DNA of 63,274 bases, filler included, from Globobulimina sp. (taxonomy: Eukaryota), in NCBI GenBank assembly GCA_003354225.1. It is 53 parts of 53 records of this genome, joined end to end, with 100 filler letters (N's around TTAATTAATTAA, not from the genome) between each part and the next. Parts side by side here need not be neighbours in the genome. Positions count along the whole stretch, not along the records: positions 62,180 to 63,274 come from PIVH01023681.1; 52 more parts are not named here. One strand, written 5' to 3'. This document shows, in pieces, positions 1-63,274 of the stretch. Below the pieces are notes generated by a model, which was given only the letters and a program-made list of their open reading frames with translations, did no database searches and was not told the origin of the DNA. A program made the position numbers and the translations under genes. Every line of letters begins with the position of its first letter. Positions within the stretch are counted from its first letter, which is position 1.

Positions 1-870
1 TAAAAAAAACGCGCACAAAATGACGCAATTTCCATATAGTCTAATTGACGCACAACGTGGCGCCATGAAAGTCGCTAACATAGGCTAAAAAAAAAATAAA
101 AAATTTTTAATTGGCACTGCCACTAAAAACCAGGCAGGTTTGTTACCATCGTGAAAATTACTTTTGATTCGCTCCTGGCCTAATCGGGTGTACTATATGA
201 ATGTACTTTAAAGCCACAAGCATTAGACTCAACTGGCCTTGGCTGGCCCACAGCTGCCTCTCAAAGTTGTCCGATGATTTCGGCAAAATTTGTCCGAAAT
301 ATGGCCAATATTCAAAGTGGCATAATTCTACAACTAAACGTACTAGGGATTTCTAGTTACTTGCAATCGATAGTGTGGCCAAGGCTGCATGTTTGATAGA
401 AATTTAGTAATTGTACTTCATTTGTTCACGAAATTATACATCATCAAAAAATGGTCGAAATGTGATTTTTCGAATTTTTCAAATATGACCATTTTCAAAA
501 TGTCATAAACTCTGGCGCCCCTTCGACCCTGGGTTGGAGCTTCTGTATCTGATAGCCATTTAAAAGGACTTTCGAAAACAGGTCTAATCTCCGTGCTTTG
601 GGCCTCTGTTATAGAGCACTACTCTCTCGAATTTGAAAAAATCCGATTCAGCACCCATGCTTTAGGAAGGTGTAACTTTGCCAATTTCAATCTTCTTTGA
701 TTGATTCTTTTTCCATTCGATTGGTCTCATTGAGAAGATTATTTTGAAAAAATAAATATTACATTTTGCTCGAAAATTGACCAAGTTATATCAATTTTTC
801 CATATTTGGCCATTTTCTTACCAAGGTTGTTTTTCAAAACTTGCTCAATTTTGACACTGTTGTTGATTCA

Positions 871-1097
871 CGAAGCAGTAAACTGGCCGCAAACATTAAT
901 TTTGGACTTGTTTTCAAGTTTTTTAGCAATTAAAATCAGTTTTCCGGGAAAAAAATTTTTTCAAATTTTTTAGGCAAATCATGGTGCGTGTCAGGCGCCA
1001 AAAAAATGAAAAATTTTTTTCTAGAAAAATGATTTTAATTGCTAAAAAACTTGAAAACAAGTCCAAAATTAATGTTTGCGGCCAGTTTACTGCTCCG
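871..1097. repeat. Long inverted repeat (~105-bp arms, ~20-nt loop), foldback/MITE-like
   Basis: 874-938 (AGCAGTAAACTGGCCGC...TAAAATCA) is the reverse complement of 1030-1094, with imperfect extension toward the centre. Confidence 0.9.
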
Positions 1098-1197
1098 NNN
1101 NNNNNNNNNNNNNNNNNNNNNNNNNNNNNNNNNNNNNNNNNTTAATTAATTAANNNNNNNNNNNNNNNNNNNNNNNNNNNNNNNNNNNNNNNNNNNN
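1098..1197. other. Artificial contig linker (44 N + TTAATTAATTAA + 44 N); first of ~52 identical linkers spaced ~1.2 kb apart
   Basis: The same N-run with a six-frame stop cassette recurs throughout, and flanking contigs are near-identical in length (size-sorted). Confidence 0.99.
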
Positions 1198-1351
1198 TGA
1201 GTATGTGGAAGATGATAAATATGTGCTGGAGGATGATGATGATGGCACAACATTTTATCTTCAAAGAACAGTTATTTTAATTGAGTTTATAAAGAAATTG
1301 GTTAAATTGTTTAATATAAAACGAACTGGTGATATTCCATCAAAACAAGGT

Positions 1352-2215
1352 TTAAATTTGCAACTCTTTCTTAATAATAATAGTACGGCACGACTCAAAC
1401 ATCTTTTTGACACAACTCGTGTCGGTGGCACATGTGACATGGAAATGAATCTCTGTTTTCTGTCCGCCCCTTTCCCCTCTCCTTTGATCTCGAAACTTCT
1501 GCTTAAAAAACGCAATGATGTCATCATACTTTTCGTCGCCATCAAAATCCTTAAAATGTTCCTTGACCGGATATTTCCCCACTTTCTTCTCAAACAAATC
1601 CGACTTGTTCAGAAACAAAATCACGTGCGAATCCTTGAACACATCCAAGTTTACAATCCCCCGAAATAAGCCAATGGCTTCGCGCATGCGATTATTGCGG
1701 TTGTCTTCCCACAATAATTGGTTATAGCCACTCAACGCCGCCACGAAGATGATGGCCGCCGTGTTATCGAAGAAATGCATCCATTTTCGGCGCTCATTCT
1801 TCTGTCCGCCCACATCGAATATCTCGTAAATCTCCTCGTAAGCGCCCCGCTTGTCCTCCAACGCGAATTTGATTTTGTTGACGCCGGTGGTACGCTGACG
1901 GGAATGGATCAAATCCGTGAAAGTTGGGATATAGTCTTCGTCGTAATATTCATGCATATGTTGGAAGAGGTACTCAGAAGTGTCGATTAATTGGAATTGG
2001 TTCCTATAATCGAGGGTGCGCCGAATATTCTGGTCCGCCCATAATTTGCTGAAGTCGTCGTAATGCTCTTTGGCGAATTTCTGTTTGTCTGACATGCGAG
2101 CTACGCGATCGCGGATTTCCTTGTTGGCCTCAGAGACGCGAGTATTTTTGCCTTGGTCCGCCAAGATGTCGCTGTAGATCGCCAATGTGCGCATGGCTTC
2201 AATCACATTCTGAGC
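1352..2215 (-). CDS. Heterotrimeric G-protein alpha subunit (partial)
   Basis: Motifs RQRTTG (G2), DVGGQ (G3), FLNKSD (G4) and TCATDT (G5). The P-loop region is absent from the contig. Confidence 0.97.
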   Translation of the reverse strand, partial: AQNVIEAMRTLAIYSDILADQGKNTRVSEANKEIRDRVARMSDKQKFAKEHYDDFSKLWADQNIRRTLDYRNQFQLIDTSEYLFQHMHEYYDEDYIPTFTDLIHSRQRTTGVNKIKFALEDKRGAYEEIYEIFDVGGQKNERRKWMHFFDNTAAIIFVAALSGYNQLLWEDNRNNRMREAIGLFRGIVNLDVFKDSHVILFLNKSDLFEKKVGKYPVKEHFKDFDGDEKYDDIIAFFKQKFRDQRRGERGGQKTEIHFHVTCATDTSCVKKMFESCRTIIIKKELQI

Positions 2216-2394
2216 GCGGTTGGGTTGCGAATGTGCGTATGGCGTTTTTTACATATTTTTATAGTGAGATTATGTTAGTTACGTACCTGAGTTANNNNNN
2301 NNNNNNNNNNNNNNNNNNNNNNNNNNNNNNNNNNNNNNTTAATTAATTAANNNNNNNNNNNNNNNNNNNNNNNNNNNNNNNNNNNNNNNNNNNN

Positions 2395-3491
2395 TGATTG
2401 CGCCGATGATTATAAATTTGTTGAATCAGACTTTTTTTTTTACTTGATTTTACGCGAATTCCCCATTTATTAGATATACTAAGAAGTTCAGTTAATGTTT
2501 TATAGTTTAATTCTGGTTCACTATAACCTTTAGTAATATTATTTTGTTGAGCCATAACTCTATAATTAGTAATTTGCTGAGGGGTAAATGTTTGGTTTCT
2601 TTTGATTTTTTTGTGTATTGCTTTTTTTGCATTGTGTTGTGTTGATTTAGGTTTATTGGATGGTTTTGGAGATTGGGATGGTTTTGGAGAGATGGGATAT
2701 TTTGGAGTGTTAAGAGTTTTTGGATGTTTTGAAGGCACTCTATGGAACAACATATCAAAATCCTCCTCATCATCATCAATTGAATTTTTTGTTTGTTTTG
2801 GAGTTTTTGTAGGGAGTTTTTGTAGAGATTTGGGATGTTTTGGAGCTTTGGAAGGTATTGAAGATTTTGTAATTATTTGTAGTTTGGGATTTTTTGCAGA
2901 TTTTGGAGGTGAGTTGTGTTTATTATTTGTGTTGTTTTTGTTGAGTGATAAAGTTGAGTTACCACAATGTTTCAAATTCGAAACATAATCAGATATAGCA
3001 GCAGAACCTTGTTGGTTATTTAATTTTTCTAATAAAATAACATAACATGCTTTGGAATTAAAATGTGGAACTTTTTTAATTCTGTCATCATTACAATTTA
3101 CAACACCATTAGTTGTTGCTATGTCAGTGGAATAATGACCATATTGAACACTGTGTCCATAATGATTAATTACAGAAATAACTTTGTACGCAGTGTGTGT
3201 ATCATTACAGTTTAAAACAACATGTTTTGTGCAATTAACTGCATTGGTTTTCTTCATGCCTTCCATTGAAATAGACTCATCAAAGACGAAGCGTTTTAAA
3301 TGAATCATCAAATATTTTTCTGATAATTGTGCAAATTTGGTTTGTTTAATATCTGAATGATTTTCTTTACAATGCACACATTCTAATAAATCTACTGGCT
3401 CTGATTTTATATACATTTCAATTAATTGTTGTAATGAACAGCTTGAATTGTCAACAGGTAAATCAAGAGTTAACATATATTGTGCAACTGT
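2395..3491 (-). CDS. Ubiquitin-specific protease (C19/USP) C-terminal half followed by a Pro/Lys-rich low-complexity tail (partial)
   Basis: CVHC zinc ribbon, LMIHLKRF, His box VINHYG..GHYS, NCNDD and ACYVILLEK. Confidence 0.9.
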
Positions 3492-3861
3492 NNNNNNNNN
3501 NNNNNNNNNNNNNNNNNNNNNNNNNNNNNNNNNNNTTAATTAATTAANNNNNNNNNNNNNNNNNNNNNNNNNNNNNNNNNNNNNNNNNNNNGTGCGAGCA
3601 AGGCTGCAGCGCTTTCAAATTCTGGTTTAATTACCACATAACTATTTAGTGACTATTTCAATCCAAAAACGAAAATACTTTTTCGTTTATCTTTTAGAAT
3701 ATATCGTTTATACGATTGTAAGCCTTGCAATTGCAAAAACATTAATTGTCATTGAGAAAATACAAAAAGGAAATATAAATGTTATATGCTAATAAATTAG
3801 TGGATCAATTGGAGTTTAGCATTATGAGTTTGTAGCCGTATACAAAATATAAATCTATGTG

Positions 3862-4688
3862 ATGTTTCCAGTTATAATATTCATTTCTTTTCATTTATAT
3901 TCATCAATTGTAGCAAGCAAATATTTTCTACACTTACAATGCAACCAACTCGACATACACAGCATATGCGAGAGCATTGACAATGAGGATGGTTATCCCG
4001 ACGGCACACTCGATCAAATAATATACACTTTGCATATGCACAAAAAACCGCACTCAGCAATTGGAGATTGGAAATATTTTCTACATTTAGATCAATCTCA
4101 ATATCCAATGACAAAGGATGCAAATAAAAATCATCAATTTACGTATCATCAATATACTCCACACCCAAATACAGAAAGTTATTCAAGAAAGCAGTATGAA
4201 TATATTGTGTATCTGTCGCTAGATTCTCAGGATGGACAATATATGTCATGGCGGTCGACATCAATCAAATTAACAATGATTGTTGAATGTCAGTCCGATG
4301 ATTCCGGTGAGGTTAGTTGCTATTTAGTGGAATTACCAGTTCTCTGCAATGAAATAGAAAACAGTCAACCAATTGAAATTCATCAGGCCATCAAACCGAG
4401 TCAATCCCCAACAAAGGAACCAACAAAGAAACCAACACGATACCCAACACAGCCTCCAACATTTACCACATATTCTGACGAAGTACTGAAACGAATATCA
4501 GATGCTTACAAGTTGGAGTGCTCAATGTTTTGTCATCCAGAGTACTGTCATTTTACTGCATTGGATTCTTGGGAGTATTTGTTTGCATATCCAAAATGGG
4601 GCAGACGCACTAGAAATGAGGGCGCTTTCTATTATTTGCAAAAATATACAAGTGTGATATTATATGTTAACACATATCCAGGGCAGAC
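3862..4688 (+). CDS. Secreted or surface protein with PT (PTxxPT) repeats (partial)
   Basis: Hydrophobic N-terminus and PSQSPTKEPTKKPTRYPTQPPT. Confidence 0.6.
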
Positions 4689-4869
4689 NNNNNNNNNNNN
4701 NNNNNNNNNNNNNNNNNNNNNNNNNNNNNNNNTTAATTAATTAANNNNNNNNNNNNNNNNNNNNNNNNNNNNNNNNNNNNNNNNNNNNATGTTCCAAAGG
4801 GACAAGAATCACTTTTTGGAACGCTTGCAGCTAAAGCCCTTCGGTAGTAAACAAAGAGGGTTTTTCGAA

Positions 4870-4901
4870 TGTTTAACCTCCGAACTTAATTGGCAGTAGT
4901 C
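4870..4901. repeat. Dispersed ~32-bp repeat, copy 1 (copy 2 at 13013-13044)
   Basis: TGTTTAA(C/G)CTCCGAACTTAATTGGCAGTAGTC is shared by two unrelated contigs; 24 nt are identical. Confidence 0.85.
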
Positions 4902-5400
4902 TAATGTGAACAAATTTAACTGGATTATGTGCGATAGATGTCATAATGGTTTAAAATAGCGATTGCGTTTGCTTTCATCAGACAGGAACTGATATATTGA
5001 AAGCAAAAACCAATCGAATCTGGAATTTCAATATTTAAATGTGCCGCTCGGCGTTGTGCATATTTTAATTGTCTCGAATTAATGTTATTATCATTCACAT
5101 ATTGTTTATATTTATTGATTTTTATATATATGTTTATAATAGCAATTCAACATGATCATGACTTATAAATTACAAGGAAAATGTAACTTGCTGGACAGTT
5201 TAAGGTAAAAAACCTTTAGCTTCGTACAAAAACGGTTCAAAATGTTTCTGACGCTGAGATCGCTTGAGAACAGTAAATTATGTTAATCATATTTGACAAA
5301 AACATTTACCCATAAAATTTCGAAAACAGATAAAAAAAAGCAAAATACAAAAAAGTTGCCGCTCGAACTGAAATAAAACACTAGAAAAATACAATTTGTA

Positions 5401-5884
5401 TTATATATTTGGTGCCTGATGATTATCGAAACAATATTTAATGACAGTATACACCTCCATTTCTCTTAATTGTTGCATAGTATTTCCATCAATACTTTCA
5501 TCGTTAATTGTATTTGAAATATTGAATGGGAAATCTTTATCAAAATACAGAAAAGCTGAATCTGTTAATTCTGAATTTAAATAATTGCAAATTTTATCAT
5601 CTGCTAATTTATTTTCCATACAATATCTCATAAATTTTCCCTTTCCGAATTGATCAAAATATTTTTTATTAAAATGTTTATAATAAATAGCCAATGCCTC
5701 ATCAACATATTGCGTATAATTGGTATCCTGCTGCTTTTCAGATTGTTTTGCATCGCATTCGTTAATTTTTTCAACAATAACTTGCATTTTTTTGGCCGAT
5801 TTACTAGGTCGAAATGATGGCGTTAACATAGAACTCGGTGCTGGCGTTAACATAGAAATTGGTGATTCCAAAGCAGATCGAGCT
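5401..5884 (-). CDS. Hypothetical protein (partial)
   Basis: 156-aa ORF with normal protein composition and no recognised domain. Confidence 0.5.
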
Positions 5885-5984
5885 NNNNNNNNNNNNNNNN
5901 NNNNNNNNNNNNNNNNNNNNNNNNNNNNTTAATTAATTAANNNNNNNNNNNNNNNNNNNNNNNNNNNNNNNNNNNNNNNNNNNN

Positions 5985-7080
5985 TTACCATATATGGTAA
6001 CTGTTACCATATATGGTATGTTACCATATATGGTACATTTACCATATATGGTAACTGTTACCATATATGGTAACATACAGCACTGTGTTACCATATATGG
6101 TAACAGTAACCATATATAGTAACTGTTACCATATATGGTAACTGTTACCATATATGGAAACAGAGCCACTTCTGTTTCCATATATGGTAACAGTTACCAT
6201 ATAAGGTAACAGTTACCAAATAAGGTAACTGTTTCCATATAGGTAAGGTAACTGTTACCATATAAGGTAACTGTTACCATATAAGGAAACGGTCAAAACG
6301 TAATATGCATTTTGGTGATTAAAAAACGTATTCTACCGAGTTTTTAGCTTTTCTAAATCATTTTATGGTATTACAGCCAGTAATTTGCATTTCACTGGTT
6401 AAAAAACGTATTCTACTGAGTCGTGGTACATTTTAATTAAACTTTTTGCCTTAAATAAACTTAGCCTGCAAAAAAGTAAAGCTAATTTAGCGCACTAATT
6501 CTCTCACTCAATCTCTGCAAATATTCATTATATCTTCTTATTATTATCATTATATCTTTTCTCTTAACCATCATCAGTCATCAGTTCCCAGTTGGATTGC
6601 TAAATGCGGTCGGGCTCCCTCTGATCTGACCGGGTACATATGCAACATAATCAAGAGAGAAATAAGCGATGTTTTAACAAATATTTGACAAGCTTCTTGT
6701 TTGAAAAGTTCTTTGATTGAAGATTGAAATCGACGCAACGCCCCAGTTGCTGGTTATTTCGTCACTCAGTCAGTCTGTACATTATGTACATACTGTCAAC
6801 TGTCAACTGTAGCAGACCACAGATGACAGAAAAACACACTTATAGACTCTCGGATACAACATGAAGTAATAGTTATTACTGAATAATATTGTGTAAATGG
6901 TCACTGCGATGGAAAGAACAATGGAAAAATGATTTAGAAAAGCTAAAAACTCGGTAGAATACGTTTTTTAACCACCAAAATGCATATTACGTTTTGACCG
7001 TTTCCTTATATGGTAACAGTTACCATATAAGGTAACAGTTACCATATATGGTAACAGTTACCTAATATGGTAACAGTTAC
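5985..7080. mobile_element. Foldback-type element: inverted arms built of a 19-bp palindromic satellite plus an ~85-bp unique inverted segment
   Basis: (GTAACTGTTACCATATATG)n at 5985-6290 and 7005-7080; 6281-6364 is the reverse complement of 6926-7009; ~560-bp non-coding core. Confidence 0.8.
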
Positions 7081-7232
7081 NNNNNNNNNNNNNNNNNNNN
7101 NNNNNNNNNNNNNNNNNNNNNNNNTTAATTAATTAANNNNNNNNNNNNNNNNNNNNNNNNNNNNNNNNNNNNNNNNNNNNTTCGGACTTTGGTGATATTG
7201 AAAACGGTGCACAGATTCAAGAATTACTAATA

Positions 7233-7940
7233 ATGGCAAAGTGTGCGTATAATTTATATAGTTCAAGCCACTCAAATCAAATTAAACAGCAACTTAGCAT
7301 CAAAGATCCAACATTCAACCAATACCTAAACTATTTTTTAAGCCATTCCCATGAAATCCTCCAACATAATAACAAAGATGATGAGAAAATAAATAAATTA
7401 ATTTTATCCCCAAAAATGAGCACAGCAATATATACCATTTTAAGTGACTATAATTATTACATTCGATTAAAACTACAAAATGAAACTTTAGAATCATTAC
7501 ACAAAATGCAAAAGACATTTAATCCATCACTTCTCCCTCCACCTACGCCGTCAGAAGTTGTTTTAACAGAATTATGGACAAATGGCAACCACACAAAAAA
7601 TCAATGGATTGGTCATGGATATTATTATAAACATGGAATAGGTCCAAAATTCACCGATTTATATATTGATTATGATTGCTTAGAAGATAACTTTATGAAA
7701 TTAACAAAAGCTAAAGTGATGATGGCAGATTATAACTTATTAAGAAAGGATTTCAGTCAGCACCTAACAAATATGAACGACAAGCAAATAAATAAATGGT
7801 TAATTGAAAATTGTGCTTATTTTGCTCAAGGACAAATAAATCGAATGTTAATGAAATATGAGAAAGGCAAAACAGATAATATTGACATAACTCATTATTT
7901 AAAATTTGGTGATAACTTAACAATCAATGATTTTATATAA
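7233..7940 (+). CDS. Hypothetical protein (partial)
   Basis: 235-aa ORF; no confident domain assignment. Confidence 0.5.
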   Translation: MAKCAYNLYSSSHSNQIKQQLSIKDPTFNQYLNYFLSHSHEILQHNNKDDEKINKLILSPKMSTAIYTILSDYNYYIRLKLQNETLESLHKMQKTFNPSLLPPPTPSEVVLTELWTNGNHTKNQWIGHGYYYKHGIGPKFTDLYIDYDCLEDNFMKLTKAKVMMADYNLLRKDFSQHLTNMNDKQINKWLIENCAYFAQGQINRMLMKYEKGKTDNIDITHYLKFGDNLTINDFI

Positions 7941-8276
7941 TAATAAAAATAAGAAGAATTTTGGTACCGAAAAACATAAAAAAAGTTTGAAAGCAATAAA
8001 TTCGATTTTAGAATTAGATGAAGTGGAACCTCTTATAATGTCATTCAAAGAAGGAAAGGCAAATAATAGTGACAAGTCCAACTATGTATTATTACGAAAT
8101 GGAATCGATATTTTAAAGCAGGGATTGTATCTTTGCTATAACTCATTATTTATTTTAGGTATCAGAGAGATTACGATGAATATAAGAGACATTACAGTGA
8201 TATTAAAGTCAGGTAAACCGGCAAAACATATGGATAGCTACAGACCCGTTTCTTTGCTGTCGAGCTGCAGCAATCC
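7927..8276 (+). mobile_element. Non-LTR retrotransposon reverse transcriptase fragment (start of RT domain)
   Basis: ITVILKSGKPAKHMDSYRPVSLLS matches the LINE RT motif I.K.GK......YRPISL. Confidence 0.85.
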
Positions 8277-8480
8277 NNNNNNNNNNNNNNNNNNNNNNNN
8301 NNNNNNNNNNNNNNNNNNNNTTAATTAATTAANNNNNNNNNNNNNNNNNNNNNNNNNNNNNNNNNNNNNNNNNNNNAAAACGATGTATAGCAACATACCA
8401 CATGGCTCTTTCCATAAAAACGTTGTCCTCAAAATAAGGGGAAATATAGAAACATGGTGCACTTTATGGTATTAGTATTT

Positions 8481-8577
8481 TATCAGAAGTCAGTAATATC
8501 GAGTCGGATAACGTGTTTCTAAAAACAAAGTTTTTAGAAACACGTTATCCGACAAGATACTATACTGACTTTTGATA
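8481..8577. repeat. Hairpin: perfect 24-bp stem (8503-8526/8530-8553) with a 3-nt loop and imperfect outer extension
   Basis: GTCGGATAACGTGTTTCTAAAAAC AAA GTTTTTAGAAACACGTTATCCGAC. Confidence 0.95.
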
Positions 8578-8750
8578 CAATGTTTTACCTAAAAAAATGA
8601 CCATACAGTGAATTTTATTATATACAGTGAATTTCAGAAATAATATAGTTTTGCTTTTTTTGATTGACTTGTGGGAATAAATAACCTAAACTCAAAATAA
8701 ACCTTTTTCACTCCTACTCTAACCCTTTCACCTTAAACAATTTAAGCGCG

Positions 8751-9269
8751 ATGTCCAAAAACAATAATAAAGCAATTAGTAATAAAGCAGTTTATGATTC
8801 GAAAGCGGTGATTCCATTTTCATCGAAAAGTGTTGCGAAAGCCCGGTATGATCCGATGGTGAAATTAGAAGAAATGAATCAAGTCTTGCAAGAAGATGTA
8901 GATTTATTGGAGGCAGCTTGCGAAGATAAAGATGATGAAATGATGGATTTAGAACAAGAATTGGATGATGCGAATGCAGACCGGGATGAATTAAATAAGC
9001 AGATTAGTGTATTAAAGGAGGAACATTTGGATGTCATCATGGATATTCATATGGCATCGGAAGAATATGAGGATGAGGTGGTGCATGTATTAGATAATGA
9101 TGCGTTGCAGATTCAGGCGTTAAAAAATAAAATTAAAATGTATGCGCAATATGCCGCCTTGAAAGATGATGCATTTCAAGCGAAGAAAGTGGAGTTAAAA
9201 AAGGTGAAAGAGAAAGTTGCTGCGCGTCAACATATTCATTGTATTCGTGTTTATAATGATTATAAATGA
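8751..9269 (+). CDS. Intronless acidic coiled-coil protein
   Basis: Complete ATG-TGA ORF with heptad-like L/E/K/D-rich sequence. Confidence 0.7.
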   Translation: MSKNNNKAISNKAVYDSKAVIPFSSKSVAKARYDPMVKLEEMNQVLQEDVDLLEAACEDKDDEMMDLEQELDDANADRDELNKQISVLKEEHLDVIMDIHMASEEYEDEVVHVLDNDALQIQALKNKIKMYAQYAALKDDAFQAKKVELKKVKEKVAARQHIHCIRVYNDYK

Positions 9270-9587
9270 CTACTTAAATTTGTTTATAAATATTGCATAT
9301 TAATAAGTAAATTTGTACCATATAAATAATAATAATTTCTTTATCTATTTTCTCTTAATTATTTATTAGTATTTGTCTATTAATTATTGGTTTTGATTTT
9401 GATTTGTCGCGTATAAAATTAATTAGTTTGTATATTTCTTTTTGATTTGTCAATTAAATTGATTAATTTTGTNNNNNNNNNNNNNNNNNNNNNNNNNNNN
9501 NNNNNNNNNNNNNNNNTTAATTAATTAANNNNNNNNNNNNNNNNNNNNNNNNNNNNNNNNNNNNNNNNNNNNTATATACTGTATAAC

Positions 9588-10133
9588 TTGTTTTGTTTTT
9601 ATATATTTAGATTAACAGATAAAGCATGTTTAGTGTTGGATAAATATATATATGGCCGTGGACGGGAAGTTACTATGGATAAAGCTATTTGGTATAAATG
9701 TATTACGTTTAGTGATAATAATGACAATGACAATGACCATGACAATGAGGATATAATCTCATCCACATTTGCAACATCATCATCGCAAGCAACTAATGAG
9801 GGCCATGGATTGGCAGCAAATTCAAATAAAAATGAAGCAAATCCATTGTGGTGGCTATGGTTATTGATATTGATAATATTTATTTTCCTTTTAATTATAT
9901 TATTTTTTGTTGGAAAGAGATATATGAATAATAAGCCTCAACGAATGGATGTTGCGATTTCCAGTGCATACTATGACTATGATGCGGACAATGAAATTCT
10001 CAATGAAGGCGATATGGAAACAACTGCACAAATTGAACAATGGAATATGGACACAAATACAATTGAAATGGAAAATACATTTAATGATAAAACAGAGACA
10101 GAGACAGTGATAATGTCGTCGTTTGTTGAGTAA
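9588..10133 (+). CDS. Single-pass membrane protein, C-terminal part
   Basis: Strong TM segment LWWLWLLILIIFIFLLIILFFVG followed by KR and an acidic tail. Confidence 0.7.
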   Translation: MFCFYIFRLTDKACLVLDKYIYGRGREVTMDKAIWYKCITFSDNNDNDNDHDNEDIISSTFATSSSQATNEGHGLAANSNKNEANPLWWLWLLILIIFIFLLIILFFVGKRYMNNKPQRMDVAISSAYYDYDADNEILNEGDMETTAQIEQWNMDTNTIEMENTFNDKTETETVIMSSFVE

Positions 10134-10202
10134 ATCTTTAAATTGTGATAATTGTATAATTTTAATCTTATTTAAATGTTTGTGATTGAGTGATAAAAAT
10201 AA

Positions 10203-10560
10203 AGTGATTCCATGACCAATTTTGTGTCGCTAATTGTAACCCCAAAAAACGTAAATAAATTGACATATGCTGCCTTATTTAGAGAAACACAAAAACACAT
10301 TATTGACAACAAAATCATTCTTTGGAAAATAAAGTCACATACTGATTACTGAACCCGAACAGCGAGTGTATAATCAAATAGCTGACAGATTAGCGACGCT
10401 CGGAAGAATGCATCCCAAAAACAACAATCTCATAATCCCCAGCATAAACTCCACACATTATGCCATCTACAAATCGTTCGATATCCCTTATGGATCCAGC
10501 GATGGATCCTTGTTAAACCTCAAGGGGATGTTCCAGCAATCCGTGAGCCTGGAATCATAA
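10203..10560 (+). pseudogene. Retroelement-type RNase H fragment with a frameshift
   Basis: Reads SDSMTN...KIILWKIKSH, then in another frame TEPEQRVYNQIADRLA. A 7-nt ACTGATT duplication-like insertion at ~10341-10347 explains the shift. Confidence 0.75.
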
Positions 10561-10978
10561 ATATTTTCGTTTTCTAACTAAGAAAGTTTTCTCCTAATTT
10601 TATATATGGAAACGTTTTGTATATGAATTGCAGAAATGACTTGGGAAAAGAAAAATCGAAATTTTTTANNNNNNNNNNNNNNNNNNNNNNNNNNNNNNNN
10701 NNNNNNNNNNNNTTAATTAATTAANNNNNNNNNNNNNNNNNNNNNNNNNNNNNNNNNNNNNNNNNNNNGTTTATGAAAGACGCATTTTGATCAATTTATA
10801 AAATAAATACTTTTTATTACCGGCGATAAAACAGCATTCTACAAATATTTTACTTACAAATTTCTCGCTAACTTTTATTTAATTCAAAAAATCCAACATG
10901 CGACTGGTAATAGGTAATCTATATAATTCTCGCTAACTTTTCTATTAGAGAGTACTTTTGACATAATCAGTTGAACCA

Positions 10979-11614
10979 TTAGTAACTATTTGACATAATC
11001 TTTAAAATTGTAGAGGGAAGTGGTAGAGAATTTATGTTATAGTCACATATCCCGATTATTCTGTCGGAACATAAGGAGAAAAGTGTCTTGTCCAATATAG
11101 TTACGCCATTGGTAGCATCGTCATTTTCAAGGGAAATTGATACCCATAATGTGGCAGGAAAGGGTTTTCCATCGAGCGGATACTTGATTTCTTTGAACTG
11201 TTTCGTAATTGGGTTATTTATAGAATAGCATAGTATAATGCAACTTTCAAACGGTCTAATGGCCAGTAATGGATGAGGGGTCCATCGATATTCGAAATAT
11301 GCCATTGTGACATGATGGGGGTATTTAGACTCTGGTAGCAAAATGGTTGCACATTTGTGAACCCCACCCGGAATTTTAAGGGTAGGGTCATGACTTGATA
11401 AAGAGAGGCATATTTGAGAACTTTCAATGTCGAAATGTAAAGACTGCTCGGCTCTAATTGGTCTATTTACAGGAACCGAATGCCATTTCCTCCTATATTT
11501 TGATAATGTTGGAACTAATTTAGCACGAGATCCATCAGAATTTAGCATTATATCACAACTTTTGCCATCTTCCGCAAATCGAAACAACAAATTGTTTGAC
11601 ATGACTGGAAACAA
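10979..11614 (-). CDS. Intronless protein with a Neuralized (NHR)-like domain and a C-terminal SOCS box
   Basis: C-terminus TLFSLCSDRII...INSLPLPSTIL fits BC box + cullin box; NRPIRAEQ..LSLSSHDP and LWVSISL resemble NHR motifs. Confidence 0.6.
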   Translation of the reverse strand: MFPVMSNNLLFRFAEDGKSCDIMLNSDGSRAKLVPTLSKYRRKWHSVPVNRPIRAEQSLHFDIESSQICLSLSSHDPTLKIPGGVHKCATILLPESKYPHHVTMAYFEYRWTPHPLLAIRPFESCIILCYSINNPITKQFKEIKYPLDGKPFPATLWVSISLENDDATNGVTILDKTLFSLCSDRIIGICDYNINSLPLPSTILKIMSNSY

Positions 11615-11995
11615 AATCGTTTGAGCACATTATATACTCGAAGATCACATTGTTTCTGCATGATTCTTCAAAACAGATCACGCATCTTTTGGATGACACT
11701 ATATTATACAGAATTTCGTCTCGCTCGTCATTTGTAGCAAATGTTGCGGTGTCGCGACGTTGTCCAGATTAGTACCGGGGGCGCCTTTTCGGAGCTAATT
11801 TTCGACCATGAGTGCGCAGAATCGTAGTTAGCCTGTTTCGCCGCCATCTTTCACTGGGCTTGAANNNNNNNNNNNNNNNNNNNNNNNNNNNNNNNNNNNN
11901 NNNNNNNNTTAATTAATTAANNNNNNNNNNNNNNNNNNNNNNNNNNNNNNNNNNNNNNNNNNNNTCTTTAGCAATTGCATTACCAGCTTTAAATG

Positions 11996-12777
11996 CTACT
12001 TCAAGGCGCTGCGTATCTGCTTCATATAAAAATATTGCAAGTTTGCAATCGCTTCAATCTCTTGCTTAAAAACCAAATATTCCTTATCCGATATCCATCC
12101 TTCATCGCCTCCAATTAATCTCCCATACGGATCAAATTCGCGTGCAATGCCAACATAATAGTTTTCAAATCCGCGCCATACATACAGTTGTTCTGCGCGT
12201 GGCACTCGCAAAATTTCCAGATATTTCTTGTCCGCCACATCATACACAATGTCATGCACACTTAAATACTGCGGCTGCTGCACCGACCGCGCCATAAACC
12301 ATCTACTAAATGCGACATAGTCGCAATGCCGTAGTTGGCATTCAATTGCAACCTCTTCAACATCTCCGCCCAATATAGTACTTAGGCTACGAGGATAAAA
12401 GCCTATATATTGTATATTATATATATATATATATCATATCAAAAGTGATGTGGATATATTCTATCTGGTAAACCAAACCATTCCACATCGATAAAATAAT
12501 CCTGTCCCTTTTTAACAGGTGCCACCCAATAAATTGCTTGTAAATGCGTCGGCTCTTCGTATTTGGCTTTCTTCTTTGCTTTTCCCTTTGCGTTCGCCTT
12601 TGCTTTCGCCTTTGCTTTCGCCTTTGCTTTTGCTTCAGCTTTTGATGGCTTTGGCAATCTATATCGCTTTAATAACTTCACAGCGACCTTAATCTTGCCA
12701 TGACATCGACGTTTGTCCCAATTGATCGCTATTTGTTGACTTTTAGGCTTTCTAGGCCTTAAATGATAAGTTGACAT
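11996..12777 (-). CDS. Two-exon basic protein with a (KA)n tract; predicted intron 12403-12473
   Basis: A 71-nt GT...AG intron joins both track ORFs in frame (EWFG|FYPRSLSTILGGDVEE). Confidence 0.6.
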
Positions 12778-13012
12778 TTTTGAGTAAGATTGAGTAAGAT
12801 TGGAAATTTAAAATTCTGTACTGAGTTGAAATCATAATGGCAAACAAAAAAAAAAGGTACGTAGTAATAGCCTATGATATTATTCGATCATGTACCAAAT
12901 ATAAAGTTGATAGTGCAAGGTTATGGTATAGCTGGAATTTGTCAGAAATTAGTCAATCCTATTGCACAAATCTCAAATTAAGGTTCGAGTGTAAAGGTGA
13001 CATGCTTTTGAT

Positions 13013-13044
13013 TGTTTAAGCTCCGAACTTAATTGGCAGTAGTC
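13013..13044. repeat. Dispersed ~32-bp repeat, copy 2
   Basis: Matches 4870-4901. Confidence 0.85.
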
Positions 13045-13505
13045 AATTGAAGAAATGAACNNNNNNNNNNNNNNNNNNNNNNNNNNNNNNNNNNNNNNNN
13101 NNNNTTAATTAATTAANNNNNNNNNNNNNNNNNNNNNNNNNNNNNNNNNNNNNNNNNNNNTGATTTTTTTATTGTATACCGAGTCTAAAGAAGAAGCTGC
13201 AAAATATGGATCTACACTATCTTTTGGAATATATCGTAATAACATTCAACTTCAAAACACTAAGAAATCAATGATATAAAGAAGCAGTATTTAACGTAAG
13301 AGAAATATTCGGTATACATGACGGGGGAGCGCGGGCCGGGAGTTATCTGAATATATCGTTCAACGCTAAAGAAACACTAATATTTATGACTAATAGTTTA
13401 ACAAACAACACACACAAAACAATTCAAAAAAATAAATGGCAATGCATAACAACTGACATACTATATATATTTCATTTGTTCTGCATAAAACACCAAGAAA
13501 CTAAA

Positions 13506-14256
13506 TTAAATGGATGAAAAAAGATTAATTTCTTGAATCCATTGCGCCAACTCCTTTTTATTCGGACATGCAAATTTCCACACTCTTGTATCAGTATGCA
13601 ATTCTAATCCAAATTCCTTATTTTTGCCGAACGACGCCCTTTTTGTTTTTCTCATTGATTTTACATTTAATGTGGTTATCGGATTTTTATTTCCTTTGTT
13701 CTCATAATAACTCATTTCGCCCTTCATATTCAATGTAAAATACCTTTTTCTCCATGTTTTAAACATGCCGCCTTCTTTCAGCATAAATCCAGATTTGACC
13801 AACATACCATGTTCTTGGTTCATTCGCGTCATTGATTTATAAACAGCCAAACGGTTTGATGTTCTTTCAACAACCTCATCATAGCCAGCGCCCCAACCAT
13901 CATATCGAACTTCCAATTGATCCACATTCATATTAATAACTTTGCCGTTGCACCATACGCCAGAATCATTACGTTTGCAGTCCAATTGATCTCCGCCACA
14001 TAGCCCTTCTCTCCACATTGACATTTTCGGTTTTCTTCTCTGATGATTTTCTTTTGATTCCTCATCGCCTGAACCATTGAATGATGATTCTGACCCATCC
14101 AAATCATCGCTATCTGCATCACTAATCTCCTCAATATACAATACCCCATCATTTGCGCCATTGTTTTGAATCAGTTTCTCTTTTAATTCTTTGACACTCG
14201 ATCTGCTTCGTTCTAATTCGCAATTTAAATATCGAACTTCTTTTTGTATTTCAAAC
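13506..14256 (-). CDS. Protein with a Tudor/Agenet-like module and a C-terminal PH domain (partial)
   Basis: VKSGFMLKEGGMFKTWRKRYF...ELAQWIQEI (PH); LDC...WCNGKV...VRYDGW...YDE (Royal-family-like). Confidence 0.85.
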
Positions 14257-14356
14257 NNNNNNNNNNNNNNNNNNNNNNNNNNNNNNNNNNNNNNNNNNNN
14301 TTAATTAATTAANNNNNNNNNNNNNNNNNNNNNNNNNNNNNNNNNNNNNNNNNNNN

Positions 14357-15452
14357 CCTTGACCGGTTATGATCTCTGGGCAGAGATAATCCGGCGTACC
14401 ACAAAAGGTATAGGTTTTATCCGTAATTTTTTTGGCGAATCCAAAATCTGCGATCTTTAAATATCCAACGCTATCTAACACTAAATTCTCTGGCTTCATG
14501 TCTCTGTAAATAATATTTTTGCTATGCATATAATCAAATCCTTCAATCACCGACGCTGCGTAAAATCTGGCTGTTTTCTGATTGAAATATCGTCGAGTTC
14601 TGCAACAAAAAAAATTAATTACTCGAAGAAAATTGCACGATTGTTTTGTGCAGAAATACCTTAAAATGGTAAACAACTCACCGCCCAAACATACATCCAA
14701 TAAAAAATATACTCGCAATTTATCCTTGTACGTTTTATGCAAATTGACCAAAAATTTACTATTCAATTCATGCATCACTAATTTCTCAGATATTATGTGT
14801 TGCTGCAAATTATGTTCAACGATTTCACATTTTTTTATGGCTTTCAAGGCGTAGGTCTTGTTCGTGTGTGGATCTTCCACCAATGTGACCAAACCAAATC
14901 CACCCTTACCTAAAATGCCAAGTGTAACTAACTCAGATAATGCACAAATATCAACTTCATTGTCTTTCTTCTCTTCTGTTTTTCCTTCAGTCGGGCTCCC
15001 AACATCATCAATACTATACCGTTTATATTGTTTTATTTTATCGTCAATTATCTGTGTAACAGTGTTGCAAAAATGATGTCAGCTTAACCTCATTTTCAAA
15101 GCTACTGAAAAATCTTCAGTCACTTAAACCATGTCAGCATGCGGAAGCATGCTCCCTTTACAAACCTGAATAACAGGGCCTAACAACTCCTCAAAGTCCT
15201 TGCCACTCATCGACAGCAACACTGTTTTTTTGTCTGTTGCTATAGATATCGTTGCTGCTCTTGGATTTTTCGTCCGTAGCGCCATTTCGCCAAAAAACTC
15301 GCCCTCTCTCAATATACCATTCTCGCCATCACTTTTCTCCCATTTAATTTTCCCTTTTTTGATCACATAGAAATTATCCGCGGCATCGCCTTGTTTGTAT
15401 ACAACCTGATCATCTCTGCCAATGTACACCAATGTTTCCAATGCATCGTTCA
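14357..15452 (-). CDS. cGMP-dependent protein kinase (PKG), partial, intron-containing (e.g. 14600-14659)
   Basis: cNMP domain (FFGEMAL...PRAAT) upstream of an AGC kinase (GKGGFG, YALK, YRDMKPEN, DFG, TFCGTPDY). Confidence 0.93.
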
Positions 15453-15638
15453 NNNNNNNNNNNNNNNNNNNNNNNNNNNNNNNNNNNNNNNNNNNNTTAA
15501 TTAATTAANNNNNNNNNNNNNNNNNNNNNNNNNNNNNNNNNNNNNNNNNNNNTATTTGAAATTATCAATAAAAAGATTACATTAAATCGGTTTAATTCCA
15601 ATTTAGAGAGATTACGGAATACGTTCGAATATAAAAAA

Positions 15639-16232
15639 ATGGTGAATGCAACGGAAGAATGCAAAGCATTTAATGAGGAAAATACGGAAAATAAGAAAAA
15701 GTTATTAATTTGTAAAATATTTGTAAATGATTTTGACATCAAAAAGAATGAATGTTTGTTGCTTTCGAATAATAGAATGAGAGTTAATTTGTTTGATATG
15801 GATTTTATTCGTAAATTTGAACAGATTCATTGCATGATCGATAAGAGAATTATTCAATTGATACCAAGCATAAATGCTATAAATAATGCGTATGACAGTA
15901 ATCATAATGAGAATGATGATAATAATAAGGAGTTAAAGCGAGAGATTGAAATATTAAAAAAAAAAGAAAATGAAAATAATATTTTATTAAATGTGAAAAT
16001 TAAAGAAATAAATGATTTGAATAAACAGATAATGCAACAACAACAACATATAAATGAATATAATGATTTACGTCAAAAATATGATGCATTGAATATGGAC
16101 CAGCAGGATTTATTAGTTTTTGTTGGGCATTTACATGAGCAATGTGAAAAAATGAAAAATCAATTAATTGACTTCAAAAATAAAGGAAAACAATTGCAAT
16201 CACAAGATGTTGTTCCGGATGCATCACAATAA
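15639..16232 (+). CDS. Coiled-coil protein C-terminus, Uso1/p115 C-terminal-like
   Basis: Coiled coil ending in DQQDLLVFVGHLHEQCEKMKNQL. Confidence 0.55.
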   Translation: MVNATEECKAFNEENTENKKKLLICKIFVNDFDIKKNECLLLSNNRMRVNLFDMDFIRKFEQIHCMIDKRIIQLIPSINAINNAYDSNHNENDDNNKELKREIEILKKKENENNILLNVKIKEINDLNKQIMQQQQHINEYNDLRQKYDALNMDQQDLLVFVGHLHEQCEKMKNQLIDFKNKGKQLQSQDVVPDASQ

Positions 16233-17098
16233 AAATTTATAATTTGTAATGTGGAATGGCTAACTTTCTATTTCTAATTTTAAGGGTCTATCGTGGTGAA
16301 ACTTACTTACATACAATCTATCCTCACAAAGAAGTGAAAGCCTGTTGTGCAGATTCTGTATTTAAACCGGAGAGACAATCTGATACTAGACAGAGGTCTA
16401 CGAATTGGTTGTTACAGATTTTGGCAAAACCAATTCCATCTACTACGCCCTCACAGATACCATCCTCGTTCTTATAATATTTCATATTTTGTGCAAGAGT
16501 CAAGCTGTTCATGCAATTGATAAAAAAATATATATGGCAAGAAATTAGAAATACGTACGGCAAACCTTAAAGTAGAGCGTCTGTCTTTGTACCAATTGTG
16601 CTGTAAATACCATTAATTTGCAAACACAATATGGACAAATAGAAACAANNNNNNNNNNNNNNNNNNNNNNNNNNNNNNNNNNNNNNNNNNNNTTAATTAA
16701 TTAANNNNNNNNNNNNNNNNNNNNNNNNNNNNNNNNNNNNNNNNNNNNCACAATTTGGCTGGTAATTCAAAAAAATATGTAAATAATTGTAAAAAATATG
16801 TAATGCGCCTTTAAGGCCTACACCATCTCAGTGGAATTAATCATCAATGGATAATGGAAAATAGACATTACCTTCAATTATGTGGAATTTATCATCATTA
16901 GTCATGACTAACGGCATTTTTTCTTAAAAAAATGTTATGATTATGATAATCCTGACAGAAACTTAAGTACATACCATTATATGCAAAATTTCGCATTTTA
17001 GCTGGTTGTCGTGGTGGTGGCGATCATCATCATCGACATTGTCATCATCGACATTGTCATCATCGACATTGATGCAATTCCATTAATTGTTTATTCAG

Positions 17099-17844
17099 GA
17101 ATGAATTAATCACAGCAGTCGATGATACCGGTCACAATTATAACTATTCAATATGCAACAATACAGCAGGAACATGCCCAACTGGAGATGATTTAATGGT
17201 TTTGCAAACCGCACAAAATGACCCATCACTCTGCTATATAATTGGTAGATGGGATGCAGCCCTTTTACCTGTTTATGAAAGCTATGGTCGTTGGACATTT
17301 GAATACCAAAACGGTAAGTTTACTATTTGAATTTTGAACAAATTGCATTATATACAATAAAGCATAAAAGGTTGGGCATGTAATCCATCATTGGATCGAT
17401 CCTGGGCACCAACATTTATATGCGATTTAGCCACAAGACTATCATATGGCGCAGTGACTGAATTCTTTGGATCCTGCAGATATACAATTGAGATACGTAC
17501 AAGGTATGCATGTTCAGATTACACTACAACTACAACTACCATACCAGAGGCCGGATGCGTATGGAATGTGGGCCATAATACATTGAACTTGACCTCGATT
17601 CAAGGATTTACTTTGAATGCGATATCCGCTGATGATCCGCAACAAATATATTCCTTATCGCCATGCAGTAATAATATAAATTGTAATGGAAATTTTTGTA
17701 TGGCTGCAATTAGCACCATATCAAATTGCATACAAACAATTGGAAGATGGGATGGAGGATTAACAGAACCAGAACATTCAAATAATTTCGGTGGACAATG
17801 GGAGTTTGTCTATACAAATGGCGATGGCTGTAAAAATGGACCGG
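17099..17844 (+). CDS. Tandem mannose-6-phosphate receptor homology (MRH) domain protein, partial; intron 17314-17370
   Basis: Two repeats with Y..S.C, IGRWD, W.F.Y.NG, TFICD and CRYTIEIRTRYAC; a GTAAGT...AG intron joins the exons in frame. Confidence 0.8.
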
Positions 17845-18089
17845 NNNNNNNNNNNNNNNNNNNNNNNNNNNNNNNNNNNNNNNNNNNNTTAATTAATTAA
17901 NNNNNNNNNNNNNNNNNNNNNNNNNNNNNNNNNNNNNNNNNNNNAAAAAAATAAAAAATCTAAAAAGTAGTATTTTCCCATTATTTATGCTTTTGTTTGT
18001 TTGAAATTAATTGTAACAGGCAGATGTTTGTTAGTTTTGTGAAGCGTATTTTTAGAAGGTTGCAAAAAGTTGTAGCTCAGCTCTAGAAT

Positions 18090-18147
18090 TCCTAGCATAC
18101 CCGGCATACCTAGCATACTTAGCATACCTAGCATACCTAGTCATACT
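18090..18147. repeat. Minisatellite (CCTAGCATA)n; related array at 18680-18714
   Basis: About six 9-10-nt units are visible. Confidence 0.85.
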
Positions 18148-19729
18148 CTCTTAAATGGCAACTTCTTAACTTCTTTCTCGTTTTACTAACCAGCTACAAT
18201 GCAAAACAACACAGATAACATATCAAACTACACAGTTTGTTTCTCAGTGTCAACAGATATCAAACTCAAAACAGAAATACACATTTGGTTCTGATTTGGT
18301 TCTGATTTGGATGTGATATTAAATAAAACATTGCAAAAATCAAAAGCTGTGATCAGTCCTTTTCAATATTCAAAGATGTAAATATGCTTCTCTCTGCATG
18401 TAATCTGTATGGGTTGAATTCTCCCGTATTATTTTTGAATGAACAAAGTGATTTGGAATATGTTAAATAAGTTGTTCCATTGTTATTTTGCTGAATATTG
18501 TTAGGTAATGATGATGCTTCTTATTCTATAGTTTTGGATGATATTTGCTTTGTTTTCTATCGTTTTGGATGACATTTGCTGTTCGTTAGCATTTACGAGC
18601 AAGAACTACCATTTAATGAATAAATAACACTGTTTGCAAGAAGTCATTGTGTTGTCATGGTACTTTCATACTTAGTCAGCCCAGCATACCCAGTAGCATA
18701 CCCAGCATACCAGCTCTCGAAAACTACAACATTTTGCAACCTTGCAGAATTTCAGATGGAACATCAGGTACAACGTTGCTGCCGGGGGGATTGGATGAAA
18801 ATCTGGAAGTGGTTTTAATTGTTTCGGACGAAAATGTAAAATAAAAACAATGCAGATTGACACACATTACACACACAATTCAATGCAATTTACATTTTAA
18901 AACAGCATTAAATATTTGGTGCGAGCATTAAAAACAAGTACATACATAAAAACAACCAAACGCAAGCAAAAAAAAGATGAAAAGAGAGAGAAAAATGCTC
19001 ACACCATTACTGGCCATTATTTATTGCGATTTATTCTTAANNNNNNNNNNNNNNNNNNNNNNNNNNNNNNNNNNNNNNNNNNNNTTAATTAATTAANNNN
19101 NNNNNNNNNNNNNNNNNNNNNNNNNNNNNNNNNNNNNNNNCAACGAATCATCATGTTTTAGATTATTCGTAACTAATTTCTTCTGATCCCATGACGCATT
19201 TTTATGATACACATTATAATCAAACGATGCATTATTTGAATAATAGGTATTTGTTTCAACACATTCAGCCAAACCATGAATGCTTGCCAATGTGGTACCA
19301 GATGAATTTTGACAAACATTATTTGACTCGATTTAGATAGAATATATTTTTTTAATGTTTTCCATTGTGGTTCTGGTTGTGATATCGATGTAGGACAATT
19401 CCAGCAGTATGAACCTCCACTGCCACATCCTAGCTGGTACCATTCACTGCCACATTCGCCTCATCACATGAACTGCAAGTTTCATCACCACAAAATCCAG
19501 GTGTGTCACAACTAGTGTCCAAGCATCCAGGGCATTCAGTCGGATATTGAGATATGACAGCAAATAGCCATAATACAAAGATGCAGCAAGTGCTGAGTAA
19601 TGGTCAGTTTTGAGTGCAGCCGGGGTATTATTTGACGGAGCGGTTTTCAAGTCATAGGAAATAAAATTCGGAACTACATCACCTAAAAAAGGAGCGACAC
19701 ACAACACAAAAAAGCATAATCATCAAAAA

Positions 19730-20236
19730 TTATTCTACAAATGTACCACTTTGCTGAGAATGAGCTCGAGTGTTTGTTGCAATTGCCACGGCAATTGCCT
19801 TTTTTCTAAATATTCTGGACAATAAAGGAACATGTTCACCAGCAATAATATCAATGAATACCAAGAAACCGATCAACATCACCAATAAATTACATGATAT
19901 CATGTTGTAATAACCATATTCATAGCTAACTACAACAATGTTATGTGGCAAATATGTCGAAACAACCATATAACCGAACCTAATGAGATCATGAACGCCA
20001 AACCACAAAAGCCTGCAAAAATAATCATCATAGCATATAATTGTTTATTTACCTCCTCTCCACTTTTCCTTTTATAGCTCGTATAACATCCACACCCAAA
20101 CAAACAACAAACTAATATCAAACTAAAAGTGGGCGCAAATAACATAAGAAGACACCACTGCCAATAAAAAGATATTGTCATCGCTGGCCACGTATTGATC
20201 TCAATCATTGGGAATTGAACAAAACTGAAATCACCA
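19730..20236 (-). CDS. Multi-pass membrane protein fragment (frame-broken)
   Basis: Two overlapping hydrophobic ORFs (19930-20208 and 19730-20008). Confidence 0.45.
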
Positions 20237-20336
20237 NNNNNNNNNNNNNNNNNNNNNNNNNNNNNNNNNNNNNNNNNNNNTTAATTAATTAANNNNNNNN
20301 NNNNNNNNNNNNNNNNNNNNNNNNNNNNNNNNNNNN

Positions 20337-20396
20337 GATGGGCAATCCGTTGACAAAGATAACCAGATCGGGTCGACGGTTTATCTTCGTTCCCTG
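20337..20396 (-). CDS. hsdR: Bacterial type I restriction enzyme R subunit fragment fused to AT-rich DNA
   Basis: QGTKINRRPDLVIFVNGLPI is the HsdR nuclease-domain signature. Confidence 0.8.
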
Positions 20397-21195
20397 ATAT
20401 CGACCATTACCGCAAACAGATAAAGGAAATCGATATATTGTATCTATGATTGATAAATATTCGAGATTGAAATGCAATGACCCCGCAAATTGATTGCATT
20501 ACTACACCAATCCACTGCAAAATATTCGCATTATGCGAATTTGCGTTAAAATATAATAATATCCATATGATCCATCAGCAAAAATTATTAACAATGTTTT
20601 ATTACTGTAAAATTGTAGCGATGCAAAAATACGATTACTCATTGTAGCTGTGCTAATAGTAGCCTAAATACCACACTTGAGAGTAAAAGATGCCTAGTCT
20701 TAATCAAGTAACGTATGGACCATTAATTATTAGCCCAAATATTGTTCCCTGAAAATGACATTCTAGCATGCATCCTACTTGGTGATGATTGGGATTTGGA
20801 CCCAAATCTTCTTTGATAAGATGCTCTTCTTGAGCTATCATCACATATTATTTGGATACCAATAATCAGAAATTTATAGAAAATTCTATGGATTTGCATT
20901 ACATAATATTGATGAAGACTGTGTCTTGAAAGAGGCGATTGTGACTTTGTAATAGCTACCATTGTTTTACTTGAAAAGTTTTTGATTGTTTAACTTAAAT
21001 CTTTCTTTACCTAAACTCTGTCTTTGTGAGAACCCACATAAGCGAGATTACAATATATAACCGCCTTAATATATGACGGGATTCTTTCTCATTATCGCCG
21101 CCTTAATATATAGTTCTGGGGATTTCGCCCATTTATGTGCTCAAATAATTAGTTCTGGTGATTTCACCAGTTTGCGTTCCATTCCATTCCATTCC

Positions 21196-21272
21196 TCTCA
21201 CCGTAGGATTCGAACCTACATCCAATTGGTCTGCCATTCAAACCAATGCTCTGCCAATTGAGCTAGGTGACC
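21196..21272 (-). ncRNA. tRNA-like element 1 (A and B boxes, extended 9-bp anticodon-arm stem, no canonical anticodon)
   Basis: TCACC-TAGCTCAATTGGCAGAGC-ATTGGTTTG/AATGG/CAGACCAAT-TGGAT-GTAGG/TTCGAAT/CCTAC-GGTGA. Confidence 0.8.
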
Positions 21273-21275
21273 ATT

Positions 21276-21379
21276 TTTTGGAAGAAAATAGGTTAATAAT
21301 AAAATGTTAATGATTCCCGATGAAACACAACCTTTAAGAATTCAATTTTGACTTTCAATGTTTTTATTTTGAATAATCT
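21276..21379 (-). repeat. Dispersed ~105-bp repeat directly upstream of tRNA-like element 1; second copy at 57401-57505
   Basis: The reverse complement aligns almost base for base with 57401-57505. Confidence 0.9.
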
Positions 21380-21704
21380 GTAAAAAACTGTAAATTCAAA
21401 GAGTTTACAGTAAAAAACAGTAATTTCAAACTNNNNNNNNNNNNNNNNNNNNNNNNNNNNNNNNNNNNNNNNNNNNTTAATTAATTAANNNNNNNNNNNN
21501 NNNNNNNNNNNNNNNNNNNNNNNNNNNNNNNNTTTCCAACCCTTTTATGATTACTGAAAGTCTGAAACATAAAGTGCATTCGGAGCAACTAGATTACGGT
21601 TTATTTATAAATTATAATGGTACACATGTCAAGTTTTATGCTTATTTGCGCATAATAAATTATACGTTGTTGTTTCATATAATTATTAACATCTTCGAAT
21701 GAAG

Positions 21705-22628
21705 CTAGTGGAATCTTCCCAAATCATGAAATGTTAAAACAACTGCTGATGATGCTAACATATCTTTGGTATTCTTAGGCAGCCATACTTTATCCAGTAT
21801 TTCATCGGTAAGATGGTATACTTTCATTGTCTCACTCATATCCAACTTAATACAACACCACCATCTTTCGAGAAACTTTGCTTTATACTCTTTCATTTCC
21901 GTACAAAAATCTTTTGGAATCATCTCCAACTTTAAATGCAAAAATACGTCAATCCACTCCAATTTTGTATTGTTGCTGGTGATCAAAGAAAATATCAATT
22001 CAAATAATGAAGGTTTTTCATGTAAAAATAAGACATCTTTATCTATAGTATACCGCAAATGCGATACATTTGGAAACAATTTCGTAATGGTTTGCATATC
22101 CAGCCAATCATTCTCTTTTTTTAATACCTTATCTAAGAACTTAAATTGTTTCATTTCCAATACAGTGCGGTAATGCTGCTTACAGAAATAATTAATGTAT
22201 GTAATGCTTTCGCAATGTTGATTTAACACTGTTTTGATATAATTTGGACATTGTTTGAACTCCTTTGCCATTCTATGATTAGGCATTTTGACAAATAATT
22301 GATGACATAACAATGCATACATCATTCTTAATTCCTTGTTGTTGGCTGCCACGGCCACTGTTGGTACCCCTCCAGACGACACACAGCGACTCATACATAT
22401 GAGGTGTATAGCTTTGATATAAAATTGGTAATTTATTCCTGTTGCTACTTCTATAATGTTATTAATAAAAAAACTTTTCAGACCGCCAATGCAAAAAATT
22501 TCAGACTCATTGCTAAAGTCACTAATAAATTGGCAATCAAAGCAACACAATCTGTTGAGGGCATCATTTCCTTCAATCTCAGCCATACCCACTCTCCACA
22601 CAAAACCATCCAAAAGAAGCTCTAATAT
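21705..22628 (-). CDS. ADP-ribosyltransferase-like family protein, C-terminal part (paralog of 28721-29804)
   Basis: CFDCQFISDFSNESEIFCIGG aligns with YFDCIPWSKFAHESEMLFCGG. Confidence 0.55.
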   Translation of the reverse strand: MLELLLDGFVWRVGMAEIEGNDALNRLCCFDCQFISDFSNESEIFCIGGLKSFFINNIIEVATGINYQFYIKAIHLICMSRCVSSGGVPTVAVAANNKELRMMYALLCHQLFVKMPNHRMAKEFKQCPNYIKTVLNQHCESITYINYFCKQHYRTVLEMKQFKFLDKVLKKENDWLDMQTITKLFPNVSHLRYTIDKDVLFLHEKPSLFELIFSLITSNNTKLEWIDVFLHLKLEMIPKDFCTEMKEYKAKFLERWWCCIKLDMSETMKVYHLTDEILDKVWLPKNTKDMLASSAVVLTFHDLGRFH

Positions 22629-22760
22629 NNNNNNNNNNNNNNNNNNNNNNNNNNNNNNNNNNNNNNNNNNNNTTAATTAATTAANNNNNNNNNNNNNNNN
22701 NNNNNNNNNNNNNNNNNNNNNNNNNNNNTACGATTTAAAATCTGGCTCATTTTCAGTGTA

Positions 22761-23776
22761 TTGATACATGGATTATTACTATGTATATATGTATTCATCT
22801 TTTGTTATGTATACATTTATCATGAAAACGTTAAGAAAATGAAAAGAAAAAGAAATAAAATCTTATACAGCTATTTATCTGTGATTGTAACCATTCATTC
22901 CATATTTACAATGTCTTATTTGTTTGAGATGTGTAAGATCGATGCATTCTGTTTTGTGATAATTGGTGAATATCTGTATCGTATTATATTCCCTGTCATT
23001 GCCTATATTACCATTAAAAATGACAGCAAATTTTGGAAAAATATTATATATTCATTGCAATTTGTACGCAGTCCGTCAATCACAAAAACACAGCAAACAT
23101 TAGAAATGCATAATATTCATCAGTCTGAAGATGAATTGTTATCAGGAGTAAATTATCGGAATTCAATACGTTCGATATTTGGTGATAATATTAGTGCAAA
23201 AAGTGGTTATGATCCAATTGTTAATGCATTAGAATTAGAAATAAATATTATTCGCTATGATGATTTATATGATTTATCTGATCCATTTGCAATGGGTACC
23301 ACAGCGATGATACATAAAGCAACCTACAAAGGGGAGACAGTTGCAGTCAAAAAATGGATCTTCGATGAAATTGATTTATCATTGGCTATAATCACTGATT
23401 TCTTCCAAGAAACATTATTTTCCAATATTATCCATCCAAATTTAGTGCAATTTAAAGGTGCCTGTTTAAGACCACCTGAATTGTGTTTAGTTTATGAGTA
23501 TGTAAATTGTGGTGATTTGGCCCATTTAATATTACAAAATGGCCATGAAAGATATGACAATGTAATACAAATAAGAAATAGATTGGATATATTAATGGGA
23601 ATTGCAGCAGGAATGAATAAATTGCATCAGGAAGATATTATACATCGAGACATTAGTTTAGTTAAATTTGCATATCATCAACACTCTGAAACATAGCATC
23701 AAATTTATAATTTACACAGAGACCTCCAATGTTTTAGTTAAATATCATCAACAATCTGACAAATATGTTGCTAAAG
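22761..23776 (+). CDS. Multi-pass membrane TKL-type protein kinase, partial; intron 23656-23719
   Basis: Three TM segments, then GTTA, VAVKK, HPNLVQFKGAC; splicing restores HRDIKTSNVL. Confidence 0.88.
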
Positions 23777-23955
23777 TATGTGAATTTATGTGTTGTAAAC
23801 AAACGTTTTCCAAAATGTGTACTTNNNNNNNNNNNNNNNNNNNNNNNNNNNNNNNNNNNNNNNNNNNNTTAATTAATTAANNNNNNNNNNNNNNNNNNNN
23901 NNNNNNNNNNNNNNNNNNNNNNNNGTGTATTCTTGAAAGAATAGGTGTTTCTAAT

Positions 23956-24672
23956 TTGATTTGGTGCGGTCTTCTACCTCTTTATTCTGCCTTCTTCACA
24001 ACAAGAAGAATTCAATATTCTGCACTTATTTTATGTTTTTCCTCTTATCTCATAATTGGGAGATATTTTAGTAATACTCCGTTACAGCTCCTTTCTTCCA
24101 ACACTTTTCATAGTATGAAAATTAATATACAAAACAGTAAAATGCGAAATACCGGACATTCAGCATATATTATGATTGGCAGATCCGATTATTTTGTGGA
24201 TCCTGCTTTGATGATATTCGATTTATACCATACTTTAGCCATTTTATCCAGGAAATTACCACATTTTTATTCATGGAATCAAAATTCCTTTTTATTCCAA
24301 CATTTAAATTCACCCATTAATACTGATCAATTTCGTACTCGTTATCGCAAATTAATTGATTTCGTTGGATATTTTCAAGCATCACGTTTAGGTAAACCCC
24401 ATGGTTTAAGAAAGGGCTTTGCTTCACAATTAAGCCGATGTGGAGTCGATAGAGGTGTCATTGCATGGGTTGGCAGATGGTTTTTGAAAGAATCGTATTA
24501 TATTTATGTAAATTACACGGAAGGGGAAATGATTAAATTAAGCAGCATATATTTTAATGATAAATTTGTTCCAAAATTTGATTTGATGGACAAGTTTGAC
24601 TTTGATGATGAAGAAGAAAATTATTTCATTGAAAAATACACAAATAAGACTGGTTACATTTATACAGATTAA
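23956..24672 (+). mobile_element. Tyrosine recombinase of DIRS/Ngaro/Crypton type (C-terminal part)
   Basis: HGLRKGFAS (HxxR), GRW and downstream Y (ESYYIYV); SK motif upstream. Confidence 0.85.
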
Positions 24673-25219
24673 TTATAATTATCGGAAGGGATTTTTTATT
24701 ATATTTTATTAGTTATTTGTATGTTAAGTTTGTTATTAGTTATTTGTATGTATATATTAATAATCAAGTTATGTTAAGTTTGTTGTTTTGGTTTCTGTTT
24801 GTTTGTCAACCAAAACAATAATAGTTTTAATTTTAAATATAAAATTTTTCCCAACCGATTAACGAGTTTCCATTATCATACGAGTTTCCATATCATTTCT
24901 ATATCATTTCCCCTCAATATTATTTATCACAATCTAAGCTAAAACGCAGTGTGTTTCTCCTTTTTTATCCTGTTCGTGTTAGGCATTGTGGGCTTGCAAC
25001 TATTTTGCGGGCAGTTTGGANNNNNNNNNNNNNNNNNNNNNNNNNNNNNNNNNNNNNNNNNNNNTTAATTAATTAANNNNNNNNNNNNNNNNNNNNNNNN
25101 NNNNNNNNNNNNNNNNNNNNGCAAAAGTTCTAAATAGTAGTAACTAATTAGTATGGTACTGTGTTTCTATTCTGAAAGTATACTGTAGGATATGTCTAAT
25201 CGACGCTTTATATTTATAG

Positions 25220-26216
25220 CACGCCATTCCTTGACATGGATGATAATATTAGCCGTAAAAAAGTTGTATTTTTCGGTGGTTCACATGGCGGATTCTTGGG
25301 AGCACATTTATCTGCACAATTTCCGGTAATAAAATTTACATATTATAATTTATTATGAAAGTATGACATTTTAGGACTTTTACAAGGCAATAGTATTAAG
25401 AAACCCGGTATGTTTTTTTGTAATTTTTGTTGCTTGTAAAAGTCCTGATGTCAGAGGGATATTTTTTTTGTTTCTTGAAAACTCAGTAGTTTCAGGACTT
25501 TTACAAAGCGATTGTACTTCTTAATCCTGTTTTTAATTTTTCTGGTGAGAATTTAGCTATTGTATTATGACCCATAAAATGTTTGTTTCTCTGTACTGTA
25601 CATACAGTAAGTGTTAGAGGTCCATATCGTAACCATCAGAATGGGTTGTGTTTGTGTCACCATATGGTTACCTACTGTAAGAATATATGGTAGCATACTA
25701 CTGTAGGTGCTTTCTGTGGGAACAGTAACCATATAATTTGAAATATCTTACGATTTTCTTTTAGATTATGATCAGTGGTTCAGACATTCCAGATTGGAAT
25801 TATGTTGAAGGTTTAGGAAAAGAATTTGACCCAACTCATATTTTGACACCTGAGGAATATAAAATTTTATGGTCAAAATCACCAATTAGTCATGCATCAC
25901 AGGTATAATTGGTTTTTCTTAAAATTTTTCTTGTACTACCCTGAATAAGGCAAGTGCTATGTATTCTAAACAAATTTTCATTTGAATACTATATTGATTG
26001 CCTTATTCAGGGTAGAACAACATTAGTGAGTCTCGAAACGTAAATGGTAATGTAACATCATACATACACGCACGCGCGCCCACACGCACGCGCGCCCACG
26101 CACGCACAAACTCACACTACATTATATCCTTTTAAGGTTAAAACACCAACAATGTTATTAATGGGAAGCAAAGATGCTCGTGTTGTCCCATTGTTTATGC
26201 CATTTTGGAGAAATCT
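25220..26216 (+). CDS. APEH: Acylamino-acid-releasing enzyme (S9C peptidase), multi-exon and partial; absent from the ORF track
   Basis: Exons 25220-25325 (FGGSHGGFL), 25375-25407 or 25496-25544 (DFYKAIVL.NP), 25765-25902 (SDIPDW..KSPISH) and 26137- (VKTPTMLLMGSKDARV). Confidence 0.9.
25931..26020. repeat. Intronic MITE-like inverted repeat (18-bp perfect arms)
   Basis: CTACCCTGAATAAGGCAA (25936-25953) and TTGCCTTATTCAGGGTAG (25998-26015). Confidence 0.85.
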
Positions 26217-26924
26217 NNNNNNNNNNNNNNNNNNNNNNNNNNNNNNNNNNNNNNNNNNNNTTAATTAATTAANNNNNNNNNNNNNNNNNNNNNNNNNNNN
26301 NNNNNNNNNNNNNNNNTTTTCATTCTCTTTACATTGAGGAATATGCAATTTCATATATTCGAAAGCTTCCTTTGTTTTTTCTTGCAAATTATTTATTTTC
26401 CATTTGATTTCATTTGGTTTCGTTACTGATATTGCATTTTCTGCAGTGTTATTGATAATGGCTTGAATAATATTAAATAGTTTCTCTCCATTTATCTTTT
26501 TTACTGTGTCATTGCGCAGTATTTCATCAATTACTGCTGAATTCTCCCATTCATCCAGATCGTCGATCAGCTCCTCTAAATCTTCAAACTATTTGTTTTT
26601 TTATCAAATTATATTTCTAAAATATAGAAACATTTATCCATACCGTATCATTGCAAAAATCTAGAAATACTTTGGACACATTAGAATTGTTTGGCAGCCT
26701 TTTCGACAGTTTGTCGGCCCATACTTCTGTTTGCGTCTTAAACTCTTTCTCGTCACTTGCCATCATTGCCCAATCGTATCACAGATATTCCGAGTTAGTG
26801 AAATTTCTAAACAAAACATCAAAAAAACAAATCCCACACTTCCCCCTCTCGCCTGTTTCTTTCATCTCCGCATCCGACCAAAAGTAGCATAAGCAACACA
26901 TCGACAAAGTAGCATAAAAATAGA

Positions 26925-27412
26925 ATGGTGCGAGAAATCATCCATGTCCAAGTAGGACAATGCGGCAACCAGATCGGCAATGCCTTCTGGAACACGATGG
27001 GCAAAGAGCATAAATTAGCGTCCGACGGTAAATTCAAAGGCAAAGCCGACAAGCCAGAGGACAAATTAGTATTAGACAAGATCGACGTCTATTACCAGGA
27101 AGCGGGCACCTTGCGATTCGTGCCTCGCGCGTGTTTGGTGGATTTAGAGCCGGGCATCATGGACGTGATCAAGGCCTCGCCCATGGGCGCCTTGTTCAAG
27201 CCGGACAATATGTGCTTTGGTGCTTCGGGAGCCGGCAATAACTGGGCCAAAGGCCATTACACCGAAGGCGCAGAATTGATCGACGAGGCCGTGGACATCA
27301 TCCGCCGCGAAACTGAGGGCTGTGACTGTCCGCAGGGCTTTCAATTGACGCAGTCCATCGGCGGCGGCACCGGCACCGGCATGGGCACCTTGCTCTTATT
27401 GAAGATCCGCGA
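26925..27412 (+). CDS. Divergent type-2 beta-tubulin of Foraminifera/Retaria (5' part)
   Basis: MVREI start, [28 protein letters not shown] and GGGTGTG, with many substitutions and an H1-S2 loop insertion relative to canonical beta-tubulin. Confidence 0.93.
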
Positions 27413-27663
27413 NNNNNNNNNNNNNNNNNNNNNNNNNNNNNNNNNNNNNNNNNNNNTTAATTAATTAANNNNNNNNNNNNNNNNNNNNNNNNNNNNNNNN
27501 NNNNNNNNNNNNATATTTTCTTATTAAAAAAGATAAAAATAATTAGAATATATAATATATATATAATTTACCACTTTTATCAACCACCATTCGTATTACA
27601 CAAACCCGGAAAAAATCTACGCAATAATTACGTCATATCTACATAATCACAATATTATCCACA

Positions 27664-28518
27664 ATGTTTCCTTTAAAAATAACACCTCGTCAAAGCATAT
27701 TACATAATAAGGTATTTCACGAATATGTAGATCAAAAGGCACTATACAGAACGGCCTACGATGTCGATACGTCGCCTAGATACACGCACAAATTATTACA
27801 ATACGATAAATATTATGATCCTTCAACCGCATTAGTTTCAACATATTATCGACATTCGCTAAATGATGTTCTACAAACTGGGAGAGTGTATGTAGAAAAG
27901 GGACGTGGATTACAAGCATTTTCAAAGAACATCCGTAGTGATTTGTGTGCCGATAAATGGACTGATATTGATACTGTTAATGCGTTTCCCACGATATCCT
28001 CTCAAATATTAGAATCCAATCGAATATGTATTTCGCCGTTACAATATTATGTGAAGAATCGAGAGGATGTATTATCATCTATACCATTAAGCCGAAGTGA
28101 AGCCAAATTATTAATGATTAAAGTTATTAACGGTGTAGAACCAATGAATTTACCGGACATTAATTTACCGGACATTGTTTATAGTTTATCCGCCCAATTA
28201 ATACCAATACATAAACATTTAAATAAACAAAATAGCCATTTACCACTCGCAAATCCCAAATTTACAACTGTATATAATAAATTATGTGAGTTTTATGAAA
28301 TGAAAATATTAGAATCAACATACAAAATGATGAAAAATGAATCGATTATTGATACGAGAAACATTGCCGTATTAACATTTGATGGAATAATGGTTATGAG
28401 GAATAGGAAATTGGATTTAGCGTTTTTAAGTGGTCTATCTAATAATGTATTAAAAGAAACAGGATTGAAAGTATCATTTACATACAAGGAGATACGAACG
28501 AGAAACAAAAAGAAATAA
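27664..28518 (+). CDS. PolA-superfamily transposon/virus polymerase (TVpol)-like protein, intronless
   Basis: GRVY...LQ....IR, DID..NA.P (motif A), R..AK......NG (motif B) and LTFDGIMV (motif C). Confidence 0.8.
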   Translation: MFPLKITPRQSILHNKVFHEYVDQKALYRTAYDVDTSPRYTHKLLQYDKYYDPSTALVSTYYRHSLNDVLQTGRVYVEKGRGLQAFSKNIRSDLCADKWTDIDTVNAFPTISSQILESNRICISPLQYYVKNREDVLSSIPLSRSEAKLLMIKVINGVEPMNLPDINLPDIVYSLSAQLIPIHKHLNKQNSHLPLANPKFTTVYNKLCEFYEMKILESTYKMMKNESIIDTRNIAVLTFDGIMVMRNRKLDLAFLSGLSNNVLKETGLKVSFTYKEIRTRNKKK

Positions 28519-28720
28519 AAGTAGTAATTAAATTGTGATATTTTTGTGTTAGTAAATAAATTGTAATATTTTTGTGTTGTGTATTTAATATAAATCAAAA
28601 TGCCTTTTNNNNNNNNNNNNNNNNNNNNNNNNNNNNNNNNNNNNNNNNNNNNTTAATTAATTAANNNNNNNNNNNNNNNNNNNNNNNNNNNNNNNNNNNN
28701 NNNNNNNNATTGATTACGGC

Positions 28721-29804
28721 ATGCCCAATGTATATGTATTCAAAACAGAAACAATTTATCCAAGATATAGTTTCTCAGACTGGTATATTACGGCAACGCA
28801 TAAATCCATAAAAACAGAAGTATTGTATGGTAAAAATCAGCGAATAGACATAGATGAATATAATAATACATTGTTGAAAGGAAGAATGAAATTAAATGGA
28901 TTACAACACACTGTGAAAGGAGCAATTTCAGATTGGGAAATTGTGTATGGGGTCAAAGCAAATTCTCAAATTACATTAAATCACATTTTGGCCATTTTAT
29001 TTTATACGGACTTCACCAATTTAAGCACAGAATTTTCAAAGACATTTAGAAAATTAACAAAAACAGAAAGTGATTATTCATTGAAAAAAAGGCACAGTCA
29101 ATATGCAAATTGGGGGAAATATTTAAGAGAAGCGGTAGATTGTTTTGGCAAAAGCTCTGATTTTATCGGTCCAGTAGATTTGGTCGGTTTGTACCCTGAT
29201 ACTGTACAAACAAAAGCATTATTTTATCACGGTCTATCCTGCAACATGTTATTCAAAAATTTTGATGCACAATTCTGTGGACCTTTATCCACCACACTAC
29301 AGTATTCAACTGCTGTTATGTTTGGTAGTCAAGGCGATGGGGATGGTCTTATTATGACAGTTCATCCGTGTCATGGGTTAGTTACTTATTTTGATTGCAT
29401 TCCGTGGAGTAAGTTTGCTCATGAAAGTGAAATGTTGTTCTGTGGTGGAATAGCACCGTTACGGATTATTGGTTTAACAGCAATTCATGATGAAATAAAT
29501 TATGATAAATATATCCTTCCAATACGCATATTTCAACATAGATTTATTAATGGAAAACCGTCAGCGGTACCACTAATGGTATACCATGAATGTTTTATTA
29601 ATTCAGCTATTTCTATGATTAATACAGATATCGCTGAAAATTACCCGGACTATAACGATATTGCAGAAAATCAACCCAAAATTAAAAATTCAAAACATAT
29701 TTTTCCATTATTCATGAAACAGCAATTTAAAAATGTATGTTTTAACACCCAGGATATTATCATTAACATTGATTTGTTTTTTAACGACCCTTTGTATTAT
29801 ACTG
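28721..29804 (+). CDS. ADP-ribosyltransferase-fold protein (partial)
   Basis: AILFYTD, FYHG, PLSTT...A..F and WS.F..ESEML follow the ART motif order. Confidence 0.65.
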
Positions 29805-29904
29805 NNNNNNNNNNNNNNNNNNNNNNNNNNNNNNNNNNNNNNNNNNNNTTAATTAATTAANNNNNNNNNNNNNNNNNNNNNNNNNNNNNNNNNNNNNNNN
29901 NNNN

Positions 29905-31000
29905 TGTTAGAAACTGTAGCACTCCATACATCCATACAGATATTATTAGTGTCATTCATGCGTTCCATTATTATATTTTATTGATATTATATTCTATTGG
30001 AGAGAATACAGAGGGACAACAAGGTAATGGAGGAAATGAAGATATTGAACAAATAACAAAAATAAAAACATTTGAAAAAGAAATAAAAAATATTGTTACT
30101 TGTGGTGAAGCAGCATATATTTTATTTGATGATGAAACATATGAATGCTGTGGCGATAATAGAAGGGGTGTATTAGGTGTTGGGCATTATAATAATATTA
30201 ATATATGGCATCAAACAAAAGATATGAAAATAAAAAATATATTTTCAGCACCAAACGGATCAGAACATTCATTTTGTATTTCAAATGAGAATAAATTATA
30301 TGCTGTCGGATGGAATTATAATAATCAATTTGGTATAAAAACAAATCAATATACTAATTATAATAATAAATGGATGCCAATTAATACAACATTATCGATC
30401 CAAAAAGTAGCCACAGCAGCGGGATATACAACATTTTTAAGTGGTGATAATGGTAAAATATATGTTGCTGGTTATGATGATGAAGATGGTGGTTTAGGAT
30501 TAGGGGAAGATATTGAATCATCGCCAAATATTCAAGAAATTCAAATAAAAATAAAATTTAAGGATATATCTTGTGGCTGTTCTCATACCTTAGCAATTGA
30601 TGATAATTATGGTGTTTGGTCGTGGGGATATGGTAAACGAGGTAGTTTAGGTCATGGCGATGATAATAATAGATATTCACCAACAAGAATACAATATTTT
30701 ATTCAAAACAATATTAAAATTGGTAAAATATGTTGTGGCTATTCACATAATATATTATTATCATTAAATAACAAAGTTTTGATCTGTTTAGTTATTTTTA
30801 TATAGAAGTGGGACAAATATATTTAATAAATAAATAAGATATATTGTTTTGGAAGGAATAAGGAGTATCAATGTGGCAATGGTTCAAATGAAACTGTTGT
30901 ATATTTACCACAACCAAATGAAACATTAAAAAAGGAAACAATTATTGATATTAAATGTGGTGCGTCTCATAATATTGTTAAAACAGCGGATAACAAATAT
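29905..31000 (+). CDS. RCC1/BLIP-II repeat protein (partial, with an intron near 30776-30838)
   Basis: ISCGCSHTLA...VWSWGYG..GSLGHG repeats. Confidence 0.93.
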
Positions 31001-31112
31001 NNNNNNNNNNNNNNNNNNNNNNNNNNNNNNNNNNNNNNNNNNNNTTAATTAATTAANNNNNNNNNNNNNNNNNNNNNNNNNNNNNNNNNNNNNNNNNNNN
31101 CAGTTAGACTTA

Positions 31113-32196
31113 ATGCATCAAATTATTTCGTCGCAAACAATTAAAGATAAAAATAATAATAAATCCATAAAAATCCGCAAAAGTATTATAAAAAACACCC
31201 ATCAAAACAACAATTTCTTTGATAAATTACCGAATGAATGCATTGATAAAATGTGTGATTATTTGCGAAATGACGAGATAAAAAATTTTAAATTAGCATC
31301 AAGACAAATTGCTATAATTTGTTTACAGCAAATGAATAAAATTACCATTGGGATAATTAATGCAAATTCAGTTCTTAATAAAACATATATTGATTTAAAA
31401 AAAATGATTAAATTTTCCAGACATACACCAATGAAAAGATTTCATTCATTACAACAAGAATGGAGTCAGCAGTTTAATATTTCCGTTGAAAATCAGTTAA
31501 TATTTGAAATCGATTGGATTCATCGCAAATTTACATACAATCGATTGGATACAAATAATGTTTATATTGCATTACATACAATCGACAGAGCAGCATATTT
31601 GATGATCGATAGACGAAATATTATAATTTTTAGTAAGCACAAAATCCGAAAATACGATATTGAATGTGATACATTCAAATCTTTAAAAAATTATAAATTA
31701 ATGATATTGGAATATTTAGATATTATGAGTCAACAAATAGTAACAGCACAATTTATTTTATATGAAGAAAATATCACATTTGAAGAATTATTTATATATT
31801 AAATATAAATGGATTCGAATTGATAATATTAAACATGAATGGCTCTTGGAATTAAACCATTGTTTAAAACGAATGAGTTCAGATCCGTATAATACAGAAT
31901 TGTGTTTTTATATTCATAAATGGAAAGGAATGGTGGGGCCAATTAGAAATATGAAAGATTCACCAAAATGTAATGAATATACATTTCAGATAAATCACAG
32001 ACATCCACGGATACAATTAAATGAATCAATGAATAGAAGCTATATGGCACCAAATTATGACAATGTAGGAGGAAGTGGAGGATATTCCCCATTGAATGAT
32101 GATATTTTAATGAGAAATTATTTTTCATCGTCATCCAATCCAGAATTATCAGAATCATCTTATGATTCATCATCGTCATATGTTACATATATGTCA
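31113..32196 (+). CDS. F-box-like protein with a frameshift near 31800
   Basis: FFDKLPNECIDKMCDYL...FKLASR; the reading frame continues in overlapping ORF 31762. Confidence 0.6.
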
Positions 32197-32304
32197 NNNN
32201 NNNNNNNNNNNNNNNNNNNNNNNNNNNNNNNNNNNNNNNNTTAATTAATTAANNNNNNNNNNNNNNNNNNNNNNNNNNNNNNNNNNNNNNNNNNNNCCAT
32301 TAAC

Positions 32305-33392
32305 ATGAAAACAGCCATTCCTGCAAACTTTTGTTATTATGTCAACGATGGTACACACGTTAATATTTATGGCTTTTCGTCCTGTTATAAAAACAGGAGT
32401 ACTTCGGTATATTCACATACATCATCAGCTGCATCGGTATCGACTGCGTCAACTTCGACTAAAACCTCGGCAGAGTCCCCATCGGTCTCTGCAACGGCAA
32501 CGGAATTGTTAGCCGTGAGTGGCAACATAAAGTACAAGAAATTACACGAAGAAATCAACAAATTAAAAGAAATCGAATCTTCACAGTTAGAACAACAATA
32601 TCGAAGAATGGTGTTGAAAGATTCTATTTTTTTGGAGAATTATCGGAGACAAATCTATCCACAAAATGTTACTTTATATAATTGGATTGAATTTACCTGT
32701 TTTCCGACATTGGTGTATGAGCCGTTATATCCGCGGACATCGTCAGTTCGAATTTTGTATATTTTGGAGAAAATCTGTATATGTTTGCTTATTTTAGCGT
32801 TTATGTTTGCCATTTTGGAACAGTTTATGTTGAAGAGTTTAACTTTGGAGTCGCAGTCGGAACCGATTGAAACTATTATAAACTTATTAGTGCCTGCGAC
32901 ATTGATGGAGATAGCAGGCTTTTTTGTGGTGTTTGATTGTATGATGAATTGTATAGCGGAGCTGACATGTTTTGCGGACAGGGAATTCTATCAAGATTGG
33001 TGGAATAGTACATCATTTGAGGAGTTTGCCCGCAAATGGAACCGGCCGGTGCATGAGTTTTTGTTAAGGCATGTTTATTATGAAAGTATGAGTACTTATA
33101 AATTGAGCAAAGGAGTAGCTATGGCCGGAACGTTTATTTTTTCCATTGCTCTCCACGAAGTGGTGTTATGTGCCTGTTTGCATAAATTTTCACCATGGTT
33201 GGCATTTTTGAGTTTGATGCAATTGCCTTTAATGCCAATTATGACTTCACCTGCGTTTAAAAATAAGCCGCTTGGAAATATTGTGTTTTGGGTCGGGATT
33301 ATAATAGGTATTATATGTTGTTTGTTACTGTTTTTGTTGTTTTATTGGAATGAAATATATTTAGGTATGCCAATTACAATGGTACTGTATGC
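32305..33392 (+). CDS. MBOAT sterol O-acyltransferase/DGAT1 family (partial)
   Basis: PTLVYEP.YPRT, FADREFYQDWWNS, WNRPVH and catalytic HE. Confidence 0.95.
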
Positions 33393-33492
33393 NNNNNNNN
33401 NNNNNNNNNNNNNNNNNNNNNNNNNNNNNNNNNNNNTTAATTAATTAANNNNNNNNNNNNNNNNNNNNNNNNNNNNNNNNNNNNNNNNNNNN

Positions 33493-33808
33493 CGGACAAA
33501 AATGATGAAGAAGTACCTGATGAATTTTGCGGTATACTGTATATATATATATATATATATGTATATTGTGAATATATATTATGTTTTAACAATCAGATCC
33601 AATTACTTTTGAACTAATGAAGGAACCAACATTGGTGATAGTGTCGGGAGTAACATAAGAAAAGAGCGTGATTGAGGATTATATTAAAGAAAATGGGCAA
33701 GATCCAATGACGAGACAATCAGTCACAATTAATCAGTTGGTACCAAACAGGGCATTAAGGGATACAATTGAACGATGGATGAAAACACATCCTGCAATAC
33801 TTGAGTGA
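33493..33808 (+). pseudogene. U-box protein C-terminus with an in-frame TAA; intron 33532-33596
   Basis: VPDEFC|DPITFELMKEP...SGVT*EKSVIE...DPMTRQ..LVPNRALRDTIE; the stop at 33656-33658 replaces the conserved Tyr. Confidence 0.8.
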
Positions 33809-34015
33809 TGAAGTCATGTTTGTGTTTGTTGTGTTTAATTATAAGTGTAATATAAAACATAATTATAAGAGAGTTTACTTGTTTTCATGGCGATCGCGAC
33901 CAAATAATTCTATGACACAGAGGAGCGAATGTGATGGTTGTTTCGGTTATGTGGAAAACACTGAAAACATTTGATGAATGCTAGAGTAGCATTTTATTAA
34001 TGTGCCTGCAATAGA

Positions 34016-34588
34016 TCATGAAGAAGTTGCTTGCAAGAAGTCAATTGTGTTATCAATAGTTTTTAAAAGCTTTGAGGTGTAAATATGTCGAATTGTTAAT
34101 GAAATCCTTTTATGTTTTCTCAATAATTTGTGACCAATGTTTAAATTTTTATTTTTGATTAAATGTAAATTTAGAACATTTTTATCGATGATATCATATT
34201 TACATTCATGAATGGTATGGAAGTATTTGTCATATAAATCATTTTTAAATATTAAACAACTTTGTGGTTCTAATATAATTTGGTACTTTGCTGGAGAGTC
34301 AATATTATTATTATGTAAAGGTGGTTTCTCATAAAAATTGATACATAACGTTGATATCAATGATATTATAATAACACACGAATAGTATTTGGGTCCATCT
34401 CTATGAGCAATAATACCTTCACCGGTTTTATATTCATTTATTAAAATGTGGTTTGCATTCATTTTATTTTCGATATTCGAATCAAACACTAATTTTTTGA
34501 AGATGTCTAAACACCAAATTGGCACTCTTTCAATGTTAAATTTATTTAAATTGTTTCTGTCTGCTTTGCCGCCCCAACATTGCAACCT
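34016..34588 (-). CDS. ALKBH6: AlkB-family 2OG-Fe(II) dioxygenase, ALKBH6-like (partial)
   Basis: WGG, ANHILINEY..GEGIIAHRDGP.Y, H and RISLTIR. Confidence 0.85.
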   Translation of the reverse strand, partial: RLQCWGGKADRNNLNKFNIERVPIWCLDIFKKLVFDSNIENKMNANHILINEYKTGEGIIAHRDGPKYYSCVIIISLISTLCINFYEKPPLHNNNIDSPAKYQIILEPQSCLIFKNDLYDKYFHTIHECKYDIIDKNVLNLHLIKNKNLNIGHKLLRKHKRISLTIRHIYTSKLLKTIDNTIDFLQATSS

Positions 34589-34688
34589 NNNNNNNNNNNN
34601 NNNNNNNNNNNNNNNNNNNNNNNNNNNNNNNNTTAATTAATTAANNNNNNNNNNNNNNNNNNNNNNNNNNNNNNNNNNNNNNNNNNNN

Positions 34689-35742
34689 AATTGTTCGTGT
34701 TGCTGTTGTGATTTTTCTTGTTATTCTCGGCATCGTTGGGCTTTGACTGTTTCTCTGTGACGCTGTATGTCTTTTTTATTCTATATTTGGAGGAGAGGTC
34801 CATTCCCTCCGTCTGTTTCGCGATCAATACATCCAACGCATCGTCATCTAATATTATCTGGTTTTGGTCATTGACGGTGATGACTTTGTTGAATATCAAA
34901 TGTCCGAGATCGTTATCATGGAATCTCTGTTTGACTAATTTATGGAATGTAAACGCCAATTGATCCATCGTTGACAATTCATCCCATTTCACTGCATTGC
35001 CATTAACGGTCATATTTAATATGGAAGCAAGTCCAAACGAATGATAATACAAAGTGAGGGTTTGCTCATTGGGCGCATTGCCATTGAAGGGAGTGCCTTT
35101 GTAGCCGTCCTCGAATTGGGGTCTTGTTGTGCCACACCCATCACATTTGGCTGTCAAATGGCCACATTTGGCCTTGATATTTGCTTTGTTAATATTGCTC
35201 AATACTTTCTCAATAAACGCGTTATCTTTGCGATTTTGGATCATTTGGTATTTTCTATGCTGTTTCGCTTCGACTAATTTGGCATCAAAGCTCGCGCATT
35301 TTCCCGGTGCCGTACAATACATTGAAGGGCAATGGTAGCAATTTGCTGTTCTATTCGTGCACATTGCGCCTCTTTCCACTATGTCATCGAGATATGTCTC
35401 CAATACGTTTGCTATCATTCCATTAATTACCACGGTGTTGCATGCTAATATTAAGTTTGTATACGGTTTATTTTCATCGGTCAGATCTTCCAACGGGACT
35501 CCGGTGAGTACATAACAGGGCGTATCCTCTGTGCTACATTTGAAGGAGTGATGATTTGAATGTGTTTGATGTGGGTGCGGATAGCCAATGATGTGTAGCG
35601 AGGTAATCGGTGGGCATAGTTGATGTATGACATAATCTACTTCTTTTTTGTATAAATAAGGGGAAACAATGTGGCATGACAATAAATTGCCATTAACCAC
35701 CGAATTCTGCATTGTACAAAACCACGATCTGATGGCATCCAT
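34689..35742 (-). CDS. Hypothetical Cys/His-rich protein (intronless, partial)
   Basis: Long ORF with CYHC..YC...C and CGH...CDGC clusters. Confidence 0.6.
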
Positions 35743-35884
35743 TGGTGGTGTACGTAAATTTAATGTGATTAATTTCGGATCTTTNNNNNNNNNNNNNNNN
35801 NNNNNNNNNNNNNNNNNNNNNNNNNNNNTTAATTAATTAANNNNNNNNNNNNNNNNNNNNNNNNNNNNNNNNNNNNNNNNNNNN

Positions 35885-36980
35885 TTTATATTCAATTTTT
35901 GGTGATGATCCAGATAAGCACCGATTGAGATGCTTTTTTTTATAACAAACCATTGTGATATTGCAGCAGTAAGAGCTATCCAACACCCTCTCCCTATATG
36001 TCCCAGAACATTAAAACAACCCATTCCAGCAATATTTGACACTGTTCCGTCATCACCACATAAACCAGGATATGTTGAATCAATTATCCATTTACTCACT
36101 GTATTCATCTCCATAGCACCCGACACATAACCAACAAAAAACACATCCAATGCATTCCATGCTTGTACAAACCAGACTGATTTCAATAATATCACAAAAT
36201 ATTTATGTTTTATAGGACAAAACCATAGAACAATCAACACAATTTGAGTGAGAATAGGTGCTACAATAACTGTTATCCAATAGCATGCAGATAAAAACAT
36301 TGCATTGTAATATTTATCAGTGGTTGATACCAGTCGCTCTGCAGTCTGTATCGGATTGTAAAGTTTTATATTTGTCGGAGTACCAATCACAGCTCCAATA
36401 AGACCCTCAATCTCAAATCTTACTGGCACAGTATATGCATTCTCCACAATTAACCATAAAATGCCCCATAAACACACCAAATACATTGAAAAACAAACTG
36501 CACCGAACACAGATTGTGGTTTGTAAAGCATTGCGAATATATTATACTTTTTATCCAATTTCCATAAATCAATATCTGTTCTATAAAAGGACTTAAAGGC
36601 AGATCCTTTATTTGCTACCATCAATACTGGGGCTTCGTTGATTTTATTTGAAGCACCGGGACGTTGCTCCAGATCAATATGTTCAATGTTTGCGTCAATC
36701 CGCAAATTAGATTGGGATTGCATCCAAATGCCAACATGATGTTTGTATCCATAGTTTTGATCCAAAAATATAAATATATGGCTATAGGCCATGGATAATA
36801 GATTAGCAATGACAAAGGTAACAATGCCTACGTCTGGTTCACATACAATACGAATGTCAACATTAAAATGCTTAAATGTATATGAAATATGAACATATAA
36901 ACAAACGGTCATCACAACTGAAGCATATAAGTCCATATACGACCATTTCCCTGCTTGGTCAATGAAGAATATCATGGGAT
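35885..36980 (-). CDS. Eukaryotic protein with tandem PqiA-like membrane domains (partial)
   Basis: KWSYMDLY and AWNALDVF motifs within multi-TM segments. Confidence 0.75.
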
Positions 36981-37080
36981 NNNNNNNNNNNNNNNNNNNN
37001 NNNNNNNNNNNNNNNNNNNNNNNNTTAATTAATTAANNNNNNNNNNNNNNNNNNNNNNNNNNNNNNNNNNNNNNNNNNNN

Positions 37081-37981
37081 TTACATTATGTGCGTCGCCG
37101 GTATTACTTTGTTGAATGTTTGGCTTATAATTACCTTCATTGATTCTACGTTTTGCGACACAAACATAGCACATGGAATGCATATTCACATAGCAAATAT
37201 CCTGTTTTCTTTGCGACACTAATAACATGAATCCAAAGTCCACCACAATCAAATACATTGAATGCAATATACATTGTAATATTCCGTTATCAAATGATAA
37301 ATAACCAGACATAAATTCGACATCAAAAAAGATGTGCACAATACAACACAGACACACAATGCATATGATTGCTTGCGTTATTTTTACAGCACGCATAGAT
37401 ACTTTTATCTTTTGTTTATTTTCATCTGTTAACGTTACATGATGTAATATCTTTGATAATGGTCGAATAGAAAAATGTGCCACCACTGCAATAAAAAACA
37501 TTATGAGACTTAATATTACATAAAAGACATGAATGAATAAGGTATTGTGATAAAAAACCCCCATTAAATAGCAAACAAACACTGAGATACAGATTAATAT
37601 TTGTCCAGTGCATAGAGAGTAACTGATCCATTTCGGTCTGATACCATTTACATTCATATATAACTGTTCAGTAAACGAAAATAATAATACACGAACTATA
37701 TGAATGCCAGATGTAATCAAAACTCCCTCAATGATATAACATAGTTTAAATAAATTATATTTTGATGCGAAAAGAGAATTACTATACATATTCTGTATAT
37801 AAATTAATGTATTTAGAACCAATGCAAAAGTTGCCCATATGACAACAAATATTGTCCAGTTCAATCGGTCTAAATCTCGTACACTTACTACACAGCATAG
37901 TTGTCTCCAACATATCATCGACAATATACTCAATATAACAGTTGAGGAATACAACACTATCACTGCAAAAACAGGCGGCAT
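37081..37981 (-). CDS. Seven-transmembrane (GPCR-like) protein
   Basis: About seven hydrophobic segments followed by a polar tail. Confidence 0.6.
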
Positions 37982-38406
37982 TGTGCAAGCGTGTGCAAGG
38001 ATAATACTGTTTTTATTATTTTAAATTCAATATACATCATCATGTACAAACATAATATTACTATTCATACAACAATACTTCAAAACTTTAAGAATTCATT
38101 TATAGTTAGCAATGGTCCTTCATTACTAGTTATGGAATTTTTGTGTAACAATGGCTCATTGTTACCGGTGCCAGTTNNNNNNNNNNNNNNNNNNNNNNNN
38201 NNNNNNNNNNNNNNNNNNNNTTAATTAATTAANNNNNNNNNNNNNNNNNNNNNNNNNNNNNNNNNNNNNNNNNNNNATTATTTTTTTATCTTTGTCCTGG
38301 GTTCGGACTTTTTTATATTATGCATTTCTTTAACTTTAATTGTGTGTTTGTCTATTTTTTAGTGTGGAACTTCATGTTTTTTCTAATTTAATTTACAAAA
38401 CTCAAA

Positions 38407-38448
38407 CGTGTTCGTAAAGGTCATAGTTTCGACCGAAACGTCACAACG
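38407..38448 (+). ncRNA. Minimal type I hammerhead ribozyme-like motif with a variant core
   Basis: CGTGT-[TCGTAAA]-GGTC/ATAGTTTC/GACC-GAAA-CG-TC^-ACAACG; predicted cleavage after C38442. Confidence 0.6.
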
Positions 38449-38567
38449 ATTCAAATACTCTCGACCTCAGTGGTCTGAATCTCTATATCAGTCGCAAGAT
38501 CCTGTCATTTATACGTCGTTATATTGATAGTATTTTACAAAACCATATACTTAATTATATTCTTAAT

Positions 38568-39098
38568 ATGGGACGAAGACCTACGCATTGTAGGGAATCA
38601 AAAGTATTCAGGCATAAGCTAACAATCAGACACTTCGACGGTTCATTTATTAGAGGCTATGGTTACAGTACTTTGGTATTCCCACACAATGAAGAAATAA
38701 AAGATACATTTTGGAAGAACCCAGGCAAATTTGATAATAATTGGAGGGATTTATTAGGTAACTTACAAAATTGGCACCTCGCTCAATATTATTATAGCTG
38801 TAAATCATTCATTGCCAAAACAAAGCAGCTATCTTTTCTGGAAGTCATCAAAGGGCATAAATTGATACCGAGCGGATTAAAAATCAAAACCAGAGTGAAT
38901 GGCATCTATCGAAATAGAGACATATTTTTACAAAATCAGATTATCGGACAGTGCCAAAGAAAATTATTAAATATGAGAATAGCATCATTACGCCGGAAAT
39001 TGAGAATGTTACACAATGAAAATATACCATTTCATTGGAATAATATCTGCAAATTCTATATGAAATCTTTGTTTTGTTATAACATTTTCAAATATTAA
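38568..39098 (+). CDS. Basic 176-aa protein resembling the N-terminal domain of Penelope-like element ORFs
   Basis: LSFLEVIKGHKLIPSGLKIK followed by a helical R/L-rich stretch; no RT or GIY-YIG domain present. Confidence 0.55.
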   Translation: MGRRPTHCRESKVFRHKLTIRHFDGSFIRGYGYSTLVFPHNEEIKDTFWKNPGKFDNNWRDLLGNLQNWHLAQYYYSCKSFIAKTKQLSFLEVIKGHKLIPSGLKIKTRVNGIYRNRDIFLQNQIIGQCQRKLLNMRIASLRRKLRMLHNENIPFHWNNICKFYMKSLFCYNIFKY

Positions 39099-39633
39099 CG
39101 GAGATTTCTTCTCTTTTAATGTATAGATACTTTCTCTCTTTTTATTTGTGAATATTTTTGTCAAAACTTTGTTTTATAAAATTGTTCGAATTCTATTTTT
39201 TGTTTATAGGGAGTTTTATTTTTGTTTTTTATGTCGAAAGATCCCTGATTTTTATTATTTTTTTATCTTTGTCCTGGGTTCGGACTTTTTTATATTATGC
39301 ATTTCTTTAACTTTAATTGTGTGTTTGTCTATTTTTTAGTGTGGAACTTCATGTTTTTTCTAATTTAATTTANNNNNNNNNNNNNNNNNNNNNNNNNNNN
39401 NNNNNNNNNNNNNNNNTTAATTAATTAANNNNNNNNNNNNNNNNNNNNNNNNNNNNNNNNNNNNNNNNNNNNAACACCACATTCTCCATCATTCATTGCA
39501 TTCATATTATTCTTTCGGACTTTGCTTTCTTCTCTGATTTGGATGATGAAAAACCAAAATCAAACGATCCGTTTTTTAGCACTACGGTTTTCTTTTTTCA
39601 ACAGGTTTTTTTATTTAAACTAGTTTTTGTAGC

Positions 39634-40568
39634 ATGGGACAGTGTTGCAAACCTGTGCTGCCAGAGTCTGAGCAGAGTGTTTCCAACGCGAATACGGATT
39701 ATACTGCCAGGAAAAGACGCTCCCAATTATTAGTCAGTGGATATGTTAGAAATTGTAGCACTCCATACATCCATACAGATATTATTAGTATCATTCATGC
39801 GTTCCATTATTATATTTTATTGCTATTATATTCTATTGGTGCGAATGGAAAGGGACAACAAGGCAATGGAGGAAATCGACATATTAAACAAATAACAAAA
39901 ATAAAAATATTTGAAAAAGAAATAAAAAATATTGTTACTTGTGGAGAAGCAGCATATATTTTATTTGATGATGAAACATATGAATGCTGTGGGTATAATA
40001 GAAGGGGTGTATTAGGTGCTGGGCATTATAATAATATCAATATATGGCATCAAATAAAAGATATGAAAATAAAAAATATATTTTCAGCACCAAACAGATC
40101 AAAACATTCATTTTGTATTTCAAATGAGAATAAATTATACGCTGTCGGATGGAATAAGTATAATCAGTTTGGTATAGAAACAAATGAACAAAACAATAAT
40201 AAATGGACACCAATTAATACAACATTATCGATTCAAAAAGTAGCCACAGCAGGGCGATATACAACATTTTTAAGTACAAATGCTAAAATATACGTTGCTG
40301 GCGCTGATGATGGTTTTGGTGGTTTAGGATTAGGAAAAGATATTAATTCATCACCAAATATTCAAGAAATTCAAATAAAAATAAAATTTAAGGATATATA
40401 TTGTGGATGTCATCATACCTTAGCAATTGATGAAAATTATGGTGTTTGGGCGTGGGGATATGGTAAATGTGGTAGTTTAGGCCATGGAGATGCTAATAAT
40501 AGATATTCACCAACAAGAATACAATATTTTATTCAAAACAATATTAAAATTGGTAAAATATGTTGTGG
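39634..40568 (+). CDS. RCC1/BLIP-II repeat protein with an N-terminal acylation motif (close paralog of 29905-31000)
   Basis: MGQCC start, LLVSGYVR...IISIIHAFHY motif and RCC1 repeats. Confidence 0.93.
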
Positions 40569-40669
40569 NNNNNNNNNNNNNNNNNNNNNNNNNNNNNNNN
40601 NNNNNNNNNNNNTTAATTAATTAANNNNNNNNNNNNNNNNNNNNNNNNNNNNNNNNNNNNNNNNNNNNC

Positions 40670-41764
40670 TTGTTACGAGAATGGGGAGTAGCCCCTGAAG
40701 ATGACATTGAACCAATTATTAGTGAGGTTATAAATGCTTCTCCAATTCCGAACAGAGGCGGGAGTGCGCGATCTTCGTCCATACCGGATGTTCTAAGTCG
40801 CAGTGCTTCGGCCCAAGGGTCGGGATCGAGAACAAATTCACCCGCAAATACAGTTATTGAAAGAATACTAAGTGATCCTAGTATTCCAATTAATCCAAGT
40901 ACCATACGATATCCACGCACCGAGCCATTTGGAACACCAACTCCGACTATCCGTATGTTGGAAGGTATCGGCCTTGAAGCGGATCGAGAAGTTGCACCCG
41001 CAGCAATTATCGACTTCCAACAGGGACGAATCCATCATATTCCAAATGTGTGCGACTGCCACGATTGTCTACGGTATCGCCACAACCAAATTGAGAATAT
41101 GGCTCCTGAACCTAAGCCTACAGTATTATCCCGAAGGCCTATCTTCCCAGATCGAGTAAATTCTCCTTGGTTTAGACAAAGATATGGTCAAATGATACCT
41201 CTCGACCAATACATTCCAGTACCAATACCTCCTCGAGGCTGGAAAATTTCTAATTTCATAGCTCGATATGGCCTCGTCGCGATCATTCCCTACGAGCTCG
41301 AAGATCATCATGCTTTATCGGCGCCATATCAAAATAAATATAGAAATTCACCTAACGGATGGATATCTCATACTTTAGAGGATTCGACTACTCTTGTCAT
41401 GTATGACTGGAGCTCTCGAACGGAAGATCAACAATTTGCTTATTATCATCTAGAAACTGGTATCCATTCTGATATGATCTGGCCATACCCAGGAGAGGCA
41501 GTGTCGCGGGAACGGGGACAATTACCTCGATTCTTACGTCATTTATTGCCTTGCCCCCCACCTCGATTACCAGCCACCTGGACCTGGGCAGACTCTGATG
41601 ACCTTTATGATGAAGAACCATCGGCATGTGTGTTAAGTCCACCTCTGCCTAATGGTTTCAAATTTGACACCAACGACATTGCACTCGGCTGCGTTGCCAT
41701 CGTACCTGATGGTCAACCCCGCAATATACGTCAAACTGGACTTTTAATTCAAAAACAAGATACA
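40670..41764 (+). CDS. Hypothetical Pro-rich intronless protein with internal P-x-P-x-G-W/F repeats (partial)
   Basis: ORF spans the whole contig and has higher GC than its neighbours. Confidence 0.65.
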
Positions 41765-41865
41765 NNNNNNNNNNNNNNNNNNNNNNNNNNNNNNNNNNNN
41801 NNNNNNNNTTAATTAATTAANNNNNNNNNNNNNNNNNNNNNNNNNNNNNNNNNNNNNNNNNNNNA

Positions 41866-42959
41866 TTAATTCATTAATTCATATTTCTCCACATCGCCAG
41901 CGCTAATATACAATGGCGGTGATGGCAAAATTAGTGGCTTAACTGGATAAAGATAATGTTTTTTGATCCACTGTCGGGTTAATTGTATATCGTTATTCTG
42001 CTCAGTGTAATAAGTAACAATTTTATTATATTCAAGGAATAAATAATATGATATCATAGTTGATAATATTTGATGTCCCCAAAAGAATGGATGAGTTCCT
42101 TCGTGACTAAAATAGCCGACATCTTTCAATTCATCATTACCAATATTTGTCTTATATGTTTTCTGCAAAATTTGTAATGAATCATATAACGACAATGACA
42201 CAATTTGATAATATTTTAATATTGATGTCATTATGAAATGTGATGCTAATATATGGCCAGTAGCTCCTCTGTGAATCGTTGCCTCCAAATTAATAATAAC
42301 GGGGTGGTATGGGATTTGTAATAAATGACGAAAATATATCTCGAATAATTCTAATTCTTTGCGTATTTCATCGGCGTTATCTCTCTTGACATGATTATTT
42401 GTGGCTGCTTCCACAATAACAATATCATATTTTATTGAGTTTGGTGAGAAAAATATTTCAGAGAATACACCGCCAATAAAACTGCCCACAGAGCTTCCTC
42501 CAAAACCAATGTAATACACTGTATGATTACAAAAGTCATTTTCAAACATTTCATTCAACCATAACTCCAAATAATAAGCATATCTTTCTTTATCTTTTTC
42601 TGTATTTTTATTCAAATCAACATCCCATATTATCCCTTTACTGACTGAGCCTCCTAAAACACCAATATTTAAACAAGTTGATTCATTCAATATTAGTTTA
42701 TCAAAAAATAATTGCAAAATTGGTCCTGCATTTCCTGGGTAAACAGACAATGTTCGATCGAAAAAATATTTCGATCCACCTAACTCAGCCATTGATAAAT
42801 ATTTAGTAAAATTGAAGATTGACATTGATTCTGTTGGATATAACCATGGCAAAATATTGTCAGACATAGTAGATATGTCTGGTTTGATTGACGTTGTTAT
42901 TGTTTGGTATTTATGATCGTCAGTTGGATAAAATTGATCTTCAAAATTGCGATCAACAC
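41866..42959 (-). CDS. SGNH/GDSL hydrolase-like protein (partial)
   Basis: VLGGSVS (block I), GG (II), EAATN (III) and EGTHP..GH (V). Confidence 0.8.
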
Positions 42960-43059
42960 NNNNNNNNNNNNNNNNNNNNNNNNNNNNNNNNNNNNNNNNN
43001 NNNTTAATTAATTAANNNNNNNNNNNNNNNNNNNNNNNNNNNNNNNNNNNNNNNNNNNN

Positions 43060-43648
43060 AGTATAAGAACATACATATGACTGCATTATATTTCCTGCAA
43101 CAATTATCCATCACATATCCAGCCACTGGAAATAATAATGCATCTCCAATATATGAAATTGCATTTATAAATCCAATGTTTTTCGCATTCAAAAGAAATG
43201 TATATAGCTGTCAGACGTGACCTGATTGCTGAAATTTTGTGATGTTCCTAACAAAGCTAATGAAATATACCAAACAGAATATTGATATGTGTCATAACAG
43301 AAAAATAAAAGTGAATAAGAAACACTACGAATTATTACAGTCATAATTAATACGAATACACATCCATACACTGAATACATTGGTAAATCCTAACACAAAT
43401 ATTAAATTTCCAGTTGTTGTCTCGTTTTCAGTGTATAATGGTACAATGATAAACATTGCAGCGAAGACAGCATAGTGGTCCAACAGTAAAACTGCCAGCG
43501 GTATCCAATGGCAATATAATTGACTCCAGCTAACGCTGTGCATATCTGCTGCCGCAGTAGAATTGATGAATGTGGAGCTTTCGCTTTCTTGTGAGGATTG
43601 ATCGTCAAACTGAAGAACCTGTGCCTCTTCACTTGATCTATTTGCCAT
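43060..43648 (-). CDS. MFS transporter 5' part (interrupted by intron or frameshift)
   Basis: TM segments and PVAGYVMDNCCRK (motif A-like). Confidence 0.65.
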
Positions 43649-43753
43649 GTTTTCTGGAAAAAAACCTTCGTGTTAATAGTGTACGTAAATTTAAATCATG
43701 TCATATAAAACAAAAAAGTCAGGTGTAACAAATAATCAATCAACGTTGTCAGA

Positions 43754-44154
43754 TCAAAAAATAGCACTTGGATTTGCAGTATAAACATAAATAATTCCAT
43801 CTTCATAAAATGGGATAAATACTTCAGTCCATCCATCACCATTGACATCCCCAAATGCCATAATACCGGCAGTACCTCCAACACTTTTAATCGCTTGTTT
43901 TTCATATTCAAATGATTGCTGATTAATTAATGACAATTCCCATGAGATAAAATTGCCATCGCCAGCCACACCAATCTTAAATGGTTTATGTATATCATTT
44001 TTAGCATTTAAATCAAATGGTTTTACAAATCCTGGCGCGCCCACACCAACACCACCTGATGTATTAAAATTAAATGCAATCTGATGCTTTACAAAGTTAT
44101 TATTATTTGGAAAATCATCTGAAAATTCATATAAAAATACACCATTTATCGATC
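43754..44154 (-). CDS. FG-GAP/VCBS repeat protein C-terminus
   Basis: GAPG and FGDVNGDGWTEVFIP. Confidence 0.7.
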
Positions 44155-45046
44155 NNNNNNNNNNNNNNNNNNNNNNNNNNNNNNNNNNNNNNNNNNNNTT
44201 AATTAATTAANNNNNNNNNNNNNNNNNNNNNNNNNNNNNNNNNNNNNNNNNNNNCTGATCTTATCAAACACCTTGCAAAGCGTCTCTATGCCAGTCTCAC
44301 ATCGTAATCTATTGATGGCATTATTGTTAGTATCGCGCAAAATAAATATTATATATTATATATTGAATATATAAATACCAATAATTGTGTATTTACATTG
44401 CAAATAATCTTCAATATTGTCGCTAGTTTGCGGGCGAATATTGTGCCGATAGGCGGTGAATAAACATATTTTTAAAAATGAATTTAGAAAAGGAATTGAG
44501 TGGCAATCCACAGCCACAATCACCCAAAAACGATTAAAAAACGAATATTATTTGTATTAATATTATCTGCAAATTACCTCTGTGGATCGCACAGCATTCG
44601 GCTATGATGATCAGGAAAAAAAGAAGATAATGAAAACGACTTCGAATGTGATATAAATGAATGTTTTTTGACGCAAAGAAATAATCGAAATAAATCGAAA
44701 AAGAGCAAGTATAATAATAAACGGAATGAGATATTTTTTATTGACTCGAATGAGTATTTTATTGTTTAGGATATTTCGAGTATCATCAATCCAATATTTT
44801 ATTGTTTGTGGGGGATGAAAATGAGGCAAATAAAAAATGGATTTGATGGTTATTATACCATCACAAAACAATACAAACACGCAAAATATGTTTATTATAA
44901 TGGAATTTGATGGAATTTGATGGCTGTTTACCATCATAAGACTTTTAACGCGTCGACTGACTTTGTACTGAAGTTATCGAACTGAATGAAAAAAAGTAAG
45001 CTGTTTGAAAAGTTTTTTTAAAAATCAGTACTTATCGGACACCCCT

Positions 45047-45100
45047 ATTGGTTTGATTGGATCACAAACCAAATGGATGTAGGTTCGAATCCTACGGTGA
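45047..45100 (+). ncRNA. tRNA-like element 2 (5'-truncated; same subfamily as element 1)
   Basis: TTGGTTTG/ATTGGATCA/CAAACCAA-ATGGAT-GTAGG/TTCGAAT/CCTAC-GGTGA. Confidence 0.75.
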
Positions 45101-45182
45101 TGAGATGGAATGGATATGGTTTAATGGATTTAATTATTATTTGATTAAACAAGAGCCTCTGCTATGACACGCAAGCTCAGAA

Positions 45183-45293
45183 TATTAAAAGCAAATGCCG
45201 TCACGTATTAAGGCGGCGAAAATTAAAAGCAATGCCGTCACATATTAAGGCGGCGGATATTAAAAGCAAAGCCGTCACATATTAAGGCGGCGG
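45183..45293 (+). repeat. Three tandem ~37-bp units, each with a GCCGTC...GGCGGC hairpin; homologous units at 21061-21110 (minus strand)
   Basis: ATTAAAAGCAA(A)TGCCGTCAC(A/G)TATTAAGGCGGCG x3. Confidence 0.9.
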
Positions 45294-45449
45294 AATCAAA
45301 TTAATTATTTAGAATATAACGTGAAAATGCAGCATATCAAACTGCATCTNNNNNNNNNNNNNNNNNNNNNNNNNNNNNNNNNNNNNNNNNNNNTTAATTA
45401 ATTAANNNNNNNNNNNNNNNNNNNNNNNNNNNNNNNNNNNNNNNNNNNN

Positions 45450-46544
45450 CATACATCGTCTCCGCATGTCGAACACCAATGGGAGTGTATAATGGTGGTT
45501 TATCATCGTTAACCGCAGTCAATTTGGGAAGTATAGCCTGTAACGCATCATTTGATCGTTGTAATGTACCAAAAGAATTAGTGGATGAAGTAATTTACGG
45601 CAATGGATGTTCAGCCGGTTTGGGTCAAAACCCAGCACGTCAAGTTTCATTTGAATGTGGTTTACCAGACTCAGCCTCATGTTACACCGTAAATAAAGTC
45701 TGTTCATCTGGCTTAAAAGCCGTAACTTTAGCCACGCAATCAATAGAATTGGGGCATTCCCATATAGTGTCATGTGGTGGATTTGAGTCAATGAGTAACA
45801 TTCCCTATTATAGTAACAAAACGCGTTTCGGTGCAAAAATGGGTAATATTGACATGATTGATGGCATGTTGCAGGATGGATTGACTTGCGCCAAACACAA
45901 GATACCAATGGGCCAATCAGCAGACGATACAGCCAAAGAATACTTTATTACGCGGAAGAAACAGGATGATTTTGCACTTGATTCGTTTATGCGCGCACAA
46001 ACCGCATATCAAAGATCTATATTTGATTTTGAAATAATTCCCATTGAAATACCAATAAAAAATAAGGATAATATTGTCATCTCACAAGATGAAGGATGTT
46101 GGAAGTTGAATGAGGATAAGTTACGATCACTACGCCCGGCCTTTAGTACGGAAGGGAGTGTAACGGCAGGCAACGCCTCACAAATATCTGATGGTGGCGC
46201 CGCATTAATTGTTGTGTCTGAAGATAAATTGCAAGAGTTAAATTTGCGTCCATTAGCAGCAATATTGTCGTATGCCGACGCAGAGCAGGAATGTAGTAAA
46301 TGGCCGACCTCTCCATCTATTGCTGTACCAAAAGCACTTAAAAGAGCTGGCATATCGTTAGATGACTTAAACCAGCAAGATTTCTTTGAGATAAATGAAG
46401 CATTTGCGGTGGTTGCGCTCGCAAATCGAAGTGTGTTGAAAATAAATGAATATAATTTCAATATGTATGGAGGTGCAGTAGCCATAGGACACCCGATTCG
46501 GTGTAGTGGAGCGCGTATATTAGTTACATTGATTATGTTTTTAT
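45450..46544 (+). CDS. Acetyl-CoA acetyltransferase (thiolase), near complete
   Basis: GQNPARQ, NKVCSSG, TAGNASQISDG, EINEAF and GGAVAIGHP. Confidence 0.97.
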
Positions 46545-46644
46545 NNNNNNNNNNNNNNNNNNNNNNNNNNNNNNNNNNNNNNNNNNNNTTAATTAATTAA
46601 NNNNNNNNNNNNNNNNNNNNNNNNNNNNNNNNNNNNNNNNNNNN

Positions 46645-47721
46645 CAACGCCTTGCTCACTGGGTTTTGCACCCGGTTCGATTCCGATAATATCTGCTGAC
46701 AAAATCTGCACTTTGCGGCCGATTTGCTGGCGCTCAGAGACTCGCAAGTCTCGCCAATATGGTACGGCGACTCCCAGCAATGGCGACAGAAATCCACGTT
46801 GCATTTCTCCTCTTTGTTGCGGCATAATATACGGTACGACCGGTAATGATCTTGCTTGTCTGTGCTTAATGTGTCGCTGGTCACGGGATGCCGTAGTTTT
46901 TTATACGCGATTTCCTCCTCAGCCGAGAGCTTTTTGTGCGTGGATAAGATTTCCATGGCCATGGAACAGGCGGGACATTTGACATAATGCGACTTGGACG
47001 CGAGCAGAGTCTCTAATTGCTTGGCGGCGAAGTCTTCGAAGAGCTCAGCGGATAAAATGTCTTTTAAGTCGGACACGGTGAAACGAGTCGAGATCTGATC
47101 CAATTGTCCTCGTTGTAGACAGCTGCGGACGTATTGGTTCAGCATTTTGCGGTCGGCGTACCACTTATGGCCATCTGGCGAATATAACAAGAAAATGGGC
47201 AACGTCTTCTTGCTTAAATAGCATTGATGACAGTACCAGCCGCTATCGCCGCCTTTTTTGCGTAGCTCGATCTTGGATTTGAACGCTTGCGTATCGGTGA
47301 TGGATAATAAGTTGTCTAATTTGCCGTCTTTTAATTGCAATATGATGCAACGCCACAGGTTTAACATCTGTTTGTTGGTCGTGCGTACACTGAAAATGTC
47401 TTTGTTGTTATACGAGGCGACGATGTCAAAGGTCCAGGCTCCGTTGTCACGAATGGATAACTCGCCAATGGATAAGGTGAAGACCGGCGAGTCGCTGTGT
47501 AGCGTGTTATAGGCATTCAAGGAGCCGTCGGCAATCTTGCACCAATAATATGGAAATTCCTCGTCATCCTCATTCACGTAAAAAGCCTCGCCAATGGCGT
47601 CATTATGATACGATTCATGCTCAAACTCATCGTGTTTCTGCTCTTGCTTATACTCATTGCGGTTGCCATGGTTCTTCTCGTTGTAGGTCGCCAGTATACT
47701 TTTAGGCACATTGACCCGCAA
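46645..47721 (-). CDS. IBR-containing (RBR-like) ubiquitin ligase with an upstream PH-like region (partial)
   Basis: VKCPAC...C.....C..DFCRHCWESPYHIGETC. Confidence 0.7.
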
Positions 47722-47839
47722 AAACCCCTCAATAAAACTNNNNNNNNNNNNNNNNNNNNNNNNNNNNNNNNNNNNNNNNNNNNTTAATTAATTAANNNNN
47801 NNNNNNNNNNNNNNNNNNNNNNNNNNNNNNNNNNNNNNN

Positions 47840-48362
47840 CAGAGATTTGAATTTCATCATCAAATCTTGTTTCGCTCCGCTCCTGGTTATTGCTTTTAAT
47901 CCCTTGTTAAAGGCAATGACATAGATCTCACAATTTGGATTTTTTTTTGAACACACAAGAAACATCTCATCATGGACCAATGGGGTGTCGTCTGCCAGAA
48001 TAAGTTGTTTTGCATCTTCAGCCTTGAACTGTGTGCGGATGATATGCGCCCCTACATATGGGTCAATGGGGAAAATATCAATCCGCTTATGTAAAATTTT
48101 CCGTGCGTTTATAATGTCTGAACTGGCCACTTCTATATTCAACTGGGATTTTAAATTATCAAACCTGTCTCCATAGCTGTATCCCCGGGTAATCCCTATT
48201 TTATATAGTTTCAAATCATCATGGGAATCCCATGAAAACCCAGCATCCTTTCGAACCATAAAAACAGTAGATGAGGAGAGGATCAGATCTGAATAAACCC
48301 ACTTTTCAGCCCGTTTTTTATTGTAAATCCAAGCATAGGACAGGATATCCTCTTTATCCAGA
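47840..48362 (-). CDS. Bacterial amino-acid ABC transporter substrate-binding protein (family 3) fragment
   Basis: YAW.YNKKRAEKWVYSD, KIGITRGYSYG, RIDIFPID and AFNKGL. Confidence 0.85.
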
Positions 48363-48838
48363 ATATGGAGAATGTGAATAACTTATTACATATTTTAAAT
48401 CGTTATAAATCCAGAAACATTTTAATCAATGCGAATAAATCCGATATTGATATCAATAATTTATTGCAGAATATTGGTGAAAATATGTCATTAAATGTGG
48501 GTAAATTCGGCGATATAATCTCTTGTATCAACATGTCGATGCATAGTAAATTATTATTATTGCTATCTTTAAAACAAATCATTGCCAAAAAGAACTCAAA
48601 TAATGAACAAACAAAACCAAATTCAATACAATAACAAATACACAGAATAATGATAAAAACAACATACAAATACACAAAATATAGCACAAAATATACAAAA
48701 TAAATAAGCAAATTTAAAATAAAACACAGAATAAAAATAAAATAAGATACAAAACGGAAAGAAATTATCCTTGCCCAAACACAATACGCCAAAGAGATCA
48801 CATATAAAATATAACACAAACCTGGAGGGCTATCGCCA

Positions 48839-48906
48839 GTGCAACAACAGGATTTGAACCTGTATCCCTGGCGATCGCCAGTGCTCTATATTTGAGCTAT
48901 GTGCAC
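48839..48906 (-). ncRNA. tRNA-like element 3 (anticodon arm is the palindrome CTGGCGATCGCCAG)
   Basis: GTGCACA-TA-GCTC/AAATATA/GAGC-A-CTGGCGATCGCCAG-GGAT-ACAGG/TTCAAAT/CCTGT-TGTTGCAC. Confidence 0.8.
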
Positions 48907-49034
48907 ATAAACAATCACAGAACGCAAGGATACTNNNNNNNNNNNNNNNNNNNNNNNNNNNNNNNNNNNNNNNNNNNNTTAATTAATTAANNNNNNNNNN
49001 NNNNNNNNNNNNNNNNNNNNNNNNNNNNNNNNNN

Positions 49035-50007
49035 GGACAATCTCTCCATAATTCTGGCATACTCTGAACTTTTTATTGCGACATAATTCACATTTAAATC
49101 GTGTCTCGACGAACCGCCTCTACTCAGCATCTCTGGCATGGACACATCCCTTCCCATCATAGCAAGATGAGGTTGTTTGTTAAGATCATTGTTATCGTTG
49201 TTTGCACGTAGCAGCCGCGACAAATACTGACTATGTTGCTCCTTTTTAAGTGAATTGCAACGTTGCCAGTGTTGACAGGGAGGAAATAGAGAGTTAACGT
49301 ACCGAGTAAAAGGCAGCAGATCGTTGTAAATTTCCAGGGAAAGAGTTGAGATCATTTTTGGTGTAATCGTGAATGGCATATTGCTGTAGCAATTTGGCAG
49401 TATTTGAATGCATGTTTTTCACACTATTTTCGCACAAAAGATTGGTTTTCTTCCACGATTGATGCACAGCAATGCGCTGCGAACATAATTTGCTTAAATA
49501 GGCAAATAATAACGTTTTGTGATACAAATTCTGCAACGAGTCGCCGTTTGGTTGGGAGGACAATTTGTTGATGGCGACGCTGCCGAATATTAATAATGAC
49601 AGCGATTTGCTGTAGTTATAGGAGGATTTGATCATATCTGGGAACAATGTGTTGCCATAATTGGGCGCTCTGCGCCCATTTAACCAGTTTTTGGCCTTTG
49701 CTTCGAATTCTAAATAGCTGCTGGGCTCAGTGGATGTGTTACGGGTTTTGATGCCATTCCATTCTGATAAAAATGTTAAATATTTCAATGGGTGCGGCAC
49801 GTCATAAAGGTATAGATTGTTATGAGGGTGGCTGTGGTTGTAAGTGTTTAGATTAATCTCAAGCATTGAATTTATTCTTGACGTCTCTGAATTTACTATT
49901 TCAGTCCAACTTAATGCTCGTTGACGAATATTCTTTGTTTCCATTTCAATTAATATTCTACGACATTTGTTTAACCATTGTTGCGAATGTCTAGTATTGG
50001 ACGACAT
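49035..50007 (-). CDS. Hypothetical protein with a frameshift near 49380
   Basis: Two overlapping same-strand ORFs. Confidence 0.5.
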
Positions 50008-50229
50008 GGATAGAGGTAAAAATAATATATGAATATAAAAAATAAATGATCAAACTGCCAACAAAAAAGAAAGGATGCTCGTCTGAGGAAGTGAGTGGAG
50101 TAGTAAAAATGTATAGAAATAACAAAAAANNNNNNNNNNNNNNNNNNNNNNNNNNNNNNNNNNNNNNNNNNNNTTAATTAATTAANNNNNNNNNNNNNNN
50201 NNNNNNNNNNNNNNNNNNNNNNNNNNNNN

Positions 50230-51324
50230 TTCAAAATAGCACTTTTTATGTTTGAAGGCATTTTTTAATAATTCTCTGCGATGCAATAAGGTCAAATCCA
50301 TTGTAATCTCGCCGTTAATCATCAAAATATCAAAAGCCATATAACATAAATGTTGCCTGTTATTTGTGTCTTTATTTTGTGCCACAGTCCGATTGCTGCC
50401 AAAAGGGATAAACGCACCCAAATCTTCATCAAAACTCATCATTTCTCCATCCAAAATACAAGAATCGCATTGAAATTGAGACTTTATCACATCACCAAAG
50501 GCAGCGACATATCCATACTTTGCTTCTAAATCAATGCTGTTTCGGCTCCAAAACATGACCTTATTCTCGCTGCGTCGGTAATGAATCATAACTCGTTCGC
50601 CGTCAAACTTTATCTCAATCCCAAATCCCCCCTTTATAGCATTTGTAACCTGATTCCAATGCCTTCGCGACGCCAACATTGGTTTTATCGGATGGAATAA
50701 CTCGATTTGCAGACATTTCCCCGTTGGATATTTATTTGGATCACTGATAACTTGGCAACATTTCAGCAGCGACGAGGTTTGGTTGTAAATATCCCACGAA
50801 TTCGGATGGAATGCTTTCAAAACCGACTCGTGTCTCACTCCGCACTTCAAATCTTTTAAAATGATCCGAATGAACCACTTTTGTTCGCAGGCCGTATACG
50901 AACGCATTAAGGATTGGAAAAACTGAGTTTTTAATGCTTGCGAATTGCAGTCAAAATGTAAGCGATTTAAATCAATGTTGACCTGAAAGAGTGTTGTACG
51001 CGTTTTAGAGACACATCTTTGGCGCAACACAGAAAATAAACAATTTGTAAAATCGCCAACCTGCGTTCCCGCATACTTTGGATTTTTAAAATGAATCAAT
51101 TTCTTTGCATGCGATGAGGTTTTGGTCAAAGGGATGGCGCAAATATATAAATCCGCGATTTTCTTCTCTTTCATGCCGTACCCTCTCCGTTTCAGATCCA
51201 ACTGAGGCAGTAATAGCCGCATCAAAGGGAACCAATGTTTGCCCCCTTTCGATTTGAGTAATTTCCATAACTCCTCCAACAATTCTCTTTTTTTACTGCT
51301 TTTGCTTTGTTCAGAAACACGTTC
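50230..51324 (-). CDS. LIG4: DNA ligase IV (DNA-binding and adenylation domains, partial)
   Basis: MRLLLPQLD..R..YGMKE, EQKWFIRIILKDLK, KPMLA, EIKFDGER, ILDGEM and AFDIL. Confidence 0.93.
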
Positions 51325-51424
51325 NNNNNNNNNNNNNNNNNNNNNNNNNNNNNNNNNNNNNNNNNNNNTTAATTAATTAANNNNNNNNNNNNNNNNNNNN
51401 NNNNNNNNNNNNNNNNNNNNNNNN

Positions 51425-52419
51425 ATACGTATTAACGTATTTGAGAATTTATAATATAATAATTCTTTTTTAATCTCTGTAATCAATAATTGCTGATCAG
51501 ATAATATTTTTTTGTTTGCTTTTGTTTTTTTATTTTGTTTAAATCTTTGCGATAAACCATGTATAATATTGCCCAATATCTGATTGCTATCATTGTTATT
51601 TATGATTGCATCGACCGTATATTTATTGGCAATGATAAACTCCCGGATTACAAAATGTATTCCTATCGATATAGTACTTATTATCGATAATATCTCATCG
51701 TAATTATATGAGTACATATATTTATTATTGATATTATTTATTAAAAACGTTTTCAATTTGGACGCGGGCCCTTTTTTCAATAATTTAAAATTTAAATAAA
51801 TCTTTGTGATAAACTCTTTTTTTGCTAATTGCATGCATTTATTTAAGGCAATGCCATCCAGACTTTCCTTTTTTATTTTTTCTTTCATATCATTATAAGT
51901 GTCGATTTCTTGTTGTTCGTCAAAAATACCATATAAAATGTTGCAAAATGTAATACAGTCACTTTGTGTTTCCACGCTGCGTTTCCTTCTTTTCCTGCTT
52001 ATTTCCTTTGTTTTTTCCTCTTCCTCGACCTCGTCTTCTCTGCCTCTGTCCCCATTGAATGCATTTAGTGACACATTTAAACCATGGATTAAACCAAAAA
52101 AATCAAATCGATACTTAATAATTAATAGATTATTATTATTATTATTATTGACAATAAATCCATATGGTATGGCAACAGAAAACGCGTTGCGGCCAAAACG
52201 TATATTTAGAGAAGGACTGCCTTCTTCCAATTTAAATGATTCTTGTTTTTGATTGAAATATTCATCGATTGTTTGATTAATATAAACATCAAATGGATAC
52301 CACATATTTTTAGTATGTCCAATAGACCTTTGGAATTTATCCGGTCGAATTCGCCTTGAGTTCGAGTGCTTGAAACCTATGGTGGAGTGTATATGATCTA
52401 TAAAGGGGTTTGTATGCAA
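51425..52419 (-). CDS. Hypothetical protein (partial)
   Basis: Long ORF; no recognised domain. Confidence 0.5.
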
Positions 52420-52619
52420 ATATATTTCTCTACATCGAGTCGCTTGATATTGAAATAAAAAGAATTTATGATTTATATGTTTGGTTTAATTATTAATTAT
52501 ATTCAAATCAATCCATGACNNNNNNNNNNNNNNNNNNNNNNNNNNNNNNNNNNNNNNNNNNNNTTAATTAATTAANNNNNNNNNNNNNNNNNNNNNNNNN
52601 NNNNNNNNNNNNNNNNNNN

Positions 52620-53124
52620 AAATGGATTTGAAAGCAAATTGCGATATTTGTAAATAAAGGGCACTTCGTAGGTCAGCAGTGTGCCATCGTCAACCCGCAA
52701 TATTTTTCGAGTAATGTTGTTTTGTTCGTATCTTTGCAATTTAACAGTGTACCACAATATCATTACGCTGTATACATAGAGCATTAGAAAAGTAAATGTC
52801 AAGCAGACAAATTAAAGCACAGTGCACATACCGTCCCACTACAAATCCATAGCCTAACATTAAAACACCAAATTGATTGAGTAAGATGTAAATATTTGTT
52901 TGAATGAATTGATGGATTCTCAGATATGTTATCATTGATTTCCAGATGATTTGCACTGAGGTCAAAATAAGACAACACATCCAAAAAATGGGATGACGAA
53001 TTCGATAGACCGGATTGTTCTGTTTGTGATGCAAGTGATACTTCCAAAAGAACAGGACACATAAAAGTTGCATGAATCCCCACATAGCGATACCAAATAA
53101 TGCATAATCTTGTACATATTCCAT
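52620..53124 (-). CDS. Multi-pass membrane protein 5' part with an intron
   Basis: TM1, then YRIRHP and further TM segments; GT-AG break near 52800-52830. Confidence 0.6.
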
Positions 53125-53265
53125 CGACGCTTAATTGGATTTTGTTTAATTATAACTATAAATGGCTAATTATAACCAATTATGACAACTTTTTCTTTTT
53201 AAATAGAAGCACTGGATTATGGTAGCTGTGCAGAGCAATTTATTATGCCGGCGACGGAATTTATT

Positions 53266-53328
53266 GTGATGATAGCTCATTGAGAGCATCTTATTAAATA
53301 AGATTTGGGTTCAAATCCCAACCATCCT
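53266..53328 (+). ncRNA. tRNA-like element 4
   Basis: GTGATGA-TA-GCTC/ATTGA/GAGC-A-TCTTAT/TAA/ATAAGA-T-TTGGG/TTCAAAT/CCCAA-CCATCCT; T6 run at 53341. Confidence 0.75.
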
Positions 53329-53817
53329 GGGTTCAAATAGTTTTTTCTCTGGTACAAAGGGAAAAAAACTGTCTTTGCTGAGTTCAACTCCGTGAGGACT
53401 TTATCATCTTTTCAATGTTGTTTCCAAGGTCTAGGGTGGGTCCTCGTACTTAGCCTAATGATTTAGAAACTTACTTTTGCAGAATAGAAACGGGCCGGTG
53501 GCAAACTTTAACAAGAAGAAACCAAATTGAATTCTATCGAAGATCGATACATACGAGTTGTATGTCAATAGGTATAGATAATTATACATTGTCAATGCAA
53601 AACTAAAAATATAACGGAATTAAATTTGTGTTTATACAAAAGTGATCCTTTAGGTTTTTGTGATGTGTATACAATGACTGTGACTCAGGGAACATCCCCA
53701 AAACAGAATCAAAANNNNNNNNNNNNNNNNNNNNNNNNNNNNNNNNNNNNNNNNNNNNTTAATTAATTAANNNNNNNNNNNNNNNNNNNNNNNNNNNNNN
53801 NNNNNNNNNNNNNNAAA

Positions 53818-54733
53818 GTGGGCATAATTATTAATACAACTTTTCAAACGGATGAAAAAAAACGGGATGGAACAGAAGAGGAACCAGATGAGGATGAAAA
53901 GGCTGTGATTATATTAACACAAAAATTAAAACAAGAAAGCAAAAATACACAAATTATGAAGGAAAATACAAAAAAAGCTTTTTTACGCATGACAACATTC
54001 TCAAAGAATGAAAGATATCGATGGCTTCAATCAGAAGAAGACGATGAGAAAAAGTTGAATAGCTCGCAGTGTGTATTGGTCATTCAACAGAATCCAATTT
54101 GGGTAAGATTGCAAAATGGTAAAATTAAAAAGAATGTATCAAACAATCTGTTATCAGTATCACCGATAATTGATGGTGATGGTATTGGTGATATTAATCA
54201 ATATAATCAACACTTCTTTACATGTTTTGTAAATGCTATGAATGCTATTAATCAATGGAAAGTCGTTGCAGCGAGTCATGGGCTGGATAGAGCACAAAGA
54301 TTATTGTCCAAACAAACAGCGAATGCTATTTGGAGTGGAGAGAAAGCGCGTTAAGTATATGTTTACTTAAATTGTGTGAAATTGGTGGCATGTTTGTTAT
54401 TCACCAGTTCCTCAATGGTTTGTTATTGAGACTGATATTCCTGTACTGGTTGCACAATTTGAATGGAAGAATCGTTATTATGACTCGAATACCATCAAGG
54501 AATTTAAATTACAAGTCTCAAACCGATTGGATGGTTATAATAAAGATAATAATAATTGGATTGATGTACAATCATTTACCAGTAAGAAAAGTGCTGTGTG
54601 GCAAAAATTTCCTGTATCCAGTAATAAAAATACACAAAGATCCAGATATTGGAGATTTTTTGTATTGAGTACTTATGGGGGATGTACTGCTTTGGATCAT
54701 TTAAAATTGACATTTAGTGGATATCATCGCTAG
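53818..54733 (+). CDS. Protein with a C-terminal discoidin (F5/8 type C)-like domain; intron 54350-54407
   Basis: Spliced AIWSGEKA|LPQWFVIE...IKEFKLQVS...RYWRFFVLSTYG. Confidence 0.75.
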
Positions 54734-55099
54734 CGTGATGAATTAACAAAATCATTTGACTTTTTAGGCTTAAACTTCTAAACACTTCTTTTGTGATTGG
54801 CAAGGTTTTTGGGTTAGCTAGAGTGGTTTTCAACCAAGTATTCGAAGTTGACCTAGGATTCGAACCACTGTTGCTGTAGTGTTGCATCATCAGTTAACGA
54901 GTCACGTCCNNNNNNNNNNNNNNNNNNNNNNNNNNNNNNNNNNNNNNNNNNNNTTAATTAATTAANNNNNNNNNNNNNNNNNNNNNNNNNNNNNNNNNNN
55001 NNNNNNNNNCAATTTACAGATATTTTTATCTATGATTTTGATTCGCGAAAATGGATTACTTCCAATAAGAAACTGCCGCAAGCAAATAGGGAGTTTTCA

Positions 55100-56104
55100 A
55101 TGGCGTTTGTTAACTATGAAATACACTCATTTTCTGGTTGTAGAGGGCCGAGCCGCCACAATGAGCATTATGTGTTACGTACGCCGTCCACCAAAGAGTT
55201 GGCCATTCGAGAATTATCCAAATCGGATGAGGAGAAACGCAAACAAAAAGAGAATGTGGCAAAGAAAAAGACATTACTACGCAAGCGGATTGCTACTGAA
55301 TTTTATATCATTCCGGAATCTACAAAACCACCCACCATTCCACATGCCATTGATGCGACGGTTTATCCCTTCATTTTGAAGAAAAAAAAACCAAAAGCAA
55401 AGCAAAAAATACCATTGGACTCAAAGGATAATAAGCATATAATTTTCAAATATAAGGAAGATTTTGATGAAAATGGCGTGTTTTATGCGTTGGGTACCAA
55501 TTTCGGCAAGGAAGCGTACAAAAATCCGGCCACCATTGGCAAAGTAAAAATTGTTACCTCCAAAATGAATACCGACAGTAAGCCGTCATATGAGTTTATC
55601 GGACGGAACAAGACACGGACATTGACTCAAAATCTACAGCCGTCATTTTTCTATGTCGATTTTGGAAAATATGGATTAAAGCCGACACATTATACGCTGC
55701 GGCATTATATAACGAAGGCCACGCATCATTTGAAATATTGGGAGTTTCAGGGCTCCAATGATGCACAGAATTGGGTGTGTTTGAAGAAACATAATGACGA
55801 TGCCTCATTGAAGGGAGTGTCTAAAGCACATACCTGGCAGTTACAAATAAACGATATGGATGAATATTATTCATATTTCCGAGTCTGGGTCACCGGTGCC
55901 ACTGATTATGGCAATTGGAATTTAACCTGTTCCGGGCTCGAAATATACGGAGAATGGTGTGAGTTGAAAGAAGTGGAACAGGAGGAAGACCCAGAGATTA
56001 CTCAACAGAATGCATTGATGGAACGGTCAGGCTTTGATACTGTGAAAAGTATTACATTTTCTATAAATAAGCGCATCCATGGAATTAATGGTAAATCGCG
56101 CAGT
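55100..56104 (+). CDS. HECTD1-like galactose-binding/discoidin domain protein (partial)
   Basis: DFDENGVFYALGT, NPA, PTHYTLRH, WEFQGSND, H..D.SL and SGLEIYG. Confidence 0.8.
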
Positions 56105-56219
56105 NNNNNNNNNNNNNNNNNNNNNNNNNNNNNNNNNNNNNNNNNNNNTTAATTAATTAANNNNNNNNNNNNNNNNNNNNNNNNNNNNNNNNNNNNNNNN
56201 NNNNCCTAAATGTATCGCA

Positions 56220-56565
56220 ATGTTTTTCAAATGTTCAACTTACTTTAAGCATCGTTTCCTAGTTCAAATTCTACCAGCTATTAACAACAGACCCGTTTCA
56301 AAACCCACAATGTCACAAGTTGCCAATTTCCAACCAGCTGCAGAACAGAAAACAATGGATAACAATCTAAATTATAAAAACAATTATTACAAACTAACGC
56401 CGATGAAACTCTGTGGTGCTATCGTTTCCAATATAGATTTATCCACAACAAAACTATCCAAAGATTTAATGGAATCCATAAGAAACGATATCCATAAACA
56501 TAAATTATTAATATTTAAAAATCAAGGTCTTGATAATAACAATGTTATACCACCGCTTAAAAGTG
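56220..56565 (+). CDS. TauD/TfdA-family dioxygenase N-terminus with a possible transit peptide
   Basis: LTP...GAIVSNIDLS...IRNDIHKHKLLIFKNQ. Confidence 0.7.
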
Positions 56566-56719
56566 TATGTATTGCCACTTTACACCAAACAAAAACAAAT
56601 GTTTCTTAATATTTATATGTATATACGTTCATAATTTAAACAGATTGAAATTGCAAATTATTTGGGCAAAATAATATCCTCTCATTACAACCATCCGGCA
56701 GCGCCACATCGAGATATAT

Positions 56720-56910
56720 TTCGTGTCAGCAATGATGAAGCCAGTGGCTGTCGCTGACATACCAAAACCATTTACCCCGGCTGATGTGGCAAAACCCTCA
56801 CGACCAGCTTGTAGAAATATGGGCACATAGGCATTATAAATCCCCCATAAAATGGTGGTCCCCATAAATCCAAAACCGAGCAAAAGCAGTCGACGATAAC
56901 TGAACTTCAT
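56720..56910 (-). CDS. Bacterial MFS (sugar/SLC45-like) transporter N-terminus, truncated
   Basis: LLGFGFMG...W.IYNAYVPIFLQ; Shine-Dalgarno-like AAGGAAGG upstream. Confidence 0.8.
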
Positions 56911-57109
56911 TGCATTTCCTTCCTTTAGATGGACGAATAAAAGTCTGCTAAATTAAAGCTCTCAAAGGATTATTCAACAGCTGATACCCGAGAAGATAGG
57001 GGAATACAATAATCCAGGTCCTTATTATTTTACAATAGAATTAATTGGTAATATTAGATGAGTGCTTAACTTTGGGCCTCTTACGCTAACCAATCAGGGA
57101 GCCCCATAA

Positions 57110-57299
57110 ATGGATTTTTTCAAGCGCTACATCATGTTTATCCAATTGTTGTTTATGAATTGGGTAGGCAAGACAGGTGTTATTCTGGCCAGCACTGCTT
57201 TCTTCTCCTTTTTTATTCTGGAAGGTCTGTCAATGATTGGTGTCTTTCGAAGCACCTACACGGGGATCGTCACCTATTTCATCATTCCTCTCATCTTTA
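57110..57299 (+). CDS. Bacterial membrane protein N-terminus resembling NapC/NirT-family cytochrome c anchors
   Basis: NWVGK.GVIL.S.AF..F.ILE...G...Y.GIVTY...P.IF with GGAG upstream; the heme motifs would lie beyond the contig. Confidence 0.55.
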
Positions 57300-57400
57300 N
57301 NNNNNNNNNNNNNNNNNNNNNNNNNNNNNNNNNNNNNNNNNNNTTAATTAATTAANNNNNNNNNNNNNNNNNNNNNNNNNNNNNNNNNNNNNNNNNNNNA

Positions 57401-57505
57401 AGATTATTCAAAATAAAAACATTGAAAGTCAAAATTGAATTGTTAAAGGTTGTGTTTCATCGGGAACCATTAACATTTTATTATTAACCTATTTTCCTTC
57501 CAAAA
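57401..57505 (+). repeat. Dispersed ~105-bp repeat (copy of 21276-21379)
   Basis: Near-identical sequence. Confidence 0.9.
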
Positions 57506-57575
57506 TTAATCATCTTACTGTCGACACCGTCGGATATTGAATTAAAATTATAGCCGGCTACCTACGAATTGAACC

Positions 57576-58494
57576 ATGTCAACCATAGCCGGCAATACCT
57601 ACGAATATGACACACCAACAAAAACGAGAACTATCACCATAACCACTTCCAACACAGCCGACTCCATTGATTGCAACGAAGCCACTGCTCCAGGCCCAAA
57701 CCCCCTCACTAACCAGCACAGATGCTACATAATATGCAACGACGCCGATGCTAAAATGTCTGGGGAATTGAATTGTCGCGACGCGGGTGTCTGTGAGATG
57801 AAAAGTAACGTAGCACAGTGCTGGCACTCCGGTATCATAAATGCCACGGCAGCCACCAACTTCATATTGAATACGGAATATAAAACTGCAGAACAATGCA
57901 CAATGCATCTTCCCTATCGAGGCACGGCCACAATCTATGCCAATGCCAAAGGCGACGGCGTCTTCAAAAAAACCACACTCATCAGCCATGAAACCAACTC
58001 TATAAACATCACTATCATTGACTCGAGCGGCACCAACGATGACTACAAAGAAGAATGTGACGGCTTAAATATCCACGCCGAAGACGCGCAATTTCTAAAA
58101 TTGACGCTAATCGATGCCGATTATCAAACTGAGAATGCTCCCTATCTTTCTGCCATATATTGTCCATCCAACAGCAACCTATCACCGTCCTGCATTATTG
58201 ATGCAACGAGTGAAGAGCGTGTGGCTGATTTGGATATTTATGCCATTGCTGGAGCACCGCAAAACGTTATGTATTATGGCTCTGACACTACTGCAGCCAG
58301 TGTACAGTTGCATTGTTTGGCGGGCTATACAGCGACGAGCGGCATCAATGGCAATACAGACACATTTGATACCGGCCCATGTTTTATAACGCAGAGTCCG
58401 ACTCTAAATCCCACAAAAACACCAACACAAAGCCCGACAAAAACACCTACTCAAAGTCCGAGCAAATCACCACCAATAAATCCGAGCAAATCAC
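57576..58494 (+). CDS. Cys-rich extracellular protein with a PT-repeat stalk (partial)
   Basis: Cys/Thr/Asn-rich domain, then SPTLNPTKTPTQSPTKTPTQSPS. Confidence 0.7.
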
Positions 58495-58594
58495 NNNNNN
58501 NNNNNNNNNNNNNNNNNNNNNNNNNNNNNNNNNNNNNNTTAATTAATTAANNNNNNNNNNNNNNNNNNNNNNNNNNNNNNNNNNNNNNNNNNNN

Positions 58595-59689
58595 CGTGTG
58601 TATTGTATCAATCAGATGGATTCTAAAAGGAAAGACTTCAATTCTTCGAATTGACAAAGTTAGAAATTACCAAATTTTCACTTTTTGGAAAAGTTGGTCA
58701 CAAGTTTCTATTTTGTTTATTATGTGATTTAAAGAATATATTTTGTTGTGTTGAGTGATATAGATAGCTATGCAAACCATTTAAATCAGTTTCAGTAACA
58801 GCAGATTTTGTAAAGTTAAGGTTGCCATGATGTCTGGTCTCCGTTTTTGTATTTAACGATATATACAGATATTTAATCAAAACCAATGCAATATGTCCCA
58901 TGAATAATAATGAAAAGATAAATAATTTATTTCTAAATGTTGCATTTTATCCTCATTATGGCAGTTGTATCAAATTATCTCTTTTGTGCTGACAACTCAA
59001 ATATTCATCTCTCTCTCAATGAATCCTCAAATTCATCTTTCTTGTATATAGCTATGGCAATCGCCATCAAATTTAACGAATAATTATAAATGATATCACA
59101 TATAGATTATAGAGCTGGAATAGCTACACAGTCTAAATAAAACAACACCAAAATTTGCAATTGATATATATCGATATCACAATCAATATCATATTATCGA
59201 TCGATATACCATTGCGTATAAGTTGATACGGCTCTGTAACCATAGTAGTTTTTGCCTTAAGATGCCCGTCAAATTAATGTGATTCACAAATAACATAAAC
59301 CAATTAATACACCAATACAGTATACTGCTTCATGTGATTTGCCATAGAAATAAATTCCATTTATCTTTTCATTATTATTCATGGGAGATATTGCATTGGT
59401 TTTGATTAAATATCTGTATATATATCGTCAAATACAAAAACGGAGACCAGACATCATGGCAACCTTAACTTTACAAAATCTGCTGTTACTGAAACTGATT
59501 TAGATGGTTAGTATAGCTATCTATATCACTCAACACAACAAAATATATTCTTTAACTCACATAATAAACCAAATAGAAACTTGTGACCAACTTTTCCAAA
59601 AAGTGAAAATTTGGTAATTTCTAACTTTGTCAATTCGAAGAATTGAAGTCTTTCCTTTTAGAATCCATCTGATTGATACAATACACACG
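58595..59689. mobile_element. Long imperfect inverted repeat (arms 58595-58935 and 59345-59689) around a ~410-bp non-coding core
   Basis: The contig ends are reverse complements over ~340 bp with scattered substitutions and indels. Confidence 0.85.
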
Positions 59690-59789
59690 NNNNNNNNNNN
59701 NNNNNNNNNNNNNNNNNNNNNNNNNNNNNNNNNTTAATTAATTAANNNNNNNNNNNNNNNNNNNNNNNNNNNNNNNNNNNNNNNNNNNN

Positions 59790-60883
59790 ATTAATCTGTT
59801 TTCAAATTCACTATCATTTATTGGAAATTCAACAACTTTTAATGAAGAAGCAATCCCTATCATTTCTTTAATTGTTTTTTCAATAATCATATTTCCTCTT
59901 TCTTGTTGATGTAGAACAAATAATACATTTGTATCTTTAAAACCGGCCATAAAATCTTCTTGTATAGGTAAAGAAATAACACAATAATTCGATAAAAGTC
60001 TTTTTGCAATTCTTACATAATTTTTATTACTGACAATGCAAACTCTGTCATCTTTAATGCCTTCATGTTTAACATTATTTTTGGACATTGTTGGTGAATA
60101 ATTTATTGCAGATTCAATAATTGCATTTACTTTATGGCTATTTAACGGTGGTTTGCATGCTTTTTTATTTTTTTCTTTTACAATTTTTGAGAATACTAAG
60201 ACTGGAAACCGATTATAACTTATTTTGAGAGCATACTTAAACAATTCATAACATCTCATTCCTTTAGTAAATGTTTCCCAATATTTATTTTTGGGAGTAT
60301 CTATCCTTTTTAATAACCAGAGTGGAGGTTTAACAAAATTGTCTACATTAGATATTCCCCCATTTTTCCATGTATTTTTTTTCCCGCTTGAATGTGAGCT
60401 TGGAGGGGCTACAACGTAATCTCCCTCACACATTACATTAATCCCAGGGAGTAATATATTTCTGCTTATTGCCTTCCCTTCTGGATCATAGAAATATAAA
60501 TGTCTTCTTCCGTTGTCTGTTATAACTTCGGCTGTTTTCGGTAATTCTGGACAATTTGCGAGTTCATCTTTACTGCCCATATCAACATCTAAAACGCTAA
60601 TACCTGATAACGAACCCGTAGCGACTCCGATATTAGAGTCTGGCCATTTCTCGTACCATTCTTTTATTTGTTTTTTATCAGTTGTGGCATCTTTAAAACC
60701 GTTTTTTGTTCGGGGGTGCTTCCCTTGATTTGTGCAATTTGGATTGTTGCATGAACAGCCATCGCCAATCGGGTTATGCAAGGGAAATACTTGCCAACCA
60801 ATTTTTGCATATTTTAAAGCGTATCTTTTATTATTTAAAGTTCTTATTCCTCTATTCTTATTTACAGTTTTCGTAATTTTCTC
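59790..60883 (-). CDS. Bifunctional DNA primase/polymerase (Prim-Pol) with a PriCT-like region, phage/plasmid type (partial)
   Basis: ALKYA..GWQVFPL, CSC...C...GKHP, DATTD, NIGVATG, LDVD, HLYF, YVVAPPS and CKPPL. Confidence 0.9.
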
Positions 60884-60984
60884 CNNNNNNNNNNNNNNNN
60901 NNNNNNNNNNNNNNNNNNNNNNNNNNNNTTAATTAATTAANNNNNNNNNNNNNNNNNNNNNNNNNNNNNNNNNNNNNNNNNNNN

Positions 60985-62079
60985 GGCCGGCGTCTTCAGC
61001 GAAAAAATCCCCCCGGGATTCAAATGTTTCAGGCCGTTTTCGAAATGTTCTTTGGTAAACAACGGAGCGCTTCCGGAAAAGGTCGGCAGGTCTGCGCCAT
61101 TTACAATGATATCGTACTTTTTGTCTGTCAGATGGAGGTAATTTTTACCGTCCATATATACCATATTGACTTTTTCGTTCAGCTGGTCGCCAAGATTGAT
61201 ATGAGGAAAGAATTTCAAAGCCATTTGAACCATTTCAGGAGCAATTTCCACACAATCGATCTGCCTTGGCTTGTGTGAGGACATACACGCTGTGGTCTCA
61301 CCACCGCCGAACCCGATAGATAAAATGTCCTTTGCATTTTTATTGAGAAAAAGCCCTAAATGTCCTAATGTTATCTGAGCAACACGATGTATTTCATCTC
61401 CTGCAATTGAAATTTTTCCTGAAGTTAATATTAGTTCGCCTTTTTCATTTTCCTGAACAGAAACTGTGGTCGTGAGCCCTTCATGTGCCGCTAAAAGTGT
61501 CTTGAAATCAGGTTTGGCCCCGGTACGGATAACGTTTTTGACATAAGTATCCGAAGGTCTTCCGGCAACAATAATTGTCAGCGCAATAACTATACCGGCG
61601 ACCATAAATCGTTTAATTGTTTGAAATTTCAAAGTAAATATCTGCATCAGCAGCATCCCGAGCCATACAGCCGCAAGACCGAGAATGGTGATGGAAATCT
61701 GTACTCCCAGCAAAGGAATCAGGACGAATCCCACTAAGATGCCGCCCAGAACCGCGCCAATTGTATTAATTCCATACACTGTTCCGGTAGTCTCTCCGAC
61801 CTTGTGCTGCTGATTGCTCCATGCCTGCAACGCCAGCGGGAAGCCGATACCCATTGTAATTGCCGGCAGCAGGAAGAGAACAGCACTTTGGAATAGTATA
61901 TTAATGATAACAGCACAGAATATGCCGGTTATTTTTGACAATTCATTCAAGAAGAGCAAATTCACTTCATGTACAACGGCCAGCCAGTAATTGAGCAAGT
62001 CTATGTAAAATATTCCAAGTATTCCCATACATGCGAGAGTTATTCCAAAAGCTGCAGCAGGATATTTAATCCGGCTGGA
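60985..62079 (-). CDS. Bacterial fused MFS-like membrane domain/spermidine synthase (partial)
   Basis: MGIGFPL, YGINTIGA, IGFGGGET, VEIAPE and DGKNYL..YDII. Confidence 0.9.
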
Positions 62080-62649
62080 NNNNNNNNNNNNNNNNNNNNN
62101 NNNNNNNNNNNNNNNNNNNNNNNTTAATTAATTAANNNNNNNNNNNNNNNNNNNNNNNNNNNNNNNNNNNNNNNNNNNNCTGCATAAATAATGGCAACAA
62201 AGACGCGCAGAAATATGATGAGTTTGTGCAGTTTGCGGTGAATAATGACACCGACTGCTCATCAATTTGTTCATTCTGATGCTGCCGTCTCAAATGCCGG
62301 AGTTGATCCAGAAAAAACATATCCATTATTTGCGCAATCAGCTGCATCTCGACGACGCAAAAACGACTATGTCTACAAACACATCCTCAAAATCATCAAA
62401 GTCTGTATCAACACCTTTCACGCCATCAAGCATCAATAATTAATGTTATTTTAGTATATTTATTCTGTGACATTTGGCGTATTATGCGGTGCCATATGGC
62501 TTATTATGCTGCGCCAATTCTATCCATTATACCAGCAAATTTATAAAAACATTTTATTATAAAACAATAGTAAAATTAATGTATTTTATCATGGAATAAC
62601 GTATTTTGATTCAACGTATTTTGATTCCATTAATTTTCTATCAGATTTT

Positions 62650-62713
62650 GTGATGATAGCTTAAGTAAAGCATCTAATTACAGAAAATTTGGGTTCAAAT
62701 CCCAATCATCACA
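62650..62713 (+). ncRNA. tRNA-like element 5 (perfect 7-bp acceptor stem, shrunken anticodon arm, followed by TTTT)
   Basis: GTGATGA-TA-GCTT/AAGTA/AAGC-A-TCT/AATTAC/AGA-AAAT-TTGGG/TTCAAAT/CCCAA-TCATCAC-A-TTTT. Confidence 0.8.
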
Positions 62714-62864
62714 TTTTATTATTATCATACAAAAAAAACTATTTTTTGTTTGTGTTTCTGTTTCTGTCGTAGCACTTGTGCGAGGAGAGATATCTGACAG
62801 TTAACAAACTAAAACAAACAAAAAAAATAAATTAAAATTATGGTAATTATATTAATCAGTTTAC

Positions 62865-63110
62865 CGTGGTGATCACCACGTAATTTTTTTCCTTTTTTTT
62901 TCTCAATATTTTTTCGCTTTTTCTATTCAGCTGCGGTGAGAACCACCACTTAATTCCCCTTCTTTCTTTTTCAATTTTTTCCTTCAATAACCACCACTTA
63001 AATCAATTTTTCATCCGTTTGGTGGTGTTGTATCACCACAGAATCCATTTTTCTCTATTCCAATTTTAATCCGTTTCAATGGTGGTGTTGTATCACCACA
63101 ATATCCATTT
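62865..63110. repeat. Cluster of GTGGTG...CACCAC hairpins and palindromes
   Basis: CGTGGTGATCACCACG (62865-62880); GTGGTGTTGTATCACCAC at 63022-63039 and 63082-63099. Confidence 0.85.
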
Positions 63111-63152
63111 TTTCATTCCATAAAATCCAAATCCCATTACATGATGAGTTGC

Positions 63153-63218
63153 TGTCGCCACAGGATTCGAACCTGTATCTTCTGGATTGATCCAGTGCTC
63201 TGCTTGAGCTATGCGACC
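63153..63218 (-). ncRNA. tRNA-like element 6 (4-nt anticodon loop; same subfamily as element 3)
   Basis: GGTCGCA-TA-GCTC/AAGCA/GAGC-A-CTGGA/TCAA/TCCAG-AAGAT-ACAGG/TTCGAAT/CCTGT-GGCGACA. Confidence 0.8.
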
Positions 63219-63274
63219 ATTTCTGTTGCATTTACCATTTACCATTTTTTTATGTGGAGGTTTATTTTGCAAAT

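Follow-up and report, generated by a model that had tools for sequence, protein, structure and literature searches.

What is the tRNA-shaped sequence at positions 62650-62713 of this window from a Globobulimina sp. assembly (GCA_003354225.1), and does it decode anything? The window, by which we mean the whole 63,274 nucleotides analysed, is made up of 53 contigs, each 1,095-1,097 nt long and linked to the next by a spacer of the form N44-TTAATTAATTAA-N44, with 58,074 contig bases at ~31% G+C. Long ORFs free of introns carry domains (Pfam) that mark the source as a eukaryote: G-alpha, protein kinases, RCC1, MBOAT, thiolase, DNA ligase, Prim-Pol and spermine synthase. The element is one copy of a repeat that, with two sister families, appears to amount to about a thousand or more copies, and it is most likely a SINE-like mobile module, not a working tRNA. 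On sequence features, we lean with modest confidence towards modules that are tRNA-derived, SINE-like and of the Pol III type.

Seven tRNA-shaped elements lie in the 58,074 contig bases, about one per 8 kb (Table 1). Six of them had been reported in an earlier note on this DNA, and each is recovered in place. The seventh, e7 (20781-20844, minus strand), emerged from an all-against-all blastn of the contigs, having been missed both by that note and by the Rfam filters. Four of the seven copies reach the gathering score (29 bits) of the Rfam tRNA model RF00005, at 37.6-49.8 bits (62650-62713, E 1.2e-7; 21198-21270; 63152-63218; 48839-48905); e4 (53266-53329) falls slightly under it, while e7 and e2 are unreported. 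Standard ARAGORN calls only e1. Six elements give cloverleaf folds with z between -2.39 and -4.45. The B-box word GGTTCRAATCC, allowing one mismatch, occurs 11 times in the window against 1.71 expected, a count reached by none of 100 shuffles, and 7 of the 11 matches are inside elements. Among the element-bearing contigs of the window, mutual homology by blastn is confined to 58-75 nt. The description of these contigs as unrelated thus holds outside repeats, but several of the flanks are themselves repeats. Three further candidates were set aside: 32096-32174 (21.2 bits with model R1) is coding-like, GAT/ATC-rich sequence, the R1 matches at 5986-6208 lie within a palindromic satellite, and the B-box match at 54856 has no tRNA context.

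Table 1. Elements and associated features in the window, ordered by position (bits, Rfam RF00005 unless stated; depth, summed over contigs of a public run).
Feature	Positions	Strand	Details
e7, family A	20781..20844	-	ATCTT/AAGAT 5-bp stem, 7-nt loop AUCAAAG; T loop TCCAAAT; z -4.45; ARAGORN mitochondrial mode Leu(caa)
Family B unit body	21056..21194	-	(GGAAT)3 at 21179-21195, conserved stretch, CCGTCA..TATTAAGGCGG hairpin repeats
e1, family B head	21195..21272	-	41.7 bits; ARAGORN Phe(gaa), oversized loop; z -3.45
e2, family B, 5'-truncated	45047..45100	+	Begins in the anticodon-arm hairpin (8-bp stem, 9-nt loop)
Family B body 3' of e2	45101..45296	+	Degenerate (GGAAT)-type run, three GCCGTCAC..GGCGGCG hairpin repeats
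3' extension of e3, common to family C copies L154 and L155	48804..48837	-	blastn L154 539-652 to 48908-48804, 77% over 116 nt
e3, family C	48838..48906	-	37.6 bits; z -3.64; 63.2 bits with model R2 (e3 in the R2 seed)
e4, family A	53266..53329	+	3' acceptor strand decayed, T loop partly duplicated downstream; 27.3 bits; z -2.39
e5, the reported element, family A	62650..62713	+	49.8 bits; MFE -17.1 kcal/mol, z -3.77; contigs of four runs pile up
TTTT run directly 3' of the discriminator base, Pol III terminator-like	62714..62717	+	Sequence
T/GT-rich then A-rich stretch 3' of e5	62718..62800	+	Common to the L008/L153 subfamily of family A
~60-nt units, repeated and with GTGGTG..CACCAC hairpins, in the interval from e5 to e6	62860..63110	.	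Multi-copy; depth 88-672 in parts in run X1; also in runs X3 and X5 and in L007
3' extension of e6	63112..63151	-	ATGGA/GGAAT-like words; depth 2,159, 738 and 10 in successive bins; pieces 63114-63198 and 63115-63188
e6, family C	63152..63218	-	39.7 bits; z -4.40; depth up to 13,930 in run X1

The copies form three related families, A (e5, e4, e7), B (e1, e2) and C (e3, e6). The earlier proposal of three subfamilies with a kept cloverleaf is borne out, and the subfamilies prove to be related to each other. The stems it quoted are also correct: GTAGG/CCTAC, ACAGG/CCTGT and TTGGG/CCCAA for the T arm, GCTC/GAGC and GCTT/AAGC for the D arm. As it had said, most D loops lack GG, e1 being the only copy in the window to have it.

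Family A, to which the reported element belongs, is 64 nt long, with an acceptor stem GTGATGA/TCATCAC, a 4-bp D stem, a 5-nt D loop without GG and the T arm TTGGG-TTCAAAT-CCCAA. In e5 itself the acceptor has all 7 bp and is followed by discriminator A; the D stem is GCTT/AAGC with a 5-nt loop, the T arm is that of the family, the anticodon arm is degenerate and there is no variable loop. The anticodon region of the family has only 16-17 nt, against ~22 in a tRNA. Rfam places a 3-bp stem there, while RNAfold and ARAGORN in mitochondrial mode fold it as ATCTT, a 7-nt loop and AAGAT, with U33 and A37. This 5-bp, 7-nt arm consumes nucleotide 26 and the single variable position, so that no variable loop remains. 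Two of the five anticodon-stem pairs are broken in e5, which is a slightly decayed, deviant copy of the 5-bp/7-nt form. The statement that the elements never have a 5-bp stem with a 7-nt loop therefore fails for family A (e4, e7 and the family consensus), and the term "anticodon-less" fits families B and C, not the family of the reported element.

What surrounds the family A module is also distinctive. In 13 of 18 family A copies TTTT lies no more than 15 nt past the end of the acceptor, where the background frequency is 0.135 (binomial p 2e-8, for copies that share some flanks and are not all independent). The family has no body and no A-rich tail; the T run adjoins the module as it would in a gene, and sometimes there is an array upstream, so that family A does not follow the head-body-tail plan of a SINE, which counts against the SINE-like reading. 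Five of the 18 copies (L171-L175) stand last, not first, in a longer repeat, another point against that reading: each closes, on its 3' side, an array whose 40-50-nt units contain the hairpin GGCGGCGAAGCCGCC, a hairpin also seen as a loose end in run X3. Four of these (L171-L174) also have in common 100-330 nt upstream of the array and a T-rich stretch downstream, and thus belong to a repeat of at least 1 kb, here called repeat X, whose copies are 84-92% identical. Elsewhere, homology runs from e5 into its 3' flank (blastn, 86% over 123 nt with the L008/L153 subfamily), L001, L005 and L007 have a common upstream flank, and L003 and L004 a common downstream one.

Family B has a 4-5-bp acceptor, and its anticodon position is taken by a hairpin of 8 bp whose loop has 5 or 9 nt. 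In e1 the acceptor has 5 bp, the D loop is canonical with GG, the T arm is GTAGG-TTCGAAT-CCTAC and the anticodon arm has given way to a hairpin of 8 bp closed by a 5-nt loop; e2 matches this element (21196-21272) at 85% over 75 nt by blastn. The body near e1 is also conserved, with 85% identity over 227 nt between 21278-21061 of the window and positions 810-1035 of L160. In L160 (815-1365, ~550 nt), (GGAAT)n comes after the tRNA-like head; then come two direct repeats of ~40 nt, six GCCGTCA..GGCGGCG hairpins and an (ATTAG)4 tail. Judged by this layout, family B is the head of a ~550-nt SINE-like unit, and the option of a SINE head raised earlier fits it, with head, (GGAAT)n, internal-repeat body and (ATTAG)4 tail all in L160. 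A composite element with a B head and an A tail, as contig 20337-21432 might be taken to show, is not general: L160 has no family A copy after the B unit.

Family C has a palindromic hairpin with a 4-nt loop (e3, e6) and a normal variable loop; across its copies the loops have 4-13 nt. The acceptor of e3 is GTGCACA/TGT(T)GCAC with one bulge, its hairpin CTGGC-GATC-GCCAG and its T arm ACAGG-TTCAAAT-CCTGT, and about 35 nt of its 3' extension are in common with L154 and L155. In e6 the hairpin is CTGGA-TCAA-TCCAG with a 4-nt loop, the variable loop AAGAT and the T arm ACAGG-TTCGAAT-CCTGT. No length variant of this 4-nt loop reaches 10% in run X1, so that the short loop is a trait of the family. 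The repeats at 62860-63110, into which the 3' extension of e6 leads, are probably the body of the e6 unit. Part of the family has an A/C-rich tail downstream: tails of the CCCAAACAAA type lie downstream of L165, L176, L177 and L178, and follow the copies with the T stem TCAGG/CCTGA, which suggests a head-body-tail architecture for this subfamily, C2. A further type, D, which has an insert of ~127 nt, is represented by at least two copies in contigs of the source described below as G001. Across the modules as a whole, the anticodon arm is replaced by hairpins that range from 4-nt loops to inserts of ~127 nt. Could the GATC-containing palindromic hairpins be an artefact of assembly or library? 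The palindromy ends at 5-7 bp and the forms recur across independent assemblies and runs, and this explanation was rejected.

How many copies are there? Contigs of four public runs were aligned to 62560-63274 (715 nt) at a likeness of at least 80%. In run X1, 229 contigs fall on this stretch, 71 at 99% or above, 52 at 95-99%, 75 at 90-95% and 31 below 90%. Depth, which is a sum over contigs and not a copy number and serves as an order of magnitude only, is 28,465 and 19,893 in the 3' half of e5, 3,346 in its 5' half and 9,045-13,930 in e6, against ~3-28 in the flanks outside repeats; the stretch 62718-62800 has 229-479. These values point to ~10^3 copies each for the families of e5 (A) and e6 (C), in agreement with the density of seven elements per 58,074 nt, and the very high copy number proposed earlier appears to hold. 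The pieces on e5 start between 62645 and 62649 and stop between 62714 and 62723, and their loose ends differ. In some runs, parts of the 715-nt stretch are uncovered. Variants of at least 10% in e5 are confined to the anticodon arm (62676 A>T in 2,094 of 4,981, 62681 C>A in 6,028 of 6,947, 62686 A>G in 9,475 of 14,659), from which the common family A form is ATCT(T/A)-ATTAAAG-AAGAT and e5 the deviant. The families of e5 and e6 are both present, with other flanks, in run X5, which comes from a second study under a second organism label.

Public contigs yielded 31 further copies. A scan of metagenome contigs with the 3' 24-mer of e5 gave seven loci (L001-L007), all of which score 45.6-50.5 bits with RF00005, and a scan of prokaryote genome contigs gave two, on short contigs of G001, a metagenome-assembled genome titled gammaproteobacterial. 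G001 has many contigs of 0.5-2.8 kb at ~30% G+C, with repeats in common with the window and eukaryote-type tRNA genes, and for these reasons its short contigs look like host DNA binned with a bacterium. Searches of G001 with the Rfam tRNA model, R1 (family A) and R2 (family C), in each of which 150 candidates were scored (of 218, 5,734 and 461), gave at least eight family A copies, at least eight family C matches (L155 and L163 being the same sequence), at least four of family B and at least two of type D. In viral contigs, the 3' half of family A has no match. The 20-nt T arm of family C occurs in more than 117 phage contigs, where the matches are ordinary tRNAs by ARAGORN with many identities (the top one, Ile(tat), 25 times); it is thus a common tRNA word and uninformative on origin.

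G001 contigs also carry canonical Ala(CGC) and Leu(UAA) tRNA genes, whose D loops have GG and whose anticodon loops are 7 nt long. Since these ordinary tRNAs lie on contigs that share the repeats, the elements form a separate class. Descent from the canonical tRNAs of the organism was considered and dropped, as the Ala and Leu genes seen resemble no module and no progenitor was found.

GGTTCRAATCC is exact in 6 of the 7 window copies, with one mismatch in e7, and TAGCTCAA..GAGC is present in all complete copies; these putative internal A and B boxes fit the promoter of a tRNA-derived SINE. The T loop begins TCC or TCT in e7 and L171-L175, and C56 is lost in L172-L174; the change from TTC to TCT in the repeat-X copies should give a weaker B box. 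In a decoding tRNA the elbow is formed by G18-G19 of the D loop and T54-Psi55-C56 of the T loop. GG is found here only in family B D loops, the A and C loops having 5-7 nt without it, and none of families A, B and C has a 5-bp, 7-nt anticodon arm together with both nucleotide 26 and a variable loop of 4 nt or more. On one body, the 15 family A copies that were aligned have the triplets TAA (six), TGA (four) and CGA, CAA, TCA, TAC and TAT (one each). The CG of CGA is the only CpG in the family A consensus, and the series from CGA through TGA or CAA to TAA looks like CpG decay, which would argue against decoding.

How might such modules arise and spread? We propose that A, B and C would be one superfamily of modules, dispersed in an AT-rich eukaryotic nuclear genome as parts of non-autonomous SINE-like repeat units. 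RNA polymerase III would transcribe source copies from the internal A and B boxes, and the transcript would need its tRNA-like fold (acceptor, D and T stems) for stability, processing or copying. Lineages that propagate, presumably by retroposition, would keep the stems by compensatory changes. With decoding lost, the anticodon arm would have no role, and would be free to shrink, to turn into a palindromic hairpin or to take inserts, while single copies would decay neutrally after insertion.

"Simple" tRNA-derived SINEs, such as the rodent ID elements, consist of a tRNA-related head and a tail. As in tRNA-derived SINEs generally, the modules have A- and B-box-like words, a very high copy number, dispersal among unrelated flanks, subfamilies with diagnostic changes, a 5'-truncated copy, decay of single copies and, in family B and part of C, simple-repeat or A/C-rich tails. 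They differ from them in that families A and C1 keep a full 7-bp acceptor whose 3' strand covaries; that family A lacks a variable loop, a body and an A-rich tail, and has a T run; and that the anticodon arm has become hairpins, from 4-nt loops to ~127-nt inserts, with GC-hairpin minisatellites alongside. Nor are the elements units of 63-77 nt that stand by themselves; they are built into longer repeats as modules. Among 36 window ORFs, a small sample, no reverse-transcriptase domain was found.

Why should a repeat keep the shape of a tRNA? Across families, in 16 related sequences aligned by fitting to model R2, 12 of 20 pairs have changed in both partners; 89.7% of cells are paired, where shuffles give 73.3% (none of 500 reaches the observed value) and slid controls 31-46%. 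The T stem is paired in all 16 sequences and 6 of the 7 acceptor pairs covary. The earlier claim that stems change but stay paired is right between subfamilies. Lineage-level selection on a tRNA-like transcript fold would explain this covariation; partly, it could reflect descent from different tRNA genes. Against such separate descent, A and C have two derived traits in common, a D loop of 5 nt reading AAGNA and the sequence AAGAT just 5' of the T stem. Inside family A, covariation is all but missing. Among 11 copies 96.1% of cells pair, the anticodon stem accounts for 7 of the 9 that do not, and one of 21 pairs covaries (13-22, C-G to U-A in 4 of the 11); 8 of the 11 had been chosen by an exact 22-24-nt 3' word, so that the T arm and the 3' acceptor strand could not vary.

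Variable columns are rarer in stems than in loops. Nine family A copies that were selected without an exact word vary in 7 of 42 stem columns and in 12 of 22 loop columns (p 0.003). Among the four copies of repeat X no stem column of 42 varies, against 6 of 22 in loops (p 0.001), and the stems also vary less than the flank, where 47 of 292 columns differ between L171 and L174 (p 0.0016) and 10 of 100 among three copies (p 0.034), tests that rest on three or four related copies. The invariance is a hint that resident copies, and not the source genes alone, are under constraint, which, like the weaker B box expected in these copies, counts against the SINE-like reading. Decay of single copies is visible: e4 is without its 3' acceptor strand, the D arm of L164 is disrupted and C72 of L157 has become A. 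Between e7 and L157, probably an allelic or paralogous pair, 4 of 64 element positions differ, compared with ~7 of 89 flank columns (from 94.04% identity over 151 nt).

It is possible, though doubtful, that the modules are functional tRNA mimics, either as RNase P/Z punctuation or 3'-end signals for repeat transcripts in the manner of mascRNA, or as a class of small tRNA-like RNAs, and that purifying selection keeps the four stems in resident copies. The complete 7-bp acceptor of families A and C1, 3' strand included, is needless for a promoter-only SINE head, and with it the covariation of the acceptor pairs and the invariant stems of repeat X are what such a function would predict, the more so as the repeat-X copies keep their stems despite an altered B-box core. 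mascRNA is a ~60-nt cloverleaf with a reduced anticodon arm at the 3' end of MALAT1, and a substrate of RNase P and RNase Z. Modules of this MALAT1 type are the subject of PMC8457004. Compared with mascRNA, ours have the same size and the same reduced arm, and family A likewise sits at the 3' end of a longer conserved unit, the hairpin array, with the T run next to it. By this analogy they would be expected to be RNase P and RNase Z substrates. They differ in having thousands of copies instead of one or two loci and in showing no triple-helix element upstream. A large selected class, made of thousands of cloverleaves whose cargo hairpins have 4 to ~127 nt and which RNase P and RNase Z would excise, in a nuclear genome like that of a foraminifer, seems to us a long shot of the same order. 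Against mimicry, ~10^3 copies per family and the decay of e4, e5, L164 and L157 suit selfish amplification better, e7 and L157 diverge about equally fast in element and flank, and the few related copies behind the stem-versus-flank tests weaken the case for constraint.

Alternatively, and a little less probably still, tRNA pseudogenes may have spread at the level of DNA, by satellite or minisatellite expansion, segmental duplication or ectopic recombination, with no RNA intermediate, resembling tRNA-linked arrays of short tandem repeats. L171-L175 end tandem 40-50-nt hairpin arrays, inside a repeat of at least 1 kb in the case of repeat X, and there are minisatellites in B and C units, including 62860-63110 in the window. 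A direct-repeat search for target-site duplications around 16 copies gave only short AT-rich matches with no consistent pattern. Homology often ends exactly at a module border, on either side (the shared upstream flank of L001, L005 and L007 and the shared downstream flank of L003 and L004 both stop there), which counts against the SINE-like reading, and DNA-level shuffling fits it equally. Entamoeba arrays are made of canonical, functional tRNA genes, the entire unit being repeated in tandem. Those arrays, in the available part of PMC3079666, are tRNA genes with short tandem repeats, and they share with the present modules the direct joining of tRNA-type units to tandem repeats of tens of bases; here, however, the units are non-canonical and mostly dispersed, with 5 of 18 family A copies adjoining an array. 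Most copies, moreover, have unrelated flanks on both sides at the 64-70-nt scale, which is hard to obtain by duplication alone; e2 is 5'-truncated, simple-repeat and A-rich tails occur, and the covarying stems imply selection on an RNA or single-strand fold.

That family A consists of working compact tRNAs, for example nuclear-encoded and imported into mitochondria, is very improbable: ARAGORN in mitochondrial mode does call e4, e5, e7 and all seven metagenome copies (10 of 10; U33 and A37 are present, and the anticodons read taa, tac, caa, tga, cga and tca), a terminator-like T run follows the module, and retarian mitochondrial genomes, relevant if the window is retarian, have no tRNA genes (PMC10127745), but at least seven different triplets sit on one identical body, some of them in what may be a CpG-decay series, TAA dominates the contigs (6,028 of 6,947 depth at 62681), the variable loop, G18G19 and nucleotide 26 are absent, C56 is lost in L172-L174, and there are about a thousand or more copies beside ordinary tRNA genes. 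Reduced mitochondrial-type tRNAs and nuclear mitochondrial-tRNA lookalikes, as far as the available parts of PMC7722341 and PMC2797822 describe them, resemble the modules in a short D loop without GG, in compactness and in being found only by the mitochondrial mode of ARAGORN. The modules differ from them in their canonical T arm, in lacking a variable loop where the others lack an arm, and in a copy number that is orders of magnitude higher.

Mobile SINE-like modules remain the reading we prefer. In the available part of the Astrammina paper only ordinary tRNA genes are described, and in the literature searched, partly titles and abstracts and with paywalled papers and supplements outside it, no description of foraminiferal tRNA-like or SINE families was found. 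If the modules are SINE-like, they would have no described precedent, within that literature, in this little-known lineage of protists, and they would explain why its assemblies fall into contigs of 1 kb. What is unusual for tRNA-derived repeats is that the whole cloverleaf, 3' acceptor strand included, is kept through many compensatory changes, with the anticodon arm discarded or used as an insertion site. The tRNA annotation of such genomes would be swamped by these copies, which Rfam accepts and standard ARAGORN refuses. Together, the families offer a natural experiment that separates what decoding asks of the tRNA fold from what Pol III transcription, processing and propagation require of it.

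The region separating two of the window's tRNA-shaped elements, e5 of family A and e6 of family C, contains short repeat units with hairpins (table below), which are multi-copy in three public sequencing runs (X1, X3 and X5). A repeat also lies immediately 5' of e2, the truncated family B element, where positions 44974-45047 share 82% identity, in inverted orientation, with positions 405-478 of L169, a locus on a further public contig. This homology stops exactly at the 5' border of e2.

Tandem arrays are found 5' of family A copies on contigs (L171-L175) of the MAG record G001. They comprise no fewer than 6-10 units 40-50 nt long, and every unit includes a GC hairpin, either GGCGGCGAAGCCGCC or the variant form GGCGAC..GTCGCC. 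On L171-L174, the array sits inside a repeat of at least 1 kb with conserved unique flanks, which may be a transposon, a subtelomeric repeat or a spacer repeat.

Repeat and tRNA-like features in the window and in G001 contigs
Feature	Location	Position (strand)	Setting
Repeat units of ~60 nt with GTGGTG..CACCAC hairpins	window	62860-63110	between e5 and e6
Fourth tRNA-like type, D	L158	1070-1268 (-)	short G001 contig
Fourth tRNA-like type, D	L162	636-829 (-)	short G001 contig
Satellite of palindromic TACCATATATGGTA-type units	window	5985-7080	spans entire contig

In type D elements the 7-bp acceptor (GACTCAG/CTGAGTC) is perfectly paired, the D loop lacks GG and the T loop reads TTTAAAT. The anticodon loop is of the Cys(GCA) type, and after it, at the canonical intron site, comes an insert of ~127 nt that is partially conserved between the L158 and L162 copies. 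With introns permitted, ARAGORN called the former copy and not the latter.

The palindromic satellite gives many weak matches to microRNA families, every one far under its gathering score. A long inverted-repeat hairpin of ~200 nt at 884-1086, probably a foldback repeat, scores 69.5 bits with the plant MIR8007 model, whose gathering score is far higher at 195. Within the pair of contigs at 38277-39372 and 58595-59689, one has 119-nt direct repeats at both ends (100% identical) and the other has terminal inverted repeats of 345 nt (96.8%). Two further contigs carry RCC1-repeat ORFs (29905-30738 and 39744-40568) with 91% identity across 834 nt; these are paralogues or alleles.

G001 is titled as a Gammaproteobacteria MAG and includes many short contigs of ~30% G+C, which bear eukaryote-type tRNA genes (Ala-CGC, Leu-UAA) together with repeats of the kinds covered above. 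These short contigs look like host DNA binned together with the bacterium.
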